This document shows positions 1 to 64,000 of a stretch of DNA of 64,000 nucleotides, in pieces. The DNA is from Antedon mediterranea (Eukaryota > Animalia > Echinodermata): contig NC_092679.1 of the NCBI RefSeq assembly GCF_964355755.1, positions 22,179,432-22,243,431 on the forward strand, in the 5' to 3' direction. Position numbers and translations under genes: made by a program. Under the pieces are notes generated by a model. It was not told the DNA's origin. It saw only the letters and a program-made list of their open reading frames with translations, and searched no databases. Numbering within the stretch: the stretch's first letter is position 1; every line of letters starts with the position of its first letter.

Positions 1-1029
1 GTGATTGGCCAGCCCCTGTTGCGTTGCGTCCTATTGGGAAACAACCAAGCATTAAAATACGCATGCTACTTAGTATGATCGAAATTTGAAACAAAAAATC
101 GAATGCACCGTAATTAAATAGTTCTAAGACTTGATAACGGTAAGTTTATAATGCTTTATAAAACTCTATAATATTAAAAATGAAATTTATTGCTTTTTCA
201 TCTCAATAATACTGAAGTATCCGTTGGACGTTAATCGATGTTTATTTGCAGTTTCCATAGTAACCAAGTCATAAAAATCAACATCATGTTATATTAGACA
301 AGGTTATTACAGACATAATTCAAGCTCTAAAAATATTATTATGTAAATTACAATGTAGCCTATTGTTGATATTCATGGATTGGTTTATTACATAACGCAT
401 TTTAAAATGTAATACTAAGTGGATTCGGCTATTGTTATGCTAACAAACCGTTGTTCATTAGTCTATAGAACATGTCATTCAATAGTTAATCTCTGACATC
501 GCGAAAGAGATACACGAGGTCTACACATACGCGCACCATTCGTATTGAAACGCGCATATTTGTCGGCGTTCAAAGAAAATAAACAATTACGTACGCGCGC
601 GGTTTGTGTTGAGACGCGCATATATTTGTCGGCGTTCAAAGGGCAATTACGTAATATAACCTGTATATGATAGTTTGTTTGATATTAATTTTGCCTGTAT
701 TTAGGTAATTATGATTATTACAAGATAAATTAATTGAAATATATACTTGTTAAGAACCAAATAAACATATTTGTATTTTTAAAGTTTTATACCACTTTAA
801 TTGCCATTTCTTGTGTATTGCTTGTAGTCTTGTTATTGAAATTAAATTGAATGAATAAATGAATATAATAAAAATATGATAATACATATCAACAAGAATA
901 TGAACATGACACCCACTCAGTGACACGACCTTTGACCGACTGTATTTATATGAAAGTTAATTATGATTCAGTATAAATAATTGGATTGTTTGGTCATTCA
1001 ATCACTGTAAAATGTGGCTACTAATGAAG

Positions 1030-1625
1030 TTGATGACAGTGATGGTTGATGATGATGATAATAATATTAACAATACAGTACTAATTATGATGATGACATT
1101 AATGATAGCCAATGATGAAGATGATGATTTTGAAGATGATGATGATGATGAAAGCCAATGATAATAATGATTATGATGGTGATGAAAGCCAATGATGATG
1201 ACGATTATGATAAAAGCTAATGATGATGATGATGATGATGATAAAAGCCAATGATGAGATGATGATGATTATGATAAAAGCTGCTGATGAAGATGATGTT
1301 GATGATTATGATAAAAGCCAATGATGAAGATGATGATGATGATTATGATAAAAGCCAATGATGATGATGATGATGATAAAAAGCCAATGATGAAGATGAT
1401 GATGATGATAATGATAAAAGCCACTGATGAAGATGATGATGATTATGATAAAAGCCAAAGATGAGGATGATGATGATAAAATGATAAAAGCCAATGATGA
1501 ATGATGATGATAACGATGATGATGATGATGATGATGATGGTAATGATTATTGTAAAAGCCAATGATTACGATGATGATGATGATGATAATTATGATAAAG
1601 CCAATGATGAACATGATGTTAATAT
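1030..1625. repeat. (GAT)n compound microsatellite punctuated by AAAGCCAATGATGA
   Basis: GAT triplet runs with AAAGCCAATGATGA recurring every ~30-40 nt. This explains the His/Ile-rich pseudo-ORF 1306-1641. Confidence 0.95.
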
Positions 1626-2055
1626 ATGTTGAAATTGACAATTATGACAATTGTTATATACGTGACGACGCTGAAACTGGAAGGTTATGACGTATGATGG
1701 TGATAAGGAGTACCGGTATATGATATAGACAACAAGAAACAGTATTGTAACAAATTCAATATCATTATATGTTTTAAAGAACAACCTAATCCACGTCATT
1801 TCTTTGAACTCGTATACTCTAATAATAATTTACATTTATAACCAATAAACTAACGGTTGTAACGTTCGTAGAGTCTTCTCCTCCCATAAACACGTTGTCA
1901 TTTCTATTCCCAACGGAACAATAACTCGCGACGTCGTCTACGCCTGCCTAATCATTACTTTCGACATCATTGTAATGTTCATTTATTACACAGACCTACA
2001 TAATGTTGAATAATTGATAACGCAATTGGATGTGAAGGTATAATGTTTCTCCAAG

Positions 2056-2405
2056 TCTTTTGTCCATGTTTTCACAATTTTTAAACGTTTACTTGTCATT
2101 GGAATATGAGTAGGAACGGAACAGAAATTAGAAAAACGCGTTTATGATTTGATATTTTTACTGTTTACACACTAAATTCATATTATATATTTATTACTTA
2201 AGGTTAAATATTAACATAAGTCAGGAAACACCATCTTTTGTCCATGTTTTCATGATTTTTAAACGTTTAATTATCATTGGAATATGGATCGGAAGCGTCA
2301 GAAATGAGAGAAACGCGTTAATGCTTTGTTCTTCTTACTGTTTACACACTAAATTCAAGATTCAATTCATATTATATATTTATTACTTAAGGTTAAATAT
2401 TAAAA
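2056..2405. repeat. ~180-bp tandem duplication
   Basis: TCTTTTGTCCATGTTTTCA...TTACTGTTTACACACTAAATTCA...TTATTACTTAAGGTTAAATATTAA occurs at ~2056-2215 and again at ~2234-2405. Confidence 0.85.
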
Positions 2406-2532
2406 TAAATCCTGCAACATCACTTGGCCGCTGTAGAAAAATAACTGAAGTATCAATGTTGCTGCAAAGGTTTATATTTTAAAATAAACAGACGGTATAT
2501 AAATTTAAAACCGGGAACCCGGAGTCCCCCTT

Positions 2533-2690
2533 TAAAGCTTGGTTCCCACTAGGACGTAACACAAGGACAAAAACGCAACGCAAGCGTGTTAACCAATGAA
2601 CAGTTTGAATAATCCATCGCTTGTGATTGGTCAATTCACTTAAGTTGCGTTACGTCCTTGCGTTGCGTCTCTAGTGGGAACCAAGCTTTA
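2533..2690. mobile_element. MITE family A (TIR AAGCTTGGTTCCCACTAG, TA-flanked), complete copy
   Basis: TAAAGCTTGGTTCCCACTAG at 2533 and its inverted copy CTAGTGGGAACCAAGCTTTA ending at 2690. The element is near-palindromic and has many copies in the window. Confidence 0.9.
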
Positions 2691-3699
2691 GTTTAAAAAT
2701 ACGTAATATAGGCCTATGGTCAATAATATCAACAACTTGCAATACGATCATTCATTCTGTGTTTATCTAGCTTATTTTCTTCATGTGTTATGTTCTTGGA
2801 TGATATATAATCCTATACTGTGCTATTTTATGTCTTGTATAATAAAATATAATACTAAGCTATGATAATGCGTATATTAAAGACCATATAGCGTAACCTG
2901 CCGTAATTGTTGGCTGCGCGTGTTAGTGCGCCCTCAAAAGAGTTAAGTCACACTCAAGCAAAATGTACAGTTGGCCTAAAGCTACACTAACAAACTAGTT
3001 TGAAAGTGTAATGTGCCCAAATATGGTAGTGATATGACCATATAATGTCCATATATGGGCACATCACATTTGTCACACATTTTGATAGTGTAGACAAGGC
3101 TTGACATAACAATAAAAAAGTGTATATTTAACTATTATCATTGTTCGTGTTAGTTATCGTCCGGAAGACCCACTGTAAACGGGCCTTTAGGCATAATTGT
3201 CCTCAGTATCGTAGTAATCAGACCACGAATGAATATGATTATGAAATTATTATTATAATATGATGATAATAATAATAACGTATACATTGTGCTTCTATAA
3301 ATTTGTTTTCAATTATAAAACATTTACCAAATAATTATATATTTTAAAAACAACTGGACCGTCAGACCTACCTCTCATAGCCTACTTAAACGTTACTATG
3401 CCGTGACATAATTACATCATGACCTAAATATTCCACATTTTATAAGTATTGCGCGCACTCATTACAACATCTTGAACGATTAAGTGAATATTGATGGTAT
3501 ATGTCAGACGTGCTCAATGTTTGGTATATGATACATGTTGTATAAATGTAAATTTCATGACAGGAGGGGGAGGGGGGTTGATTTGGTCAACCGCATAATA
3601 CTTGTATTATCTACTTTACATTATGCATATTAATCCACACCCCCCCCCCCCCCTCTGCCCATCCGATGACCACGATAAAGTCGATCCATTGAATGGTTT

Positions 3700-4670
3700 T
3701 GAATGAGAATATAAATGTGAATAAATATAAAATAATGATTAATTATGAATTAATGAATATGAAAAGAAAAGAATAGAAAAAAGAAAAGAATGAATAGAAA
3801 TATAATATAAATGAATATGAATGAAAATTAATGAATGAATATTAATGAATGAATAAAAATGAATATGAATAAAAATGAATGAATAAAAATGAATATTAAT
3901 GAAAGTGAATGAATGAATATGAATATTAATGAATGAATACAAATTCATATGACTATTAATGAATGAATATGAATGAAAATGAATATGAATGAAAATGAAT
4001 ATGAATAAAAATGAATGAATAAAAATGAATATGAATGAAAGTGAATGAATGAATATGAATATTAATGATTGAATACAAATTCATATGAATATTAATGAAT
4101 GATATGAATGAAAATGAATATGAATGAAAATGAATATGAATGAAATTGAATATGAATGAAAAGGAATGAATAAAAATGAATATGAATGAATATGAATGAA
4201 TGAATATGAATATTAATGAATGAATACAAATTCATATGAATATTAATGAATGAATATGAATATTAATGAACGAATGAAAATGAATGAATAAAAATGAATA
4301 TGAATGAAAGTGAATGAATGAATATGAATATTAATGAATGAATACAAATTCATATGAATATTAATGAATGAATATGAATGAAAATGAATATGAATGAAAA
4401 TGAATATGAATGAAAATGAATATGAATGAAATTGAATATGAATGAAATTGAATATGAATGAAAAGGAATGAATAAAAATGAATATGAATGAAAATGAATG
4501 AATGCATATGAATATTAATGAATGAAAATGAATGAATGTAAATAAATATGAATAAATTTGAATGAAAATTAATGAATGAATATGAATATTAATTATTGAA
4601 TATCAATATTAATGAATGAATAATAATGAATGAAACTGAATGAAATAATGAATGATATGAATGAATGCTG
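3700..4670. repeat. (ATGA/ATGAAT)n microsatellite array
   Basis: About 1 kb of GAAT/ATGAAT units with higher-order recurrences of GAATACAAATTCATATGAATATTAATG. Confidence 0.95.
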
Positions 4671-5168
4671 ACGACGAAGATAGATGTTATGCTGATTTTG
4701 ATATGAAATGATTATGTAGGTCAAGATAATGATAAAAGTATTTTGAAAGGTAATAACGTGTAATACCGAACATGCTCTTTCTTTCTACAAATATATTAGT
4801 TTATTCATATCGATTATTTTCTCGTCCGTTCGTCAAGCTCCCTCGGCATTTTCTGTCTTTTTGACACCATAAATCGTCATAATGGTTTAGACCAAATTGA
4901 ATAATCATACGCGTTCACACTATATCGAAACCAAAACATGTTTGTTTAATTTACCGTTACCGATAAGAAAGAGTTGACACTATGATATTTCGAGCTTAGT
5001 GTGAAGAAACGGTCAACAGACTGTCCTGAGTTATTTATTTGATTTTGTGTTACCAAAATGAGAATCGAAATGTGTTCAAATACACAGATTGAACAGATCG
5101 CGAGCACCGGTTGTCCGATTCTCGTTATGTTCTTTTATCGGATAAATGATTTTCATTTTCGCAATTAC

Positions 5169-5691
5169 TAAAGTTTGGTTTCCACTTGGACGACGCAACG
5201 CAATGACGTAAGCGTACCATAACGCTTGGTTCCTACTAGGACGTAAGCGCACCGGAAGTAATTGACTAATTACAACGCGATGGATCATTCAACTGTCGAA
5301 TGTGATTGGTTAACTCACTTGCGTTGAGCCGACGTCTGCGTGGCATCCAGCTTGTTTCCCACTAGAACGCAACGCAAGGACGTAAATGCAACGTAAAGCG
5401 TGGTTCCCACTAGCGACGCAACACAAGGACGTAACGCAACGCAAGTGAATTGACCAATTACAAGCCATGGCTTATTCGCTTGTGATTGCTAACTGTCTAT
5501 AACTTCGCTTGTCATTGGTTAAAACGCTTGTGTTGCGTTTACATCCTTGCGTTACGTTCTAGTGGGAACCAAGCTTTAGCGAGATAATCAATAACAAGCT
5601 TACAATTATTCGAACTTTCGCTTGTCATTGGTCAACACGCTTGCGTTGCGTTACGTCTTTGCATTTTTTCTCTAGTGGGAACCAAGCTTTA
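5169..5691. mobile_element. cluster of MITE family A copies, one nested inside another
   Basis: A complete copy at 5394-5578 sits at a TA inside a copy spanning ~5349-5691. Further partial copies lie at 5169-5345. Confidence 0.85.
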
Positions 5692-7384
5692 GCAGGCGCA
5701 ACAGAGCGTCGCTGTTTAGATAAATTACCTTCACATGAAGTCAGTCTACGCTGTCGTAATATCGGATCGCATCAACGACAACGCAGAATTCTAAAATGGG
5801 GCTGTACACTGAAGCTATCGCGACGCTGATTGCCTCTGTTGCTCTGTGGTTTTTGACGTCGAGTGTGTCGTGATCGAAAGGTCCGTCGTAGTGTTTACAC
5901 ACGTGTGGTTAAGCTTATTAGCGCTTCACTGGTCCGGGTCGTGTTTTACACAATGTTTAGACACTTTCAAAATGTTATTATAAACGTAAATGAGACGTAA
6001 ATAATCCCTATAATCTTGTTTCATAATTGGCATTAAATCCCAATACTGTGAATTTTACACGTTAATTAACAAAATTCGTGATATCCTGTTCGTGGTATCA
6101 TGATGAGATATTTCGAAAACACATGACTGGTTTTTTATGCTTTATCTTTTCAAAATCGTATATCTGCCTCAAAGACGGTTCGCGAATGTAATAAAATGTT
6201 ACGACTCATTTTAATACGATGTTTATTCAACATTAAACGGAAAACTCAGAAGGTTTCCGTAACTGTTTAATAGATGTATGTGAAGGACCATTCAAACAGT
6301 GTCAGGAAAATTATGTACACGTTGTCATATTATATGTATCACATGTGATGCATGTATTATATGTAATAAATGTATGTGAAGGACCTTTCAAACAGTGCGT
6401 TTTATTCATCTTACTGTTTATTATTGTTTATCATAATCTTTTCAGTATCATAGGAAAATTATGTATACACTGTCATATGTATCACATGTGATGCTTGTAA
6501 TATAGGTCATAAGCTTCAATCATCCCTAACGTATAACAGAGGCGCCAGATTTAATGCAATTTTATTCACCATTTAAAATACATTTGAGATGTATGCATTT
6601 TTAATTCTGTATGTATTCGCCACTAGTTATTTGTCACGTCATCATTAATATCAATCGCTATCACAGTCTTGTGGAAAAAAGTTTATTCAGATTTCAATTA
6701 AAAGAGTGAAATCCACTTTTTAGAGTGACTTGCACTGTTTTGAGAAGCGTGCTAAACGATTGAAATTCACGATGGTTCATTCAGTTCATTCTTCAAAGAG
6801 TGAACTGTTTAACAGGCTTAAAGAATGAAAATTCCCCTTTTAGAGTGAAAACACTTTCACTATAATTATTTTCACTCGTTTAAAAGAGTAATGATAATTA
6901 ATGTGAAGTTAAATCCTTACTTGTATTTATTTATTTATTCGAAACTTCGTCATGTGTTTTGTCGAATACAAAAGTGTGTATGTTATATCATAGTCACTAT
7001 CTAACATTAGCATGATTGTTGTAATACTAAAACGTTGCGAGGCTATTTTTTGAATTACAGAAAACAGCATCTGAGCCGTGAATATTGTACAACCACATCA
7101 TAATTGAATGGATAATATTATCGGGTGTAGATACTACTTTCACCGAGTTACACTAATACGATTTATTTTCGGTTTCTTAATCATTCGACATCATTTTGAT
7201 ATCTACGCCCGAGAGAAAATGATTAAATGTGATAACGGTAGAATATTTCATTTCTTTAATAATCTTCGTATTATCTAGATAACATGGGTTATTTTTCATA
7301 AATATTTAGATTATGCCTTGTAGCCACGATAATAATAAGTTGCAAGAGGGAATATGTTGAAAAAGAAGGTATTTTGAATTCCTG

Positions 7385-7830
7385 GGTGATGATGCTGATA
7401 ATACGGATTGTGTGTGATACATACTGATGATAATGATACTAACAATTAAGTTCCTGATGTTTAAGATCCTGATGATGATGATGATGAGCCTGATGATTGT
7501 GTGTAATACATACTGATGATAATGGTTGAAGATTATGGTACTGATGATGATGATTATGATGATGATCCTAATGATTATGAGCATGATGATTATGATACGG
7601 ATGATTATGGTACTAATGATGATGATCATGATGAATATGAGCCTGATGATTGTGTGTGATACATACTGATGATTATGGTACTTATACTGATGACGATGAC
7701 GTTGATCCTGATGATTATGATCCTGATACCGTATGTGATGCATACTAATACTGATGATTATGATACTGATAATAGTGATAACTAGTATGTAGTACTAATG
7801 AGTGTGATAATGATAATGACACAGATGATA
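7385..7830. repeat. (GAT)n-rich low-complexity repeat
   Basis: GAT runs with recurring GATTGTGTGTGATACATACTGATG. This explains pseudo-ORF 7306-7743. Confidence 0.9.
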
Positions 7831-8817
7831 TACCGTATGTTTCAATGAAGAACAAAATTTGTAATATATACTATTATTATTATTATACTAAAACTATTAG
7901 TAGATTGAACTGTAGTTTAAACACGTATCGATTTTTCAGCAGTACCAGTAATATATGACTGTAAATAACAAAAGTACGCTCAGAAATATGAACATAATCC
8001 GCTGTACTTTAAGCCGTAACTTAATTATCCAAATGCCCTGATTATTATAAGAATAATATTACGATAGTGTTTGCTAAGTTTTATTTGATTAGTGTAGTAT
8101 TTATTTAAAACATGCACTAAATGGAACTTAACTATTTATATTGTAAATACTGAGTTTGCCCTTAGAAAAAATGCGTAAGACGCCTTGATATCTCATTTAC
8201 ATATGGCGGTTACCATGTAAATTCCGGTTTAATGTACCGGTAGTATTAAGCATCCGTCTATTTACAGTATGGACACGCATTTAATCAAAGTCTCCATTTA
8301 CACACATTTTAAGTTCCCTGTTATCTACAAGAGAAATTACGCTAAATGTTAACGTACTTAAATGCGCTCGCAATTACATATAGTAAAGTAACCTAGTACT
8401 AAGCAATCGTTTATACATACATGCATTCTGCGTACGGAATTATAGCGACCGATACCAAAACATGTGTCCACACGTATGCTAAACTTGTATGCGTATTATA
8501 GCAACTGTTACCAATGTGTGTCCACACGTACCAAACATCTGAAAGTCAGTTTCTATGTAATGTGGTACACTGGTTCTGTACATTTAATTTTCTATATATA
8601 CTTATTGTTGGTATTCAACAAACTAAGAACAGTTTCAACATATTGTAACAGTTACTGGTAGGAATATTTACATTTCTGTTGTTAAAACAGATGGAATTAT
8701 GCTAATTAATCTCTCAATTTGTAGGCCTGTTTACTTGTTTGTTTCTTAACGTGCCTGCTGAATGTAGACACGGGTACATATGTCATTATATACTGCACAT
8801 ACAATAGTTAACAATAA

Positions 8818-10294
8818 CTAGATTTAATTCGTCACTATGACGAATTATAGGTTATATGCATTGATTTAAATAAAGATAATTGATTTTTAAAAGATATATT
8901 GATTGATTGATTTTCTCAGAATCTTTAATTATTTATAATATATGATAGGACCTTGCTAACGCGAACACCATAGCCGGTATCACAATCCGATCAAAGATCC
9001 CTCTGCGTATAATGTCATAAACCGCATTTGTTGTTACATAATAATAAAGACATAAAGTAACTTTTTATCTAGATTTCATTATAAATCATGTGTATAATCT
9101 ATACACTAAGAAATAAATTTGAACAAACAATACGGATAATAAAAAAAAAAATCTTATTTCGTTTCCCAAGGTGAGACTCGAACTCGGTACCTTGAATGGC
9201 ATAGACACGAGCACAGCCCATCGAGCCATACACAACTGACTAAAAGTAGAGGAGAAAAATTCCTCCGTGTATTTACTATGCAGTAACCACTTTGGTGCAG
9301 ATAGATTATTACATACCGCAATGGATTATAATGTTTTACTATGATGACATCTTTAAAAATTGAAAAAAATGATGCACTGTCAAACTATATACTTTTAACT
9401 TTAATATATGAACTTCTTAAGGAAGAAAGTTAATGTTAAGTTTGTTATTTTGGCCTAAGAAAATGTTATAATTTGTTTGATTGTCGAAATTAATTTTGTT
9501 AAATTTAATATGCCATTAATGATGACTTAATCAACTTTTGTTCTTCTAATTTCATAATAAATTATACATATGATACATACACTTCAAGAAAATTAAATAA
9601 AAAATAGGTGTTCCCGAGCATTCTAACGATATATATTAATTTTAAAATTTAGCATATTTTCACCATTTTGTTAACTTACAAGTGCGTAGCCTGTCACTTT
9701 TGACGTGCTCGTATAACGCTGTTTCGCGTTGAAAAGTGAATAAAATATGATGATATTATTAAAGAAAGGTTATACAACAGTAATCGGACAAAAACAGTGC
9801 GCATTAACGTTTGACGCGCAGTGCACGTGCAAAAATCTGCGCACTCATGGCAATTTTTTAAACGCTTAAAATTGCCTGAAACGTACTCTAATTTCATCGA
9901 AAATAAATTCTGACAATTTTCAACATTTTAAGCGCGCGTACGCATGCGTTATATGCGCTACGCACGTAATTGTATTGCCATATGATGAAATATGACCTGA
10001 AATTTATGAGTACCAAATTTTGTTTAAAAGTGATTCATGCTTGTGAAGATATGATTACAAACGTGATTTCGTTAAATTGCGCGTAGACCGCGTAATGTTT
10101 GATTGCGCACCCTGAAAACATAACCACATCGATTCCTGGCCATAAGGAATATACTCTGAAAAATTGACTTAGATAGATGAAACTGATATCAAGATAATTC
10201 ACGGACAAAATAGTGCTAAGGAAAGAATAAATAAAGAAATAAATAAAGATTCTGACAGAATCAAGAGGTTATATGCATATCATGCATATAACCT
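8818..10294 (-). mobile_element. complete non-autonomous Helentron/DINE-1-like (HINE) rolling-circle element
   Basis: Left end: CTAG (8818-8821), hairpin TAATTCGTCA-CTA-TGACGAATTA (8825-8847), then subterminal repeat AGGTTATATGCAT (8849-8861). Right end: an A-rich AAAG/AAAT tract, then hairpin AGGTTATATGCAT-ATC-ATGCATATAACCT (10266-10294). Both flanks are AA (TT target on the - strand). The internal 9860-9960 segment resembles the body of the 56-64 kb units. Confidence 0.85.
9160..9232 (-). pseudogene. degenerate tRNA-like Pol III cassette inside the Helentron-like element
   Basis: On the - strand: TGGCTCGATGG (A-box-like) and GAGTTCGAGTC (B-box-like) at tRNA spacing, followed by a long T run. 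The stems pair poorly. Confidence 0.55.
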
Positions 10295-13200
10295 AATAAC
10301 CTAATTAAATAATCCTAACCTATGACGTTATAAAATTTAAATGATTTGATCATTCACAGGTGAAAGAATGATTCGTCCATTGTGATTGGACAAATTACTT
10401 TGCGCGTATGATCTTGCGTTACATCATTGTGTTGCGTTCTAATTTGAACCAAGAATATCTTGAAATAATTTGATTTAGATCCAAAATAATGATTTCATGA
10501 GTAAGTTCTCTTCTCTTCTTCTTTCTTGTATCAAACAAAAAACAATTTAATACAAAAGATAGCCAAGGTATAGCCGAAGCTAATCAAGCTTGGTACCTTT
10601 TATCTTAACTAACTTAAGCTACAAAATTAACAAATAAATAACAGAACTTAAAAGAAAATAAAAATTTGATAACGTCAAAAACAAAACAAAAAATGTTGAA
10701 TAATAAATAAATAACATAACATAAAGTGCTGTATGTACTATACTGTAATAAACAAAACCATATCAGTTCAATAGATAATATCTGATGAATTAACAATAAG
10801 AGCGTTTGCGAAACTAAGAATAATATACCTTTTATATACTTATTTATTTCTTCTGTTGGATCGACAGAAAAAGAAATTACTCGTAAATCATGATAATATA
10901 ATACCCTAGATTAGGCCTAGCTCAAGACTTGTTATAACCTACAAGTGTATCCCATAATAGTCTTATGTGAATTATTTATGTTCCTCAGTTCTCACGAGAC
11001 TATACGAGTGTGTATCGATTCTGAAGAAATCGCCTGTAATTAATAAGACTTAGCAGGTTGATGTGAAGTGGCCTCCTGTCTCATGCCTTTTAATAAGGGT
11101 ATGGTAATGGCATTATATTGCAGAATTTAATATGAAAATATTATATGAAAATATTATATGAAAATATAATTTACCGTGAATAGAATAATTGGCCTTATTA
11201 AATTCATCTTCTGGCATTGTTGTTGTTCTGATTTAACTGTATTTTCATATTTATTTTGTATTATCCAGCTGTTGCTCACAGTACAGATGTGTTGTTTGGA
11301 TAATAAGATACATAGTATATGATACCGTAGGACAACTCTAATAAGGAGACACCTTTGGGATACAATAGCATCTCCTCTTATGATGCTGACCACTGAATAG
11401 GGTTGGCCTTATAAAGAGTGAAACCTTATATTGCACAGCTATCGTTTTAATTGAAAGTGTCCTCTTAATAGGGGAAGGGCCGGGGAGAGGTTATTGGGAG
11501 CCTAGGAGGAAGGGCTGTCCCAAAAAGTGGAGTTCTAAAGTATAAATTTTAACCGAATATAAAGGCAATAAGATTGTTAAATGAACTGATTTGTAAACCG
11601 CCCAGCAATAATAATAATGAAATAAAAAATGATGCTGGCGAAAATCGCGGTTAAACAACAGAGAGAGAGAGAGAGGAAGTCGAAAAATAACACAATAATA
11701 TGTAACCTATAGGCTCTTTCAAATCATATACAAACGGTTAGATTTATAAAAAGAAAAGCGTTCGAGTAAAGAAATTAAAAGCGACGTGAAGGTAAATTTT
11801 GTAACAAAAGAAATTCACCGATGGTTAGAAAAGGCAGGATTATAATAAATATAACTTGTTATTTTTCCAATGATATTATTTGCAGAACCATATGTTCACA
11901 TGAATAATGCAATATTATAATTGTGAATAATAAATGCATAGCATACAAGACGCATGGCGAGTACAATGAATTACAAATAAGTTTGAACGTGATTAAGGGT
12001 TTGTACACACCGAAGCTATATAATTTTTTGTTTGGTATATTTGAGCATGGTAAACCTGCTGCGTATAACTTAACAACGCGTATGCATGACATAACAACGC
12101 GTCCGCACAACGCGCGCGTTAAAAGTCTGTTGAAAATTGGACGGCTTTTACACGCGAGCGTCCCACGTTCTATTTCTGTCATCACTGACGAAATATACTA
12201 TACGCGTCGTTGGGACCGTTCATGCTTAATAACTGGGCAAGTTGGTTTTATGTGGAAAGTTATCGCTAACTTTGGTGGGTAGGAGGAACCAACTTATATG
12301 GGGAAATAACTAAAGGCCAATTTACACAGACGAACGGTAACAGTAAGCGCCAGAGTAATCGGTAACGGTACGTCTGAACGAATCCCATTGACGTGAAAAA
12401 AATGTGTGCCGTGCAAAACAAGAATTGCCGAAGCAGTTTCATGTCAAATACAGTTATCTAAGACGTGCTGTTTTTTAAACACAGAGTCAACAGCAGTTTG
12501 AATATACTGTGTTCATAGTATTAACTAAAAATAACTTTATAGCCTACACTATTTTCCATTGATCAGGGCAAAGATAATTAAACTGGCTCATATGCGTATT
12601 AAAGTAGCTATCCCAATGCATGACGTCATACAAATCTATTTTAACATGGAGTTCGTCCGGGTACACAAATCCGTTTCGGTTATGTTAACGCGATGCTATG
12701 CGCATGCGTATGCGCGCGCGTGTACACACACTAATTCAACACTGTGGAATAAATATTATTATAGCCGCTTTAAGATCTTTTGATTCTATACGAATGGGAC
12801 AAATAAACTAATTCCTGAGAAATCAACGAAATTGGATGAGTATTTTGCACCACGCGAAAGGCTTTGATGAAGCTGTGCGGCGATGAATCGATAATGTAGG
12901 AATCATTGTTCAGTTGTTTCTCGCGAACATGTCGCCATTGGTTCTTTTGATTTACCCTGTTAAGCACTAATCGAATAAAGCGGATTGCGTTGAATACAAA
13001 TAACTGCCAAGGCTACCGTAACAGTATACCAATAAAACGACAAACATAACATTTACCACGAGAAAATTCTCTTTAAAAATGTTTGTTAATGTCCCACCTT
13101 GTATTAGATAATAGTACACTATTTTAAGTATATCCTTGTCATTTGATTGGTTGGTGTAATATAACGCATCACTGCCGTATAACAGTGATATTGAACGCGT

Positions 13201-13649
13201 ATGCATTACGTAACAACGCGTACGCACAGCGTAAAATCTGTTGAACGGCTTTTGTACGCGAGCGGCAAGCATTTTAACGCGTATTCGGTCAACTCATTCT
13301 CAGCTCATTGGTACGGTAAACACGCGATAGGCCAATGAACATAACGAAGGAAAAACCAACCCACAGGGTGGTTGCACCGTGTATAATTGCTCCGTTCCGC
13401 GACCAAAACTGGCCTTTTTGTGGCCTAGCCTTTGACATCCGATTCCATCTTGGATCGGTACGGTAGTGCTGATGACCCGAAACATAAATAAACAAATGAA
13501 TAACAGTGATATTGATTTAGAACAGTAGATGTGATATTTATATTTATAAATTGATATTAGGGTGATATACATCACCCTAATTTATTTGTCTCCCTTTTCA
13601 CACAAATTTATTTTGTTATTGAATGAATATTTTTCTAATATTCCACATT

Positions 13650-14262
13650 TATTTAGTCATCAATTACAGTACATCATAATTACAGTACAACTGAGAACAG
13701 GGATCCTGCATAAAAAAAGCTATAGCTTCGTTTTTTTGTAGGACCCTTTTACAAGAACAAGTATATAGAACTTAAATAAACAAAGGTGTTGTTAATCAGC
13801 ATATAGTGATAAAAAGTATTTTTTAACCTGTTTTTTTATACATTTATTTTGTTTCTTTAAGATAACCGGTTTATTACCACCATTACAAGTGAATTCTTTC
13901 CACAATTTTGGTCCATATATGTGTATAAACTGTTGACTGCAAGTTAGTCTTGTGAAGGGAATTTCGAATTCAGTTTCTGTTCTGAGGTTATGAGTAGGCC
14001 TAATACTGTCACAGTAATTAAAAATATTTAAAATGTGATGTGGTAATTCATTGAATTTTACGTTTGCCATAAATCCTATGACGTTTACTTTGTAAATATC
14101 ATAAACGTTTAATATTTTTAGTTTCTTAAACAGTGGCTCTGAGGCTTGTCTGGATTTAGAGAAGGTAATGCATTTTACAGCTCTCTTTTGGAGTTTTAGT
14201 ATTACTTCTAACGTGCTCTTGTATGTATTTCCCCTACCTACTACTATGATTACATATTTTTG
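13650..14262 (-). mobile_element. 5'-truncated LINE (CR1/L2-group), ORF2 C-terminus plus 3' UTR
   Basis: ORF 13792-14412 contains LQKRAVKCITFS...SEPLFKKLKILNVYDIY...HNLR...YGPKLW, typical of the post-RT region of CR1/L2-group ORF2. It is followed by a 3' stem-loop (~13700-13748) and a short repeated tail. Confidence 0.8.
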
Positions 14263-14453
14263 GTTCGGTGTGTTCATTCTATAATCATAATGATTTATGA
14301 GGAGATTGATGACCAAGATGATAATGACGACAAAAATGTGAACGCGACAATACCTGGAAATGATTACCAGCAAATCAATGGCAACAATTATTGCGAGCAT
14401 CTTACCAAACATGGTGTCCTCTTAATGGAGCCCTCGAAATAGGGGTTTCCTCA

Positions 14454-15169
14454 AAAGCGTTCACACTAGCGCCGCAACACAGCGAGGTATTGACACAAAG
14501 TTCTGTATTGCGTAATCACAATTGGGAATCGACGACACAACAGTAGGCTACATCGCAGGTTTTATTTCACGCAGGCGGGGGCAAACACAATTATTAGAAG
14601 GGCATTTTCTTACGTTGCGTAGGTTTCGTTAAAGCGTGGTTCCCACTAGTGACGCAACGCAAGGACGTAACGCAACGCAAGTGAATTGACCAATCACAAG
14701 CGATGGCTTATTCGCTTGTGATTGCTAACTGTCTATAACTTCGCTTGTCATTGGTTAAAACGCTTGCGTTGCGTTTACGTCCTTGCGTTACGTTCTAGTG
14801 GGAACCAAGCTTAAAGCGTGGTTCCAGCTAGGACGCAATTTAAGGACGTAGACGCAACGCAAGCAAGTTGACCACTGACAAGCGACAGTTCGAATAATTC
14901 ATTGTTTGTGATTGGTCAAATCCCTTACGTTGCGTTACCTCGTTATGTTGCGTCTCTATTGAGAACCGCGCTAAAGCTTGGTTCCCACTAGCGACGCAAT
15001 GTAACGCAATCTACGCAACGTAAGAAAATTCCCTTCCAATAAATGTGCGTAAAATCAAACCTGCGATGTTTGCAGCACTGTTGCGTCGTCGGTTCACACT
15101 TGTGATTCAGAATACAGCACTTTGCGTCGATACGTTGTTGTGTTGCGTTATAGTGGGAACCACGCTTTA
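14454..15169. mobile_element. cluster of four abutting MITE family A copies (two subtypes)
   Basis: TIR-bounded copies at ~14630-14813, ~14813-14972 and ~14972-15169, plus a partial copy at 14454-14630, joined at TA dinucleotides. Confidence 0.85.
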
Positions 15170-17050
15170 AATATGTGTTGCGTTGTGTTATTGGTACGTA
15201 ACAGCAGAGAAGAGTGAAATCACTCTTCCCTGGTAACAGTTAGTAAGTCACGGAGTATCATGAAAGGACAATTTCACTTATCTCCACTCCGTTAACGGGT
15301 CACAATTTACGATTAGGCCTAACGTACGTAACTCCCGGAAAATGACCGTAAACACGTCTGATCGCAATAATGTAGGTTAGTTTAATATCAATGTCCATCC
15401 GTAAAAATAAAATTAATTGTTTCTAACGCAGATTTAATTTGAATCATTCAGCAATTGTTTCAAAGTTAATTTACAAATGACATTCTGTACTAATTATGAA
15501 ATATCTTCAACAAGCCGTTTAATTTAAATTTAATAATTATCGTAATTTAAAGTGTTGACTTCGGATGTAATCGACTTCCGTCAATCGATTGGACTTGTGT
15601 TCCACGCATGCGCATATAGTCAAAATTCACTAATCCCAAAACGATTTAAATAATCACATTTTGATGTTGATTTATTGATGGTTTTATATTTTAAACGATG
15701 CATAAATGTTTGTTTCTCTTAGGAATGTGGGTATGTAGAGACATAATGTGCATAGCAGTCCAACAATTAGGAAACAGTTACATTTTACAGATATTTTTGT
15801 TCCTAACAATCATTAATAAACATTATGCGGGAATAGTAACCAGATCATGTCACTGCAGACCTGTGTTGAACACAAATCTTGAAGAAAAAAAATGAAAGAG
15901 TTTTTTCAGTTGTGAATATAGAAAGTGCGTTTAGTTACATAAAAGCACATTTACATAATTTTGTTCCAAACAATAATAATTATACCCTTTGGATACATTT
16001 TGAATGAGCGCATAATAATACATGCACACATCGCGCTTAAAACTACCCATGCAAGATCGACGAGAATCTGATCTTGACCTTTGACTTTTTATTTAAGCAA
16101 ATTAGTCTCAATACCAGTCGTCATGACAACGTTTTATTGTCACCTTTAAATTGGTATTTTAAAATTGATCATTAATCTTGCATATTAATGTTGCTATTTA
16201 TAGACGTCATCATCGCTATGATAATATTACTATTATCACAAGTGTGCATGGTATCATTTTAATGCAGCGCATGCGCAGTGAACTTAAAAAAGTTCATGCG
16301 ACGAAATGGATGTGGAAAATTAATTATACAAGGGAGTGTTTTAGCAGATAAAAAATCATTATGTAGTCAGTTTTAAATAGAGAAAGTCTTGCAGTATTCA
16401 AAAACAATAAAAATCTAGCAGATATAGGTGATTATAACTTGTATACAGTTAAACCACTCCTTTTAGGAGATACCCCTATCAATTGAAACCTCTATTATGA
16501 GGACAATTTCCCGGAAATCAACGAGGGAAAATGTGTTTTTAAAACCACAACGACCATCCTCTTATTCAAGGTACACTCCCATTTAATGAGATATTCTATT
16601 GGGTTGGTTCTACAGAATGCCTGCTCAGTTAGCCGTCTTTAACAGTTTTCACACGCACGCGTAAACTTGGTCTTGTGACGTTAGAGCTTTTCGATAATTG
16701 CTTTTTAAAAAACATTTTATATATACACGTAATGTTTAACTGTACATAATATGATGATTATTCGTGAATAAAATGTATATCATACAAAATCGTCAACAGT
16801 AAAGGTGTGCAGTAGTTGGGAACAGATCAAGTCTTAAATAGCATGTTTGTGGTTCTTCTATACCCTCCTAAAATCTAATCGTCCATTTAGTAGCCTAAGT
16901 GGAGTAAACACGAAATATTTAATCTTATTACATCTATACATCTTGCAAAGTTAACTTATGTAACTATTAGCTTTTTACAACATAAACATTGAGGAAACTC
17001 CATTTCCCCCAGTTAAAAAAACATAAAAATTAGCGCCATCAACGGTTTGT

Positions 17051-17182
17051 TAAGCGTGGTTCCCACTAGAACGCAACGCAGCGACGTATCGACCCTGTAT
17101 TGCGTAATCAAAAGTGGAAACCGACGACACAACAATGCTGCAAACATCACAGGTTTGATTTCACGCAGGCGGGGGCAAAGCT
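17051..17182. mobile_element. partial MITE family A copy
   Basis: TAAGCGTGGTTCCCACTAGAACGCAACG...ACAGGTTTGATTTCACGCAGGCGGGGGCAAA, matching 14454-14590. Confidence 0.8.
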
Positions 17183-17307
17183 TTATGATTTTTATACCCA
17201 ATGCAATTGTCATTTCCCTCTATTTTACATTCTGATTTTTTAAATGTTAACATACTTCCTAGTTACACTGTTTGATGACATAACACGACTTTCTTTTCAT
17301 CTTTCAG

Positions 17308-18227
17308 GTTTTGGAATGACGTCACCGTCAACAAACAATGGAAAAGTATTCTTAATTTTGTACGGAGTGCCCGGATGTGCAGCAACCATTTTATTTTTCA
17401 ATCTCTTTTTAGAAAGACTCATCACGTTTGTAGCTTATGTTTTAAAGGAATGGCACAAACGAAATGTAAAGAGAAGAGCATTAGCTGGAAATGGTCCAGT
17501 CGACCAAAGGATTGAAGCAGAGATTGATGAAGAACTGGAGAGGTGGAAGCCTTCTGTTTATCGAGTAATGGTGTTACTGGGAATAGCAGCGACTGTGATT
17601 GCGCTATGTGCATCGGCTATGTACACTTATGTTGAAAATTGGGAATATTTTGAGAGTTTCTATTTCTGTTTTGTAGCCTTCAGCACAATTGGATTTGGAG
17701 ATTACGTCACAAGTCAAAACAGTAACTATGATAGACAATTCGCATATCGATTTGGAAACTTTTGTTTTCTTGTAGCGGGAGTATGTTGTATATATTCAAT
17801 GTATAATGTTGGATCTATAGTTATCAAGCAATTCCTAAATCTTGTATTGAAAAAGTTAGAATGCCGTTGTTGTCAAAAGCCAAGACCGCGAGCGAGGCGG
17901 AACGCCATCACTCCCGGTCATGGAATGCGGCAACAAGGCGTCCAACGACAGGGAAGTGCAGGTAGCAAGAAAATCCAGAAAAAAGTGGAAGTCAAAGATA
18001 TTGATTCAAACTATGATAGCGACGCGGAGATGAATCACGGAGACGGCCGCCGTATGTCGGGTGAGATGATATCTCTCAAAGATTTTCTTGCACATAATAA
18101 AGTATCTCTGGCAGTTATGCAAAAACAATTGTATGAGAGTCAAAATAATCAGAACAGTCGGAGTAATGGGGCGCTTGGGATGCCAATTGGGGGCGTGGCC
18201 ATTGCTGATGATAAGCTACAAGAGTAG
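17308..18227 (+). CDS. KCNK13: THIK-type two-pore-domain K+ channel (KCNK12/13-like), last coding exon
   Basis: Acceptor ctttcag|GT at 17307/17308 (phase 1) gives G-FGMTSP, the end of pore 1. Then M2 GKVFLILYGVPGCAATILFFNLFLERLIT, pore 2 WEYFESFYFCFVAFSTIGFGD, M4 GVCCIYS and the THIK C-terminal motif GRRMSGEMISLKDFLAHNKVSLAVMQKQL. Stop TAG at 18225-18227. The ORF's first 21 residues are intron. No exon 1 was found upstream in the window. Confidence 0.95.
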
Positions 18228-18882
18228 ACAATTATGTTGATATGCAAAAAATATATTTCAATTACTCGAACAAAAAACGCCGATATAAACATTTCAAAGC
18301 CAAACAAATGTTATGTATGTAAGTTTTACACTTTGTCCAGACTATTTCTAATCATATGTTGAGCAAAAGTGGCCTTATTTCATATATTTAGGTCCTAAAT
18401 AAAACGTGTCCTGTGGCATTGCTGTATCTAGTATTTTTTAATAATTTAGGTTGTGTATACAAAATGAATTACAATAAGTTAATTGGTACGTGGTTAGAAA
18501 TCAGTAGCGTATTTTAATTATTTGTTATGAAATTAAAGTAAACGGATTAATGGGACTAAAAACCTGTATCGTACCAATTCGTACTAAAGTCGCACTAACG
18601 CACAACATTAAGTTACGTACATATAGCCCAAAGTGAAGGAAAACGCTATATAACCTTTGCTATAGGTCCGAATGTATAATGTAAACATATCAATATAGAC
18701 CCTATGCTATAGAAACATTGTATATTGTGTGAAAAAAATCTAGATTTACCGTCCCAAACTATTTTGTAGATTTGTTTTGCCAAAGGACTTGGCGTTTTAT
18801 ATTTAATGAACACAGCTTTATTTTAAAGTGAATTAATATCAAATATTAAATTATTGATGTGAAATTCAGGAACCAAGATATT

Positions 18883-19056
18883 AAGGGGATTCCGATTTGC
18901 GATGACCTATGACCTATGAACAGGTCATGTTAATTCATTGTGCGCATGCAGAGAGGTTAAGACGTAAATGTGACGGTGTCTTGGTGTTCAGGTCTTGTCG
19001 CCGACAGACACATTAATGGGTAGGTCATAGTTCATCGCAAATGGAAAACTCCCTAT
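18883..19056. mobile_element. MITE family C
   Basis: Inverted ends AGGGGATTCCGATTTGCGATGACCTATGACCTA / TAGGTCATAGTTCATCGCAAATGGAAAACTCCCTA. A related copy at ~26286-26473 ends in AAAATCGAAAACTCCCTA. Confidence 0.65.
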
Positions 19057-22000
19057 TATTAGCTTGGAATTGGTTTTGTGATTATTATTCCGACACTCGG
19101 ACCGATGTCCGAACGAAGCTGTGATTGGTGCAGCGCAACCTTCGGCCACTCACCCATTGTCGGAAAAATAATCACATCATTTTGACGAATTAACATTTTA
19201 CAAAAATATTAACATAAAAAAAACATAAAAATATCAAATGTAGAGTTACATAGATTTTAAAATATGATATAAGTAACTGAAAAAAGCTATTTTAAGAGCA
19301 TCACATTTATATAGTTGTTGGACGAGGCTTAATAGCTTCTCAATTTGATTACAGTAAGTCTATAATAATTATACATACCTGTACACTTATATTAATTCTC
19401 AATTATTGGTTCACCTCTACTCATACATTAATACTTGGATGTGAACCAATACATACATCATATCTTTTGTTTTTAATAAACGTAATGTATAACCCATAAA
19501 AAATATTTACAATTATAATAAACTCCTTCATTGATGTATACTCCTTCGGCTGATGCATCTATTTGCGTATTATTCTATGCAAGTTAAATAGACGGATTTC
19601 GATAGGTAGGGCCTAGGATATCGGAAACTAACGTACCTACTAAAAAAAGGAAATATACACTCCTTTTTATTGTACATATAATAAGATCTATATATAATGT
19701 AAAAAGTAACTTCCTTTTAACTAAAACTATTTATCGTTAAAAGGAATCAAAGATTTTTCAATATCTAAAAATGTCTTTTTTTTCTAAATGTGTGCGTGTG
19801 TGTGATGTGCTACGAACGTACGTCTGTGGAATATTAACGCGGTTTTGCGAATCATTTTAGTTTTTTTTTCAGAGAGTTTGGGGCAATATTGAGAATTGTA
19901 ATAATGTTATTCAGTGACCTTTGTCCTTTGTTTTATGCAGAATATAAATCGAAGCATTCCCACAATTTACCTTACTAAGCGTAGATAGATACATATATTA
20001 TTATTTATATTTTAGTTTGAATCAACGATTGAATAACACAAATAATTATACTGATTCAAACAATTAGTTTATTATGAAAAAAGAATTAATAATATAATAA
20101 TAATCTTGCAATTTATTATCAATGTGTTAATAATAATAATTTTATTATTTATATTAATTTAGGTTTTTTACGATCTTGTAAGTTTCACATTGAGCTCGGA
20201 TTTAGTCCGGTGGCCAGAGAAAGCTTCAGTCTATTTTTCGATTTCGATCACACGGTTCAATTCTTAAATACTACATCCATAAAAAAATAGATTCTTTATC
20301 TGGCCGCCACCGGACACGAATCCGTGCTCAGTGTAGATGACAATGGTGATGGTAGTGATGATAAGTGCGCTATTGCGCAGTAAAAAAAATTGCAAGCGCG
20401 CGCACATCACATGTTATGGGAATTTAACTTATGTTAAATCAACACCGGTAACCAAAATAAAGTGACAAAAGGAAGGCTTAAGCCACACAAATAAAGTAAA
20501 ATGGCCAAGTAATATTGAAATTTAGTTGCAAAATATATTTGGAGAATAATTATAAATTACAATTAAAAAAAATATTGATTGATGTTTCCATGGTTATTTA
20601 TTGTTATCACTTATTATCAATATATTATCACTTATCATCATTATTATATAGTTTTATATGTTACTATGTTTAAAAATGAGAATTTTGTAAACATTATCTT
20701 TAGCTTTAAAATTGTGTTGAGTTATTGTTGGTTTCATTAGCAACTGAGTAAAAAAAATCGTATTATAAAATTTACGACTAGGTGCATTGAATTACCTAAT
20801 CAAATTACCACAACATTGGTTACGCGTTTCCGTCATTGATTTTTACGACTTCGACGCGTCATACTAGGCGCGCCATACATAAATTAGACGTTTATCTAAA
20901 AGATGATGTTAACACGTTTGGCGAACGATTCAATGTTCATATATTACTTTTTGTTGTTAAGACCCCGGTTAAGACTTAAAATAATAACGAATAAAACACA
21001 TTATTTTCTATACGGCGTTAACATAAAGGAGCACAGGTACAGTAATAGTCGTAAAATGTGCATTTAAACATTTTTATTATGAACCCATTAAATTTAATAT
21101 CATTGCATGATTTCCTGAAAATTAATGAGAAAAACTTTACAGTTATTAAGGATTAATACCCATCAAATATGTTTTTATGAATATTTGAAATTACTCAATA
21201 TGTTATTAATATAGTATTTTACTTTATAATGCTATAACATAACCTGTCCATGTGCATTTATATATACACGTATGAAGTTTCGTACATAATTTAAAAAAAG
21301 ACACAAAAGTGGCGCGTGCGTACCATTATTATCAATGTTTAAACGCGCGCGTCAACGTTTGTATCTCCTTGTGGTGATATACTTTATCATGTACGAAGTA
21401 TAATGATTTTTCGTACATGTGTATGATTATTTTATAAAAGACACAAAAGTGACGCGCGCGTACCATTAATATCATTGTTTTAACGCGCGCGTCAAATTTT
21501 ATTGTGGTCTTCAAACACACCGACGTAGAATACACTATTTAGTCTTATTTCTGCTAAAATAGCATACAGCCCTAGAATTGTTATCGGCCATGTTCTCCAT
21601 ATTCAATTGTTTTAACTACAGTTCATGCTTAATTTAAAACTGTTACATAATATATGTATTGCGCAATTTGTGTGAATTATCAAGGCTAGGTTTTCATCAT
21701 CAATATTGTACACTAAGGCCATAAATAATATAAAAGGCGATGCGACAAGTTTTAACGTTTGAAAATCAATTTCTCCTCCCCTATTCCCGCAAGAATATCG
21801 CAAATCGACTTTAATATGCTTAAAACAATAATATTTCCCAAGTCTAGAAGCAGTGGGTTCATTAATGGCTGTTTCAAACATAGTAGAAAGGTCTTGTCAA
21901 AATGAGGTCTTTTAGATTCAAAGTACAGTTGTATAAGATGAAAAAAAAATGTATATATTATCATTGGTAGTTTACGGTAACTATGGTAACATAGCTATTA

Positions 22001-22713
22001 AGTATATCATATTATTTGGAAATAAAATCCTTTCTTTTAATCGCTATTTCATTGATTTTTGTAGTTAATTAACATAACATGAATAATTCATGAGCACTTT
22101 AGATGATAATTTTAAAGGTTGTTTTATTTTAAAATTCAGACAATCTTCTTACAATAATGCGCCAACGATAATTAGTTAAAAGTGCGTTTACACGGTTTCA
22201 TTAAACCATATTTTAATTTGTGATCACTTAAACTGTATGGCAATGTACAATAATATGTGATTCTACAGAGACGTGCCCTAACAATGGTGGGGGGGGGGGG
22301 GGGGGGCAAAAAGACTTGCCCTAAAAGTAAGGGCAGTCAACATTAGGGCAACAATACTGAATTCTTTTGTAATTCATAAGTATAATAGCTGAAACGGATG
22401 TCTTCTGAAAGAAGAAACTAAATGTTATTGCGGTAACAATTACACTCATCTGCAGTTATACATTATGCCTAATAGTAGGCCTGCAATATCAATTGGTGAT
22501 TCACACAAAAGGAAGAGATCTGTAGGTATAGTTGAGGGTATACAACGAATACCCTCATCTCTAAGGAATTGCATAGTGTCCAATTTGAAGCATCTTCTGA
22601 CTAAAGCCGCTATGACACGGAGTTGGAAAATACAGGCCTAGTTGCAAAATACACATGCCCACCAAATCACCAGAATTGCATAGTGTTAAAAAGTTCATTA
22701 AAATATCTACCAA

Positions 22714-23930
22714 CTAATTGATTATATGTGTAAAGATCTGTAATCGTTTATTGTCAACTTCACTGACGACAATTCTACCGTCTGTCAAAACCGTGACATC
22801 TTCAGGCCACTTTAGCTGTCCTTCTTTCGATCCTTTCTTTCCCAATGTTGTGATACACGTCCCTTTCATGTCCAAGATCTGGATTCGATTGTTGTCGCTG
22901 TCAGCGACAACTATCCTGCCTTGTTTGTCAACCGCGATGCCATTTGGAGATTTGAACTGGCCGAGTCCTTTGCCGCGCTTTCCAAATTTGTGATGGAATT
23001 CTCCATCTAGACTGAATATTTGTATGCAGTGGTTGTCCCGATCGGACACGATTATTTTATCTTGGTTGATAGCAAGGTAGGATGGGAAGCAGAATTGGCC
23101 TTCTGCCTTTCCTTGGCTACCAATTCGTCGAAGAAACTCTCCGTCAGAGGTAAAAACTTTGACAGAATGATTACAAGTATCGCACACGTAAATGTTATCG
23201 TCTGCATCGCATGCAACGCCTGCTGGGTAATATAACTCATCTTCCTTTTGACCCTTGCTGCCAAACTTTCGTAGAAACTGTCCATTTTTATCCCAGACAT
23301 GAATGCAGTTATTCACGTGATCAGAAACGACTATGTGACCTCTGTTATTGATGCAGACACCAGTTGGTGACGTGAAGTACTCACCACCTAATGCGTACGA
23401 TCCAAATGAGGTTTTAACCTCTCCACTTGCGTTCATGATTCTGACGCACTGGTTTCCTTCGTCAGCCACGGCAATCACGTCTCCGGACACGAAGGCGACT
23501 CCTTGCGGACCGCTATTGAGTTCTATGACTTCCGAATAAGTTTCTGGCTTTGAAGTTTCCTCGATTGTGTTCTTTACATTATACGGAGTATTTACTGTAT
23601 TGGAATTGTAAGGAGGAACATGGCAACCGTATTGCGAATACTGCAATCCACCGTGGGCCCCTTGAGGGATGTGACCTGGCTGAGCTGGCATGGCATAGGC
23701 AGGGGACGGGCTGTAGGCTGGTGGCGGTTGAGCTGGGTACGGGTAACTCGGTTGATATTGCGGTGGTTGTCCTGGATGATTGTTATGGTCAGCTGGAGCT
23801 CTGATCGGTGGCGTGTCCGATAAAGAAAGCTCGCTTATTTTTGTCTGTAAACTTTCAACGTACTCTCGTAATTCTCTCAGCATTTCCGCCGACTCTGTTC
23901 CTGGAAGTTTCATTTCTTCAGTGACGTCAT
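22714..23930 (-). CDS. Death-domain/NHL-repeat protein, exon 3 (coiled coil, P/Q/Y-rich linker, six NHL repeats)
   Basis: Acceptor ttttatcttttccag|AT at 23931/23930 (phase 1) is in frame with ORF 22714-23979. Six NHL blades: PQGVAF, PTGVCI, PAGVAC, PSYLAI, PNGIAV, PEDVTV, each followed by an IvVsD..N..iqif motif. Stop at 22714-22716. Confidence 0.92.
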
Positions 23931-24249
23931 CTGGAAAAGATAAAAAAACACAATCTGCTGGTAGATACGGGTAATTCAATTACTCTCAATTACAAGCTAC
24001 AGCTTTGCGAAATGATATTGCATAATTTGTCAACATAATTAAAGTTAAAAAAGCCGAATTTAATTTCAGTTTCCAAGGTCAGACTTCATGGTAATTATTC
24101 TATTGTGTTACACTATGTGTGTTTATTAAATAAAATCATAACCTTGTCTAATTCGATGCATGTCGAATTAAAAAGGAGAATTTTACATCATCATAAGACT
24201 GGCTTGTGTTTTCACGGTATATTATCTTCGATCATTACAAGGAAATATC

Positions 24250-24419
24250 AAGCGCAGTTCCCACTAGGACGTAACACACAGACGTAGAGGCAACGCAAGC
24301 GAGTTGACCAATGACAAGCAACAGTTCGAATAATCCATCGCTTGTGTGTTGGTCAAATCACTTACAGTGCGTTGCGCTTCCGTCCTTGCGTTGCGTTTCT
24401 AGTGGGAACAAAGCATTAG
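24250..24419. mobile_element. MITE family A copy in intron 2 of the Death-NHL gene
   Basis: AAGCGCAGTTCCCACTAGGACGTAAC ... CTAGTGGGAACAAAGCATTA. Confidence 0.85.
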
Positions 24420-25102
24420 TGATAATATTGGAGAAGTAAAGGCGATACGATGGTGTTGATAGTGACGATGGCGGTGATAACGTCAGTTAAAAACCCCAGA
24501 ACTTAAAGGTAGCGTTATATACGCGACTAACAATGTTTCTGTCTGAACTACAGAAGGCGGATTAGTGTAAGACAACTGTTACGCTTCGTATCTGGAGTTG
24601 GAATAACGATGATACAGATAATCAATAATGATAATGATCACGGTTGAAAACAATAAACTTGTTTATTTTATGCATTTTATTGCGTTCATTGTAGTTATCG
24701 AGTTACTCTATTCCATTGTATTAATCACGGTTAGACTAATAAACTATCTCATATAATATTGATTAAACGCAAAATATGAATATATATCGCTTTAAAGTAC
24801 ATTAACGGTTATATAGAATGTGAGTACTTTTAAACGATTTTATTTGAATAATATTAATTCCGTAGTATTTTAACCACATTGACGTAATTTAAATCCATCT
24901 CATTTTTACGGCCACCGTACCTTTAGACTAATATCATTTAGGAGAGTTTGGTCCAATCTTAAAGTCTGTCACAGTTATCAAAGTAGAAGACTTAGATACC
25001 TGTTATCCATAAATTATATCCATACGTTGCTCAATTATTTTTTAATATGAAAATTAAATAGTTTAACAAGCAGAGCATGACGCCGCCGCGCGGCAGACCT
25101 AC

Positions 25103-25360
25103 CTTGATGGAACGCCGCAAGAATGTCATTGCGACCAACTTTCTCCAGCGTCTTGCAAAGTAGTTTCACCGTCTCAATCGATGAGCCTTTCTTGCGTTTG
25201 AACGAGAGAAGCATGGCGAATATCTGGTTTTCTGTTGTTGCGTTGTCCCTCTTAAGCCGGTCCAGTTCACTATAACTGATGCCTAGGTAGGATGCGATGG
25301 ACTCCCATTCGTTGCCGAGGTCACTGGCAATGTTTCGCAGAAGTTGCTCCTTTAGGAGAT
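25103..25360 (-). CDS. Death-domain/NHL-repeat protein, exon 2 (Death domain)
   Basis: Acceptor gtctttccag|AT and donor CAAG|gtagg. The exon is 258 nt, phase 1-1 and stop-free: DLLKEQLLRNIASDLGNEWESIASYLGISYSELDRLKRDNATTENQIFAMLLSFKRKKGSSIETVKLLCKTLEKVGRNDILAAFHQ. It fits the Death-domain pattern (iA..LG..W..lA..LG.s..el..i......Q...ML..w/f......t...L...L...gR.Di). It is absent from the ORF track. Confidence 0.88.
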
Positions 25361-25458
25361 CTGGAAAGACAATGATACATTAGTTGGAAATGAATTAGGG
25401 AAAGAATTTTAGAATTTTTAGATATAAATGTGGCTATAGACCCGTGGAAATATGGCAT

Positions 25459-25605
25459 TAGCTTGTTTCCAAAGTAACGCAACGTAAGTGATTTTACCAA
25501 TCATAAGCGATGGATTATTTGAATAGTGGCTTGTCAGTGGTCAATCCGCTTGCGTAGCGTGTACGTACGTCCTGGCGCTGCGTGTCTAGTGGGAACCACG
25601 TTTTA
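25459..25605. mobile_element. MITE family A copy in intron 1 of the Death-NHL gene
   Basis: TAGCTTGTTTCC...GACGCAACG-type internal sequence, ending CTAGTGGGAACCACGTTTTA. Confidence 0.75.
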
Positions 25606-25806
25606 GTTGGAGATACGTAGACATCATACTTATATATCATTGCATTGTGATGATAATGGTAAAGTAATATTTATAGGACTTTAGTCCTGCGTAAATAAAA
25701 AAAAACCAAGCATAATGTACTTTTTTTTAAATGTTTTAAAAAATATGCGGTTTATCCAGGAAAGAGTAAAGAGACAAAAATAAATATTCAAAATAATTTA
25801 TTCTAC

Positions 25807-25840
25807 CTGGCTTCTTCCGCAGTCCGCCCGATGACGTCAT
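25807..25840 (-). CDS. Death-domain/NHL-repeat protein, probable first coding exon (MTSSGGLRKKP)
   Basis: ATG at 25840-25838, then 34 nt to donor CCAG|gtaga. This is phase 1 and matches the Death-domain exon. A plausible upstream acceptor (atttcag|) lies at 25936/25935. The spliced CDS is 34+258+1217 = 1509 nt (502 aa). Confidence 0.7.
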
Positions 25841-28800
25841 TGTATTGCGTGCGGACAGTACAGTGTTTTTATAGACTTAATTCTTTTATTTCCTTTTAAC
25901 AGCTGATTTGCGTTTTTAATGGCAGTTAACAGTGACTGAAATGTTACAAAAATACATAATGTTATTTGTAATAATTAACCTGTTTACAAATACGTGACGA
26001 TTTCATCTAAGTCTTCTTTGAAGAAATTCTAAATAAACTAACAACATCAACATCATTAGCAGGATGTCGGAAGCAGAACAAGAACAAGAGGTATTTTGAA
26101 TGTAAATGTCTTACCGAACCTCTATATAGGGGACATTTTCAAGACCAAAACAAAAAGGCTGTGTAAAACATATATTTCCATTCGTCCATGTCTATAGGAC
26201 AGGTTTCCTTCTTAAAAAGGGGTGTCCCAGATGAAGGGTTCCATACTGTAGGCCTATTTATCAAAATCATCAGCGATGTGTACAACTTGCGACGACCGAC
26301 GACTTAGGTGTCTAGTCATGTTATCTTTGTGCGCATGCGGTGATGTTAGGACGTGTTTCCACTATCCCCATCTCGACACACCTTTGATGGTGTTTAGGGC
26401 CAGGCGACGACCTACGACATTAACTAATTAACCTAATTCGGTCGTCGTCGTCTAAAATCGAAAACTCCCTAATGTTGACGCTTGTACACGCGAAGCAGGT
26501 TGTGTGTGTGTGTGTTTGAAACAAGTCTTATTTACCCGGGTGATAATGCGCCAATGACGTCATCAAATTAAAGGGGTTGACCCAGAACATTTTAAACGAG
26601 AGAGTGGTAACATATATTAGTCCTTCGTAGTTTTTCAAAAATAGAACGAACATTCATTTTAGCTGCAAAGGGGGAAGCGCTCCCGCGCCTGAATAACAAG
26701 GGCCTGCATTTATTTGTTGCCGGCATACTGGAAACCTCTTTATTTAACTAAACCTTACACCATGTAGGCCTAAATGGTTTATTCCTTAGCAACAACTTTT
26801 AATATTGTCAAGTTAACTTCTTAGGGTCAATGAACGCAAAAGGAACCTGGATTTTATTACAATACTTCGAGTTTAATGCACGCGTGTAACATTCGTATGA
26901 CACGAGAGGACGTATGTGGCATTATTGTAATAATACCGTTCCGGGCAAGGACCAACTATAACTTGTACATCGGGTAAAACAAGTTTTGAAAATAAGTATA
27001 CACGCGAGTGCCACTCGTGATTTGCTCGCATGGGTTCACAACAGGTTACTTGTTTTACACAGAGACGGGCAAGATACGGTAGTTAGTAGAAATCAAGCTA
27101 ACACTCTCTGGTTATCGCGAACGACGCAGAATAGAAATGATTAATTCCATTTAGATTTCGAAATGTCACATAAATTAAGGAGATTCGAAACACATTTATT
27201 ATCATGTCTTTGAGTACAAAACCTCCAAGTACTTAACTGAGCATGCGTGCGCGTGTCGTCTGAAACCACTTGACATGATTTGCAGATGATTTTAAATTCG
27301 AATTGAAAATACTTCATTGAACAAGTTGAACTATGATATTGGTGTAGGTAATTAGGCCTACCGTACCTTCAAGTGTAAATATAAAGAGGTCGAGGGTTCG
27401 AGATTACGTGTTGGATCCCAAGGTGTAGGCTATGTGTGTGGGGTGAAGGGAGACGAGGTGTGGCGAGGGGGGGGGGGGGGGGGTTTGGAGAGGGGGAGGT
27501 AGAAATCCAACAAATAGACCTATCTCCTTTTGACAGACTTTTAATATTGTCAGAACTCTTTCGTTAAAAATCCTAAAGTTACGTTATAAACAATATGGTT
27601 TCTAATAAACTCTTTCCTTTAACAACATAAAACGCCGTCTAAATATGAATGAATAATCAATATTTGAAAGAAAAATCTAGGCCTAAATAGGCTTAAAACC
27701 TACAATACAATAGAACCAATTTCACTTGTCAAAGTCCGCACTACCTAATATAAAATTTACTAATAATAGTCCTATAATATAACAATAAATCTTACCTTAT
27801 ATTTCAATACATTTCCAAATATGGATAACGTGTATCATATCCAGCACAAGGACTATTTTATTGCAACTCCCGTCCGAATAAAGCACATGAAAAAAGTTTT
27901 AAAATATCATGGCGCGGCTGAAGTATTGCCTTAAGTTTGATATCGGTGTTAAAAAGTTAAGAATTAAACAACAAATGGCAGTGAAAATAGATAAATCACT
28001 CTCCAGGATGCTGTCTAATTAACACTCTTTGTTTTCAGACTTTATTTACAATCCGTTTCCAACAATAAAATGATTAATTTTCCTTCCCTGTTTTTCGGGA
28101 CGTCTTTTTCTGTGGAATGCGCGTCTTAATTTGAACGGAAATTAGAGCATCCTGCATGAGTCAAGCGTTTTAAAAAGATTTTTGAAAAAAAATAATAATA
28201 TAGATTATTGACAAATATTATAAAGTACATAATTATGATTATATGAATATTATTATATGATTATAACAACATTGAACACTAATAAACAAATCAAAATTAC
28301 AATACTGTATCGCAAAAATTATTAATAGCAATACCAGCCGATTCTTCTTGGTATTTATCTGGAGTTTGCCAGTATCATGGCAAATTCCATGATATAATGT
28401 CGCATGTGACGACGGTGTAACAGCACAGTTTTACAACATCTGGAATCGCGTGTAAAAATACACTTCAGTCTTGACCGTAAGCTAGGTTGTAAATGGCAAA
28501 AAAGGGGGTATTTTTTTTTGGAAAGGGGATTAAAACTATGCTGTATATTGTCGAATTAAAAAATAACAACAATATGTGTATCTTCATGGATGTGTGGGGG
28601 TGGGTGTTGGAGGTGACGAGTGATAAAGAAAGAAAGAATGAGAAAGGCTACTTCTAAATCCTTCGCAGAAGGCCGGCTATAGAAAGGACACAACGAAGAA
28701 AAATATATGATTTATTAACAATGAAAACAAGTCGATTGGCGCAACGATAATAACTGCGTCGGTTATTATTGAATTTAAGGTCGACTTAGCTAAGTCGGGC

Positions 28801-29410
28801 GAACAAATTAATTTACTTATTCCCGCCACTAATGCCATCTGCCCGTCTTCGTGACAAGAGGATATGATGATCATGCATGCATGGGTTGTTGATAAAGAAT
28901 ATTTTTTGTCGAAGTCCATGGAGGAAATCCTCCATGCGAAGTCCGAATGAAAAGGCCCCTCGTGCGTTGTATCCAAGCGTTTATTGTCATATTAGATGTT
29001 ATGGGGGGTGGGGGGGGGGGGGGGGAGGGTGGAAAGGAAATTCGTCCAATGAGGAAGGGGAAAACATATTTTAGTCAAACCATGAAATGTGCTTGAATAT
29101 AAATGATAAAGAATAAAGTAGCAAACGTGACCATTAAATTATCAGGCCTATAATAAATATTATATAACGATTATTTTATAGTGACTATATGCATTAGACT
29201 ACGTGCGCGGATCGGATGAACAATTATAATTTATGATATAATTGTGTAGGCTCCTTTGTAACCATTTTAATACAAATTTGATAATAAAATTCATGTAACC
29301 ATGGACGCTGAATATTGTATAAAATTATAACGCTAAGAAATCGATTGATGAACCGGGAAGAGGGAACAAAAACGATAGCGCCCTCATAAAATAAAATAAT
29401 CACAAAAAAC

Positions 29411-29598
29411 ATGGCTGCCCCCACTGTTACAAGTACAGCTGAAGATTTCTTTGAAAATATGTCTCTTCAGTCGATACATGACCTAAATATTTCACCGTGT
29501 CGATTCTTAGAATTAGTGTACATGGAAATTGAACTATTTGATATGAATGGGAAACGATATAAAGGTTGGGTACACACGGTTGACCCCGTTTCAAAAAG
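29411..29598 (+). CDS. GEMIN6: Gem-associated protein 6 (SMN complex), coding exon 1
   Basis: AACATGG start. Translation ...YKGWVHTVDPVSK resembles human YKGWVLTTDPVSA. Donor AAAG|gtaagc at 29598/29599 (phase 2). Confidence 0.93.
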
Positions 29599-31044
29599 GT
29601 AAGCTAGGCCTGGCATTTGCGCTGGTTGTGATGAGGTAGATCATCGCTCGCGGAGAAAATGCCGACGACGAGGTTTTCGTCGTTACACGTTTACTTTATG
29701 AAGTATTGAACAGTAATAATTTTACATTGAGTTAGGCCCATGCAGCATACATTACATACGTTTACATTGTGAAACTCTTGTTGTATGGGTGGCCCAGTTT
29801 TGCTAACTGCTGAGGAGAAGGAATTGATTCTGTGAAGTTGAAATACAGTTTGAGTGAGTAGGCTAGCCTAGCTAGGCCTAGGCCAAATTTTAATTAATAT
29901 GCAACATTCAACAAATACATCTCCACATATGCAATAATATGGCCAGTATCATAGGCAAATTCTGTAATACAGTGTCACATGCATCACATATGACGCCAGT
30001 ATTACGCTAAGGTTTGGGTTAGTTTATTGCATGTGATAAATGCGACACTGTCTGTATGACAGAATTTACCAGGATACTGCACAAACTATATATACAGTGA
30101 GAATCGGCTGCAATTAGACACACAGCAGACGTACTTGAGACTGCCTCAATTATACAAAGTCAATACAAAAACAACTACTAAAAATATAGTACGTCAGGCT
30201 ATACCCTGGTGTTAAAAACTAATTAGACATTGTTACATGTAGCTAATCTTAGTGATTAATTAGATGGCTAGTGCTGTGTCAGTGATATAGATATTGAAGT
30301 TTGATGACTCTCATGAGAGATCCGCTTATTGATTGGACACAGAAAAAACTCCATGAACCATGACCTCTAATCTATACATCGTTAACATGTAATTAAAACA
30401 ATTCTTTGTTGAAATATGATTTTATTCCCATAGTAGTTTAACATTGTATAGGATTTTGTGAGAATGGGAGAGTGGTGCTAAAAATACAGAAAAAAAACCT
30501 TTTAGCACCCTCCTATTCAGTGTGCAATACCTACTACTAAAGTGGACACTTTTCCATGGACTGAATTAAAGGCTTGTTTTAACACTTATGGCCATCTACT
30601 ATTCATGTGAACCTGTAACTTTGTTGGGGTCCTGAATGAATGTGTCCCATTAATTCAACTGTATTAGGTGGGGATGGGGGGGGGGGGGGATATTACTAAT
30701 TGATTATTTATTACTACTTATCAATATTGATATCAATTGATATCATACTGTATATCAGACGCAACAACAATCAGGTCTATTACAACATTTACATTCACCT
30801 GGGAATAGAACAGCCGACCTTATAATATATACAATGTATACAATGCATTTTGAACAAGTTTAAAATTAATAAAGTATAAAAAGCCCATGGAGGTATTTCC
30901 ATGATGAGCCGTATTAAATGGTAACACAATAGGCAACACCTATTCATAGGGGTATTATTTATTAAGGGGACCGTCCTTCAGGGCCCAAAAATTTGTGTCC
31001 TGTAGAGTGGTTCTACTGTAATTTTAATTTAGAGGTGTTCCTGC

Positions 31045-31160
31045 AAAGCTCTGTCTACACTATAGAACTTGTATGGTAGTGATATGAAATCATCCTGTCC
31101 ATATATGGGCACATTACATTTCTTTTTCACATAAAATTTGATAGTGTAGACAGAGCTTTA
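31045..31160. mobile_element. MITE family B (TIR AAGCTCTGTCTACACTATC)
   Basis: AAAGCTCTGTCTACACTATAG ... TTTGATAGTGTAGACAGAGCTTTA. Related copies lie at ~2980-3102, 38270-38720, 43105-43241, 43770-43929 and 47269-47435. Confidence 0.85.
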
Positions 31161-32157
31161 TAGAATTGCGTGTATTCTGTAGTTTTGTACCCCACCCTTG
31201 TTATTAAAGAAGTTCTCCTTCCTTGGTTGAAACAAAAGGAAAAAATGATCACAAGCTAGGTTAATTCTCAGACATGCCCAAGTCGCCCCGCCCCGCCCCG
31301 CCTCCCCCCTTGGTTCCATGCTTGGCAACCCCTACCAGTATGGCATCACATCTTTCTATTGCAGAAATGTATATGAAAGACATCAATAATGACATAGCAT
31401 TCATATTAATAAGCCTTCATCATATTAATAATACTCTTATTATTATCAACAGCATAAAACCAAACACCATCAATCAACCTGTCATTTGTCCTCCTATATG
31501 TTCATCTTTTATTCTGCTTTTAATTAGTCTCTTAATTAAGATTGCGAACATCAACATGATAATGATGAATTAGAAATTACCAAACATGGATTCATAATAA
31601 TATTTAAAGCCTTTTCATGTAATATTTTCGAGATGTTATCAGAATTTCAATGTGGTTTGATGAATGTATGTGCCTGTGGTGGTGATTTGACGCTGAAATT
31701 GCCCTGGATATGAATGAGTACAATTGATTGTTAGCCACAAGCAAAGCTGAGCTGAATGTGTTAATGTTCAGAAGACATACTGAATGGCACCCGATTCTCT
31801 GTAGGCCTACTGTATCTCCACATACTGTATGGCATGTATCATAGACAAATTCTGTAATACAGTGTTACAGTATGTTAAGTTTATGGTTATGCTTATGACC
31901 TATGATACAGGCATCACATGTGATACACATACTGTACAAATTACAATACTGAGAATTGGCTATGTATTGTATGAAATTGTCTAGCTCAATTAAATTTGCT
32001 TAACATGCTGTGTGAGTATTTCTTGCTCAGCTAATCTTAATCTTATATTAAGAGTACAGTATTAGTGACTGTATTGTATTCCTCAGCTAAATTTAAATAA
32101 ATTTGCATAAATTATTATTTTTCTATGTGCATCATGTTCTTTTATTTTTCTCGACAG

Positions 32158-32539
32158 CATTGTCCTAGTCGAATTTGGAGAGGTACCGGCTGTTCAGGTG
32201 ATCATGGGACACGCCCTAAAAAACTTGCGCATTTTGAACGCTGATAAAACAATAAAAAAAAAATTTTTGGACAGTTTATTTCGAATAAATAACGCAAGTG
32301 GGTATACAAAGGATAATCTTATCAAAACAAAGAATGCGGTTCGACATTGGCTGGAGAAGAATCGTATTCCTGTTGGACTTACTGGCGAAAATGGAGAGAA
32401 TTTAACGGTTTCAAATGCGTTGTTTATTGTGGCGCCGTATCGACCGGAGGATTGTATAAGCACGAATGAAATAATTTTAGATAGAGTACAAGCCTTATTA
32501 AGGTCGAGGCCGTCTGCGGATGCAACAGTTGTTGCTTAG
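32158..32539 (+). CDS. GEMIN6: Gem-associated protein 6, coding exon 2
   Basis: Acceptor tttttctcgacag|C completes Ser. SIVLVEF...VIMGHA...WLEKNRIPV...PYRPEDCISTNEIILDRVQAL matches GEMIN6 (human WLEKNHIP...PYGPENCSSSNEIILSRVQDL). Spliced length is 189 aa. Confidence 0.95.
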
Positions 32540-34574
32540 TAACAACACAACTTAACAACAGCATGACAATTATTTATATGATAAACAGCAATAAACTTTA
32601 TTGCATTTGGATAATCAATAGAGATAGTAATCATACAGCACATTTACATATGCATTCCAATATTATAATTACTATAGTTTTGCAAATAAATGTATTATAC
32701 TTTTTGCATTTTTGTTTAAACAAACTTATTTAATTTAAGAGTGTCGTTTTGAATTAGGGGGCGGGCGAACTAGGCGTTTGCAAGAAGACATGTTTTTCTG
32801 GCATTACAGTACATGTTTATTTTCTCTTGGCAAAAACAGACCCTTATAATAACAATGTTAAACAAAATTTTAAAAAGATAAAGACAGGTCTAATTCACTT
32901 ATCAGGCCTATGTTATTGACCACTCCTAATCTGACCACTGGTACAGTACTGACCACGCCTAATATTACTGACCGAAAGTGATGACAATGATGCCTAATAT
33001 TGAGCCTGAACATGCCTAATATTACTGACCAGAAGTGATGATAATGATACCTACTACTGATCCTAGATTAAATGATGGGACTATATCCGACTGTCCGAGT
33101 ATGAGATTCTTATTATTTCACCATGGTATTCTTATTATTGCTATTATTATTTTGTATATTATTATTTTTTAATGATAATAATCCATTTATATTTGGTGTA
33201 TTTTATTGCCATCATCAATAATATCAGTTTTTATATGGTGTGAAGAAAAAAAAATCTATTTTTGGTTTGTTTGACTATAAATATAATGCGTTTATTGTGG
33301 AGTTATAAAACAGAAACAAATCAAAGCGTAACTCTAATACATAAATAATTCCCAAACTGTTACGCAACATTTAGTTCACCAACAATACATTCAAATTATG
33401 TGATGGTTTTATTGTATTGGATTCTGTGAACTTGCAATTATTCCGTTTCATCGTTTGGTTCTGGAATAATACTTATCAGCCGTTACGATTTCTAACGAGA
33501 CAGTTCGTCCCAAGGGCCTACAATAGTAGATGAAGTACCATAAAAACGGCTTAAATTTAATGTTCAGCTTCGCACGAAAGCCACTCAATAAACCATCATT
33601 CGTAATGACTCCCAATAATTATTGATTTTGTTTTACGATACTGAGACTTTAAAAACTGTAATTAGAAGAAAGTTAAATTGAATGGAATTCACGTATCAAG
33701 CGTTGATAACGATGATTTTACAATAAGGATGGATATAGAACAATCGACGCCTGCAGGTAATAATGCCCGCAACAATAGAATTCTGATAATTATTTAGCAA
33801 AATGGTTATCAATTGCTTTGTTGTTTTGTATGCACGATAACGTCCACAGTTTTCTATTTATATAGATATATGACCATACATTGACTATATTAATGTCTGT
33901 AAAACTGTATATGAACATTGGATATTTCATTAATTTTAATTTATTTGTATAGCGCTTTCCACAGTGTGGCGAAAAATAAACAACAATAAGTTATTTTAAA
34001 CCAAAAAAAATCTATTTTGGAACTTTGGCTAAACACAAATTACACAAAGTGCTATATCACAAAACAAATCGTAAGAAATAGAAAGGATATGTATAGCTCT
34101 TAAACAAAGATCATCTCATTATCAAATGTGTTTGGAGAGTAAATAGTAATTATACAGTGTTAACAAATTAAATTAAGAATATTCCAGGAAAGTTGCAAAT
34201 ATCAAAGTAGAAAAATATTAAATTCTATTCATGTTGTGATAACTAAAAAATTCTTACTAGCAAACAAAATAAAATTTGTTCAAACGATTATCTAATGAGT
34301 GTGTCAAAAATAAATTTATTTTTAGGCCTGAAATAAATATTCTGTCAATTGGAATGTATGCTAATAATAAACACAATACTAACAAATTCTTGTTTAAATA
34401 GAAACAAAAATATTATTAATGGAAAGTATCTGTTTATGTAATTACAGGCTGTTGTGAATTGTGAAAACAGTCTTTTTTAAAATATCCTTTTAAAAACCAA
34501 TTACAAGATTGAATTAAAACACCAACTAGTATTTTAATGACAACATTATTTTCCTGTGCAGTTACTGCAGTAAC

Positions 34575-34825
34575 ATTATATAATATAAGCACAGGAACAA
34601 TTCTGAACCACTCGGTGATATACTGAAAATATATATTTGAAACGATGAGATGAGGAAAATGCGACAATGGGAAAGTCGTCCCAACAAAGATTCGAATATA
34701 TATATAAACATCACAGGCAAAGAATAAATTTTAAACCGCCCGGTGATATTCTGAAATTTAAAATTAATTGATTTGAAATGATAAAGATAAGGAAATCTGT
34801 GAGAATGAGAAAAAGTCTCCCCAAT
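34575..34825 (-). mobile_element. two tandem truncated copies of the tRNA-linked repeat seen at 54229-54428
   Basis: Shares AAACCGCCCGGTGATAT.CTGAAATTT...TGATAAAGATAAGGAAATCTGTGAGAATGAGAAAAAGTC.CCCCAA with 54275-54365. Confidence 0.75.
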
Positions 34826-35419
34826 ATACAAACAAGCCAGTTTTAAGTACTTCTCGGAGAAGACTTTTTCCACCACCAGAACAATAGTGGAATGTCTTGT
34901 ATATGTATGGTTTTCAGCACCCTTGCCTTTAAACCACTCACCTACTCGATTTAACATTCGATATTAAAACTTATCTAGATATGAATCTACACTATCACTG
35001 TTGATCAAACCATGGAGTAATACTCTATGATCAAACTTACATTTTATCTGTCAACAGATGGATAACTTCCATAATAAGATTAGTATAAACCAATCAATTT
35101 ATAAATTACAAATGAGATTTCATGCGAGTGACGTAAATCAGATCAGATATGTTTGTTATTTATTAATCATTGTTATAAAAGAGAGTGAAAATTCACTCTT
35201 GAAAACTCAACATGACAGAATCGTTCTTTCCTGATCCAAGTTGTTTTATTTATTCAAATACAATTTACTGTCCACTAAACTAAAAGCAAATTTTATGCAG
35301 AAAACCAAGTAGTTTTGATTTTAACTTTCTTTTACGATGTTAAAGTTTGGCGAGTTTCTAACCCCCTTTTTCAAAAAATTATAACGCCGCTGGTTTGTCA
35401 ACAGCTTGGTGTCAACAAC

Positions 35420-35715
35420 ATAACAATCTCATGAATTTACTAGAATGTGTCATTAGTCCTCAGTCGATTATGGATTATGCCCTCTACAGACCCACGATGC
35501 AGCGCCTACCACGATCATCACACTGGGAGAGGATAATTCCCTCCTCTTTCTGAATAAAGTATCAAGTTCTTTATCATGTACATTTTATTGACGTAGGACC
35601 AACAGCTTGAAATCTCATCAGAAGGATGAGGCAAAGAGAGTAAACCATCATACCTAAATACAAACGATATGGTACAGACAGGTCTCGAGTTCTTGCCATT
35701 GCATGCTCTAGGCCT
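35420..35715 (-). mobile_element. SINE with Deu-domain-like core
   Basis: The - strand reads TTCTGATGAGATTTCAAGCTGTTGGTCCTAC...TAAAGAACTTGATACTTTATTCAGAAAGAGGAGGG. This resembles the DeuSINE central domain as recalled (TTCGGATGAGAC..AAACCG.GGTCC...TAAAGA.CCC.TGGCACT...AAGAG.AGGGG); it was not aligned computationally. Confidence 0.5.
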
Positions 35716-36464
35716 ACTATATTGGACAAAAAAAACTTTAACTTATATTCCCAGTTTCCTGGACTTCCAGCATTCTCACTCCTTTGGACAATCAAAGCAT
35801 ATTTGAAATTTCGAGAAACTCAACAGTTCTTTTCAGAAATACAGTATATATACCGCAAACTTTATATAAAATAAACTTGCTTACCTTAAATTGGACATGC
35901 ATCTGGAACAATCCTTGTCTTCTGTGGACATCAATTCTTATAAATACGATGGAAATGATCTAATTGTGAGTGCACTACATGCAATACTAAGTGACTAAAG
36001 TAACTTGTTTTCTTGAGTTCTTGACCCCTAAATCCAGAATGAAGACACAACAAGATTTGATAGTTACATGCCCCAAATAAACTTTATTTCTTAGAATATT
36101 ATAATCAATACATTGTAGAAAATATTATTTTAAATGGCGAATTCAAAATGGAAGACTACGATTGGATGAATTACCTGGTTCGGTGTCAAAATTTGACTAT
36201 GCGAATGTTTGTTTGACTTTTATACTGCAATTACTGCAGTAATTTTAATATTAAAGCAACATTTATTATTATAAGTATTATTTTGTTCAATTATATAGTT
36301 TAAGGTATATCTTTGGAATGTGCACCATAAAACATATTTTAGTATTTTTAGAAATATTTTATCATAACTTAGTTTGCACTGTATAATGTCATTTAACTAA
36401 ATTTAATTTAATTTGAAAATTAATAAAAAAGATTCAGATGGCTTGGTTAAGTAGTTTCATTTTG

Positions 36465-37110
36465 CTGACATCAATTTCATCATCTTACATCAAGACTGTT
36501 CTCCAACATCAATAGCATCTGCTGACATCAAGACTGTTCTCCAACATCAATAGCATCCGCTGACATCAGGACTGTTCTCCAACATCAATAGCATCCGCTG
36601 ACATCAGCAGTACTGGACATCAGGACTGTTCTCTAACATCAATGGCATCCACTGACATCAAGACAGGTCTCTGATATCACAGACATCCACTGACATCAAG
36701 ACTGTTCTCTAACATCAATGGCATCCACTGACATCAAGACTGTTCTCTAACATCAATAGCATCAATCAATCGTTCGATTTATATAGCGCCATTCCAACAT
36801 TCATTGCTCATGGCGCTGTAAAAAAAAAATCAGAAAAGGCGAGTTTTGGGTAGTGACTTAAAGTGACTAAATAATAATGATGTGTGTTTAATGTTCAAGG
36901 GTAGGTGGTTCCAGAGCCTAGGTCCAGCAACACTGAAAGTCCGATCTCCCCAACTATGTTTGCTCCTTGGAATGTCCAGTAGCACCTGATGACTAGATCA
37001 AGACTGTTCTCTAAAAACATCAATAGCATCCGCTGACATCAAGACTGTTCTCTAACATCAATGGCATCTGCTGACATCAAGACTGTTTTGTAACATCAAG
37101 GGCATCTTGC
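36465..37110. repeat. 38-bp tandem repeat just downstream of the DHX57 stop codon
   Basis: Unit TGACATCAAGACTGTTCTCCAACATCAATAGCATCCGC (starts at 36523, 36561, ...). There are ~10 copies, interrupted by an L2 fragment. Confidence 0.9.
36762..36997 (-). mobile_element. L2-type LINE 3' end
   Basis: The - strand encodes SSHQVLLDIPRSKHSWGDRTFSVAGPRLWNHLPLNIK...FKSLPKTRLF*, typical of an L2 ORF2 C-terminus. It is followed by a short 3' UTR with an AGCGCCAT...ATGGCGCT stem and an (ATTG)n tail. Confidence 0.85.
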
Positions 37111-37226
37111 TGTCACCAAGACCTCAAGACAGTACTTCAAGTTGGTTCTCAAGCACCAAGGCCATTCTCACAGACAACATGACCATTCCAAGACATCATG
37201 CCATACTCTGACACCACGGAAACCGA

Positions 37227-37370
37227 TCATTGGGTGGTTATGAGTTGTACAATGGCAGCAATGATTCGACTTCCTCTTGGACACGTCATCAAGTCTAGAC
37301 TGGGATCCTCAATTTTATCGGTCATCAGAAGATCAAGCTCAGAACGCAACTCTTTTATCATTTCACCAAC
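37227..37370 (-). CDS. DHX57: DEAH-box RNA helicase DHX57, last coding exon
   Basis: Acceptor ttttttccag|GTT. VGEMIKELRSELDLLMTDKIEDPSLDLMTCPRGSRIIAAIVQLITTQ* matches the human DHX57 C-terminus (…DLCTCPRGSRIISTIVKLVTTQ). Confidence 0.95.
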   Translation of the reverse strand, partial: VGEMIKELRSELDLLMTDKIEDPSLDLMTCPRGSRIIAAIVQLITTQ

Positions 37371-38197
37371 CTGGAAAAAACAATTTTTGTGTATAGTTTT
37401 AGTAAGTCAGCATAAAGAGTTAGGGTTAGGGTTAGCGTTACACGTATGTTCTAGTGAGACTCTGGGATAAGAATACGTTACGAATAGTTTATGCATTTAC
37501 ATAAACACTGACATGCATCTTTACATACAGTACGCTATTGCCAATATATGAGCATAAATCATGCATGTACAGTACATAATTTTTATTTCAGCAAAGAACA
37601 ACCATGTGTTGATCTGGGCCTCCATGGTTCTAGGTTAAATGAAGTTGAATTGAGAAGAATGCATTTGATGAGCAGAATCTCTGCTGCGAACTGTGTCTCA
37701 CTGTGACCATAACATTCTGAATTGCGCACAGTTCATAAATTGTTCATTCATTATTAATAATATGTTAAAAAATGTCACCTCCCATTAGTTGACACGCATT
37801 GAATGAATAGCGGTGTGGGACCATGAGACTTTAGCAATCCTAGCGTATTCAAAGAAGTACTGTATACCTACATTACAATCTATGTAAATCCACTCTCATA
37901 AAACAACTTATTATAAGAAACTCTATCATCACACCCGTGCAATAATCGTCACCAATATTCCATCACTCCAAAAAAAGGGTCAACATAATCACATCACTTC
38001 TGCAATCTTGTTGCCAAAATTATTTTCAATAATATCATTCAGAGTTCAATGCAGATTGTCGCCGCGGTTGTTGTCATGTCAACAGCATAATGTTTATCAG
38101 ATAATAAATCTATTAAAATGTCACCAAGTATCAGCTACATAAGCATTTACTGAGTCAGTTAGGAGTCAACATACAGTACAGTACAGTTTATTAGGGA

Positions 38198-38720
38198 TCA
38201 TGTCAAAATTATTCTACTGCAGCTACTGCAGTAACTACATTTTTTCTGCAATATCACACATACATTTAAGTTCTGTCTCTGTGTCACTATCAAACTTAAT
38301 GTGAAAAAAAATGATGATGTCATATCACTACCATATTTAAGCATTTGGGACCATGTCAAAATTATTCTACTGCAGTTACTGCAGTAACTACATTTTGTTC
38401 TGCAATTAACATCCAAATTAAATATCTCTTTACACTATCACACTTTATGTGACAACAAAATGTGATGTGCACATATATGGACATGATGATGTCATATCAC
38501 TACCATATTAATTTAAGCATTAGTGATCATGTCAAAATTATTCTACTGCAGTTATTGCAGTAACTATATTTTTTCTGCAATAACATACAAATTTAACATC
38601 TGTCTACACTATCACACTTTATGTGATGTGCCCATGGATATAATGATGTCATATCACTACCATATTTGTGCACATCACGCATTGTTGTCAAACTAATTTG
38701 ATAGTGTAGACCGAGCTTTT
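38198..38720. mobile_element. tandemly rearranged MITE family B fragments
   Basis: Three recurrences of CATGTCAAAATTATTCTACTGCAG...ACACTATCA.ACTT.ATGTGA...GATGATGTCATATCACTACCATATTT, ending in TTTGATAGTGTAGACCGAGCTTT. Confidence 0.75.
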
Positions 38721-41700
38721 GATCAGTTCTAACACTACATTCAGTGTACTGTATTACGTTGACAGAGCCATTGACATAATCTAATAACCACCTTTCAACT
38801 ATATGTCAACCAGACAAACATTGTGTTTATTAATAATATATATGAAAAAGAATAAAGTAAAACATTGAAACAAAGTTGACTAAGAATCAATCATGTATCA
38901 TGTTTCTTTACATGATTTTGTTTAATATATCCTTTTTTTTATTGAAAATATATGTATTGTTTGACTGCCAGAATGAAAGAATTAGATTAAAGTTGAAACA
39001 ATCAGAATTTACTGCAGTACATATGTACATGTAGTACTCAAATATAACAGAACCAAAACAGTTACAATACAAAAAAACAATACAGTTGACTCTCACAATA
39101 TCAGGATTTATGAAAATTGAAACGCTACCAAATCCACTTTCCCAAATAAATTTTTAACCACAAAAAACCCAAGGAGAGTTGTAATTATGTTTCTCTGATG
39201 TTGACTTATACCCTTTTCACACCTGCAAAAACTGATTGTGTCGCAGCCACAGATAAACCATTTGATCTCCGGAGCTCAGAATCCGGGGAAGGGAAAATAC
39301 AGAATTTTGAAAAAACCAAGTAGTAACCAGGGCTTATCGAATGGTTCCGGCATCTTGTTGGTTCCCTCCCCATGAAGAATCATATTTTGAACTACAATAA
39401 CATTGGAGTCCGCCCTCTAGCCAATCTATAATACCTCAATGGACTATATACCCTAACAAGGTTATACTGCACAGTATAAGGAAGAGGATGATAATGATGA
39501 TGATGGAATTCCATGAAATGCTTTGATACAAATCTTTAATTAAATCCCAGTTGAGATGCATTGTCTTGTTGCCTAGATACAATAACAATGAATTATATAT
39601 ACTATCATCATTATAGTCAGATTCTCATTGGGATTTGATTGAGACAACCCCTATACAATTACTTGTAAGATATAGCATTATGCCGATTTAGCCTGACTTT
39701 TCATGCGTAAACGTATGTTACATCCACAATATACAATTACATTTGTGTACTGCCGTTCACCGCCATAAATTTGATTTGCATATGATTAAACAGCTTTTCA
39801 AAAGCCAACTTAGAATCCAGTTTGCAAATATAGTACTGTACTTTAGTGACAAGCGGATTTAGTTACTGGATAAAAATAATAAGAATAATAAAATCTTTAT
39901 TTTTGCAACAGAAAAAACTCGTTCACCAGAAAGGTGTTCTTCCATGAAGAATGTATAACATTGTAACACAAAGTATTGTAATTAAAATTAAAATAGGTTA
40001 AAAAAAAAACACAAAAAATTAATGCATTTACAACTCAGTCAGTCTACCTACAATGAAGTTAAAATAAAATGTTTAAAAGCAATACAAACACATATGTTCT
40101 CAACATTTTGACACCAATATCAAGACTCTGTGATTTGCAGTTACGTAGCCTATGAGTATTCCATGCCGTATGTCAAAGGTCACAAAATGGACTTAAAAAC
40201 AAGCATTTCCAATACCATTCTCCATAGTTTTAAATGCATCAGAAATTTTGGTCTGGCCCAATGGTGTATTTATTATTTTTTTATTCAGTTTTAAAATACT
40301 TTTTGTACTCTGGTTTTCTCTGTCAATCCTGAATTGACACCGAAGGATTACTTGGAGCTGATTGGCTTAAACAGCAGTAATATCGCAAATATTTAGCATT
40401 TGGGATGACCAAAAACAGGTGCAGACTAGGGTTCACTTAGACCAAACCTTGATTAGCGACGAGGGCTCCCTTTTTAAAAATGTTTGTAAAACTAGTGTGA
40501 AATTATCCAAGTGCAAACAAATTTACCTATGATCATGGGTAAAAGGTTGGTTAAAAGTTACCATTTAAGTTCAGTGTGAACAAGGCCTAATAGAAGTTAA
40601 TTGAGTGGGTCGTGTAAACATACAGTTATATTGGCATCTTTCCAAACATGAACATATTTGTATTTTGTAATCAAGTTTATTTTTATTAACAATACAATGT
40701 CATTTTCGCATAAATTTCCATGTTCACCATAAATGAATTTGCATAATATGTTTAAAGACGATAACCTAATCTCATATTTAACGGGCTTGCAAATGAGGAG
40801 ACGAAATCAGATTATTTAAATCCGATACAATTAGTCCGCCTTACTTGTTATCGACCAATTAATTACGTAGCTGGAGGGTGACATACAAAAGAAAACCAAA
40901 CTGGTAGCTGTAGGCCCAAGAACATAAATGGGATGTTAGCCTAATGGATTTATGATTTTAGACAAAGTGCAAAATGTTTATATAACAATCAAGACTTTTC
41001 ATGCTAAGAGTTCATAAAAATGTTTCTTTTTTAAGGGGCAGGGGCAAGTTTCATTAGATTCAAGCAAGGAAACCTAACAACAAGACACTAAGCTCGCCTT
41101 GCCAAGATAGGAACTTGCAACAGTCCTTTGATCTTATGTAGGGCTGCGACAAATACCAACTGTACACATTCTCTGTGGTGTCACTGCCAGGACTAAGCAA
41201 AGTGTTCCCTTAATAGTCTCTGAACAGTGGTTAGCGTTATATACATATATTGTCTGTTATTCATTTCACACAAAAGTGTTGCTATTATACAGTAGTATGA
41301 TAGTTGTGATCCACTTTAAGTACTGTGATACAGAAAGTGTTAACAGTAAAAGACAAAGAGAAATATATAAAATATACTGTTCTAGGTTGAACACCCTTTT
41401 TCCCTAAACTATCTTGTTTAACCCGGCAGAATTATATAAAAGACATGTCCAAGAACTTTAATGAGTTCTGGACAATTAAACTGAAGGAAAGCACACTGCC
41501 CTCGGTGGTTAGTATCCGGAACACACTTCAGAATCGGCCGAGGAGTCTCTGCAATTTGGGCATGAGAGAACAACTGAAGGTTTTTAAAAAAAAACATGTT
41601 TCGCCAACTAAATGTAGATAAAAACGAGGGAGTAGAATTTAAGATTACTCAATAAAAACACAAGATTATATCGGCTTATTTATTAATGTTGGTCACGCAT

Positions 41701-42146
41701 CAATAAGTTTACATCTATAGGTTTGTAAAGAAGACACAAACAGAAAGCAATACATAGCGTGGGTGGATATGCGTTGTATATTATTAATATACAGTCACTA
41801 TGAATTATTTATAGTTAAATTATATAAAACATATAATATAAATAATGCAATACTTATTACTTTTATATTAAACTCGCTTGCAATATAATAAAGATCAGTT
41901 AATATAAGTTAATGTTTTAGTAAACAAGTGTTGTTTAATATATTTAAAATTGTTTTGTATTTCTTGTATGAAGCGCTATTTTCATAATGCTGACAATATA
42001 TACTGTACAACAAACAGCAGGACTATATATGTACATGGAAAAATGAAATGAAAAAATGAATGATGGACAGAGAGACAGACAGGCATTATGGGACAGACAG
42101 ACAGACAGACAGATGGCAGACTCAATAGAAAGAGTTCTACTACTTG

Positions 42147-42340
42147 TAGTGGAGCTGTGGTTAACATGCTTGCCTTCCAATCCCAAGGTCCGGGGTTCAA
42201 TCCTGACCTATAGTTTCAGGGCTGTAACTCATGATTCTTTCAACTCCACTCCCTAAGCCTCTAATGAGACTTAAATTATAAAATAGTTTATCTATCATGT
42301 AATTGGCGAGTTTGTGCTCGCTGTTGGATGCGTATGAAAT
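42147..42340 (+). mobile_element. tRNA-Gly(TCC)-derived SINE
   Basis: GTGGTTAACATGCTTGCCTTCCAATCCCAAGGTCCGGGGTTCAATCC head (GCCTTCCAA anticodon arm, B-box GGTTCAATCC). The body AACTCCACTCCCTAAGCCTC...CTGTTGGATGCGTATGAAA is shared with the inverted copy at 50244-50410. Confidence 0.75.
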
Positions 42341-42539
42341 ATATAAAAAAATACAATACCATATGGAATACAATTATGGTTTAAAAAATATTTCTAACAA
42401 ATACCTGTATATACAAAATAAAACAATAAAGATATCATAAAGATGAAACATAAAATGCATAGGTGATGGACTCTATTACCATGTGGACAAAAGATTGTTT
42501 ATTTTTTATTAAAGTGAACAAAAAAAAAAGATCACAAAC

Positions 42540-42683
42540 CTTATGGTCGTTGACTTGAAATTTGATCCAACCGTCGTCAATAGACATGATAAATGTTCCT
42601 TGTACAAGATCCAAATTCAGAGAATACCCGCCAAATAACAGAAGCGGGTAAACAGACACCATACTACAATCACGTATGTACAC
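42540..42683 (-). CDS. DHX57: DHX57 exon (OB-fold region)
   Basis: ag|GTG ... AAG|gt, 144 nt, phase 0: VYIRDCSMVSVYPLLLFGGYSLNLDLVQGTFIMSIDDGWIKFQVNDHK. Confidence 0.95.
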
Positions 42684-43104
42684 CTACGGGCAGAAGAAAA
42701 TCATAATTAACTTTTTACCTATAATTAATTTATTAGTTACACCTACAGTAATATCAAGGGGTTTTTTTCAATTGACTTTCTCCTGATGATTCACACCTTA
42801 TTCTGTGAATAAATAAAAAATAAATAATTCTTTGCAATCTATAGAAAACCATCCATTACATTGACACAGGTTTAATGAACTCCTCGATAATTCTGGTGCT
42901 AGAGTCAGTCTTCTCTGATAAAAAATTTAAAACTATGTACTCATGGGCTAGCACCCAGTACATCAGCGTTACTCCAGTGTTCTGGTACGGCCATGATGGT
43001 TCGAGGTTGTGTCCACAGATCCATTACAGCCAACAAAATGATGATTAAGTTTACCACAGATACAGTATGTCCAATTGATATATGAATGTACAATATATTA
43101 CAGT

Positions 43105-43241
43105 TAAGCTCTGTCTTCACAATCAAACTAGTTTGACAAAAAAAAAGATGCGCCTCAAATATGATCTGACATCGTGTGCATACCTGTATATGGGCATAAT
43201 TTTTTTGTTATATTAAGTTTGACAGTGTAGACAGAGCTTTA
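43105..43241. mobile_element. MITE family B copy
   Basis: TAAGCTCTGTCTTCACAATCAAACT ... AGTTTGACAGTGTAGACAGAGCTTTA. Confidence 0.8.
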
Positions 43242-44609
43242 GGTTAGGGTATACGGCTTATGATACAAGCATCACATGTGATATATGTGACACTGTAACA
43301 GAATTCAATGCCATGAAACAAAAGGACAAATAAGAATCAGCTACTGCTCCAAAAAGAGAAATTCAATAGCCAAAATTCATCAGGAAAATATATCTGTATA
43401 ATTCTCCCTCTAAGAAGACAGAAGATGAGTTCTATTTATAGTCACTGGATCTTTAATTTAAATTAAACTTTCATAATTTAAAGGTTTGTATATGATGAAT
43501 AGTGCTAGTGTACTTTCAGAGTAAAATCAAATTATATCAACCAATCGATTAATAATTGAATATTATTTATATACCATAATTTGTCTTGCAATAATATAAC
43601 CTGCCAAATATATTCTCATATAACAAACTGGTGAAGAATAATGTTATAAAATAGGAATTCAACAACATTTTCTCAAAATTTATATTTAAGGCATTTTTCT
43701 TTTGAAGGAGAAAAGCTAAAAATTTAAAAAAAAGGTGATTTTTATTCTAATTTTATTAAAAAAATTAAACTTTAGTTTGACAAAAAAGTGTGATGTACCC
43801 AAATATGGTAGTGATATGCCTAAACATGGTAGTGATATTACATCATCATGTCCATATAATAATAATAATAATAATGGGCACATCAAATTTTGTATTCACA
43901 TAAAATTTGATAGTGTAGACAGAGCTTTATATAATTGCAAAGTAGTCCTGTATCTCCACTTTTATTTATTTTATTATTATTATTTCACGATGTTCGTTGC
44001 TTTTGAAAAAAATGAGGTTATTATTATAAATAAACAATAGACAGAGCTAGCCTTAAACAATATAACATGTTTATGTTGAACAATCTAGAGGGAAATAATG
44101 TTATTGACATTATTACAAACATTGATTCATTCGCATTATTACTTCACAAATGTCTCGATATTAACATGACGTCAATGTACAGCTCCAGGCTTCATGCCTG
44201 ACAATCAGTTGTTCGAATCCCTTCCTAATAACATTAGATACAACACTTTAATGAAGAATATCGTACGTCGCTTCACCCAGGGGGTATGACCAGACAAAAC
44301 TCACACATTTTATTAAATAAAATTTTACGTGCATAGAGTTCTGCATGAGTGAGCAAGCTATCCCATGAGGCCAGAGACTGTTGCATATGTGTGATTGTGT
44401 ATCATGTGATTAGAAGAAGATTTGTAATATTAACGCTGAATAAATTTTATGAAATAATTAATCTTATACCTAACGCTTCTGTAAATTACGGCTGAACTAA
44501 CAGAAATGATCTAAGGTCAGGTAACGTTCATTAGATTGATTAGTTTTTGATTATTATCATGTGATATGATACATCATCATTATGACATATATCTATCAAT
44601 ATTTTTATT

Positions 44610-44800
44610 TAAATGTGATTATGACATTTCAACATGATTATGATTATAAAACATGTTATTTCAACATGATTAAAAAATTTCAACATGATTACAAAATTTC
44701 AACATGATTATGATATTTCAACATGATTTAATGATATTTTAACATAACATGATTACGATATTTCAATATGATTACGATATTTTAACATGATTACGATCTG
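44610..44800. repeat. ~18-19-bp tandem repeat (TTTCAACATGATTAtGATA)
   Basis: About 9 degenerate copies of CAACATGATTA just downstream (in transcript sense) of a DHX57 donor site. Confidence 0.8.
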
Positions 44801-44816
44801 TAAAAATTGATATTAC

Positions 44817-44906
44817 CTTTGATGTCTTTATCTTCTCATGATATATAAGGTATGGACTTTCAAAATGGCCAACTTGAAAATTTACGGATGACGGGTGAAT
44901 ACTGAC
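44817..44906 (-). CDS. DHX57: DHX57 exon
   Basis: tag|GTC ... AAG|gtaat, 90 nt: VSIHPSSVNFQVGHFESPYLIYHEKIKTSK, with the DEAH OB-fold HPSSVN motif. Confidence 0.95.
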
Positions 44907-45789
44907 CTAAAATTTAAAAAAAAAGGTTGTTTAGATTTCATACGATGAAACAACTAACTTTGTTTTGAGAAGCTGACATAAACATTTTTTCAGGTTCATG
45001 GACACACAGCCACTGTCGTGGACAGACGAGAGAGATCTACAATTGGCAGCACTGACATGAGAAGCATGTAGTTGAAAAGTGTAACATAAAAAGTCCACAC
45101 AGCCATGAGCATTGATCGTTGGAATAGCACTACAAATGGAAATTAATATTATATTAAAATTATTATTTATTTATTATTTATTATTATTATTAATATTATA
45201 GGACTTATGCATTATTTTATGCATTTTAAAATTTGTCAACATTTTCGACTTTCCACCCAAAATTGGGTGTCATAACTTAGACCAAACCAAATCCAACAAA
45301 ATTTAGGTCGTTTAATCTCTCTATGAGTCCAGGCAGCTTTCTATTGACCATAACATAAAAATAGTTTAATAATCAAACAATTAAAATTGATTTTCATTAA
45401 TAATTAATAATTTACTAATAACTAGTTAACAGTGAGTTGATTTCCTAGTTGCCAATATTGTCACTGATTCTAATGACAATTTAGACATTGTAAACAAAGA
45501 TTCACTTTAACAGTTTTTCTTTCCATAAGAGTGGTTGCTAAGCTACACTGTTTAAATGATGCGTTTTAACATTTTGTCCCCAACATTGTCATCAGGGTTT
45601 TAATATGAACAGTAAATGAACAGTAAATTTACAGACACTATGCATGGGGATATTATTTTGTTATTTTATTAAACACGATGTTTTTAAAAACAGCAACATT
45701 AAAGGACAGACCTACTTTAATTGCAAAAGTTGCTTTATAAAAAGATTCTAAGACTATAGAATATGTTTTTTTAATGCACAAATATCTGG

Positions 45790-46863
45790 GCGGTTTTGAG
45801 TCAAATGGCCAAGTGGCTTTGAGTCAAATGGCCAAGCGGCTTTGAGTCAAATGGCCAAGCGGCTTTGAGTCAAATGGCCAAGCGGCTTGGAGTCAAATGG
45901 CCAAGCGGCTTGGAGTCAAATGGCCAAGCGGCTTTGAGTCAAATGGCCAAGCGGCTTGGAGTCAAATGGCCAAGCGGCTTTGAGTCAAATGGCCAAGCGG
46001 CTTTGAGTCAAATGGCCAAGCGGCTTTGAGTCAAATGGCCAAGCGGCTTTGAGTCAAATGGCCAAGCGGCTTTGAGTCAAATGGCCAAGCGGCTTTGAGT
46101 CAAATGGCCAAGCGGCTTTGAGTCAAATGGCCAAGCGGCTTTGAGTCAAATGGCCAAGTGGCTTTGAGTCAAATGGCCAAGCGGCTTTGAGTCAAATGGC
46201 CAAGCGGCTTTGAGTCAAATGGCCAAGCGGCTTTGAGTCAAATGGCCAAGCGGCTTTGAGTCAAATGGCCAAGCGGCTTTGAGTCAAATGGCCAAGTGGC
46301 TTTGAGTCAAATGGCCAAGCGGCTTTGAGTCAAATGGCCAAGCGGCTTTGAGTCAAATGGCCAAGCGGCTTGGAGTCAAATGGCCAAGCGGCTTTGAGTC
46401 AAATGGCCAAGCGGCTTGGAGTCAAATGGCCAAGCGGCTTTGAGTCAAATGGCCAAGCGGCTTTGAGTCAAATGGCCAAGCGGCTTTGAGTCAAATGGCC
46501 AAGCGGCTTTGAGTCAAATGGCCAAGCGGCTTTGAGTCAAATGGCCAAGTGGCTTTGAGTCAAATGGCCAAGCGGCTTTGAGTCAAATGGCCAAGCGGCT
46601 TTGAGTCAAATGGCCAAGCGGCTTTGAGTCAAATGGCCAAGCGGCTTTGAGTCAAATGGCCAAGCGGCTTTGAGTCAAATGGCCAAGCGGCTTTGAGTCA
46701 AATGGCCAAGCGGCTTTGAGTCAAATGAACGTGCGGTTTTGAGTCAAATGAACGTGCGGTTTTGAGTCAAATGAACATGCGGTTTTGAGTCAAATGGACG
46801 TGCGGTTTTCAGTCAACTGGACGTACGGTTTACAGTCAAATGGCCGAGCGATTTTAAGTCAAA
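45790..46863. repeat. 23-bp minisatellite (~40 near-perfect plus ~5 diverged units)
   Basis: Unit GCGGCTTTGAGTCAAATGGCCAA, with sporadic TTG/TGG and GCGG/GTGG variants. Units degenerate toward the right end. Confidence 0.97.
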
Positions 46864-46974
46864 CGGTTTAAGGCAGGGGCCGATTGTTTAGCTAAGGTTT
46901 GCTGCACCGTTGTCTTTACCGCCTGGCCACTAATTAGTATTTAATACTCATGCACGGCCATGTCTACTACTCAC

Positions 46975-47151
46975 ATATCCATCTTGTTGGGTCTTGAGCC
47001 TAATCTGCTCCACCTTAGAGGCCAGCGGCATACTTCCAGCCTTAGTTTGACTGAACTTAGATTCTGGTGTCATCACTTGAACAATGTTTGGGTAGAGAGC
47101 AGCGCATAAGACGGCTATAACTAAGCGGTTATTCTCCGCATTGATGTTGGC
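46975..47151 (-). CDS. DHX57: DHX57 exon
   Basis: ttcag|GCC ... TAT|gtgagt, 177 nt: ANINAENNRLVIAVLCAALYPNIVQVMTPESKFSQTKAGSMPLASKVEQIRLKTQQDGY. Confidence 0.95.
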
Positions 47152-47268
47152 CTGAAATAAAATAATTTTACATTTTTTAGTTAGGCTCCATGAAGGAGTA
47201 GTAATATATTATATAATATAGAATTATTTTTTTTACATTATATCTTTCATACATACTGTACAGTGAAA

Positions 47269-47435
47269 TAAGCCTTGTCTACACTATCAAACTTCATGTG
47301 ACAAACAAATGTGATGTGCTCTTATATGGACATGATGATGTCATATCACTACCATATTTGGGCATATCACTACCATGTTCGGGCACATAACACTTTTCTT
47401 TGACAAACTAGTTTGATAGTGTGGACAGAGCTTTA
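47269..47435. mobile_element. MITE family B, complete copy
   Basis: TAAGCCTTGTCTACACTATCAAACT ... AGTTTGATAGTGTGGACAGAGCTTTA. Confidence 0.85.
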
Positions 47436-47569
47436 AGAGAAAGTACAGTGTTGAACTTGCTGTGAGGATTAATTCTTTTCTAGGAAATAGTTGCACTAGT
47501 TCTGAACAATAATAAAATCAATTTATTCAACAAATGTGACAAATAATTTAAATAAATGAGAAATTCTGC

Positions 47570-47995
47570 AATATTATGGTGATGATGAAAACAAAGGAGG
47601 GTAATGGAGACGATTAGATGACAATAATGATGCTGATAACGATAATTATTTAACAAATTAATCGAGTATGACGATTTAGGCATGATTATGATGATGATAA
47701 TGATGATGAATACAATAATGATGATTATGATGATGATGATTATAATGATGATGATTACGATGATAATAATGCTGATGATGGTGATGATGTACTGATGATT
47801 ATGATGATGAGGATGATAATTTAAGATGATGATTATGATGTACTGATGATGATGATTATGATAATGATGATAATTATGATGATATGATAATGATGATGAT
47901 AATGATAATAAGGATGATGATATGATGAAGAAAAATGATAGTGGTAATAATGATATAATTATGAACAAGATTATGGTGATAACAATGATATAAAG
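47570..47995. repeat. (GAT/AAT)n microsatellite
   Basis: Triplet runs that explain pseudo-ORF 47480-47968. Confidence 0.9.
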
Positions 47996-48226
47996 ATAAA
48001 ACTATTTAAAACTAATGATTAGGCAAGAATTTTAGTGAAAGTGAATGTACAATTTTTTTTTTAACACAGTATAGAGCAAGGTCTAAATAAGAGTTATACT
48101 GGGGAGTTATCTCAATCAATATGCTATCCAGCAATAGGCAGACAAGTAGATTATCTAATTGGTTCGCATGGGAACGGACAACTGAAGAACAATCAATACC
48201 TCCTACAAAACAACAATGCCAATACA

Positions 48227-48240
48227 GTTGCTATGGTAAC
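48227..48240. promoter_or_regulatory. RFX X-box consensus match in a DHX57 intron
   Basis: GTTGCTATGGTAAC fits GTHNYYATRRNAAC. Function is not shown. Confidence 0.3.
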
Positions 48241-48529
48241 AACAGGTGTTGAAGAATGAGCGGCATTTAATAAAACCAGAAACTGCAGCTGCAAGGGATG
48301 CGAACGGTTATTTATCTATGATGACCTTAGTCAAAGGATGTTCGCAGCCCTTCTATTCACTGACAGATAAATCTGGATTATACAATATTTTTATTCTCAC
48401 CTTTATAGATGAAAATATTATTGTATAATAGTAATTTTTTTTCCTTAAACCAATAGATGATAAATTCCGAAATCCATAAGATAAAAAGAACTGGTTTAAA
48501 TAAAAGTTTTTCAATTAGGCACTCCTTAA

Positions 48530-48860
48530 TAAATGCCAGGACAGACTTTTCTACATTATTTGAATAAATAAAACCTCAGTTTTTCACTTAAGCACTTTTA
48601 AATTTCTTAAGCAAAAAAGATTGATAAATGCAAGGACATAATTTTCTACATCACTTAAATCAATAAATAAACTTCAGTTTTTCACTTAAGCACTGTTTTG
48701 ACTTAAGCAAAAATACTGTCATTCGTACCTCTGACGTTTACAAAGTTTTCTACATCACTTAAATCAATAAATAAAATGCCAAGACAGACTTTTATACATC
48801 ACTTGAATAAATAAGACCTCAGATTTTTACTTAAGCACTTTTTAACATTTTAAACAAATT
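48530..48860. repeat. ~100-bp degenerate tandem repeat (3-4 copies)
   Basis: TTTCTACATCACTTAAATCAATAAATAAA.C.TCAGTTTTTCACTTAAGCACT recurs at ~48548, 48642, 48746 and 48790. Confidence 0.75.
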
Positions 48861-48890
48861 TTACTTTGGCAAAAAGAGTGAGATTCTTAC

Positions 48891-49028
48891 CTCTGGCGCA
48901 ACCGACTTTGCAACAACATCACTTCTACCACCAGCCATTCTGTCCATTCTTTTTGCACTTAGATTCTCACTGATGAAACCAATGTCACTAAGCAACTCCG
49001 CAAACTGATGCTTCATTGACGCCAACAT
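48891..49028 (-). CDS. DHX57: DHX57 exon
   Basis: tttcag|ATG ... GAG|gtaag, 138 nt: MLASMKHQFAELLSDIGFISENLSAKRMDRMAGGRSDVVAKSVAPE. Confidence 0.95.
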
Positions 49029-49271
49029 CTGAAAAAGTTATTGAAAAAATACTTTACTTTTATATTTATTTTAATTTATTTATTACGGTATAAAACAACA
49101 ACAACAGAAGAATTTAGGTATAAAAATAAAGACTATGTAATTATATTAAAAAAAAATATTATACAAATATATTCCAACCATATTCAGTTTCATGATATTT
49201 TGTTCTTACTCTACAAAGATTTTATTAATAACCTTTAAGACCACAGAACTACTTTTTCGAGACACCTACTG

Positions 49272-49425
49272 TAAATTCAGGAGACACCCCAATTCAGGAG
49301 CACCTCAATTCAGGAGACACCCCAATTCAGGAGACACCCCAATTCAGAAGACACTCCAATTCAGGAGACACCCCAATTCAGGAGACACCCCAATTCAGAA
49401 GACACTCCAATTCAGAAGACACTCC
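49272..49425. repeat. 17-bp minisatellite (CAGGAGACACCCCAATT)n
   Basis: About 9 units. Related, in reverse complement, to the 17-bp array at 54950-55163. Confidence 0.9.
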
Positions 49426-49519
49426 TGCCACTTTCACGCTGCTTAGAAAGCCTCCATAGACCATACAAAACGATATTTAGGGGGGGTTAGTTCAGTCATG
49501 GAGGAACAAAAAGATATAC

Positions 49520-49605
49520 ATTGAGGAGAGCCTTGAACCTGTGCCGATTTCAGTGGCTATGATTTCCAGCGCCCCTGCCTTAACCGCTCGGCCACTCAAC
49601 TCGAC
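49520..49605 (-). pseudogene. tRNA-Ser/Leu-like degenerate copy or SINE head
   Basis: On the - strand: GTGGCCGAGCGGTTAAGGC (A-box/D-arm of Ser/Leu tRNAs), a long variable region and GGTTCAAGGC (degenerate B-box). Confidence 0.6.
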
Positions 49606-49794
49606 TATTGAGATGTTAGTAATAATATTTTATTGTTTATAGATGGCAATATAGAATAAACACACTTCATATCTTAAGTATTTCTTAGAATTGGTGGTAA
49701 ATATACTCATTTATATTTAGATTCGAGTCTCTTCTCATAAAAACATTTTCCCTGGCACAATAAGAAATATTAATCGTGTGGTTTATATTATTAC

Positions 49795-49878
49795 CTGTAA
49801 TGTTTTTATAGAAAGAAAATTGGCATGACAGTACTGAAAACCGCTGGAGAACTTCCGATTCGTAACTGTCGCCCAACC
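49795..49878 (-). CDS. DHX57: DHX57 exon (most 5' exon found in the window)
   Basis: ttttcag|GGT ... CAG|gtaat, 84 nt: GWATVTNRKFSSGFQYCHANFLSIKTLQ (human GWQLSTKEGVRASYNYCRQNFLSGRVLQ). No further exon was recognised between 49.9 and 64 kb. Confidence 0.93.
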
Positions 49879-50243
49879 CTGAAAATAAACATAAATGAAA
49901 ATGTTAAATATTTGTAAATAAAAAATCAGTAAAATTAATTAGATATCACACACCCGAGTGGTAAACAATACTGTCTGATTGCCTAATTTTGTATCATGTG
50001 TCGTTAATAGTTCATACTGCACGGGAAAGTGATATTAAATGGTGATAATTAATGGTACTATTGCATGCTTAGATGACATTCGGAGAATTTTGTGCAATCA
50101 AAGCTGGTTGTCTATGTTGAGAACCAACCTATAGTGTGCGCTGTCTATAATGTTCTACAACTTGACGAAAATTGGAACGCTGCCGTTTTTAATGGCCTTA
50201 CCTCCTGTCTAGCTTTTGATTCAAGATTGAAACAGTAGATTTG

Positions 50244-50410
50244 TTTTCATACGCATCCAACAGTAACTCGCCAATTACAGAATGGATAAACTATTTAACA
50301 ATTTATTGTGCTTATAAACTAAGTCTGATTTGAGGCTTAGGGAGTGGAGTTAACCGCCGGACCTTGGGATTGGAAGGCAAGCGTGTTAACTACCACACTA
50401 CAACTCCACC
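50244..50410 (-). mobile_element. tRNA-Gly(TCC)-derived SINE, second copy
   Basis: Reverse complement of the 42147-42340 element (GTTAACACGCTTGCCTTCCAATCCCAAGGTCCGG...CTGTTGGATGCGTATGAAAA), with an internal deletion. Confidence 0.75.
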
Positions 50411-51792
50411 AAAATAATTGAATACAATAATATATATAAAACAATGTTTGTAGCCATGAATAGGGAGAGTATTTTATTCGTTGAAACCTGACTGTTATTA
50501 AACTCAGCTCGGGCTTGTTGAATAGAACAGTCAATCTTTAAACTCATTAAAATATTCTTCCCATTCAACTGATAAACATTCAATATTGCTATTTCATTGC
50601 TTCTTAATATTAACATTATATTAGTATAGCAATGAATAAATTTTATAAAGAATAGGATATAAATTACTACATAGAACTATACGACAAAAGAAGTATTTAA
50701 ATAATTCAATATACAATAAAATATTTATTTTAATGAATATAATAAAAAGTAAATATACACAAAAAAAGGAATATTTAAACATCCTATTCAAAAAGCGATT
50801 AAATTATTCAAAAATGTTTCACATGCACAACATAGTCTGTGATGAATCTAAATATTATGTGAAGAAGATCTCCCACGTGGATGAGGTGTACACGCACACT
50901 ATTAAACTCAGCACATGTAATTGTTTTAAAAGTAACCGTGTTATATACATGTCTAGATATTATCATATCATTACAAGAAATCAGCTATTCGCAACAAATA
51001 CCGCGTGAATTATGCATTAACGAACACGACAACATAGCAGTATGACAACAATGTACATGGTTTTAATGTTGGATTTGTGCATGCACGGCGACGAAATAAT
51101 TGGATCTTTTCAAAGCATATTTATTGATGAACACGTATAAAAATCAATACTGTAGATTATTGTGAAATGTTTTTTACTAGAATTTAAAATTGGAATAAAC
51201 AGCTATACACAGTTATATTTTATGGTGAAATTATCATTCAGAATGGAATTGCTCTCGAGAAAAATTCTCTTCTTTTATAATCACTAATTTAGAATGTGAA
51301 TAGAGTACCGTGTGTGCAGGCTAAAAATAGACTTTTATGAGACGGTTGTTGTATCGACACTGTAGCGGCTTAATGCGGTGCTTCGCAGTATATTTAGTTT
51401 AAGACAATACATCATCCTAAGGCTACTTACTGAATAAATTGTTACATACTAAATAGAAATTTGTTGTAATTTTTTGAATTTTTTTTACTGGTGGGTATGC
51501 ATACAGCAGCTGTATGTATGATGGGAAAAAATGGTTATAATGTGCGTATACATCCACCAAAAAGATTCAGATTAAATCACAAGATGGTAGTGAACCTTAG
51601 AGAACCTAAGCCTAACCACCATAAAAGCATACGGTAGATAAATAAAACCTAACCCTGTAAATAATTTTCTTCCAAAATAAATTGAAAACAGAAACACTGG
51701 TAGGAAGCACATTTTTTTTTCTTGAATTATTCAATGTGAAATAATTACAAGACCTACTTCCTAAATAATCTCTCACTACAAAGTAAAAAGGA

Positions 51793-51866
51793 AGTTGCTC
51801 ATGGGATTCGAACCCCACACGTTGACATACAAACCTATTGTGAAACCATTCGGCTACACAGACGGC
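51793..51866 (-). pseudogene. degenerate tRNA-like sequence
   Basis: On the - strand: TAGCCGAATGG (A-box) and GTGGGGTTCGAATCCCATG (T-arm/B-box). The anticodon and acceptor stems are poor. Confidence 0.55.
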
Positions 51867-52009
51867 TCTATGGAAACTGCATAGCAAATTGTAGTCAGGT
51901 CAATTCTTACGGGACACCAATGCATATTTGTAGGGTAGCCAAATATAACTAATGAATAATTTATACTACAAAAACTATATTAGTTGGTAAGAATCAAACC
52001 TCAAGGTTA

Positions 52010-52076
52010 GCGCCGTATGGTTGGCGCCGTATGGTTGGCGCCGTATGGTTGGCGCCGTATGGTTTGCGCCATATGG
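52010..52076. repeat. 14-bp tandem repeat (GCGCCGTATGGTTG)n
   Basis: 4-5 copies. Confidence 0.85.
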
Positions 52077-54210
52077 CTCACAATACGTATTCTGTTCAAA
52101 ATTAAATAAAAAAATTCTTATCAATCTAAATTTGGAGTTGGAAACACAGTTTTGTATTGCGTTTTTTGCCAAACCATTTTAGGTTTTTAGTTTTGTGTAG
52201 AAAATTGGGTATGCTTAAATATGGATGATAAAAAAGAGCGAGAATAGAACAAAAATAAAAGACAACGTTCAAAAAGCAAGTCTGTTCTGGATTAGACAAA
52301 AGGATTAAAGAACTGTATTTTACCCATTTTATTTTATTATTTACATTGTTAAAAGCAAGACAATTTTCGAGCCAGAGTGCTTGACGGAATAAAATAATTG
52401 AATTGAATTGATTTAATTGATTAAAGAAAAAAATTGCTCGTTATTAAAACTGTTAGTAAAAATTAACTCAGTGAGGATTTGAACCCCGATCAATGTATGC
52501 ATCTAAAAAACCACAAAGCTATTCAATTTAAGAAATGAGTAATGTCACCATAATGACCGATTTAAGCTTCAGATTCTTTTCTGTATCACATTTGTTCTAC
52601 ATCTAAGCGTGCCCCAAATCACATTGATGGCGGCATTTATTCGCTTTAAACTCTCCAGTCGAGGGACTCGTAAAGACACAAATTACGGCAGATAGCTGGA
52701 ACTCAAAGTAATAAACAAATCAATGGACAGTCAATAAATTCTCACTCGGAGTTGTTCACGTACAAATTGAATTTGACGTACACAATGCGTCGAAGTGACT
52801 AACGAAATTAGGCTCCGCTGACAAACACTATGGGGGGCCCAAAAGTAGCAATTCATTGATTGCGAAGATTACGACTCTAATTAACCAGAAAATAATCAAG
52901 CGTAATTTTAAACCCACAGGAATCCATTTCGATATTCAGAATTTAACGCAATTAACGCTACAAGAAAACTAGCATTATGTGACTTATCAGTAGAACTCAT
53001 ATTTAAAGGACACTTTCTGGACCTAACAAAGTGTTTCATTGTATTATTACATAATTTAACACACAAATAAATTTGATTGGATGATTGCTGATCACTTGGT
53101 GTGCAATAGTACATACTATTTAACAATCGTGTAATAGTACTTTTTTCCCATTTTTTGTGTACAAAAAAAAAATCTTCTCACGGACAGAAAATAGCATAGT
53201 CTGTTGTTCTAACCTTTTTCCATTTTCTTTTAAAAGATGAAGGGAAGTGGATCATTTTTTTGTATTTAAGACATTTTACCTCGCACTTCTACAGAATATA
53301 CAGTAATATTTCAGAAAAAAAATTAAAATATAATCGTCTCCCGAAAGATAGTGTGCTAATATTTATTTCATTGTAATTTTGTTTAAAGATAGAAAACACA
53401 ATATTCATTGTAATTATTATAAAAAAGTACATTATTACAATAATTTTTGTACAGTGCATTAAGTCACGGAGGGTATAACAACCTCTCTCTACAGCTGTAA
53501 AAATTGTAGCGAAATTGACTTGAGTCATGGCAGTTAAGTGCAGAATCACTCCCTAAGGAAAGAATCTCGATCTGACATCAGAATAGACTCTCCTCGAACC
53601 TAGTCATGTTATTTTACTCGCAATTGAATTAATAATTACTAATCTGAATGAGGTCTAAGTGTGTACACAAACAATACTCAATTAACAAGAGATTAGAGTA
53701 CAAGTGCCTGTTATCGTAAAACATCACTTGAATGTGGACTGGCATGACATGTTTTCAACAATCTCCTTAACAGGTTCGCAAATTGATTAGAGATAGCTGT
53801 ATGTCAGTGACTTCTGGGCGGTTTACAGAGGGGAATATTGGATTATTTTTGTTATTAATTAATTATCACTATGTTGATGTGTAACCACAAATTTTGAAAG
53901 TGGGTGTTGATGAGTATGAAGAAGGTGATGATAAATATCACAAGGGTCTTGCAAATGATGATGGCAATTACAACGCTGCATAATAAATGATGATGAAAAT
54001 GGTAATCAGGTGGTAATCAGGTGGTAATCAGGTAGTTAAAGATAAGAAGGATGGTGACAATATCATCAATTATATATGTTTCTAAATTAATTTTTTTAAG
54101 CTTAATTAGGGCGGTTTTTTCTACATTTCACAGAATCCCTCCTCTTCACTGTTTAAAAATTAAATTAATTGTATGCATATCTTTAGTTGATTTAGCATGT
54201 CTCTCTCTGT

Positions 54211-54246
<36 letters not shown>

Positions 54247-54356
54247 AACAAATCAGGCAAAGAACATCAATTCTAAACCGCCCGGTGATATACTGAAATT
54301 TAATTAATTAATTTGAAACGATAAAGATGAGGAAATCTGTGAGAATGAGAAAAAGT

Positions 54357-54428
54357 CGCCCCAACCGAGACTCGAACTTGGACCGTCTGCTTGATATGCA
54401 GTTGCCCTAACCATTAGACCACTAGGGC
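54357..54428 (-). pseudogene. tRNA-like cloverleaf (anticodon ATC) heading a dispersed repeat
   Basis: GCCCTAG-TG-GTCT-AATGGTTA-GGGC-A-ACTGC-ATATCAA-GCAGA-CGGT-CCAAG-TTCGAGT-CTCGG-TTGGGGC-G folds as a 72-nt cloverleaf with two mismatches and several G-U pairs. It is followed by TTTTT, a body shared with 34575-34825 and a (TA)n tract. Confidence 0.65.
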
Positions 54429-54864
54429 TTTCATGGTATTGTTCAAACTCGATTGGATATTTTTATACTGTTGTTATATAACACTTTTAAGAATTTTGAA
54501 ATTTTTTTCTCTCCTCTCCATTTTCAATAGGCCTCATCAGTCCTAGAGTACTATAAGCTTTTTGTTGACAATATTATTTTGATTCGGTAGGGTTTACAAA
54601 GAAGAAAAGATTAACCTATATGTGTATAAGGTTATCATTATTGATTTAAAATATGCTTTGTCTACCAACCCAAAACCCTATTAAATGATAATAATAATAT
54701 TGCAATTGCAATGTTTACCAGCCTGTACAAAGCAATATTATAACAAAATTGTCATCAAGTGTGTATGGTACCCGCTGAATGAATGCAAATAAACTTCAAC
54801 AAACAGTCTACAAATGACTGTATATACTATTATAATACCATGATTCAAAGGAGACACACACACC

Positions 54865-55185
54865 AAGTGTCCCTTAAATAGGTGTCTGCTGAATAGAGAT
54901 GTCCCTTTAATAGGGGTGTCCCTTTAATATGTTTCATTTTAATGGGAGTGTCCCTTTTAATAGGGGTGGGTGTCCCACGAATAGGGGTGTCCCACGAATA
55001 GGGGTGTCCCACGAATAGGGGTGTCCCACGAATAGGGTTGTCCCACGAACAGGGGTGTCCCACGAACAGGGGTGTCCCACGAATAGGGGTGTCCCACGAA
55101 TAGGGGTGTCCCACGAATAGGGGTGTCCCACGAATAGGGGTGTCCCACGAATAGGGGTGTCTCAAAGGAGGAGTTCTAGTGTATT
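54865..55185. repeat. 17-bp minisatellite (TGTCCCACGAATAGGGG)n inside a MITE-like element
   Basis: About 11 near-perfect units at 54970-55160, flanked by diverged GTGTCCCTTTAATAGGG units and a GAGGTTCTA terminus. Similar termini occur at ~26236-26250, 31005-31020 and 56265-56290. Confidence 0.9.
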
Positions 55186-56334
55186 TCTAGTGTTAAAACC
55201 TCTTATCTAAAACACACATCATTGTGTCACCTAGCAAGCTTAATGTAAAAAGATGATTACTACAAAACAACCAGGCTGGCAAGGCAAACATGCTACAATT
55301 ACAACTATTATAACACTCACATAAACATAATGAAATCATCAATATTTAACAATGTGTTAATGGAGGCATATATCTAATTTTTTAATGTTATATTGATTCT
55401 AGGGAGACCTCATAGGGCTTTAAAGGCTTACCAAATCAGATAGCCAATTACAAGGCAAGGTAGCGTTAATAATCAAGTATTTTGTATGAAAATTCAAATT
55501 ATCATTTACTGAACAGGTGTTTCATATCTGAGACATTACAAAGGTTGCGACTATAAAATGTACGATTTCTTTAGTTTGCGGGCAGTTCGGAAAATATTAG
55601 ATAATTTGATTTGTAATAGCCAAATGTTTTTATGTCGTAATAAATGACTCTAACATGTGCAGTTTGAAAAACACCGACCATCTTTTCGTTTTTTCTTCTG
55701 CGCGTGTTTGTGATAGGGCCTTTAGGAGAAGTGAATATGTGTCTCATCACATGAGGGACCCTTCAAAGGGATATCAGTGTTTAAGAGAGTTCGAATTGAG
55801 TGTATTGAAAGTTTATGAATATTTAGAATCATTTTTTGTGTGCTATATAAATTTATATATTTATTACAGTTTACTTAGAATAAAATAATTATTGAAAATT
55901 TTGTTTTCTTTGCTGCAAAAATATGAATAAAACAAACTAACAAATAAACTAACTAACAAACAGATAAACTCCTTTTAGGACACCCAGGGGGAAACTAATA
56001 TGAAAGCTACACTCAAAGCTACACTCATAATAAAGCTACACTCTTATTAGTACATTCTCATTAAGGATATATTTTCATGTGACACAAACAAGAGGCAATA
56101 ACACTTCAACCAACCTCTATTCATAGAACAACCTTTATTCATTGGAAGTTTCTCATTTATTTGAGAAACTTCCAATGAATTGTATATATACAACCAAATG
56201 TTGTATATATATATTATTGTTAAGATCAAATACTATTCAGGACACTCTTTGTTGGATCCCTAAGGTGTCCTCTTAATAGGGGTTCTACTTATTAATAAGG
56301 CTGTTTTAATACCTTACAAAAATAATGTTGAATA

Positions 56335-59300
56335 CTAGATTTGAACTCGTCACTACGGACGAGTTAGGTTATCCGCAGCGCAAATGCCACGTGCACATCA
56401 TACGTTAGAATATTGCGCGCATAAATACGATTACACCATTGAAATAATGTTAGTGCGCTCCCAATTTTGCGTCACGTCAAAGTATATACGGTATACACTA
56501 TATTCTGTATACGTACTACATACAGTGCAGAATAGGTGAAAATAAGGGACCAAAGTTATTGACGCTTTTGGACATGATGACGTCATCACAATTTAAAAAA
56601 TGGTAGATTATGCGAAAGATAATTGATTGGCCTAGACAATATAACAAAATAGGGGGAAATGGAAGACGGATAAGTGGAGATGCGCTCTATTAAATGTGAT
56701 GAGCTATGCGAAAGAGACAAAAATCATATATTTTATATTCGAGTGGCCATACGATGACGTCACAATGTCCGGTTAGCCATATCGATGCATGATTTGTTAT
56801 CTAAAACTCATCTACTTCTAGAATCCTAAATTTTAAAAAAGTTCACCACGGAATATAGAATCTATGACTGTTTTGAAAAAGGCATAATTTTGACGAATTT
56901 TTGAACTTTTTTTATCAAAAACGCGCGCAAATTGTTCAATTCTACGTGCTCGTATGACGTGATTTTATGTCGAAATTGATTGAAAATTGGTAAATTTACT
57001 AGAAAAGGCTGAAAAAACAAAAATCAAGCAAAAAAAAGATGTTTTTGCGCTAAGTGCGCACGCGCGCGTAAAAAAAATGCGCATGCGTGGGAATATTTGA
57101 AATGTTCAAAATGACCTGAAACGCGTAGAAAGTTGATTAGAAATTGATTTTACGCATTTTGAAATTTTAAACGCGCGTGCGCGCGTAACTTTATGTAAAA
57201 CATGCCATTTTTAATCCATAGAAAGTTTGCGCATGATATAACTTAAATTTTCACCAAATTTCAATACAAAATGACTTTTAGTTTTTAATCTATGATCAAT
57301 CATTGAAATTCACAAAATCGCGCGTAACTTACGCTGCGCAACTCCAAAATCGTCCAAAAGCTTGGCTGCACATCTACGGCTATAGGTCAATCTTATGACA
57401 ACGTTATACAATCTTATGTTGCCCAGAATTAGAGATATGCGACCAACAAAATTCGTGGAAAGAAAGAAGAACATAGAAAAAAAAAACTAGATTTGAACTC
57501 GTCACTACGGACGAGTTAGGTTATCCGCAGCGCAAAAGCCGCGCGCACGATATAAGTTAGAATATTGCGCGCAGAAAAACGATTATGCCATTTAAAAAAT
57601 GTTAGTGCGCTCTCTATTTTGCGTCACGTCTGAGTATATACGGTATACACTATATAATGTATACGTACTACATACAGTGCAGAATAGGTGAAAATAAGTG
57701 ACCAAAGTTATTGACGCTTTTGGACATAATGACGTCATAACAATTTTAAAAATGGTGAATCATTCGAAAGATAATTGATTGACCTAGGCAATATATAAAA
57801 ATGGGGGAAAATGGAATACGGATAAGTGGAGATGCGCTCTATTAAATGTGATGAGCTATGACGAAAGAGACAAAAATCCTATATTTGATATTTGTGTGGC
57901 CATACGATGACGTCCCAATGTCCGGTTTGCCAAATCGATGCATGATTCTATATCTACAACTCATCTACATTCAGAATATGTAATTTTAAAAAAGTTCACC
58001 ACGTAGTTTAGAATTTATGACTGTTTAAAAAAAGGCATAATTCTGACAAATTGTTGAACTTTTTCATCAAAAATGCGCGTAAATTGTTTAATTCTACGTG
58101 CTCGTATGACGTGATTTTAAGTCGAAATTGATCGAAAATTTATGAATTTACTAGAAAAGGCTGAAAAAAACAAAAATCAAGCAAAAAAAGGATGTTTTTG
58201 CGCTACGTGCGCACGCGCGCGTAAAAAAATTGCGCACGCGTGGGAATTTTTGAAATGCTCAAAATGACATGAAACGCGTAGAAAGTTGATTAGAAATTGA
58301 TTTTTCGCATTTTGAAATTTTAAACGCGCGTGCGCGCGTAACTTTTTGTAAAACATGCTATTTTTAATCCATAGAAAGTTTGCGCATGACATTACTTAAA
58401 TTTTCACCAAGTTTCAATACAAAATGACTTTTAGTTTTTATTCTATGATCAATCATTGAAATTCACAAAATCGCGCGTAACTTACGCTGCGCGACTCGAA
58501 ATTTGAGTTTCTTGCACATCTACAGCTACATATCAATCTTATGAACAAGTTATACAATCATATGTTACCCAAAATTAGAGATATGCGACCAACAAAATTC
58601 GTGGAAAGAAAGAAGAAAATAGAAACTAGACATGTAACTCGTCACTTTGACGAGTTAGTTATCCGCACGACAAACGCCACGTGCACGTGATACGTTAGAA
58701 TATTGCACACAGAAAAAGATTATGGCATTATGACCTGAACTGAAGAATATGATATGTTGTTATTGCTGAATTCTGTTATTTTGTGTGATATAGTATATAC
58801 AATATAATCTGTATACATATTACATACAGTGTAGAATAGGTGAAATTACGGGACCCCCCGTTTATTCCTATTTTTAACATGGCGACGGTATCAAAATGAA
58901 AAACTAAGACAGCAATTTGGGAAGGAAATTATCTCAGTAACAACAAATTAAATTGCAGAAGAAATTTGAATACGTGAAATATTGATGCACGCTCTTTTAA
59001 ATGTAATGAATTATGACGCAAAAGATGAAAATACGACTTTTCTTATTTAACTGGCCATATGATGATGTCACAACATCCGAATGGCAAAATATTTACATGA
59101 TTTTGTATCTACAATCCACTAGCTTCCAGAAAACGTTTTAATCGTGATTATCACATTTTATTCGTACGAGCTATAACAGATTAAAATTTTCTGTAAAGAT
59201 GAAATTAATGCCACATGTAATTTAAATTTTTAGGCATGATGACGTCATAATAATTCAAATATTTTTAACTCATGCGAAAGATAGTTGATTGACCTAGACA

Positions 59301-62300
59301 ATATCAAAATCGGGGTGAAAATGGAAAATGGATAAGTGGAGATGCGCTCTATTAAATGTGATGAGCTATGACGAAAGATAAAAAAATCCTCAATTTTATA
59401 TTCGCGTGGCCATACGATGACGTTAAAATGTCCGGTTAGCCATATTAATACATGATCCGATATCTACAACTCATCAACTTCCGGAATATGTCATCCACAA
59501 AAAGTTGACCGTGTAGTTTAGAAATTACGACTGTTTAAAAAAAGGCATAATTTTGACAAATGTTTGTACTTTTTCATCAAAAACGTGCGCAAATTGTCCA
59601 ATTCGACGTGCTCGTTTGACGTAACTTTAAGTCGAAAGTGTTTAGAAGTTGGTAAAATTACTATAAAAGGCTGGAAAAACATAAATCACTCGAAAAAAAT
59701 ATGTTTTTAATGCTACGTGCGCACCGCACACGTAAAAATGTGCGCACGCGTGGGAATTTTTTACATGCTTAAAATGACATGAAACGCGTAGAAAGTTGAT
59801 TAGAAATTAATTTTGCGCATTTTGAAATTTTAAATGCGCGTGCACGCGTAACTTTTTGTAAAACATGCCATTTTTAGTGCACTAACAGTTTGCCCTTGAT
59901 ATGACTTAAATTTTCATAAAGGGTAAAAAAAAAATTACTCTTGGTTTTTAAGCTATGATCAATCATTAAAAATCATAAAATCACGCGCAAGTCACGTTGC
60001 GCAACTCTGACGTCATTCAAAATAGGAGATGCACAACTTCACGTAAATGCCCACATGTTGTCAAAGTTATAAAATGTTATGTTTACACATTTTAGAGAAA
60101 CGTGACTCACAAAAAAATGGGAAAGAAATAAGAACTAGACATGAAACTCGTCACATTGACGAGTTAGTTATCCGCACCACGACAAACGCCACGTGCACGT
60201 CATACGTTGGAATATTGCACACAGATAAAGATTATGGCATTATGACAAGAACTGAAGAATATGATATGCTGTTAGTGCTGAATTCTGTCAATTTTGTGTC
60301 ATATAGTATATACATGCAAACAGTATAATCTGTATACATATTACATACAGTGTAGAATAGGTGAAATTACGGGACCCGTCATTTATTCCAATTTTTAACA
60401 TGGCGACGGTATCAAAATGAAACACTTGGATAGCAATTTCAGAAGGAAATTATTTCAGGAACAACATATTAACGTGTAGAAGAAATTTGAATACGTAAAA
60501 TATAGATGCGTACCCTTTTAAATGTGATGAACTATTACGCAAAATATGAAAATACGTCTTTTTTTATTCAACTGGCCATATGATGACGTCACGACATCCG
60601 ATTGGCAAAATGTTTACATGAATTCGTATCTACAATCCAATAGCTTCCAGAAAACGTTTTAATCGTGATTATCACATTTTATTCTGATGAGCTCTAACAG
60701 ATTAAAATTTACTGTAAAGATAAATATAAGTGACCCACGTTATTTACATTTTTAGACATGATGACGTCATAAAAATTAAAAAAAATTTTACTCATGCGTA
60801 AAATAGTTGATTGACCTAGAAAATGTCAAAATCTGGGTTAAAATGGAATACGTATAAGTGGAGAGGCGCTCTATTAAATGAGATGCGCTATGACGAAAGA
60901 TACAAAAATCCTATATTTTACATTCGTGTGGCCATACGATGACGTCATAACTTCCGAGAGGTAAAAATTCTGCATGAATTTATATCTACAATTTATCTTC
61001 TTGCATAATAAGTTAAAACAAATTGGGGTCACCTTTGATCCTGACGAGCTATAATAGATTCAAAATAGGCATAATTTTGACAATATTTTGTCACTTTTGC
61101 AACTAAAACGCATGCAAATGGTCTAAATCAACGTGTACGTATGACGTCATTTTAACTTGAAATGATGTCAATCTTGTTTAAAATGACTACGAAAGGCTGG
61201 ACACTCAAAATTCAAGAAAAAAAACATGGTTTTCATACTCCGTGCGCCCCTTACGCGTAAATTTTTTCGCGCGCGTGGGAATTTTTGACATGCTCAAAAT
61301 GTCATGATCAGCGTAGAAAGTTGATTAGAAATTAATTTTGCGCATTTTGAAATTTTAAATGCGCGTGCGCGCGTAACTTCTTGTAAAACATGCCATTTTT
61401 AATCCATAGAAAATTTGCACTTGATATGACTTAAATTTTCACAAAGTGTCAAAACAAAATTACGTTTGGTTTTTAATCTATGGTCAATCATAAAAAATCA
61501 TAAAATCGCGCGCAAGTCACGTTGCGCAACTCTGACGTCATTCAAAAATAGGAGGTGCACAACTTCACGTATATGCCCATATGTTGACAAAGTTATGAAA
61601 TGTTATGTTTACAAGTTTTTGAGATACGTGAGACACAAAAATGGGGGAGAAAGAAATAAGAACTAGACATGAAACTCGTCACTTTGACGAGTTAGTTATC
61701 CGCTCGACAAACGCCACGTGCACGTCATACGTTGGAATGTTGCACACAGAAAAAGATTATGGCATTATGACCTGAACTGAAGAATATGATATGTTGTTAG
61801 TGCTAAATTCTGTCTATTTTGTGTCATATAGTATATACATTTTAAAGTACACAGTATAATCTGTATACACGTAATTTAAATTTTTAGGCATGATGATGTT
61901 ATACAAATTAAATATTTTTAACTCATGCATAAGATAGTTGATTGACCTAGACACTATTAAAATCTCGGAGAAAAAGGAACACAGATAAGCGTGATGCGCT
62001 CCATTTAATGTGATGAGCAATAAACGAAAGAGACAAAAATCATATATTTTACATTCGTGTGGCCATACGATGATGTCACAATGTCCGGTTAGCCATATTG
62101 ATTAATGATCCGATATCTACAACTCATCACCTTCCAGAATATGTAAGCAAAAAAAAGTTTACCTCGTAGTTTAGAATCTATGATTGTTTAAAAAAAGGCA
62201 TAATTTTGACGAATTTTTTAATTTTTTCATTAAAAACACGCACAAATTGTACAATTCGACGTGCTCGTATGACGTAATTTTAAGTCTAAATTGTTTTAAA

Positions 62301-64000
62301 ATTTGGTAAAATTACTATAAAAGGCTGGAAAAACATAATTCACGGAAAAAAAAGATGTTTTTAGCGCTACGTGCGGACCACGTGTGTAAAATTGTTCGCG
62401 CGCGTGGGAATTTTTGACATGCTCAAAATGTCATGATCAGCGTAGAAAGTTGATTAGAAATTAATTTTGCGCATTTTAAATTTTAAATGCGCGTGCGCGC
62501 GTAACTTCGTGTAAAACATGCCATTTTTAGTGCACAAAAAGTTAGCGCAAGATATAAATTAAACTTTTGCTAAGTTTCAACATAAATTGTTATTTGGTTT
62601 TCAATCTATGTTAAATACGGGAAATTCATAAAATCACGCGTAAGTCACGTTACGCATTTCTGACGTCATTCACAATAGTAGGTGCACAACTTCACGTGAA
62701 TGCCCATATGTTGACAAAGTTATGAAATGTTGTGTTTACACATTTTTGATATAAGCGAGACACAAAAATAGAGGAGAAATGCGCGTGCGCGCGTAACGTC
62801 TTGTAAAATATGGCATTTTTAATCCACAAAAAGTTTGCCCTTGATATGACTTAAATTTTCAGAAAGTGTCAAAACAAAATTATGCTTGGTTTTTAGCCTA
62901 TAATCAATCATAAAAAATCATAAAATCGCACGTAAGTCACGTTGCGCAACTCTGACGTCATTCAAAAATAGGAGGTGCACAACTTCACGTAAATGCCCAT
63001 ATGTTGACAAAGTTATGAAATGTTATGTTTACAAGTTTTTGAGATACGTGAGACACAAAAATGGAGGAGAAAGAAATAAGAAAAAAAAAAAAAAAAAGTA
63101 ACAGGACGATTACAAGGAGTTATCCGCTACTAAGCGGATAACTAAAAAACTAGACATGTAACTCGTCACTTTGACGAGTTAGTTATCCGCATGACAAACG
63201 CCATGTGCACGTCATAGGTTGAAATATTGCACACAGAAAAAGATTATGGCATTATGACCTGAACTGAAGAATATGATATGTTGTTGTTGCTGAATTCTTT
63301 CAGTTTTGTGTCATATAGTATATAGTATAATATGTATACATATTACATACAGTATAGAATACGTGAAATTATGGGACCTGCAATTTATTGCAATTTTTAA
63401 CATATTGACGGTTTTAAAATGAAACACTAAGATAGCAATTTCGGAAGGAAATTATCTCGGCAACAACATATTAATGTGTAGAAGAAATTTAAATACGTAA
63501 AATATTGATGCGCGCTCTTTTAAATGTAATGAATTATGACGCAAAAGATGAAAATACGACTTTTTTTATTTAACTGGCCATATGATGACGTCACAACGTC
63601 CGATTGGCAAAATTTTCACATGATTTCCTATCTACAATCTAATAGCTTCTAGAAAACGTTTTAATCGTGATTATCAAATTTTATTCTTACGAGCTATAAC
63701 AGATTAAAATTTACTGTAAAGATGAAATTAATGCTACACGTAATTTAAATTTTTAGTCACGATGACGTGACAAAAATTTAAAAAAATTTAACTCATGCGA
63801 AATATAGTTGATGGACCTACACAATATTAAAATCGGGGTGAAAATGGAAAACGAATAAGTGGAGAAGCGCTCTATTAAATGTGATGAGCTATGACGAAAG
63901 ATACAAAAATCCTAAATTGTATATTCGCGTGGCCACACGATGACGTCACAATGTCCGGTTAGCCATATTATTACATGATCCGATATCTAAAACTCATCAA
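56335..64000 (-). mobile_element. head-to-tail stack of at least six non-autonomous Helentron/DINE-1-like elements
   Basis: On the + strand, units start with CTAG at 56335, 57487, 58626, 60135, 61663 and 63150 (spacings 1152, 1139, 1509, 1528, 1487). Each start is followed by a hairpin AACTCGTC(A)-loop-(T)GACGAGTT and by GTTATCCGC. One opposite-end hairpin, AGTTATCCGC-TACTAA-GCGGATAACT, lies at 63118-63143. No coding capacity was seen. Confidence 0.85.

What the first reader, a model, noticed from the sequence alone, without database searches (positions are those of the whole stretch)
22714..25840. Hidden three-exon gene fusing a Death domain to a six-bladed NHL propeller: candidate immune or cell-death sensor-adaptor
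Seen in sequence: the 421-aa NHL ORF is not a stand-alone TRIM fragment. Canonical GT-AG, phase-compatible junctions connect an ATG exon (25807-25840), an unannotated 258-nt exon with a full Death-domain signature (25103-25360) and the NHL exon into a ~502-aa protein. Its layout is DD - short coiled coil (AEMLRELREYVESLQTKISEL) - P/Q/Y linker - 6xNHL. Established: metazoan NHL propellers usually sit behind RING/B-box/coiled-coil modules (TRIM2/3/32/71, Brat, Mei-P26), and several bind RNA. Death domains nucleate signalling filaments (MyD88, FADD, RIPK1, PIDD) and are shuffled onto new sensor domains in sea urchin and amphioxus. Inference: the RING/B-box is replaced by a DD, giving a receptor-like design in which the NHL domain senses a ligand (possibly RNA) and the DD relays to caspase or NF-kB signalling. 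I do not know a characterised protein with this architecture.
Basis: partly seen in the sequence, partly recalled or inferred. Interest (0 to 1): 0.8.

Follow-up and report, generated by a model that had tools for sequence, protein, structure and literature searches.

The report
Feather-star death-domain propeller adaptor
A feather-star gene, already predicted in RefSeq, places a death domain in front of a six-bladed propeller that lacks the RNA-gripping residues of its TRIM71 relatives, so it likely binds a protein and would relay that to cell-death or immune signalling, a pairing that also occurs in starfish and brittle-star proteins.

Summary
The gene is real but not hidden. The three GT-AG exons give a 502-aa protein identical to RefSeq XP_071963688.1 of the crinoid Antedon mediterranea. 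Exon 2 is a Death domain (Pfam E 2e-12) and exon 3 ends in six NHL repeats. One RNA-like contig joins exon 1 to exon 2; the exon 2-3 joint was not seen directly. No RING, B-box or filamin exon was found in the window. The RNA-sensor idea is not supported: the propeller keeps 1 of 14 LIN41 RNA contacts and has an acidic top face; its nearest solved relative is the protein-binding Thin domain. The architecture is not unique: 6 of 149 related death-domain proteins, all from echinoderms, carry NHL-like propellers, one (brittle star) also without B-box. This scan noted similar sea-urchin genes before. I found no paper describing Death+NHL proteins. Best reading: a RING-less, TRIM-derived adaptor made by exon shuffling, likely linking a protein ligand to death-domain signalling. 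Function is untested.

The parts
25807..25840 (-). Exon 1, coding part (ATG + 11 codons, phase-1 donor). In-frame TAA at 25877-25879 closes the frame 13 codons upstream; the RNA-like contig continues to 25937 as 5' UTR
25361..25806 (-). Intron 1, 446 nt, GT..AG; skipped by one contig of run X1 (96 letters on the shorter side, depth 4.69)
25103..25360 (-). Exon 2, symmetric phase 1-1, 86 codons: Death domain (residues 12-97)
   Evidence: Pfam E 2.2e-12; AF2 pLDDT 94.5; nearest solved PIDD by sequence E 1e-7 and by fold, TM 0.82, E 1.8e-3
23931..25102 (-). Intron 2, 1172 nt, GT..AG; joint not seen directly in RNA, present in the RefSeq model
23821..23889 (-). Three-heptad amphipathic helix, residues 112-134 (a/d: L115 L118 V122 L125 I129 L132); coiled coil predicted only
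23557..23817 (-). Pro/Tyr/Gln-rich linker, residues 136-222, likely disordered; two PPxY-type motifs (153-156, 167-170), not beyond chance (p about 0.08)
22726..23538 (-). Six-bladed NHL propeller, residues 229-499, 24 strands; canonical TRIM-NHL type with an acidic/aromatic top face
22714..23930 (-). Exon 3, coding part with stop TAG; an X1 contig covers 22318-23932 and ends two shared letters past the acceptor

Best explanation
The locus is a three-exon crinoid gene whose predicted 502-aa product is likely a cytosolic adaptor: the NHL propeller likely binds a protein ligand on its top face, and the death domain would then recruit another death-domain protein to start cell-death or immune signalling. 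Shown: exon structure, intron 1 splicing, both domains, no RING/B-box, loss of the LIN41 RNA pocket. Inferred: (1) origin by a symmetric phase 1-1 death-domain exon joining a TRIM-NHL-derived exon and replacing the RING/B-box head, so it has no ligase activity of its own; (2) a protein rather than RNA ligand; (3) clustering on a multivalent ligand, helped by the short helix, brings the death domains together; (4) the partner is a FADD/RAIDD-type adaptor or a death-domain caspase, as reported for a sea-cucumber DD-NLR.
For: Spliced product identical to the RefSeq model; intron 1 joint in an RNA-like contig. Death domain folds with pLDDT 94.5 and is nearest to PIDD and RIPK1 among solved sequences. 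It is 29-41% identical to the heads of 8 NACHT proteins and 33-37% to the heads of 6 echinoderm death-propeller proteins; 9 of 30 relatives scanned carry NACHT. Propeller: best solved match Thin by sequence and fold (TM 0.91, 41% identity); Thin NHL binds tropomyosin, aldolase and Pglym (PMC7105379, passages). Top face 1 basic/5 acidic of 24 positions against 9/1 in all 8 TRIM71 rows. Death + NHL-like propeller recurs in 6 of 149 relatives. Amphioxus DED-TRADD-N-linker-WD40 proteins have the same logic (PMC8195603, passages). An echinoderm DD-NLR and DD-caspase are reported to drive lytic death (PMC13673367, passages).
Against: No functional, expression-induction or binding data. The exon 2-3 joint was not seen, and no X1 contig at 98% covered 25103-25264. 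No close relative: best other hit 43% among the 120 listed of 696, and only itself among 409 candidates for residues 8-150, so neither conservation nor top-face variability could be measured. The gene is single in the window and flanked by housekeeping genes. Non-immune death domains score nearly as well in the fold search (ankyrin G TM 0.87, THOC1 0.77). The death-domain tree is unresolved.
Confidence: 0.5

Rival explanations
1. Non-immune scaffold or brake: the death domain is a plain docking module (as in ankyrins or THOC1) or a decoy that caps NLR/caspase assemblies, and the propeller keeps a Thin/NHL-1-like role on cytoskeletal or metabolic proteins.
For: Nearest propeller is Thin/NHL-1 type. 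Ankyrin G death domain has the highest TM-score, 0.87. Single gene among housekeeping neighbours. No enzyme or NTPase switch in the chain.
Against: By sequence PIDD (E 1e-7) and RIPK1 (3e-4) beat ankyrin-3 (7e-3). Many named relatives of the domain head NLRs. The top face differs from the NHL-1-like row at most positions.
Confidence: 0.25
2. The death-domain exon is a minor or neutral passenger: a recently captured symmetric cassette that is often skipped, the main product being a 416-aa propeller protein or a form with another 5' exon.
For: Skipping exon 2 keeps the frame (416 aa). The X1 contig on exon 3 stops at 23932, where exon 2 (..CAAG) and exon 1 or intron 2 (..CCAG) diverge, as a fork would cause. 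Inverted copies of a repeat flank exon 2. No orthologue found.
Against: The contig joining exons 1 and 2 is not broken at the exon 1 donor, as a common 1-3 skip would be expected to cause (inference). The domain is intact and 43% or less identical to any relative compared, which fits an old, maintained exon. RefSeq includes it.
Confidence: 0.15
3. One reading: the propeller senses RNA (for example viral RNA) and signals through the death domain.
For: LIN41/TRIM71 and Brat NHL domains bind RNA, by different surfaces, and prediction for diverged NHLs is called highly speculative (PMC5908797, passages). The propeller is 35-39% identical to TRIM71 rows.
Against: 1 of 14 LIN41 contacts kept (only the Tyr658 equivalent), 0 of 8 basic contacts, two replaced by Glu/Asp; domain pI 6.1 against 8.3. 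It falls outside the TRIM71 clade (100/100). Brat is far more distant (E 6e-34 against 4e-70 for Thin). Brat contacts were not mapped.
Confidence: 0.1

Closest known systems
TRIM-NHL subfamily C and TRIM-like derivatives (Thin/Abba, NHL-1, TRIM71/LIN41, TRIM2/3, Brat, Malin; PMC3503706, passages)
   Same: C-terminal six-blade NHL propeller; 41% identity and TM 0.91 to Thin, 42% in register to an NHL-1-like protein; shares the blade-4 P-x-Y and blade-6 Glu of Thin/NHL-1.
   Different: No RING, B-box, long coiled coil or filamin; a death domain heads the chain; LIN41 RNA pocket absent.
Echinoderm Death-(B-box-coiled coil)-propeller predicted proteins: XP_022086118.1, XP_022098513.1 (Acanthaster), XP_038064936.1 (Patiria), XP_072049041.1 (Amphiura), kinase form XP_022109547.1
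   Same: N-terminal death domain of the same pool (33-37% identity) and a C-terminal NHL-like propeller; the Amphiura protein (468 aa) also lacks RING and B-box.
   Different: Their propellers are divergent, only 21-27% identical to this one and form their own 100/100 clade; three carry a B-box-like stretch. A shared origin is not rejected (AU p 0.34). None is characterised in the papers I found.
Amphioxus DED-TRADD-N-low-complexity linker-WD40 proteins (Kaur et al. 2021, PMC8195603, passages)
   Same: Death-fold head, flexible low-complexity linker, C-terminal propeller proposed to recognise invaders.
   Different: DED plus TRADD-N and WD40 there, in families of 13-129 variable copies; here Death plus NHL, no TRADD-N hit, and no close paralogue found.
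Pyrin/TRIM20 (recalled; also named in earlier scan notes) and echinoderm DD-NLRs
   Same: A death-fold domain in place of the RING on a TRIM-derived tail (pyrin); same death-domain pool as DD-NACHT-LRR receptors.
   Different: Pyrin has PYD, B-box, long coiled coil and B30.2 (recalled); NLRs have a NACHT switch. This protein has neither.

Membership tests
TRIM (RBCC) ligases | N-terminal RING finger | tested here: not met
   No RING by Pfam; no RING exon in six-frame profile, tblastn and motif scans of the window; frame closed by TAA 13 codons above the ATG inside the RNA-like contig
TRIM (RBCC) ligases | One or two B-boxes and a long coiled coil | tested here: not met
   No B-box hit; only a three-heptad helix
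TRIM-NHL propeller (NHL repeat domain) | Six NHL repeats forming a six-bladed propeller | tested here: met
   6 Pfam stretches; AF2 pTM 0.92, 24 strands; TM 0.91 to Thin
TRIM71/LIN41 RNA-binding NHL subfamily | Basic top-face pocket with the 14 contact residues listed in PMC5908797 | tested here: not met
   1 of 14 kept against 14 of 14 in two TRIM71 controls; outside the TRIM71 clade
Brat-type ssRNA-binding NHL | Brat base-reading surface | not tested
   Brat contacts not mapped; Brat matches at 27% identity, TM 0.78
NHL-1/Thin subfamily (as source of the propeller) | Groups with NHL-1/Thin in an NHL tree | tested here: inconclusive
   Best pairwise match, but in the 44-row tree it is a long branch beside 13 unnamed TRIM-NHL rows at 94/91, unstarred; only one NHL-1-like row was available
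Death domain (DD subfamily of death folds) | Six-helix death fold with DD signature | tested here: met
   Pfam 47.4 bits; helical model pLDDT 94.5 with helices 1 and 2 merged by DSSP; the ten best fold matches are all death domains, none at E 0.001 or better
Signalling death-domain adaptors (PIDD/RIPK1/FADD type) | Homotypic assembly with a partner death domain | not testable with these tools
   Needs binding assays; no partner sequence from this genome was available
NLR receptors | NACHT NTPase domain | tested here: not met
   No NACHT in the gene or in 114 further open stretches of the window, of 619 of 38 aa or more
Diversifying propeller receptor families of invertebrates | Many paralogues with a variable top face | tested here: inconclusive
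   No relative above 43% in the 120 listed; one copy in the window; whole genome not held

The most novel reading that the evidence does not exclude
Echinoderms have more than once bolted a mobile phase 1-1 death-domain exon onto NHL propellers of different ancestry, creating an undescribed class of NTPase-free cytosolic sensors that wire a propeller ligand straight to death-domain caspases. The feather-star gene is the minimal form, built on a canonical Thin/NHL-1-type propeller, and skipping its symmetric exon 2 would give a ligand-binding inhibitor from the same gene.
Probability: 0.25. Interest if true: 0.7.

Novelty: new variant of a known kind. Interest (0 to 1): 0.42.

Why it matters
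Death folds shuffled onto repeat domains are a known theme in marine invertebrates, but Death+NHL was not described in the papers I could search. If these proteins signal, they add a small, two-domain, easily expressed model of how a ubiquitin-ligase substrate-binding propeller becomes a sensor, parallel to pyrin in vertebrates. If not, this is one more uncharacterised domain shuffle in a death-domain-rich genome.

Tried and rejected
Whole genome not held, so paralogues and partners in Antedon were not counted. No run on record as RNA was listed; X1 is a guess, supported by its spliced contig. The exon 2-3 joint was not among the joints listed in either laying (283 joints were not shown); a hole in contigs proves nothing, and contig depths (33.6 on exon 3, 4.7 on exons 1-2) cannot rank parts of a gene. 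Complex prediction for two copies of residues 10-137 gave no answer (score 0.00, alignment not used): no evidence either way. Search for longer relatives returned mainly multi-propeller microbial proteins, 40% identity at best, no Death family among the 120 listed of 1094. ESM Atlas: top feature hit a rotifer cluster named 'DED domain-containing' with NHL in 100% of 67 members, score 0.81, under the 0.9 bar, a lead only; the N-terminal part gave Death clusters only. A mixed DD+NHL alignment (A3) misaligned and was not used. Independent origin of the propeller could not be shown (AU p 0.341); the DD tree was unresolved (3 of 30 branches starred). Two PPxY motifs as a substitute E3-recruiting signal: p about 0.08 in 50000 shuffles, not claimed. 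A Tyr aligned with a PIDD helix-3 Tyr (its numbering as Y814 is recalled; 4 of 44 relatives have Tyr there): one residue, not claimed. Three X1 variants in exon 3 (two missense, one silent) are too few to test selection. Literature searches for the architecture listed no paper on Death+NHL proteins; I read no supplements, and the architecture tables of PMC8195603 could list such forms.

Full report
Observation. Joined by coordinates they give 1509 nt and 502 aa with a single stop; both introns are GT..AG and phase 1. Exon 2 is a Death domain (47.4 bits, cut-off 22.6) and exon 3 holds six NHL repeats. The product is letter for letter P0001, RefSeq XP_071963688.1, 'uncharacterized protein' of Antedon mediterranea. 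So the gene is predicted in a public annotation, though unnamed.

Splicing evidence. Five runs hold the stretch, none on record as RNA; X1 is guessed RNA and holds 47% of the words. In X1 one 227-nt contig joins 25807-25937 to 25265-25360, skipping the 446-nt intron 1. Another covers 22318-23932 and ends two letters past the exon 3 acceptor, at the point where the end of exon 2 (CAAG) differs from the ends of intron 2 and exon 1 (CCAG). Contigs of X2-X4 run straight through that site. This is indirect support for a splice at 23930 but does not show which exon is joined. An in-frame TAA at 25877-25879 lies within the spliced contig, so this transcript has no upstream RING or B-box. Profile, tblastn and motif scans of 2124 open stretches found one death domain, one propeller and no RING, B-box or filamin piece. 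Gemin6 begins 3.5 kb upstream on the other strand, and a K2P channel exon lies downstream.

Death domain. AlphaFold2 gives pLDDT 94.5. PIDD is the nearest solved sequence (E 1e-7), then RIPK1 (3e-4); the fold search ranks PIDD first (TM 0.82, E 1.8e-3; no match reached 0.001), with ankyrin G at TM 0.87. A full HMMER search gave 246 relatives at E 0.001, 150 listed. Of 30 that I picked for Pfam, 9 carry NACHT; the ten looked up are from starfish and a brittle star. Identity to 32 compared domains is 28-43%, with no subgroup clearly nearest and an unresolved tree. Among 44 short relatives, 20 show Gly plus a residue compatible with a G|gt donor just after the domain, against a background of 17%; the test window was chosen after seeing the alignment, so this only hints that the domain travels as a phase-1 exon.

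Propeller. The model has pTM 0.92 and 24 strands. Thin is the best solved match by sequence (E 4e-70 against 1e-60 for TRIM71) and by fold (TM 0.91, 41%); in-register identity is 42% to an NHL-1-like protein, up to 41% to unnamed TRIM-NHL rows and 35-39% to the TRIM71 rows among the 60 printed of 120. Kumari et al. (PMC5908797, passages) list 14 LIN41 residues that contact RNA. Mapped blade by blade, two TRIM71 controls keep 14 of 14 and this protein keeps 1; of 24 top-face positions it has 1 basic and 5 acidic, against 9 and 1 in all 8 TRIM71 rows. The other 43 rows range from 0 to 6 basic, so non-TRIM71 top faces vary widely. The same paper finds no conservation of either RNA surface in the NHL-1 subfamily and warns against predicting; TRIM2/3 faces are mixed in charge (PMC9634614, passages). 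Thin NHL binds proteins directly (PMC7105379, passages); Thin's role in muscle death needs its RING, not its NHL (PMC6030163, passages), so it gives no precedent for this propeller in apoptosis.

How unusual is the pairing? An NHL profile hit 6 of the 149 other listed death-domain proteins at E 1e-10 or better. Pfam puts Death above cut-off in all six and NHL above cut-off in four; two have a B-box above cut-off, one a weak one, one a kinase, one ZU5 and several death domains, and the Amphiura protein has no B-box or RING. Their propellers are 21-27% identical to this one (five compared) and form a separate 100/100 clade in a 44-row tree, while the Antedon row is a long branch beside unnamed TRIM-NHL proteins at 94/91. 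Holding all seven together is not rejected (AU p 0.341), so separate origins are suggested by the large sequence gap but not shown. No orthologue was found: best other hit 43% among 120 listed of 696, only itself among 409 candidates for residues 8-150; relatives over 50% identity would be hidden behind P0001.

Mechanism. Shown: domain order, folds by prediction, loss of RING/B-box and of the LIN41 pocket. Inferred: the propeller binds a protein on its acidic/aromatic face; a multivalent ligand and the three-heptad helix cluster the chains; the flexible linker lets the death domains meet and recruit a partner. That death domains assemble homotypically is established knowledge. Echinoderms have candidate partners: FADD, and a DD-caspase reported to act with a DD-NLR in lytic coelomocyte death (PMC13673367, passages; the primary paper was not read). 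I put this at 0.5, a non-immune scaffold or decoy at 0.25, a mostly skipped passenger exon at 0.15 and an RNA sensor at 0.1.

Comparison with print. Domain shuffling of death folds in amphioxus is described (PMC2575513, passages), as are DED-TRADD-N-linker-WD40 proteins (PMC8195603, passages) and TRIM-like proteins that lost RBCC parts (PMC3503706, passages). PMC4977500 (passages) was read only for the PIDD helix-3 Tyr. Seven searches for the architecture (listings and abstract starts only) showed no paper on Death+NHL proteins; subscription papers and supplements were not seen.

Verdict. A real, annotated but uncharacterised gene; a new variant of the known death-fold-plus-repeat design, recurrent in echinoderms. 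It is not a TRIM and not a LIN41-type RNA binder. Interest 0.42.

Noticed in passing
window 24282-24420 and 25476-25607: Two copies of a high-copy repeat sit in introns 2 and 1 and form inverted arms (65 nt, 83%; 25 nt, 88%) around the symmetric death-domain exon. Such pairs can favour exon skipping (recalled), but the element is abundant, so chance is likely.
   Followed up: partly
window 17244-18227 (+) and 18228-22277: Last coding exon of a two-pore potassium channel (Ion_trans_2). X1 contigs run on from it to 21405 and 21510-22277, so its long 3' UTR may meet or overlap the 3' end of the death-domain gene (AATAAA at 22128 on the minus strand). Strand unknown.
   Followed up: no
   Followed up: partly
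window 13792-14421 (-): 209-aa open stretch with no Pfam hit whose C-terminal part resembles the tail of a LINE reverse-transcriptase ORF (recalled resemblance, untested).
   Followed up: no
P0225 (XP_022109547.1, Acanthaster planci): Death domain - protein kinase - NHL propeller in one predicted protein, a RIPK-like kinase with a propeller tail.
   Followed up: no
P0123 (XP_038062863.1, Patiria miniata): Four death domains, an NHL-like propeller and ZU5/UPA, a PIDD-like layout with a propeller.
   Followed up: no
ESM Atlas, first feature hit: Rotifer cluster of 67 members, 555 aa, auto-named DED domain-containing, NHL in all members; a possible death-fold+NHL family outside echinoderms. Score 0.81, lead only.
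   Followed up: no
window 22726-23538, blades 1-4: The Arg of the usual N-[HN]-R motif is replaced by Cys, Cys, Ser, Cys in blades 1-4, and the propeller has 9 Cys against 4-5 in two relatives; meaning unknown.
   Followed up: no
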